Virus record (IMG/VR): IMGVR_UViG_3300005683_000014
Direction: 5' to 3' (one strand)
Length of the DNA stretch: 20,000 nt
Source of the DNA: an uncultured virus (IMG/VR IMGVR_UViG_3300005683_000014)
Taxonomy: Duplodnaviria > Heunggongvirae > Uroviricota > Caudoviricetes
Both the position numbers and the translations under genes were made by a program. The notes under the pieces are model-generated. The model worked only from the letters and a program-made list of their open reading frames with translations. It was not told the DNA's origin and did no database searches. Below, one piece after another: positions 1 through 20,000 of this stretch (positions are counted from its first letter, which is position 1; each line of letters starts with the position of its first letter).

Positions 1-2
1 GT

Positions 3-362
3 GTTCTGTATCACCACGGTGAACTAATCGGGAAGAGGGGAGGTGATACCGTCAGCAAGATGCTGGGGCACTTTCGGCGCTCGTCCGTGTGTGGGCATAT
101 TCATCGTCTGGAGCTGGCGTTCGAGACGCTTCACGAAGAGCATGGGGAGGTGGTCATCTTCGCCATGTCGTGTGGAACGCTTGCTCGCACGGATGGTACT
201 GTGCCCGGTCCCCTCTACCCCAACTGGCAGAAGGGCTTCGGCGTGATTGCCTTCGGTGGCATCCCCCAGCTCTATCCAATCATCAACGACTCGGTATCGA
301 TCGAGGGACGCATCATCTCCGTCCTCGATGAGGTGATCGAGGAAGAGGAGAAGGAAGAATGA
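3..362 (+). CDS. Calcineurin-like metallophosphoesterase, C-terminal part (5' truncated by window edge)
   Basis: The frame is open from position 3 (VLYHHGELIG...). It carries the HG and GHIHR motifs, then CGTLAR...NWQKGFGV, as in phage metallophosphoesterases. Confidence 0.75.
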   Translation, partial: VLYHHGELIGKRGGDTVSKMLGHFRRSSVCGHIHRLELAFETLHEEHGEVVIFAMSCGTLARTDGTVPGPLYPNWQKGFGVIAFGGIPQLYPIINDSVSIEGRIISVLDEVIEEEEKEE

Positions 363-538
363 TTTTCACTCTGCGTCCTGTGATCGAGATCGAGGCCGAG
401 TCCTCGAACGAGGCGCTCAAGAAGCTCTTGTGCAATATGTCCAATCATCTCGGCGAATTCGATGTGACTATCGATCCCGATGATGGTACCCTGCCTGAGG
501 AGGAGGACTACCCCTCGATCGAGACTAAGCATGGGTGA
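359..538 (+). CDS. Hypothetical 59-aa acidic protein (MIFTLRPVIEIEAESSNEALKKL...)
   Basis: Not in the ORF track; translated by hand. ATGA overlap with the upstream stop, purine-rich SD region, and it fills the gap to the exonuclease exactly. Confidence 0.65.
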   Translation: MIFTLRPVIEIEAESSNEALKKLLCNMSNHLGEFDVTIDPDDGTLPEEEDYPSIETKHG

Positions 539-1841
539 CGCCTGGATGGCTAGCGCCAGCCAGATTTCTACCTGGAGCCGGTGCAAGAGGAAGTGGTACT
601 TCGAGAAGGTGATGAAACTGTTTGCTCCTCAGCATCCCAGTGCTGAGTTGGGCGAGCGGTGTCATAAGGCGTTGGAAATCTACATCGAGACCGGACGCAA
701 AGAAGCGGACGATGACGTGATGCGGATCCTGGCACTGGTGTGGGACCAACCTTGGTTGCGTCGACTGGTGCTGGATAAACGCACACAGGTCGAACACAAG
801 ATCGAGAACCTGTTCATCGGTGGTATCGGGCTCAATGGCCGGATCGATCTCGGGTATCGGAGTGGTGCGTTCCCAGCGGGTCTGAATCCGATAGCGGAGT
901 GGTCCGCAATTGATATCCCTGAGCCGGATGAAACAGGCAAGACGCGAGTCATCATCGATCATAAGTCCACCAGCAATTTCTCGTATGTCAAGTCACAGGA
1001 AATTGCTTTGGAGGACCCGCAAACAGTCGTGTACGGGGCAGCAGCGTTCTGTGATCCGACTATCGAGGAGGTGGTGTTCGTCTATCACTACTTCCGAACG
1101 AAGGGCCCTCCTATTCTCCCGCGATGTGTGATTGTGCGTCATACGCGAGAAACACTTGCACCAGTGCTGGAGAAATTCGCTGTTTTCCTTGACGAAATGA
1201 GGCAGATGCGCGATCTTCCCCTGGCTGCCATCCCCCGAAACACTGATGCCTGTTGGGATTTTGGCGGGTGTCATTTTCGTGGTCAGTGTTTCGAAGAACA
1301 AGAAAACTCTCTCACCGAGGAGCAGATCATGGCTGATACGGGTTTCGATTTCGATGCGTTGCTGGCCGCTCAGGCTGCTAAGGGTTCTGGTCCTGTTCCC
1401 GCTGCGGCGCCGGCTTTTGTCCCCCCTCCTGTGAAGCCTCCAGAGCCGAAGCCCGAGTCTGTGAAGGCTCAGGAGCCGGTTAAGGTGCCCGAGACCAACA
1501 AGCCTGCGTCGCCAGTTGTTTCACTACCTACAGGCTTCAAGCCCATGTTCTTCTGCGGGACTATGGTCGTCGGAGTACACATGGTTTCTATCGAGGAAAT
1601 CGCCGCGCCCTATGCCGAGAACTGGTCGAAGGCGAACAAGGGCGTTCACTACCTCAATGCCGACTTCAACAAGGCGGAACGGGTTATCGCGGTGCAGATT
1701 ATTGCGGACATGGCGCGTGGCGAACTGGAGATCCCTCCATTCGTCTACATTCGTACGGACTCGGTCATCGGGAAGTTGGTGCGAAACGAGCTGTATCTGT
1801 TGAAGGACAAGATCCACGTTGTGGTGCCGACGATCGCGTAA
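531..1841 (+). CDS. PD-(D/E)XK exonuclease (RecB/AddB/Cas4-like, probable 4Fe-4S) with Pro/Ala linker and C-terminal unknown domain
   Basis: SASQISTWSRCKRKWYF, LGERCHKALE, GRIDL, IIDHKST, Q..VY and a C-terminal CWDFGGCHFRGQC. Start is ATG 531 or 546 rather than 480. Confidence 0.85.
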   Translation: MGDAWMASASQISTWSRCKRKWYFEKVMKLFAPQHPSAELGERCHKALEIYIETGRKEADDDVMRILALVWDQPWLRRLVLDKRTQVEHKIENLFIGGIGLNGRIDLGYRSGAFPAGLNPIAEWSAIDIPEPDETGKTRVIIDHKSTSNFSYVKSQEIALEDPQTVVYGAAAFCDPTIEEVVFVYHYFRTKGPPILPRCVIVRHTRETLAPVLEKFAVFLDEMRQMRDLPLAAIPRNTDACWDFGGCHFRGQCFEEQENSLTEEQIMADTGFDFDALLAAQAAKGSGPVPAAAPAFVPPPVKPPEPKPESVKAQEPVKVPETNKPASPVVSLPTGFKPMFFCGTMVVGVHMVSIEEIAAPYAENWSKANKGVHYLNADFNKAERVIAVQIIADMARGELEIPPFVYIRTDSVIGKLVRNELYLLKDKIHVVVPTIA

Positions 1842-1859
1842 TCGCGACTCCTGGTTGAA

Positions 1860-1896
1860 TTGACGTTCCCAGGGTGACATGGTATGCTACCCTGGG
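1860..1896 (+). promoter_or_regulatory. Sigma70-type promoter for the primase operon, overlapped by an inverted repeat
   Basis: TTGACG (1860-1865), 17 bp, TATGCT (1883-1888) with an extended -10 TG. CCCAGGGT (1868-1875) and ACCCTGGG (1889-1896) form an inverted repeat. Confidence 0.7.
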
Positions 1897-1920
1897 TCTG
1901 TCGTCTCTATTGGAGGCGTG

Positions 1921-4389
1921 ATGAGCTATATTCACGTGTGGCCGGATAGGTACCCGGATAGGTGGGACGGAGGCTCGCAAGTCGAGAATCTGACTGCCTT
2001 TCTGCGCGTACCGTTCCGCGATGCTCTCACCAAGCGTTACACGACCGACGCCCACTTCAGCCCGGCGATGCTCGGGGACCAAGAGTCCTTTCCGCCGATG
2101 AAGAAGAAGGGTTTTCCTCAGCACTACATGGACATGGTTCGCTACCACGTGCTGGTGGTGGATCTTGACGCCCCCGACGAAATGGTCGACGGCGAGATGG
2201 TAAAGCACCATCGTACTCCTGAATGGGAAGCGAAACAGTTGGAGCTGCTTCGTGATACCCCTTGGGATGGGGCGATCAAGTACGTGACTAAGGGCGGGTA
2301 TCGCTTGGTTTGGGAGCTTCCTGAGTTCCTGACCATTAAGCAGTACGAAATCACTTTGAAGGCTGTGTGCTCGGCTCTACGGAGGATTGGGATGAATCCC
2401 GATCCGCTGTTCGACTGGGTACGTTGCTTCCGTTTGCCGTTCGTGGTTCGAAAGGATGAGCGCACGAATTTCAAGGCCGAGGCTCAGGAGTTCTCCTACT
2501 ACGATTCGGAGAATCCGATTCTCCCGCTGGCTTTCCTCGACCTCAAGGCCGAGGTGACTGCGACTCAGGTCTCGCTTGGTACGCTTATCGAGAACACCCA
2601 GCTTCCGCTGTCTTTGAATAGTTCAGCGGCGACTGGAAGAAACAATTTCCTGTACCGCATCGGCTGCTCCCTTCGCAATCTGGCCTGGATTGATGAGGAG
2701 CTTATGGCTGACTTCCTGAACCGCGTGAACGAGCGTAAGTTCGAGTTGGATCCTCTTGATTTCGACGAGATCCAGGGTATCGCAAGCAAGGTGTGCAGCC
2801 AGCACGAGGTCCAGGAAGGAACTGATCTTGAGACAGTAATCGAAGAGCCTCTGCCGGTTATCAAGATTCAGGGAGGGGAGTTGGACGTTCATGTGCGTGA
2901 AGCTATTGCGTCTCTCGTACGCGCTGAGAATCTGTACGTCCGCGGAGGCAAGCTCGCGCGCCTCACTCCCGAGGAAATAGAGGTGCTTCCCAAGGACGCC
3001 CTTTGTACGCTGATGTGTGAGAACGCCGAGTACCAGCGCGCCAAGCCTCGTAAGGACGGAGGCTTTGACATGATCAGCATCGATCCTCCCAACAAGCTAG
3101 TGGACTGTGTATACGTGGCCGGGCACTTCCCCGGAATTAGAGAGCTGGAGCAGATTGTGACGTTCCCCACCCTCAGGCCCGATGGCTCCATGTTGGAGCA
3201 CTCCGGGTATGACGAGCAGACCCGTGCCTATCTCCGTCCGACGGTGGAGGTACCATCTGTGCCCGACGTCGTCTCGGAGGAGATGGCAGGGGACGCGCTT
3301 ACGCGAATCAAGCTCTTGTTCCAGGACTTCCCCTTCGCCGAGCGCTGTCACGAGTCTGCGGCTATTGCTGCGATCATGACTCCGGTTCTACGTCTGGCCA
3401 TCACAGGTCCGACTCCCCTCTTCATCTTCGATTCCACGACCCCCGGCTCGGGCAAGAGCCTGCTCGCGGACATCGTGTCAATCATTGCGACAGGGGAGGA
3501 TGCTGCTCGACGCCCGCAGACCGATGACACGGAGATGCGCAAGGAAATTACTGCGGACCTTCTCGCCGGCACCCTCGTCATCCTCATCGATAACGTGGAT
3601 CGCCCTCTCGGTGGTCCTGCTCTCGATGCCGCGCTCACGTCCATCAACTGGACTGGTCGCGAGTTGAGCCGCACCAAGATGCTCAAGCTGAAGAACATCA
3701 CTACGTGGTTGGCGACTGGAAACAATATCGTTGTCAAGGGAGACCTCTCGCGGCGGTCGATGCGTATCTATCTCGATCCTGGGATGGAGCGTCCTGAGGA
3801 ACGCAACAAGTTCCGCATCCCGAAGTTGTTGGAGTACGTGCGAGAGAACCGTGCGCAGCTCATCCACGACATTCTGGTCTTGGCGCGCGGTCGTCAGCAG
3901 TCGGGGTTCTCCGGTGTCAGTGCCTTTGGGTCGTTCGAGTCCTGGAGCTACTGGGTTCGTGAGACACTCATTTGGTGTGGACAAGCGGATCCGCTCGACA
4001 GCCAGAAGCCGCTGCGTGAGGGTTCATCGGTGTCGACGTGGGGTCAGATTCTGTTCAACCTGTTCCACGTGTTCAACACCAAGAAGTTGGCTACCTCAAC
4101 TGAGGAGTTCACGGCCAAGCAGGTTCACGACTGTGTATTCGACAACATCGGACCTGGCTCGGCCGACCACAAGGCTGTTCTTTCGTCCGGCTACCAGGAG
4201 TTGACGGATGACCAGTCTGTGCGGAAGACCACGGACATTCTTCGTCGGTGGTCGAATCGAGTAGTAGGTGGATTCAAGCTCGTGGCCAACAACGACGAGC
4301 GTCGTAAGGCTCTCAAGGGCGTGACGTATCGCGTCGAGAGAATTGATGTTCCCAACCTTCAGGTAGTCCCGAACACCAAGATCGGGTAA
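1921..4389 (+). CDS. Primase-helicase fusion: AEP-like primase, PriCT-1-like domain, P-loop NTPase
   Basis: VLVVDLD, YVTKGGYRLVW, D..R.FRLP; GRNNFLYRIG...PLDFDEIQGI (PriCT-like); Walker A TPGSGKS, Walker B ILIDNV, ATGNN, DLSRR. SD GGAGG at 1912-1916 favours a 1918/1921 start. Confidence 0.8.
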   Translation: MSYIHVWPDRYPDRWDGGSQVENLTAFLRVPFRDALTKRYTTDAHFSPAMLGDQESFPPMKKKGFPQHYMDMVRYHVLVVDLDAPDEMVDGEMVKHHRTPEWEAKQLELLRDTPWDGAIKYVTKGGYRLVWELPEFLTIKQYEITLKAVCSALRRIGMNPDPLFDWVRCFRLPFVVRKDERTNFKAEAQEFSYYDSENPILPLAFLDLKAEVTATQVSLGTLIENTQLPLSLNSSAATGRNNFLYRIGCSLRNLAWIDEELMADFLNRVNERKFELDPLDFDEIQGIASKVCSQHEVQEGTDLETVIEEPLPVIKIQGGELDVHVREAIASLVRAENLYVRGGKLARLTPEEIEVLPKDALCTLMCENAEYQRAKPRKDGGFDMISIDPPNKLVDCVYVAGHFPGIRELEQIVTFPTLRPDGSMLEHSGYDEQTRAYLRPTVEVPSVPDVVSEEMAGDALTRIKLLFQDFPFAERCHESAAIAAIMTPVLRLAITGPTPLFIFDSTTPGSGKSLLADIVSIIATGEDAARRPQTDDTEMRKEITADLLAGTLVILIDNVDRPLGGPALDAALTSINWTGRELSRTKMLKLKNITTWLATGNNIVVKGDLSRRSMRIYLDPGMERPEERNKFRIPKLLEYVRENRAQLIHDILVLARGRQQSGFSGVSAFGSFESWSYWVRETLIWCGQADPLDSQKPLREGSSVSTWGQILFNLFHVFNTKKLATSTEEFTAKQVHDCVFDNIGPGSADHKAVLSSGYQELTDDQSVRKTTDILRRWSNRVVGGFKLVANNDERRKALKGVTYRVERIDVPNLQVVPNTKIG

Positions 4390-4401
4390 CAGGAGATTCA
4401 A

Positions 4402-6498
4402 ATGAGTAATGCTGTCATCCCGGTCGCGGAGCGGGAGTTCTTTCGCTTCGACGATGTGTTCTTCGAGCCCTATCGCAACACCGAGCCTCAGTGGACGGTT
4501 GAGGGGTATATCACGTACCTGCGAACGTACTCCGCCACCATCGTGGACGAGGTCACGGGCAAGCAGCGAAATGAATTGTGGTGGGAGACGTGTCGCCGTG
4601 TGGTCGAGGGGGCGATGTCTATCCTGCGCTGGCACATGAAGAAGCGCGGCGTTCTGGAGACGCCTTGGTATCAGGACGTGGAAGGATACTGGTCACGCGC
4701 CATGTACCATAGCCTGTTCTACCAGAAGTGGTCGCCGGCGGGTCGTGGACTCCAGCACATGGGGCGACGGGACGTTATCTGGGAGAAGGGCGCGGCCGTG
4801 CTCAACAACTGTGCCTTCGTATCGACCGCCAACATCGACAAGGACTTCACCTACCCCTTCGAGTACCTCATGGACATGAGCATGCTCGGGGTTGGTGTCG
4901 GGTTCGATACCGAGGGAGCCGGCAAGGTTCTTTGGGGTCCTCCTGGGATCGACAAGGATTTCACGTTTGTGGTGGAGGACACGCGAGAGGGCTGGGTGGA
5001 GCTTCTGCACGTGGTGCTCAACTCCTTCATCGGCAAGAGCAAGTTCCCAGGCGTCATCGATTATCGACAGATCCGTCCTCTGGGTACGCCGCTCTTGACT
5101 ATGGGTGGGTTGGCGTCTGGTCCTGCTCCTCTTCAACTCATGGTGGATGAGCTGCTTCAAATCATTGGTATGGGGCAGCGCTGCATCGAGTGGTTCGAGT
5201 TCGATCCTGAGGTGCGCACCTACTCGTACGTTCCTACCTGGGACCGGTATGATGATACCCTGATCACCTCAAACCAGATTGGAGACATCGGTAACATCGT
5301 CGGGAAGTGCGTCATCAGCGGAGGTATCCGGCGGACTGCCGAGATCATCCTGGGGAACATCGAAGACATCGAGTTCTTGGATCGCAAACAAGATATGGAG
5401 TTGCTGAAGGCTTGGCGCTCGTTCTCTAACAACAGCATCGTAGCTGACCAGCCCCTGACGTATGAGCAGTGCGATTTCATCGGTACTCATGCTGCTCGTT
5501 TCGGGGACCCTGGAATCTTTTTCCGTGGGAACGCTCGTGCTTGGGGTCGCACTCTGGAGCAGTGCCTGTTCGACTGGGTGATTGGGTGCAATCCCTGTGG
5601 TGAGCAACAGCTCCTGGACGGTGAGATGTGCAACCTCGTCGAGACCGTGCCCTGGCGTCATGATTCCATCGAGGACTACATGAGCACGGCGCGCTGTGCC
5701 TTCTTGTACGCCAAGATTGTGTCCCTGCTTCCGACACACCGCCCCGAGATCAATCTCATTCAGGAACGAAATCGGCGTGTGGGTGTGTCCATGACGGGCA
5801 TCTTCATGGCATACAACAAGTTCGGACGCTCCAAATTCTTGGAGGGGTACTGTGCTCACACGTATGAGGATATGGGCTACTTCGACCGGGAGATTTCCAA
5901 CTTCCTGGGCGTTCGCTTCTCCGTGAAGCGAACCTCGGTCAAACCCAGTGGCTCGGTGTCTCTGGTGCTTGGGGTCACGTCCGGTATTCGTGCGCCTGAG
6001 GGTCCTTTCAGTCTGAAGTTGATCCAGTTCGAGCAGACGTCTCCCCTTCTGCCTATTCTACGGGCCGCGGGCTACCGCATCGAGAAGTCCGTGTACACGC
6101 CCTCGTCGTATGTCGTGTATTTCCCTGTGCGCCTGGAATGCGAGAGGGGAGTCGATGACGTGTCGGCGGCCGAGCAGATCGAGATGGTCAAGGACATGCA
6201 GTGTTACTGGGCCGATAACATGGTGTCCAACACCATCGAGTTCCAGCCATCGGAGATTAACGATTTGGGCAAGCTCATCTACGAGGCGCAGGGAAGCATC
6301 AAATCGTTGACGCTCATGGCGCGCGTTCATGGGTTCGAGCAGGCTCCATTCCAACGCATCACGGAGGAGCAGTACGAGAAGGAAATCGAAAACATCTTGC
6401 CGATTGACTTCTCGTCTCTGCATGATACTGTGGTCCACGAAATTGACGAGCGGGGCTGTGACAACGGAAGCTGCTCTCTCGTCCCTCTCCAGGAGTGA
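4402..6498 (+). CDS. nrdJ: Class II adenosylcobalamin-dependent ribonucleoside-triphosphate reductase (monomeric type)
   Basis: PAGRGL, LNNCAF, MLGVGVGFD, DTREGW, IRPLG..L.TMGGLASGPAPL, GGIRRTA, SNNS, NPCGEQ, CNLVE, VKPSGSVS and a C-terminal CDNGSC redox pair. SD AGGAG. Confidence 0.95.
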   Translation: MSNAVIPVAEREFFRFDDVFFEPYRNTEPQWTVEGYITYLRTYSATIVDEVTGKQRNELWWETCRRVVEGAMSILRWHMKKRGVLETPWYQDVEGYWSRAMYHSLFYQKWSPAGRGLQHMGRRDVIWEKGAAVLNNCAFVSTANIDKDFTYPFEYLMDMSMLGVGVGFDTEGAGKVLWGPPGIDKDFTFVVEDTREGWVELLHVVLNSFIGKSKFPGVIDYRQIRPLGTPLLTMGGLASGPAPLQLMVDELLQIIGMGQRCIEWFEFDPEVRTYSYVPTWDRYDDTLITSNQIGDIGNIVGKCVISGGIRRTAEIILGNIEDIEFLDRKQDMELLKAWRSFSNNSIVADQPLTYEQCDFIGTHAARFGDPGIFFRGNARAWGRTLEQCLFDWVIGCNPCGEQQLLDGEMCNLVETVPWRHDSIEDYMSTARCAFLYAKIVSLLPTHRPEINLIQERNRRVGVSMTGIFMAYNKFGRSKFLEGYCAHTYEDMGYFDREISNFLGVRFSVKRTSVKPSGSVSLVLGVTSGIRAPEGPFSLKLIQFEQTSPLLPILRAAGYRIEKSVYTPSSYVVYFPVRLECERGVDDVSAAEQIEMVKDMQCYWADNMVSNTIEFQPSEINDLGKLIYEAQGSIKSLTLMARVHGFEQAPFQRITEEQYEKEIENILPIDFSSLHDTVVHEIDERGCDNGSCSLVPLQE

Positions 6499-6558
6499 GA
6501 TAAGGCATCGGAGGACTGGGTGGCCTTCCTGGAAGAGGAACATCACCATCAGAGGAGA
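6491..6558 (+). repeat. Direct repeat blocks A and B, copy 1
   Basis: A 6491-6513 matches 7220-7242 at 21/23. B 6534-6558 (AGAGGAACATCACCATCAGAGGAGA) is identical to 7250-7274. Confidence 0.9.
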
Positions 6559-6568
6559 GTTCAAACAG

Positions 6569-6958
6569 ATGAGCGAGACTGAGAACAAGAACGAGAAGAT
6601 CCCGAAGCCCCCGATCGATTCGGTGACCTTCGTGGGCTACAAGGGCGGTGAGTTGGTGTGGAACACGGTCGAGACGCGCGCGAGCAAGGAGGAGGATTCG
6701 GTCCTTCTCAACGCCAAGACGTGGCCGAACGTGCGCAAGTTGCACTGCACGTACGATCGCATCCGGTCGGCCCCGTTTGAGGTGCAGGATGGTGAGTTGT
6801 ACGCCGGTGCCGATCTGGATGCTGCGCTGAAGGGCATGGCGTTCTTCTATGACAAGAAGATCGAGCGCCTGACCAAGCATCGCACTCGCGTCCAGGAGCT
6901 GGGCGAGGCGATGAGTGAGAACTGCGTCGAGGTGCTCAAGGAAGCGAGGGCTCAGTGA
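6569..6958 (+). CDS. Hypothetical protein, 129 aa, with C-terminal coiled coil
   Basis: ATG 6569 follows the GAGGAG in repeat B. Codon usage is strongly GC3-biased and there is a GTGA overlap with the next gene. Confidence 0.75.
6942..6958 (+). repeat. Direct repeat block C, copy 1
   Basis: AAGCGAGGGCTCAGTGA is identical to 7278-7294 and contains an SD-like GAGGG and a GTG start. Confidence 0.9.
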
Positions 6959-7182
6959 ATCCATTTCTGAATTTCGGGCAGGCGCTCGAACTGCTCAAGA
7001 GTGGACAAAGGGTCGCTCGTCAGGGGTGGAACGGTAAGGGCATGTGGCTCGCTCTACAGCGTCCCGATGTGAACAGCAAGATGTCCCTGCCGTACATCTA
7101 CATGAGCACGGTCACCGGTGATCTCGTGCCGTGGCTGGCGTCCCAAACGGACGTCCTGGCCGAGGACTGGATCTCCGTGTGA
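6955..7182 (+). CDS. tad2: Thoeris anti-defence 2 (Tad2)/DUF2829-family cyclic-nucleotide sponge
   Basis: [26 protein letters not shown]...[14 protein letters not shown] matches the DUF2829/Tad2 signature (FGEAL..LK.G..V.R.GWNGK.M.....[12 protein letters not shown]). Confidence 0.9.
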
Positions 7183-7186
7183 GTTT

Positions 7187-7207
7187 GGGCCGGGACATCA
7201 CCGGTCC
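7187..7207 (+). terminator. Conserved hairpin, copy 1 (terminator or RNA processing element)
   Basis: GGGCCGG-GACATCA-CCGGTCC, 4 nt after the tad2 stop, with no U-tract. Confidence 0.55.
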
Positions 7208-7219
7208 GTTCCATCACCG

Positions 7220-7294
7220 AGGAGTGAGATATGTCATCGGAGAAGGAGGAGAGGAACATCACCATCAGAGGAGAAGAAAGCGAGGGCTCAGTGA
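7220..7294 (+). repeat. Condensed A+B+C repeat, copy 2
   Basis: A 7220-7242, B 7250-7274 and C 7278-7294 lie in the same order as in 6491-6958. Confidence 0.9.
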
Positions 7295-7665
7295 GCACTC
7301 CCTATTACACCGGCCGCTTTTACGAAGGGGTTGTGACACAAGCCATGTTCGAGTCTGGGGATATCCCGGAAGAGGCTCGATACAACTTCTATAAGACGTT
7401 CCGGATGGACGTCTGTTTGAAGCAGATGGTGGTGCGTGCAAAGTGGTATCGCTGGCCGGAACCCGTGAGTGAGCTTCGGGAGGGATGGGATCATGCTCCT
7501 GCTCTGAAGGGAGGGCTCGCTATTCCTTTTGAGATTCATAAGGTGGCAGTCACCTTCAAGAACAAGGAGGATATGGATAAGGCGCAACGTCTTGCCATTG
7601 AATCTGTGCTCAGCTTGAAGTATCGCGTGTCCGAGGGTTCCCTGTATCCGCTGATTACTCTCTGA
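7231..7665 (+). CDS. Hypothetical protein (alternative start GTG 7291)
   Basis: Open frame with SD AGGAG before ATG 7231. The first 20 codons are entirely repeat sequence, and the in-frame GTG 7291 has the same context as the tad2 start. Confidence 0.7.
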   Translation: MSSEKEERNITIRGEESEGSVSTPYYTGRFYEGVVTQAMFESGDIPEEARYNFYKTFRMDVCLKQMVVRAKWYRWPEPVSELREGWDHAPALKGGLAIPFEIHKVAVTFKNKEDMDKAQRLAIESVLSLKYRVSEGSLYPLITL

Positions 7666-7673
7666 TCGAACAT

Positions 7674-7698
7674 GGGCCAGGACAGCACTGGCCCTTTC
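7674..7698 (+). terminator. Conserved hairpin, copy 2
   Basis: GGGCCAG-GACAGCA-CTGGCCC-TTTC, 8 nt after the stop codon. Confidence 0.6.
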
Positions 7699-7708
7699 GG
7701 GAGGTCAT

Positions 7709-8158
7709 GTGAAGACACGAGAAGCATTCGCGAAACTCGGTGTCGAAGTGCAGTGGGCAAAGCAACGAGTCGTGCTCCATGTAGGGCGCGAGCGAAACAA
7801 AATCGTTTGCTCCCCTCCTGCGTTCCGGTGGCTCGACAAGTTGGTTCGTTGGGCACTCGAAGCCGGATTCAATCAAGAGCAATTGATGGGGGTCATCCGT
7901 GGATCTGGATGCGCTATTCAAAGCAAGAGAGAAAAGCGGGAACCAGCCTACCAAAGAGCTGAATCTCGACTCGATCTTCAGCCCATCGAAGACGATTGTG
8001 AGCCCGGTCCCCAGCCTGATCCTCCCTTCGACCCCCGTATTGACGACGAGTTCCGGTACGGGACCGTCATCATCGACGGAGTTGGATTCTATCCTCGGGA
8101 AGATGAAGGGCGCCCGGGACGACGAGTGGCAGCGAATCATCGCCGTTCCTCGCGCTGA
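7709..8158 (+). CDS. Hypothetical protein overlapping the helicase 5' region
   Basis: Strong SD GGGAGGT before GTG 7709 and protein-like composition. It overlaps the next ORF by up to 260 bp. Confidence 0.6.
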   Translation: MKTREAFAKLGVEVQWAKQRVVLHVGRERNKIVCSPPAFRWLDKLVRWALEAGFNQEQLMGVIRGSGCAIQSKREKREPAYQRAESRLDLQPIEDDCEPGPQPDPPFDPRIDDEFRYGTVIIDGVGFYPREDEGRPGRRVAANHRRSSR

Positions 8159-9760
8159 GCCCGTAAACACGAAGAGTGTCGCGTGGCTCCATGTTACGCG
8201 ACAATTCACTCTTCGCGAGATTCAAGCTACCGCGCTGGCCATCATTCAACAGTTTGGCGGCCTGTTCGGTGACATCGGAGTGGGTCACGGTAAATCGTTG
8301 ATTGCGTGGCTCACACCTGTAGTTCGTGGATCCGAGCGCTGCGTCATCATGATGCCCTCGGACATGGTCGAGCCCTTCAAGGCGGACATTGCTAGATTCA
8401 AGGAGCACTTCAGGAAGCCCAAGGTCGAGCCCACTATCCTCCCCTACTCCATTCTCTCGCGCGCCGACGGCACGGACATTCTGGATCGTTTGGCCCCGGA
8501 CATTATCGTGGCGGACGAGGGGCACACTCTCGCCAACGATTCGGCCCGTACTCGCCGGCTCAAGCGCTACTTCGCTGCGCACCCCGAGACCACGTTCGTC
8601 GTGATGTCAGGGACCTTCATCGGTCCGGAGATGTCCAAGCTGGCCCATCTCGTTCACTACGCGTTGCGTGAAAATGCTTTCATGCCGGTTCGTGGGCGGG
8701 CTCTTGAGGTCTGGGGCGAGTGCGTGGACCTGGACGGACGGCCCGCTGAGTCGGACTGGAAAGTGTTTGAGCCCCTGGCCAAGGCCGAAGGGTTCGACAT
8801 ATGCGGGCAGGTAGGGGAGGATAGAACTACGCTGGCACGGAAGGCCGTGTTCTCGCGTATGTTCACTACCCCTGGTGTAGCCACTACTACAGAGAATGCT
8901 TGTACTACGCCGCTTGTCTGTCGGCGCGTTCGGTCGCTCGAAGTACCGCCTGAAATCGATGAGGTGCTTCGGCGGATGAGGACAGGGGAGGAAACGCCTG
9001 ACGGCGAGGACATCATTGCAGACGATGCGCAGAAGGCTCGTCTACAGCGACACCTCAGCATGGGGTTCTACTACCGCTGGGCCTGGGAGTTGATTGGTGG
9101 TCGTAACGAGGAGTGGCTCATGTCGCGGCGTGCCTGGAATCGCGCTGTACGCAAAGAGTTGGAGCGTAATTCGCGGGAGCACTATGACTCTGAGAAGTTG
9201 GTGTTCGATGCCGTGGCGCGCCAGCTTCTTGAGGATCCTTCGCTGGCGCACAGAAGCCTCCTCCACATGAGCTTCGTGGAGTGGCGCAAGATGAAAGAAT
9301 TGGTCAAGCCGCCCACGGTCCCTGTGTGGCTCGACACCTTCATGCTCGACTGGCTGAAGAAATTTCTTGCGTCCCGGCCCCCAACTCTGGTTTGGTATCA
9401 CTCAGACGCAATTGAGGAAGCACTCGGCGCTATGGGTCTCCCCATCTACGGCGCTGGGTCGCTTCCCCCCTCTCGACATGAGACCTGTGGTGTGGCAATT
9501 GAAGTGCATCACAAGGGGAAGAATCTTCAGTTCTTCAATCAGAATCTGGTTGTGGAACCCTTTGGAAACGGAAAGCGCTGGCAGCAATTGCTGGGGCGCA
9601 CGCGTCGACCTGGACAAGAGGCGCCGTTGATTGAGACCTTCATCATGGCGCATACCGATATCTTGAATTCCTACATCGACAAGGGTATAACTCAGGCAGA
9701 GTTCTCGGCGCTGGGTGGCTCCGAGCAACATCTGCTTCAGGCTAAGTGGGAGATTCTCTA

Positions 9761-9761
<1 letters not shown>
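7899..9761 (+). CDS. SF2 DExH helicase (SNF2-like phage helicase)
   Basis: LREIQ (Q motif), GVGHGKS, VADEGH, MSGT and QQLLGRTRRPGQ (motif VI). Start is GTG 7899 or ATG 8103. Confidence 0.88.
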
Positions 9762-10728
<967 letters not shown>

Positions 10729-10750
10729 AACTTAGTTAGTGAGGTAGTTC

Positions 10751-11272
10751 ATGGCTGACGAAAAGCCGGTTGTGTCGATTGGCGCCGACGTCGAGAAGGC
10801 GAAGATGGGCTCGGGTGGTGGAACGTATTTCCTTTCGGGGGTGTACGACCTCACCATCAGTGACGTGAAGGTGTTTCTGGGGCAGGAGGACGAGGTCCCG
10901 ACCGTAGCGGTCGAGTTCCTCATTGACAAGTACGTTCCGAAGGCCCCGAACAAGGTCGAGGATCGTCCGGTCGGTACGACGGTGTCGTGGGTGCAGAAGC
11001 TGCGTCCCGACATCAAGAAGACCATCCTGGGCAACCTCAAGGCCGCCGCCCTCGCGTTCATGCAGCAGCTCGTCAAGCAGAGTGGTGGTGACTGGGAGAA
11101 GGTCACGGAGGAGCACGTGACCAAGGCGCGCATCGACAACGACATCTTCTGCAACAACAGCAAGGTGGTCGGTCTGAAGATCCGCTCCGAGGCCTACGAT
11201 CATCAGACCAAGGGCAAGCAGGGCAAGAAGGAGAAGCAGTGGATTGTCCTCAACAAGTGGATGGTCATCTGA
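10751..11272 (+). CDS. Putative single-stranded DNA-binding protein (OB-fold, DUF669-like)
   Basis: SD GAGGT. YFLSGVYDLTISDVKV...VEFLI...VSW...GNLK...VGLKIR pattern of phage SSB-like proteins, highly optimised codons, located between helicase and polymerase. Confidence 0.55.
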   Translation: MADEKPVVSIGADVEKAKMGSGGGTYFLSGVYDLTISDVKVFLGQEDEVPTVAVEFLIDKYVPKAPNKVEDRPVGTTVSWVQKLRPDIKKTILGNLKAAALAFMQQLVKQSGGDWEKVTEEHVTKARIDNDIFCNNSKVVGLKIRSEAYDHQTKGKQGKKEKQWIVLNKWMVI

Positions 11273-11279
11273 CTTGCCT

Positions 11280-11305
11280 AGGGCCGGGACAGCACCGGCC
11301 CTTTC
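11280..11305 (+). terminator. Conserved hairpin, copy 3
   Basis: AGGGCCGG-GACAGCA-CCGGCCCT-TTC, 8 nt after the SSB-like stop, followed by a pyrimidine tract. Confidence 0.65.
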
Positions 11306-11341
11306 TCCTCCCTCCAACAATTTCCTGAAAGAGGTACTCTC

Positions 11342-11989
11342 ATGGAATCGATTCAGTTCAGTTTCCCCATCTCCGGTGGACGGATTCAGGCGGTCGTGTC
11401 GTATATCCCGCGTACGTGGTGGGATCGCCTTCGTCGTCAGTACCGGTTAAACTACGCGCTCTCCTTCTGCTCTCCGGAGGATCTGCGCGATAACTACAAC
11501 GAGGAGAAGGGTTTCAAGATCGCTCGTGAACGCTTGAATGCGTTTCTCTCCGGGCGACGTAGCCTTCAGAATCGCGGGTATGCCGGCACGCTCACCTTCG
11601 GGTATCAGCCCAACGTCTTCCAGATCCGCACCATGTTGTTCGACGCCGCCGTGGACATCGCGCCGCTTGACATCTGGTACAAGCGGGAGGACAAACTTCG
11701 TGCAGAGGCTCGCCTCGACTACTGGCGCTTCCTGGCCATTCGTAAGGATCAGAACACCGGCAAGGTGAAGGGTCTCGCCGAGACTCGGCAGCAGATCGAG
11801 AAGCACATTCGACATTTCGGTGTCCTGGGTATGAGACAGGTGATGTCGCTTCATCGGCGGCTCCCTCATCCTCCTACCTTCCTCCAGAGCCTTCACATCA
11901 TTGAGTCTCTCGTGGAGAGGGGATACGAGGCCACGGAGCAGGCCATGTTCCCGCCGCCCGTTGCTCAGATGGATGAGAAGGTAACGTGA
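11342..11989 (+). CDS. Hypothetical protein with N-terminal C-S-P-x-D...G-x-x-I-A-x-x-R motif (Gp49/Gp66-like)
   Basis: SD GAGGT; YALSFCSPEDLRDNYNEEKGFKIARERL. Confidence 0.7.
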   Translation: MESIQFSFPISGGRIQAVVSYIPRTWWDRLRRQYRLNYALSFCSPEDLRDNYNEEKGFKIARERLNAFLSGRRSLQNRGYAGTLTFGYQPNVFQIRTMLFDAAVDIAPLDIWYKREDKLRAEARLDYWRFLAIRKDQNTGKVKGLAETRQQIEKHIRHFGVLGMRQVMSLHRRLPHPPTFLQSLHIIESLVERGYEATEQAMFPPPVAQMDEKVT

Positions 11990-12345
11990 TGATTCACACC
12001 TTCTTCTACCAGACGGTCTGCCTGGAGCAGGAGAAGGAGTGCAAGACCACCTACCGTAAATCCGTTTCGACCCTGCCTCACATCCCGGACGCGGTCTTCG
12101 ACGAGTTCTCGCCGAAGGCCGGGTTCGAGGTGACTGAGGTACGATTCGATCTGGATCGCTGTGAGATGCACGTGGTACTGGAGAACCGGGTTATGAACGA
12201 TGCCCCGATCGAGTGCGACATGTTCATGCAACAGAATGGGTGGCAACGCGCTCCTCGTGATGCACGCTACTGTGTCGAGGTGGAGTTGAACCTCAAGGCC
12301 TTCCCGTCGGCGGGATACAACCAAGACAAGCACAAGAGAAAGTGA
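11986..12345 (+). CDS. Hypothetical protein, 119 aa
   Basis: GTGA overlaps at both ends and normal codon bias. Confidence 0.7.
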   Translation: MMIHTFFYQTVCLEQEKECKTTYRKSVSTLPHIPDAVFDEFSPKAGFEVTEVRFDLDRCEMHVVLENRVMNDAPIECDMFMQQNGWQRAPRDARYCVEVELNLKAFPSAGYNQDKHKRK

Positions 12346-14975
12346 TGGATCTCGACGCCCTGTTCGCGAAACGGGGGCAGGAGATGGCTGCGGCCCCTCC
12401 TGTTCCCGCTCCTGTGATGCGCTGGAACGCTCCTGCGGCCAAGGCCAAAGAGGAGCCCGTGATCTGTGAAGCGTTGCCTGACCCGGTCCTTATCCTGGCC
12501 TGGGACACGGAAACGCACAAGATTACCGAGAAGACCGGACCTACGCCTCCCCTCGTCTGTCTGCAAACTCAATTCGTTGAGTTTAAGGATGGTCACTGGA
12601 TCGAGGCCCAGCCCATGATTTGGGGCGCGGACGACGCGCGTAAGCGACAGGGCGTCGATTTCATCTTCCATGTTCTTATCAACCGCCCCGACGTGACCCT
12701 GGTCTCGCTCAACGGCTTCTTCGATTTCGCGGTCATCCTGAAGTACATGGGGTGGCCTCTCGATCTCGTGCGCGCCGTGTTCAAGGCCTTCTGCGATGGG
12801 CGCATTCGAGACTGTATCGCTCGCGCCAAGGAGCACGCAGTCGAGTTTGGTTGGCTGGAGTACGACCCTTCTCTGGGCGTCCGGCCTCGCTTTAACATGG
12901 AGCAGCTCGCGCAGAAGTACCTTCAGGAGGACGTGAAGGGAAAGCACGGTGAGGATTCGTTCCGCCTGCGCTACGGGGAGCTGGATGGTCAGGGCTGGGA
13001 GACATGGCCCGAGGAAGCCGTCCGCTATGCCATTATGGACCCCGTGTACACGCAGCGTATCTGGCGCGCAATCTGCGTTGCATCCTCCCCTCCTCCGGAT
13101 GAGTGCATGCAAACGGAGAGTGCTTGGCAGCTTCACCTCGCCTCGGTCAATGGGATCTTCGTCGACCAGGAGCGAGTGAAAGTGTTGAGATCCAAGATCA
13201 TTCCGGTGATCAAAGAAGGCATCGAGAAGCTCTGTCAGACCAAGGCCGTGGTGCGCGTCAAGGACAAGAAGAGTGGTGAGTTCAAGGAGCAAGAGCTGAC
13301 CGCCTACACGCCCGGCAAACCGACGCTGAACAAGAAGAAGTTCGGCGCCATGGTGGATGCTGCGTTCGGTGGACATGCTATGCGCTCGCCGAAGACCGGC
13401 GCCGTGTCCCTGACGGAGAAGCAGCTCAAGGGTGCGTTCAACCTCACGCAGAACCCGCTGTTCAACCCCAAGCTCACCGCGGCGGCGCGCATTGCCCTCG
13501 CGGCTCAGTACGACCAAGACAACCTCGACGATGAGGATTTGGAGGATGACGGTGAGGTAGAAGAGGGGGAGGAAGAATCGTCCTCTGAGCGGCTAGTGCT
13601 CTACTCCAAGCCCAAGAAGACTATGTCGGTCATCTACGACATTGTCGAAAATCATTTCAAGGAGCGTGGGCTGGCAGTCCCCTTGACCAAGCCCAAGACT
13701 CGAACGGACCCGAACACGGGCGAGGACATCACACCCAAGCCGCGCACCAAGACCTCGCGCGATGTCATCGAGCAGGTACCAGCGCTCAGGCCATTGGCTG
13801 AAATCGGCGCCGCCCAGAAGGTAGAGAGCATGTATCTCTTACCGAGGAAGGGGAGGCCGGCTCTATTCGATATGTCCACGGCGCACGCGAACTGGAACCA
13901 CATGGTGGCCTCGGGGCGTGTGTCAGTTGGCAATCCGAACTTGAACAACATCCCCCGTATGGCTGGAGTGCGCGAGTGCTTCCGTGCGCGGCCTGGGTAC
14001 ATCCTCATTTCGGCCGACTATGCGCAGGCCGAGCTGTGTTCGCTGGCTCAGGTGTGCATCGACAAGTTCGGCTACTCGCGCATGGCCGAGCTGATTAACG
14101 AAGGTCTGGATCTGCATCTCTATCTGGTCGGCAAATTGCGTGACCAGGACTACGAGTGGCTCGTCAAGAACAAGAAGCTGCCCGACGTCAAGAACGATCG
14201 CCAGGGCGCGAAGGCCGCTAACTTCGGGTTCCCGGGTGGCCTCGGCATCGAGAAGTTCATCAAGTATGCTGCCGATACGTTCGGCATCATGGACATGACG
14301 AAGGACGAGGCCGAGGAATGGAAGGGGATTTGGAAGAGCGAGTACCCCGAGATGCCGGTGTACCAGCGCTGGGTCTCGAACAAGGTCAAGAACAGTCCCA
14401 GCGAGTTCTTTACGGCGATTCAACATCGTTCGGGCCGGCGCCGCCGAGTTGGGTATACGGACGGCTGTAATACCTACTTCCAGGGCCTGACTGCGGACGG
14501 TGCCAAGCACGCGATGAACCTCATTGGCCGTGAGGCGTGGTGTGACCCCGACTCCCCTATCTACGGGTTCAGGCTGGTGGCGCTCATCTACGATGAGATT
14601 GTCGGTGAGATGCCAGACAGGGGGTGGCTAGCCAATACGCGTGCGGCTCTGCGCCTCTGCCAAATCATGAAGGAGGCCATGGAGCTGTTCACGCCCGATG
14701 TGGTTGCGAAGGTCGAACCCGCATACCAATACAACTGGTCGAAGGGTGCGGATCCCGTGTGGGCGGAATTGGATGGTGAAAAAGTTTTGCTGCCGTGGGA
14801 GCACCGAGGTGGCAAGTTCCTGACCGGAAATCCTAATGATCTTCAGTTGGTTACAAAACCGCCACTTTTTGATCTCTCAGGCTTGACCGGGTGGGCTAGC
14901 CGTGATTATACCAAGTTGGTGAGACTGGAAGAGGCTCCTGAAGAGATTCAGAAACAATTCAGAGAGGCTGCGTGA
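12342..14975 (+). CDS. polA: DNA polymerase family A with 3'-5' exonuclease domain
   Basis: ExoI AWDTET, ExoII NGFFDF, ExoIII YAIMD; SGRVS..NPNLNNIPR, motif A SADYAQAEL, motif B RQGAKAANFGFPGG, NTYFQGLTADG, motif C IYDEI. Confidence 0.95.
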   Translation: MMDLDALFAKRGQEMAAAPPVPAPVMRWNAPAAKAKEEPVICEALPDPVLILAWDTETHKITEKTGPTPPLVCLQTQFVEFKDGHWIEAQPMIWGADDARKRQGVDFIFHVLINRPDVTLVSLNGFFDFAVILKYMGWPLDLVRAVFKAFCDGRIRDCIARAKEHAVEFGWLEYDPSLGVRPRFNMEQLAQKYLQEDVKGKHGEDSFRLRYGELDGQGWETWPEEAVRYAIMDPVYTQRIWRAICVASSPPPDECMQTESAWQLHLASVNGIFVDQERVKVLRSKIIPVIKEGIEKLCQTKAVVRVKDKKSGEFKEQELTAYTPGKPTLNKKKFGAMVDAAFGGHAMRSPKTGAVSLTEKQLKGAFNLTQNPLFNPKLTAAARIALAAQYDQDNLDDEDLEDDGEVEEGEEESSSERLVLYSKPKKTMSVIYDIVENHFKERGLAVPLTKPKTRTDPNTGEDITPKPRTKTSRDVIEQVPALRPLAEIGAAQKVESMYLLPRKGRPALFDMSTAHANWNHMVASGRVSVGNPNLNNIPRMAGVRECFRARPGYILISADYAQAELCSLAQVCIDKFGYSRMAELINEGLDLHLYLVGKLRDQDYEWLVKNKKLPDVKNDRQGAKAANFGFPGGLGIEKFIKYAADTFGIMDMTKDEAEEWKGIWKSEYPEMPVYQRWVSNKVKNSPSEFFTAIQHRSGRRRRVGYTDGCNTYFQGLTADGAKHAMNLIGREAWCDPDSPIYGFRLVALIYDEIVGEMPDRGWLANTRAALRLCQIMKEAMELFTPDVVAKVEPAYQYNWSKGADPVWAELDGEKVLLPWEHRGGKFLTGNPNDLQLVTKPPLFDLSGLTGWASRDYTKLVRLEEAPEEIQKQFREAA

Positions 14976-15259
14976 AGCACATCGTCGCTATCGGCTCGAA
15001 CCCGAAAGTCCTCAGCATTGGTCTCCTTCCCAACAACAGTCTGGACCCGGGGACCGCTATCGCAGCCCTTCAGGCCGCCATCGACATCATCCAGAACGAG
15101 ATGATGTTTACTCCAGAGTTACGTGTGCGCTTGTGTGCGCCCGACCAAGTTGGTCCAGTTGTTCCTCTCACTGCCGAGGAATGTGCTAGACGTGAAGCGA
15201 TGATGGAAGTGGCAGTGGCGATCGGTAACGAGATCAAACTCATGGGAGATCCATCGTGA
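14972..15259 (+). CDS. Hypothetical protein
   Basis: GTGA coupling on both sides. Confidence 0.65.
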   Translation: MKHIVAIGSNPKVLSIGLLPNNSLDPGTAIAALQAAIDIIQNEMMFTPELRVRLCAPDQVGPVVPLTAEECARREAMMEVAVAIGNEIKLMGDPS

Positions 15260-15504
15260 AGTCATTTCTCTTCGGTCTGTTCCTCATGGGCTGTGACATG
15301 GCTGTCGACGTCCATGACAACCCCATCAGCCTGAACATCGACGCATGTGCAGTGCTGAATCCGGCACTGGATTCATGTCAGGAGCCTCAGCAGTCGTTCG
15401 ATGTCCCGCGCGCCGAGAACGAGCCTTGTGATGATGGGCAGGCGTGTGGTGACGATCTGTTCTGCGCGTGTGGCGTGTGCCTGAATATGGAGGACTTCCA
15501 GTGA
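15256..15504 (+). CDS. Small Cys-rich putative lipoprotein
   Basis: MK plus hydrophobic stretch plus LMGC lipobox-like site; C-terminal CDDGQACGDDLFCACGVC. Confidence 0.65.
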   Translation: MKSFLFGLFLMGCDMAVDVHDNPISLNIDACAVLNPALDSCQEPQQSFDVPRAENEPCDDGQACGDDLFCACGVCLNMEDFQ

Positions 15505-15821
15505 CCAAGGTTGATGCTCTCCAGAATCAATTGCTCTCCCTCAAGACGCAGGTCGAGAACATCCAGAAACAGATTGAACTGGCGCTGAAGCAGCCGCCCG
15601 AGCCCGAAATGTACTCGATCGTGCGGTTCAAACGCCGGTTCGAGAACAATTCAATCTGGTACCACTATGCTGCCATTCGCTCGCCCAAGGGCTGGTTCGT
15701 GACGGGTACGTATCAGACGCAGTTCCCGACCTGGGACAAACTGATGGAATGGATCGGCGTCGAGTGGTGGTACACCATCGAGTTGATGCAGCCCACTACT
15801 GGTCTGTCGGTGACACCATGA
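15501..15821 (+). CDS. Hypothetical phage protein (coiled coil plus small Trp/Tyr-rich beta domain)
   Basis: GTG 15501 with SD GGAGG and GTGA overlap; EP...VRF...YHYAAIR...WFVTG...WDKLMEW. Confidence 0.7.
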   Translation: MTKVDALQNQLLSLKTQVENIQKQIELALKQPPEPEMYSIVRFKRRFENNSIWYHYAAIRSPKGWFVTGTYQTQFPTWDKLMEWIGVEWWYTIELMQPTTGLSVTP

Positions 15822-16258
15822 AAGCGTTGGCTCACTGGATTGCTCTGGAGGCTCTAGTGGTTGGTGCTCCCAAGCTCGCGTGTCAGCACGTGCTGAAGTT
15901 CGTGAGCTTGGTGGGCCAACTAGCTGATCGCCGGTACCGGTACGGGAAGATGCAACAGCGTCTGATCGTGCCGGCGCACCTCGATCAAGTCGAGTTGCAG
16001 AAGCGTGCCACGTACGAGCACCTGAACGTGGCAATCAGGCATGCGGGGCTGGGGCAAGCGCGCACCGCTTTCACCTACTTCTTCAACGCGTTCACGACGC
16101 TGGATCTGCCGCAGTTTCGCGAATCCTTGGTGGAGGCCATGTTCGGGAACCCGGCCCCCCTACACAGGGGGAGTAGGGTATCGGATGCTGCGCTGTGGGG
16201 ACCCGAGAACGTGAAGGCAAACGATTGGAAGATCGTGGAGTGTGAGAGGAAGTCGTGA
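15818..16258 (+). CDS. Hypothetical protein, possibly a divergent DUF2829/Tad2-like protein
   Basis: ATGA coupling at 15818; N-terminal IALEALVVGAPKLA and C-terminal WGPENVKANDWKIV. Confidence 0.65.
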   Translation: MKALAHWIALEALVVGAPKLACQHVLKFVSLVGQLADRRYRYGKMQQRLIVPAHLDQVELQKRATYEHLNVAIRHAGLGQARTAFTYFFNAFTTLDLPQFRESLVEAMFGNPAPLHRGSRVSDAALWGPENVKANDWKIVECERKS

Positions 16259-16758
16259 TTGAGACTCGTTACTGCACTGTTCACGGGGTCATGACGCATA
16301 CGACTGCCGGGCCTCGTTGCTACCAATGCGACCCCTTTGTTCCTGATCTGGAACCGGTGGATGAGAGTCAGCGGGACAAGTACCCGGTTAAGGATGCGGG
16401 TGAAATGAATATGACGCTTCATAGCCCTCGTGCCAAGATAGTCGCCGAGGAGGAGAAGGGCGTGAAGTTCGACACCGGTAAGCCGGCTTTCGCTCTCATT
16501 CCCCCTTATATCGAGGAAGAGGTGGCGAAGGTGCTGGCCTATGGCGCGAAGAAGTACGCGCCCGACAACTGGAAAAAGGTCCCAGGAGCCAAGCACCGCT
16601 ACTTCGACGCTCACCGCCGACACATGAACGCACACAAGCGAGGGGAATTGCGTGACCCGGAGACCGGGCTCCTGCATATCGCCCACGCGATTGCGTCGCT
16701 TATGTTTATGGGCGAATTCGAATTGACTGGACTGCCGGAAATTCCGGACGGAAACTGA
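16255..16758 (+). CDS. dATP/dGTP diphosphohydrolase-domain protein (DUF5664) with N-terminal Zn-finger-like extension
   Basis: GVKFDTGKP...LIP...VAKVLAYGAKKYAPDNW...RY.DA..RH.....GE..DPETGL.H.AHA; N-terminal CTVH...CYQC. Confidence 0.88.
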   Translation: MIETRYCTVHGVMTHTTAGPRCYQCDPFVPDLEPVDESQRDKYPVKDAGEMNMTLHSPRAKIVAEEEKGVKFDTGKPAFALIPPYIEEEVAKVLAYGAKKYAPDNWKKVPGAKHRYFDAHRRHMNAHKRGELRDPETGLLHIAHAIASLMFMGEFELTGLPEIPDGN

Positions 16759-16818
16759 TTCCCAAAAAATTTTCACCTATATAAACGCGAGGCGTTCTGG
16801 TGTCGAGGATCTTGACCG

Positions 16819-17049
16819 ATGGGTAAGAGCTACAAGCATGGGGGTGAGCGTGGCCGCCCCAAGACAGTGCGTCCTGATCTTGAGGAGGAGCGGCGAAAGT
16901 GTCGCAAGCCTCTTGAAACTGTTTTCGAGGTGGATACAGTTGACCAGGAAGTTGACGATCTCGACTTCGATACCCCCTCTACCTGGATAGACCCAGAGGC
17001 ACCATGTTCCGGCTCCTTACAATCCTCGTTGTCACGGTCCTTGGAGTAG
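16819..17049 (+). CDS. Hypothetical protein (basic N-terminus, acidic C-terminus)
   Basis: SD GAGGA upstream of ATG 16819. Confidence 0.5.
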   Translation: MGKSYKHGGERGRPKTVRPDLEEERRKCRKPLETVFEVDTVDQEVDDLDFDTPSTWIDPEAPCSGSLQSSLSRSLE

Positions 17050-17195
17050 CTTTACACTTCTGGTTCGGGCTCAATGCGGCCTTGGACCAGTCGTGGGCGT
17101 GGACGTCTCTGCACCTCGGGCTCCTCCTGCCGTGGGGCGACACTTTCTTGAAGGTTGTCGACGAGGTGCAAGAAAGTGCCAAGGTCGCGAAATAA
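17004..17195 (+). CDS. Small membrane protein
   Basis: SD GAGG; hydrophobic N-terminal helix LLTILVVTVLGVALHFWFGL and a second hydrophobic segment. Confidence 0.55.
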   Translation: MFRLLTILVVTVLGVALHFWFGLNAALDQSWAWTSLHLGLLLPWGDTFLKVVDEVQESAKVAK

Positions 17196-17196
17196 T

Positions 17197-17227
17197 CTCT
17201 TGTCCGTCACCGCGCCGTGAGCAAGGT
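17197..17227 (+). promoter_or_regulatory. Possible promoter sharing a motif with the parB promoter
   Basis: CTCTTGTCCGTCACC matches CTCTTGACGGTCACC at 18576 at 13/15; candidate -10 CAAGGT. Confidence 0.4.
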
Positions 17228-17246
17228 GGGTTCAGGAGGTGACGCG

Positions 17247-17513
17247 ATGGCTCAAACACCGAAAGAGATTCTTCGAGACAACGCCGGTGCGATGGTCTCC
17301 CGTACGTGTCGTGCTACCAAGACGGTTGTGACTCTTTACGACGGAGAGCAAGCCGGAATGGACACGGATAACGGAACCATGCGCTGGCAGACGGTGTGTG
17401 AGCCTCACGGAACCATCATCGCTCATGCTACGCGCGCCGTGGCTGAGTCTCACCTCTCGCACCCCGACGAGTGGTGTGAAGTGTGCATGGGTTTGGAGGA
17501 GAACCTGTCATGA
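17247..17513 (+). CDS. Hypothetical Zn-binding protein
   Basis: Perfect SD AGGAGGT before ATG 17247; VCEPHG...WCEVC. Confidence 0.75.
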   Translation: MAQTPKEILRDNAGAMVSRTCRATKTVVTLYDGEQAGMDTDNGTMRWQTVCEPHGTIIAHATRAVAESHLSHPDEWCEVCMGLEENLS

Positions 17514-18001
17514 AGACCACGATGATGAAAGAGTTGGAGTCCATCGACCGCTGGGATAGCGCGGACCACGCGCCGGACCGAGTCGAGGCCTACAAGGGCA
17601 CGTTCAACCACAGTCACTTCATGGTCTTGAAATGGACCTTGGACGACGGTGCTTCGGGATACGACGGCACGTACAGCCACGCCGGCATGGTCAGCCGCAT
17701 GACGCACGACGCGGCCGAGCACGGGTTCAAGGTGGCACGCGCCAAGTTCGCGCGCCTGCACATGAGCCCGTGGTCCCGGGAGTGGTTCGACCGCCTGGAG
17801 CAGGAAGTCACCACGTACGCCGCCAACCTGCCCCAAGACGCTCTGCCCCAAGACGCTCTGGAGCATGCGCGCAACCGGTACAACTGGGTCGTGAACCACT
17901 GTGCGACCCAGGTCGTGAACGCGGACAACGACGCGGTGCGCAACAACATCGGCAAGGGCCTCGCGGCTCTGGGCATCGCCACCCCGGTCGGGTTCTTCTG
18001 A
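17510..18001 (+). CDS. Hypothetical protein, 163 aa
   Basis: SD GGAGGA, ATGA overlap and very high GC3. Confidence 0.75.
   Translation: MKTTMMKELESIDRWDSADHAPDRVEAYKGTFNHSHFMVLKWTLDDGASGYDGTYSHAGMVSRMTHDAAEHGFKVARAKFARLHMSPWSREWFDRLEQEVTTYAANLPQDALPQDALEHARNRYNWVVNHCATQVVNADNDAVRNNIGKGLAALGIATPVGFF
17828..17860 (+). repeat. 15-bp in-frame tandem duplication (LPQDA x2)
   Basis: CTGCCCCAAGACGCT twice, then CTG. Confidence 0.9.
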
Positions 18002-18002
18002 T

Positions 18003-18179
18003 ATGCCCATGTACGCAAACCAAATCAATTTCGCAGACATGCGCACGGCCAGCTTCGAGTTCCAGCAGACATTCGGGTGGAAGCCAACACTGGACGAGTG
18101 CCTTAGGGAGGCCGCGAAGCTGGCCGTGCGCCGGCAGTGGACTCTGCACTTCAACGAGTCAAGAGGAGGGGAGAAGTGA
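18003..18179 (+). CDS. Hypothetical 58-aa protein (MPMYANQINFADMRTASFEFQQTFGWKPTLDECL...)
   Basis: Not in the ORF track; translated by hand. It starts 1 nt after the upstream stop and ends in a GTGA overlap. Confidence 0.6.
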   Translation: MPMYANQINFADMRTASFEFQQTFGWKPTLDECLREAAKLAVRRQWTLHFNESRGGEK

Positions 18180-18559
18180 ACGCGCCCGAGCCCTACATCC
18201 CGCTCGTTGACCTCGTGAAGGCCAATACTTGGTGCATGTTCACGCAGCAGCGGTTCTATCCTCACGTGCCCTCGTATGCGCGGCGTATCGCGGTCCGATG
18301 GGCCAAGTCGCGAGGCCTGGAAATGAAGTCGGCCTTCAACTTCCCGAAGCATGACTTCATCCACGCACGTCTAGGACTTGGCACGGATTGTGAAGGCATA
18401 GTGCTGGCCGTGGAGCACCTTCTCCAGTGGCCGCACTGTCAAGAAGTGTGGACCTCGAAGCAGAAGTTGAGCTGCGCTACAACTTCACCGACGCGCGAGC
18501 TTTCCAAGCATTTCAACGAGTTCCGGCCCTCGTACAGGAGATGGAGACCTGGGAAGTGA
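18176..18559 (+). CDS. Hypothetical protein
   Basis: GTG 18176 follows AGGAGG and overlaps the upstream stop as GTGA. Confidence 0.6.
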   Translation: MNAPEPYIPLVDLVKANTWCMFTQQRFYPHVPSYARRIAVRWAKSRGLEMKSAFNFPKHDFIHARLGLGTDCEGIVLAVEHLLQWPHCQEVWTSKQKLSCATTSPTRELSKHFNEFRPSYRRWRPGK

Positions 18560-18606
18560 AAAAAGTTCCGTAGCGCTCTTGACGGTCACCAACCGGTTCT
18601 GATACT
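18559..18606 (+). promoter_or_regulatory. Sigma70-type promoter for the parB-like gene
   Basis: A-tract, TTGACG (18579-18584), 16 bp, GATACT (18601-18606). Confidence 0.55.
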
Positions 18607-18659
18607 CGACTCATCACAGGGCACGACGCCCCATCCCGAAAGGGAAAGGAAAAGACAAC

Positions 18660-19673
18660 ATGGCTTCCAAGACTCTCATCAGCGGTGACGGCGTGCAGAA
18701 GATGAACAATGCCTTCCGCGTGGACCCGAACCTTCTCCTCATCGTGGGCATCGACACGGAGCATCGCTCGACGGACGAGCACTGGGCCTTCGACCCGCGC
18801 ATCACGCTGCCCATCGACGAGAACAAACTCGCGAACATCCAGGCCTTCGGCGTCCAGAAGCCGGTGCGCGTGGAGAAGGTGGACCTGGAGGACGGCACTC
18901 CCCAGTACATCGTGGTCGACGGCCGTCAGCGTGTGCGCATGGCTCGGGAGGCGAACAAACGCCTCAAGAAGGCCGGCGAGCCCACCCTGGAGGTCCCCTG
19001 CATCATCGAGAAGGGCAGTGACGAGGACACCCTGGTCAGCCTGAACACCAGCCTCAACGAGGTGTCGGTGCAGGACGACCTCCTCGCCAAGGCCGAGAAG
19101 GCGGCCCGGCTCAAGGTGCGCGGCAAGACCATCAACCAGATTGCCGAAATCTTCGGTAAGACTCCGAACACCATCCGCAACTACCTGCACATCCACAGCC
19201 TGCCGGAGGACATGAAGGTCGCGGTCAAGAAGGGCAAGGTCACCGTCGCAGCGGCCATCGCCATGGCACAGAAGTCGCTGGAGGAGCGCACGAAGCTCCT
19301 GGAGACCATCCCCGAGGGTAACCCCTCGCAGGAGGCCCAGGCCGAGACCGAGGGCGACGATGGCGGCGACGTCCCGGTGAAAGGCGGTCCGGCCAAGGTC
19401 CACAAGCCGAAGACCCCCATCAAGATTCGGCGGCGCGGTCCCTCGGCGCGCGAGGTCAAGGGTGAGCTGACCCCGAAGAAGTTCCGGGAGATGCTCCTGG
19501 AATGCCTGAACAACGAGACCCTCGGCAAGAAGCTCGACCCCCAGTTCCGGCTCGGCGTCGAAGTGGCCTTCCAGCTCAAACCACTGAAGGACTTGAACAA
19601 GACGATGCGCTCGGTGTTCCAGCCCATCATCGATGTGACCAGCCCGGAGACCCCGCCGGCCGTACTCGACTGA
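18660..19673 (+). CDS. ParB/Spo0J-like protein (ParB N-terminal domain plus HTH)
   Basis: LANIQAFGVQKPVRV, IVVDGRQRVRMA, SLNE, and HTH GKTINQIAEIFGKTPNTIRNYL, then AVKKGKVTVAAA. Confidence 0.85.
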   Translation: MASKTLISGDGVQKMNNAFRVDPNLLLIVGIDTEHRSTDEHWAFDPRITLPIDENKLANIQAFGVQKPVRVEKVDLEDGTPQYIVVDGRQRVRMAREANKRLKKAGEPTLEVPCIIEKGSDEDTLVSLNTSLNEVSVQDDLLAKAEKAARLKVRGKTINQIAEIFGKTPNTIRNYLHIHSLPEDMKVAVKKGKVTVAAAIAMAQKSLEERTKLLETIPEGNPSQEAQAETEGDDGGDVPVKGGPAKVHKPKTPIKIRRRGPSAREVKGELTPKKFREMLLECLNNETLGKKLDPQFRLGVEVAFQLKPLKDLNKTMRSVFQPIIDVTSPETPPAVLD

Positions 19674-19684
19674 AACAAAGAATA

Positions 19685-19717
19685 GGGGAGGAGTGAAATA
19701 GATTCTTCCTCCTCTCT
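19685..19717 (+). terminator. Possible hairpin or terminator after the parB-like gene
   Basis: GGGGAGGAG can pair with CTCCTCTCT (using G-U pairs); weak U-tract. Confidence 0.35.
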
Positions 19718-19725
19718 CCTTGTAC

Positions 19726-19754
19726 TTGACCTAGAATTGTGATTCTGGTAGTGT
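19726..19754 (+). promoter_or_regulatory. Sigma70-type promoter
   Basis: TTGACC (19726-19731), 17 bp, TAGTGT (19749-19754) with extended TG; near-palindrome AGAAT...ATTCT in the spacer. Confidence 0.6.
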
Positions 19755-19809
19755 CCACACTCCCGGGTCCGGGTGGACCCATGACCCTATCAACAGGGAG
19801 GGCTCACCT

Positions 19810-20000
19810 ATGAGCAATGTTCGTGACGTGACTCTTCAGGCATCGGTTACCAAGACCGCGACCTTCAACTCGACCGGTGTCATCACTGAGGGCCAGAATT
19901 ACGGTACCGTGATTCAGTCACTGTGGAAGCGCGCTTCGATCCTTCTCGCGGTCACTGCCGCGTCGGGCACTACCCCGACACTAGACCTGAAGATTCAGGA
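19810..20000 (+). CDS. Probable virion-associated beta-rich protein, 3' truncated
   Basis: SD GGAGG; MSNVRDVTLQASVTKTATFNSTG...LLAVTAASGTTPTLDLKIQ. Thr-rich beta-strand pattern; open to the window end. Confidence 0.6.
   Translation, partial: MSNVRDVTLQASVTKTATFNSTGVITEGQNYGTVIQSLWKRASILLAVTAASGTTPTLDLKIQ

Follow-up and report, generated by a model that had tools for sequence, protein, structure and literature searches.

A lineage-specific peptide shared by replication proteins of an uncultured virus of the Caudoviricetes, a candidate docking tag, and a predicted gene nested in the exonuclease gene

Genes and peptide copies at the locus

The window (the whole stretch of 20,000 nucleotides that was analysed) comes from the 73,380-bp genome of an uncultured virus of the class Caudoviricetes and encodes a replication module in which a short peptide, here called the tag, recurs. 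The relevant features are:

531..1841, + strand: Cas4-like PD-(D/E)XK exonuclease gene, long form of 436 aa with nuclease domain, tag, Pro/Ala linker and C-terminal domain (Pfam PF12705, PHROG 69)
1317..1331, + strand: internal ribosome-binding site GAGGAG (1317-1322) with in-frame ATG (1329), read from the sequence (-8.1 kcal/mol; enriched family-wide)
1329..1841, + strand: predicted nested protein of 170 aa with tag, linker and small alpha/beta domain (separate genes in L036, L040 and L052; expression presumed)
1347..1364, + strand: tag copy DFDALL, read from the sequence
1524..1838, + strand: C-terminal domain of the nested protein, ~100 aa (AlphaFold2 pLDDT 91.9)
7709..8158, + strand: upstream gene, its 3' 260 nt shared with the helicase extension but read in a different frame (Shine-Dalgarno -9.7)
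7899..9761, + strand: SF2-type helicase of 620 aa with GTG start, strong Shine-Dalgarno (7888-7893) and ~70-aa N-terminal extension (weak DEAD/PHROG 62 matches)
7902..7919, + strand: tag copy DLDALF at the helicase N-terminus (sequence and orthologue comparison)
7962..7979, + strand: second tag-like copy NLDSIF in the helicase extension, not conserved in orthologues
8079..8096, + strand: third tag-like copy ELDSIL directly before the helicase core (with a comparable segment, ELADIL, ELADML or QLDTLF, in close orthologues)
10751..11272, + strand: SSB-like OB-fold protein of 173 aa without acidic C-terminal tail, candidate hub (pLDDT 92.9; PrgE 8s4s, E 5e-5, TM 0.40)
12345..14975, + strand: family A DNA polymerase (PolA), 876 aa, tagged N-terminally and bearing a Pro/Ala linker, its start overlapping the upstream stop (TGATG) (Pfam PF00476, PF01612)
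12348..12365, + strand: tag copy DLDALF at the PolA N-terminus

The preliminary description of this DNA had proposed that selection acts on a peptide common to the three enzymes. Its reading of MDLDALF from ATG 12345 in PolA, of (M)DLDALF from GTG 7899 in the helicase, in other codons, and of NLDSIF (7962) and ELDSIL (8079) inside the helicase extension was confirmed by the sequence. The third codon positions of the helicase and PolA motifs differ at 4 of 6 sites and the upstream DNA is not shared, while identical tag residues use the same codon in 38 of 72 cases against 31.6 expected, on which ground DNA duplication was rejected as the origin of the tag. The pattern D[LFIM]DAL[LFIM] matched exactly three times in six frames of the 73,380-bp genome, at the helicase, PolA and exonuclease copies. 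For D[LF]DAL[LF], three matches were found against ~0.01 expected in a crude proteome (98 genes, 21,597 aa), an expectation that is coloured by the definition of the pattern after the matches had been seen. Among 4,851 pairs of N-termini, PolA/helicase scores highest, though by a margin of just one point (29 vs 28), with PolA/exonuclease in sixth place.

Comparison of orthologues revealed conservation of the motif in all four aligned exonucleases and, as xDL[DN][AD]LF, in all four aligned PolA sequences, the linkers that follow being unconserved in both; a relaxed pattern is present in 9 of the 11 close helicase homologues with a called extension of at least 20 aa. The tag also recurs inside its own linker (z 3.0).

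A predicted gene nested in the exonuclease gene

The PD-(D/E)XK domain of the exonuclease encompasses residues 7-253 (Pfam PF12705, E 9e-14, above cut-off). C18, C241, C247 and C253, like D106, D143 and K145, are invariant in 68 exonuclease sequences, and the protein is Cas4-like by definition, with a PD-(D/E)XK core and 1+3 cysteines. The preliminary description had placed a tag copy at the N-terminus of this enzyme; the peptide itself, MADTGFDFDALL from ATG 1329, stands, but its placement does not, because the gene runs from 531, 266 codons earlier, and ATG 1329 is in-frame codon 267 with no stop ahead of it.

This ATG, located at the domain border, has a ribosome-binding site of its own. 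A Met upstream of the tag is present in all four aligned exonuclease orthologues, and 49 of 50 lineages with a fused gene have an in-frame ATG at most 70 codons from the last cysteine. The median Shine-Dalgarno energy of these nested ATGs is -5.9 kcal/mol (35 of 49 at or below -4), against -2.6 kcal/mol for 186 control ATGs in the core (p 1e-7) and -2.2 for 1,050 ATGs in helicase and Pol genes (p 3e-11), and mRNA folding at the nested start is weaker than in the core (-4.0 vs -9.5, n=50, p 5e-11). Moreover, the gene is split at this very point in 4 of 54 lineages, in more than one place in the tree. Judging from the sequence, it is likely that the tag heads a nested 170-aa protein, because ATG 1329 has a ribosome-binding site, the mRNA around it is open and the gene splits there in four lineages. 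The exonuclease copy would be an N-terminus only given internal initiation, which this evidence supports.

For the C-terminal domain of the nested protein, Foldseek reported no match at E<=0.001, the Atlas no match at 0.9, and Pfam and PHROGs no family common to more than one of 62 members; the domain has a weakly NMP-kinase-like topology (best Z 4.7). It is exchanged for unrelated tails in about a quarter of the lineages that retain the tag, and we rejected it as a universal hub on this account.

Starts of the helicase and PolA

The helicase family comprises 59 homologues (the window protein included), several of which have no extension at all. The claim that the window helicase bears the tag would fail if translation began at ATG 8103; this start was rejected, as its Shine-Dalgarno energy is -1.1 kcal/mol against -9.1 kcal/mol at GTG 7899 (in L004, -1.5 vs -9.7), and the start energies thus favour 7899. 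The extension is a dual-coding stretch, with the overlap also found in L004, L084/L086 and L085; compared with L004, 3 of 4 changes in the tag are synonymous in the helicase frame.

In PolA, the Shine-Dalgarno of ATG 12345 is weak (-2.9 kcal/mol), and the call of this start rests on the TGATG overlap with the upstream gene; a start at the competing ATG 12384 (-8.6) would leave the protein without the motif. PolA is tagged in some lineages only: 106 of 130 relatives lack an extension, and the PolA of L006, from the same subclade as the window, has no tag.

Co-variation of tags across lineages

Tags of the helicase and the nested protein were compared in 53 lineages, with relatives of more than 60% helicase identity collapsed into one and L001 and L002 (duplicates of L004 and L005), L083 (the window's own contig) and L087 (a fragment) omitted from the counts. 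The two co-vary with z 4.0-4.5 for rule-picked starts (n=53) and z 4.8-5.3 with prolines neutralised (n=53; 0/5,000 permutations), compared with z 0.33 for a downstream helicase window used as control. The nested-protein tag matches the helicase tag of its own genome better than that of the nearest lineage (p 0.002-0.004), i.e. on a scale finer than phylogeny. Examples of matched tags are MGIFKLG/MPLFKLN in L026 (where the SSB begins MTLSIFK), MGKLSQKLL/MSKLAARLL in L065 and, between helicase and PolA, VMALFERRK/VMDLFKNRR in L085. Over the 53 lineages the tag ranges from acidic to basic, with net charges from -3 to +4 and an acidic tag (-3) in the window clade. Together with conservation in orthologues and the absence of DNA duplication, this co-variation supports the proposed selection on the peptide.

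The correspondence is loose: 14 of 53 pairs fall within the top tenth, and the first rank is taken by 3 of 35. Shuffled N-termini give a mean z of 1.1-1.5 and a maximum of 3.35, therefore composition contributes to the co-variation. In the same genomes the signal is slight or absent at the N-termini of SSB and Pol; for PolA the family-wide z was -1.05, with a start rule that chose ATG 12384 for the window PolA. That the N-termini have no common function and are alike through start constraints, composition and chance would agree with the height reached by the shuffled controls, with the many poorly matching helicase/nested-protein pairs and with the dual-coding nature of the helicase extension. 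We nonetheless consider it very improbable, given the exact six-residue identity from differing codons, the conservation of tags before unconserved linkers and the near-absence of such a signal in SSB and Pol N-termini.

Since the helicase and exonuclease tags change in step across the phage family, the tag likely plugs into one shared site. On balance we favour the view that it is a docking peptide, borne on a flexible linker, for a single shared protein site. In the best reading it is a helix that differs from lineage to lineage, is often present in several copies and docks at one site encoded by the phage.

Candidate partners of the tag

The preliminary description had named the SSB-like protein, a 227-aa protein and the host clamp as possible hubs. 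The 227-aa protein, for which the Atlas gave no usable match, was found at six loci, all in the window's subclade, and therefore cannot be a family-wide hub, although within the subclade it may still act as one. The SSB is present in every lineage re-examined, including six without an initial match, and lacks an acidic tail in the window clade. In some lineages it starts with a tag-like segment (z ~2), so that it could be a client just as well as a hub. RPA70N-type OB folds dock acidic helices and microcompartment encapsulation peptides are linker-borne terminal helices that gather unrelated enzymes; we take these precedents, the former for an OB fold as peptide receptor, as leads only. From the sequence, the SSB would be our best guess among the hub candidates, yet that it specifically is the docking site is a tentative proposal, which we hold to be rather less probable than its contrary.

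A search for compensating charge or size columns in the SSB, nested domain, nuclease, helicase and Pol (L021, L043 and L067 dropped in this search only) found none after correction. Individual columns in SSB, nuclease and Pol came closest, with a family-wise p of 0.056-0.061, and one Pol column reached p 0.016 among ten tests. Inspected by eye, the primase and RuvC-like N-termini revealed no tag.

Such a lack of compensating columns in any universal protein tested would also be expected if the tags bound each other, as homotypic helix bundles or 'stickers', with no folded hub. Helical tags peculiar to each lineage, carried by helicase, nuclease and polymerase and in some cases by SSB, might then condense into a private replication body that needs neither clamp nor folded hub, with the nested tag-linker protein as scaffold or titrating regulator; a body of this kind would also shut out proteins of co-infecting relatives. 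Matching inside a genome rather than between lineages, repetition of copies along low-complexity linkers (z 3.0) and the ability of SSB and PolA each to acquire a tag are consistent with this. However, a conserved core of 6-9 residues is probably short for stable self-association, and the net charges in many lineages would cause mutual repulsion. We consider both the homotypic contacts and the private body unlikely.

Most tags in the family are short N-terminal segments, mildly basic and rich in leucine and phenylalanine, and may resemble membrane-targeting helices of the MinE/FtsY type; helicase tags exceed shuffled sequences in hydrophobic moment (0.59 vs 0.53, p 0.004). They could accordingly be amphipathic helices that site replication at the host membrane, but the acidic tag of the window clade (net -3), the lack of excess moment in nested-protein tags (0.48 vs 0.48 shuffled) and the residue-level agreement between tags of one genome, which is finer than phylogeny and which lipid binding would not require, make this quite improbable.

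Among 80 genome ORFs (27 + 53) compared with PHROGs, most of them without an assigned family, neither a clamp nor a loader was recognised, and the clamp search with PF09116 had no positive control; the phage may therefore borrow host processivity. The tag might then address a host factor, either the beta clamp, whose binding motif QL(S/D)LF also ends in LF (PMC9690074), or a protease or adaptor setting turnover. Like that motif, the tag of the window clade has LF as its last two residues, preceded by an acidic or small one; unlike it, the tag is N-terminal, is not conserved in the family and lacks Q, in the window copies as in close orthologues. A range from acidic to basic would also be unlike ligands of a conserved host surface, and we regard a host address as very unlikely indeed. 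With no Q and free change between lineages, the host clamp proposed earlier as hub loses its appeal, and a host or T4-type clamp is an unlikely partner.

Comparison with known docking peptides

A shared docking peptide and a nested start are each a known principle. In yeast, a eukaryote, the short helix-forming CIP-box, made up of a few hydrophobic and charged residues and common to a polymerase (Pol1), a component of the helicase (Sld5) and a nuclease (Dna2), binds one site on the trimeric hub Ctf4 (PMC4980431). Similarly, a single short peptide is found on helicase, polymerase and nuclease in the window; here the system is a phage, the hub is conjectural, the tag turns over between lineages and a nested start supplies one of the clients, and no Ctf4-like family was detected among the scanned genome ORFs.

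The preliminary description had drawn an analogy with phage T4, where gp43, gp55 and gp33 bind gp45 through C-terminal LDFL clamp-binding peptides (PMC2988020 and PMC9690074). The logic carries over, i.e. a short hydrophobic and acidic peptide with a divergent linker on unrelated phage proteins including the polymerase; the C-terminal position and gp45 binding do not, for here every copy lies at an N-terminus or in an N-terminal linker, the polymerase is of family A, and no clamp was found among the scanned ORFs.

Unlike T7-type proteins, the window helicase and SSB have no acidic tails at their C-termini; in T7, gp2.5 has a tail matching that of gp4. According to PMC12593628, acidic tails of T7 gp4 bind gp5, and colinear 63- and 56-kDa proteins arise from an internal start. 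In that account the tails are C-terminal with the polymerase as receptor, whereas here the polymerase itself is tagged, and unlike the gp4 short form the nested product would lack the entire catalytic domain.

Proposed mechanism and distribution of the module

Under the docking reading, ribosomes would start at both 531 and 1329, yielding a tagged nuclease fusion and a 170-aa tagged protein, the latter probably more abundant. The tag would fold into a short helix once bound, most plausibly to a site on the SSB, the presumed coat of single-stranded DNA, and repeated copies may provide avidity for a multimeric or DNA-coating receptor. In a phage that has no recognised clamp, this could bring nuclease, helicase and polymerase together at forks or at intermediates of recombination. 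Tags and receptor would drift jointly to give each lineage its own version, with clients (PolA, sometimes SSB) gaining or losing the tag; as each lineage has its own tag, tag swaps can be used to probe the drift of docking code and receptor.

These findings bear on the possible assembly, in the absence of a recognised clamp, of a phage replication module that is both widespread and little studied, and they predict an unannotated protein inside the exonuclease gene of nearly every module member. No paper describing the tag or the nested gene was found among titles and abstract openings (subscription journals and supplements lying outside the search), and in INPHARED no cultured phage matches the helicase or nested protein, the only match being the metagenomic MW202816. 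The module has 330 matching stretches in IMG/VR, and of 401 genomes sampled from the Myxococcus phylum 37 contain it, in many cases as fragments; Myxococcus prophages carry it and offer a route to testing it in cultured hosts.

Position of the tag in the replication module

The replication module occupies the window, i.e. the last 20 kb of the 73,380-bp phage record, and comprises the following genes:

531-1841, Cas4-like exonuclease
primase-like gene
class II ribonucleotide reductase gene
7899-9761, SF2-type helicase
gene for a 227-aa protein, no assigned function
10751-11272, SSB-like gene
12345-14975, PolA

The pattern D[LFIM]DAL[LFIM], which was chosen after the fact and is expected to occur ~0.01 times by chance, has three matches in the six frames of the whole genome, all of them on the helicase, PolA and the exonuclease, exactly where the preliminary description had located the shared peptide. 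The helicase start proposed there, 7899 rather than 8103, is favoured by a strong Shine-Dalgarno sequence (-9.1 kcal/mol vs almost none, -1.1) and by the equivalent pair of starts in L004, a related locus (-9.7 vs -1.5). For PolA, 12345 (-2.9, TGATG overlap) is a weaker start than ATG 12384 (-8.6); in its favour, the motif is kept in 4/4 close PolA sequences and the second Met is not, and the PolA start of L004 scores -6.6. The exonuclease copy is indeed present at 1329, but it does not form the N-terminus of the enzyme, as had been claimed: 1329 is codon 267 of 436, 13 codons past the nuclease domain's final cysteine.

Another gene with a strong start (-9.7; 7709-8158) overlaps the N-terminal extension of the helicase by 260 nt in a different frame, an arrangement that recurs in L004, L084/L086 and L085; between 8037 and 8119 both frames look constrained.

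A putative gene nested in the exonuclease

About 90 loci of the family were gathered and collapsed at 60% helicase identity to 58 lineages, 54 of which include the exonuclease. In four of these 54 the exonuclease gene stops 16-21 codons past the last cysteine, and a separate gene encodes the tag, the linker and the same C-terminal domain (L036, L040, L052) or the tag and linker without that domain (L072). The frame is open in the remaining 50 lineages, with an in-frame ATG within 70 codons in 49. The first such ATG, taken by rule as the nested start, has a median pairing energy of -5.9, and 35/49 reach -4, compared to -2.6 and 25% for ATGs in the nuclease domain (n=186, p 1e-7) and -2.2 and 20% for those in helicase/Pol genes (n=1,050, p 3e-11). 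Around the best nested start the mRNA is much more open than in the core (-4.0 vs -9.5, n=50). On account of the split lineages, the pairing energies and the open mRNA, ATG 1329 very probably serves as a genuine initiation codon. The exonuclease gene is likely to give, besides the tagged nuclease, a protein of 170 aa, the product of a previously unannotated gene. On the helicase tree, the split forms are interspersed with the fused ones. The C-terminal domain of the nested protein has a confidently predicted fold (pLDDT 91.9), for which no solved structure was matched beyond a weak NMP-kinase-like topology; other domains take its place in about a quarter of lineages.

Conservation and co-variation of the tag

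The peptide is retained in orthologues, a point that the preliminary description had proposed to check. All four exonucleases compared keep G[FI]DF[DEN][AGS]LL and the preceding Met, the Pro/Ala linker after it being unconserved. Eleven of the 20 helicases closest to that of the window show a called extension of at least 20 residues (the other nine are truncated calls or short), and 9/11 carry a relaxed tag pattern; of the four base changes that separate the window from L004 within the motif, three leave the helicase peptide unaltered, although this stretch is also read by the overlapping gene. From 150 PolA representatives 130 could be placed, of which 106 lack an extension and 24 have one of at least 18 residues; by eye, ~9 of the 24 open with a tag-like segment (e.g. 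P0077 MDLSNLF, P0140 MDVMSLF, P0097 MGLLEKL). Within the window's subclade, the extension is present in L085 and L084 and absent from L006. PolA is split over two ORFs in L085 (9012-11640, with a small gene between them) and L084 (3664-5903), and an acidic insertion of ~30 residues inside the long PolA insert (13500-13590) is kept in 4/4 close orthologues.

Across the family the tag departs from DLDALF, acidic in some lineages and basic in others (net charge -3 to +4; e.g. MSLLEKLKA, MSFFSKM, MGIFKLG), and the starts of the helicase and the nested protein are alike within a genome. Same-genome pairs exceed permuted ones with z 4.0-4.5 (53 lineages, rule-picked starts), 4.8-5.3 with prolines neutralised and 4.5 with the window dropped, and they match better than pairs formed with the nearest lineage (median helicase identity 47%; p 0.002-0.004). 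These values are to be read against shuffled N-termini, which average z 1.1-1.5 and reach 3.35; moreover, the top tenth holds just 14/53 pairs, and some of the best matches are merely proline-rich. A downstream segment of the helicase gave no signal (z 0.33), and one of the nested protein gave z 3.2, in line with tags repeated in their own linker (z 3.0). The SSB N-terminus reaches z ~2 with the nested protein and shows no signal with the helicase, nor does the Pol N-terminus show any. Identical residues share the codon in 38/72 cases vs 31.6 expected, which rules out DNA copying as the source of the likeness. The tag is real, conserved and co-evolving; we regard tags devoid of shared function as very improbable.

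Candidate receptors

When unrelated proteins retain linker-borne peptides that match whatever their codons, and these peptides evolve in step, the simplest account would be a shared receptor drifting along with them. Because of this joint drift the receptor is likely to be phage-encoded. A host factor addressed by the tags is very improbable, and membrane targeting is improbable as well.

Our tentative best guess for the receptor is SSB: its OB fold resembles that of the plasmid protein PrgE (E 5e-5, TM 0.40), it was found in 6/6 lineages where it had first been missed, and in the window clade it lacks an acidic tail; tags present in several copies would also be well matched to an SSB-coated single strand. 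Against an SSB hub, SSB itself opens with a tag-like segment in L019, L026, L036 and L052. Homotypic co-assembly, in which tags would bind one another, seems to us rather unlikely.

A search for compensating columns yielded no receptor. The nested C-terminal domain, replaced as it is in about a quarter of lineages, and the 227-aa protein were rejected as family-wide receptors, neither being universal. The primases of the family are of several types, and none of 80 ORFs, most of them unassigned, was recognised as a clamp or loader.

Relation to known systems

In the Ctf4/CIP-box hub a polymerase, a helicase and a nuclease have a two-turn helix in common (PMC4980431), and the tag resembles it as a peptide common to such enzymes. 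The T4 clamp peptides and the tag both sit on divergent linkers (PMC2988020, PMC9690074), and T7 gp4 offers a parallel to the nested start (PMC12593628). However, the tails of T4 and T7 sit at the C-terminus, and the tag lacks the Q found in the QL(S/D)LF motif (PMC9690074); the tag system belongs to none of these. The literature, searched by title and abstract opening, yielded no published description of this tag.

Hosts and neighbouring features

Six of the nine genome loci of the module are in two Myxococcus species, and the helicase was matched in 37/401 sampled genomes of the Myxococcus phylum, often as fragments. Myxococcus prophages are built alike: their nested starts read MSLRDKLL or MSLLNRF, their helicases begin MRLLHRL or MNLLDRL; up to four copies of the prophage module, of two sequence types, occur per genome (L090-L095; Myxococcus genomes G001, G002 and others).

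A profile from the 34/58 lineages with a RuvC-like gene near the module found none across the whole phage genome. A second helicase, without the tag, is encoded elsewhere (G000, the phage genome, C1:3907-5787; PHROG 62, E 1e-79). A gene with a Tad2-like (Thoeris anti-defence 2) domain lies at 6955-7182 (E 1e-26). Directly past gene ends are three GC hairpins with similar loops followed by T residues (7187-7211, 7674-7698, 11281-11305), which look terminator- or processing-like. Finally, the helicase is followed by a small, extremely Asp/Glu-rich ORF (9761-10052, with a stretch of N inside it), which may act as a DNA mimic or as an acidic partner; the related loci L001/L002 have a similar ORF.
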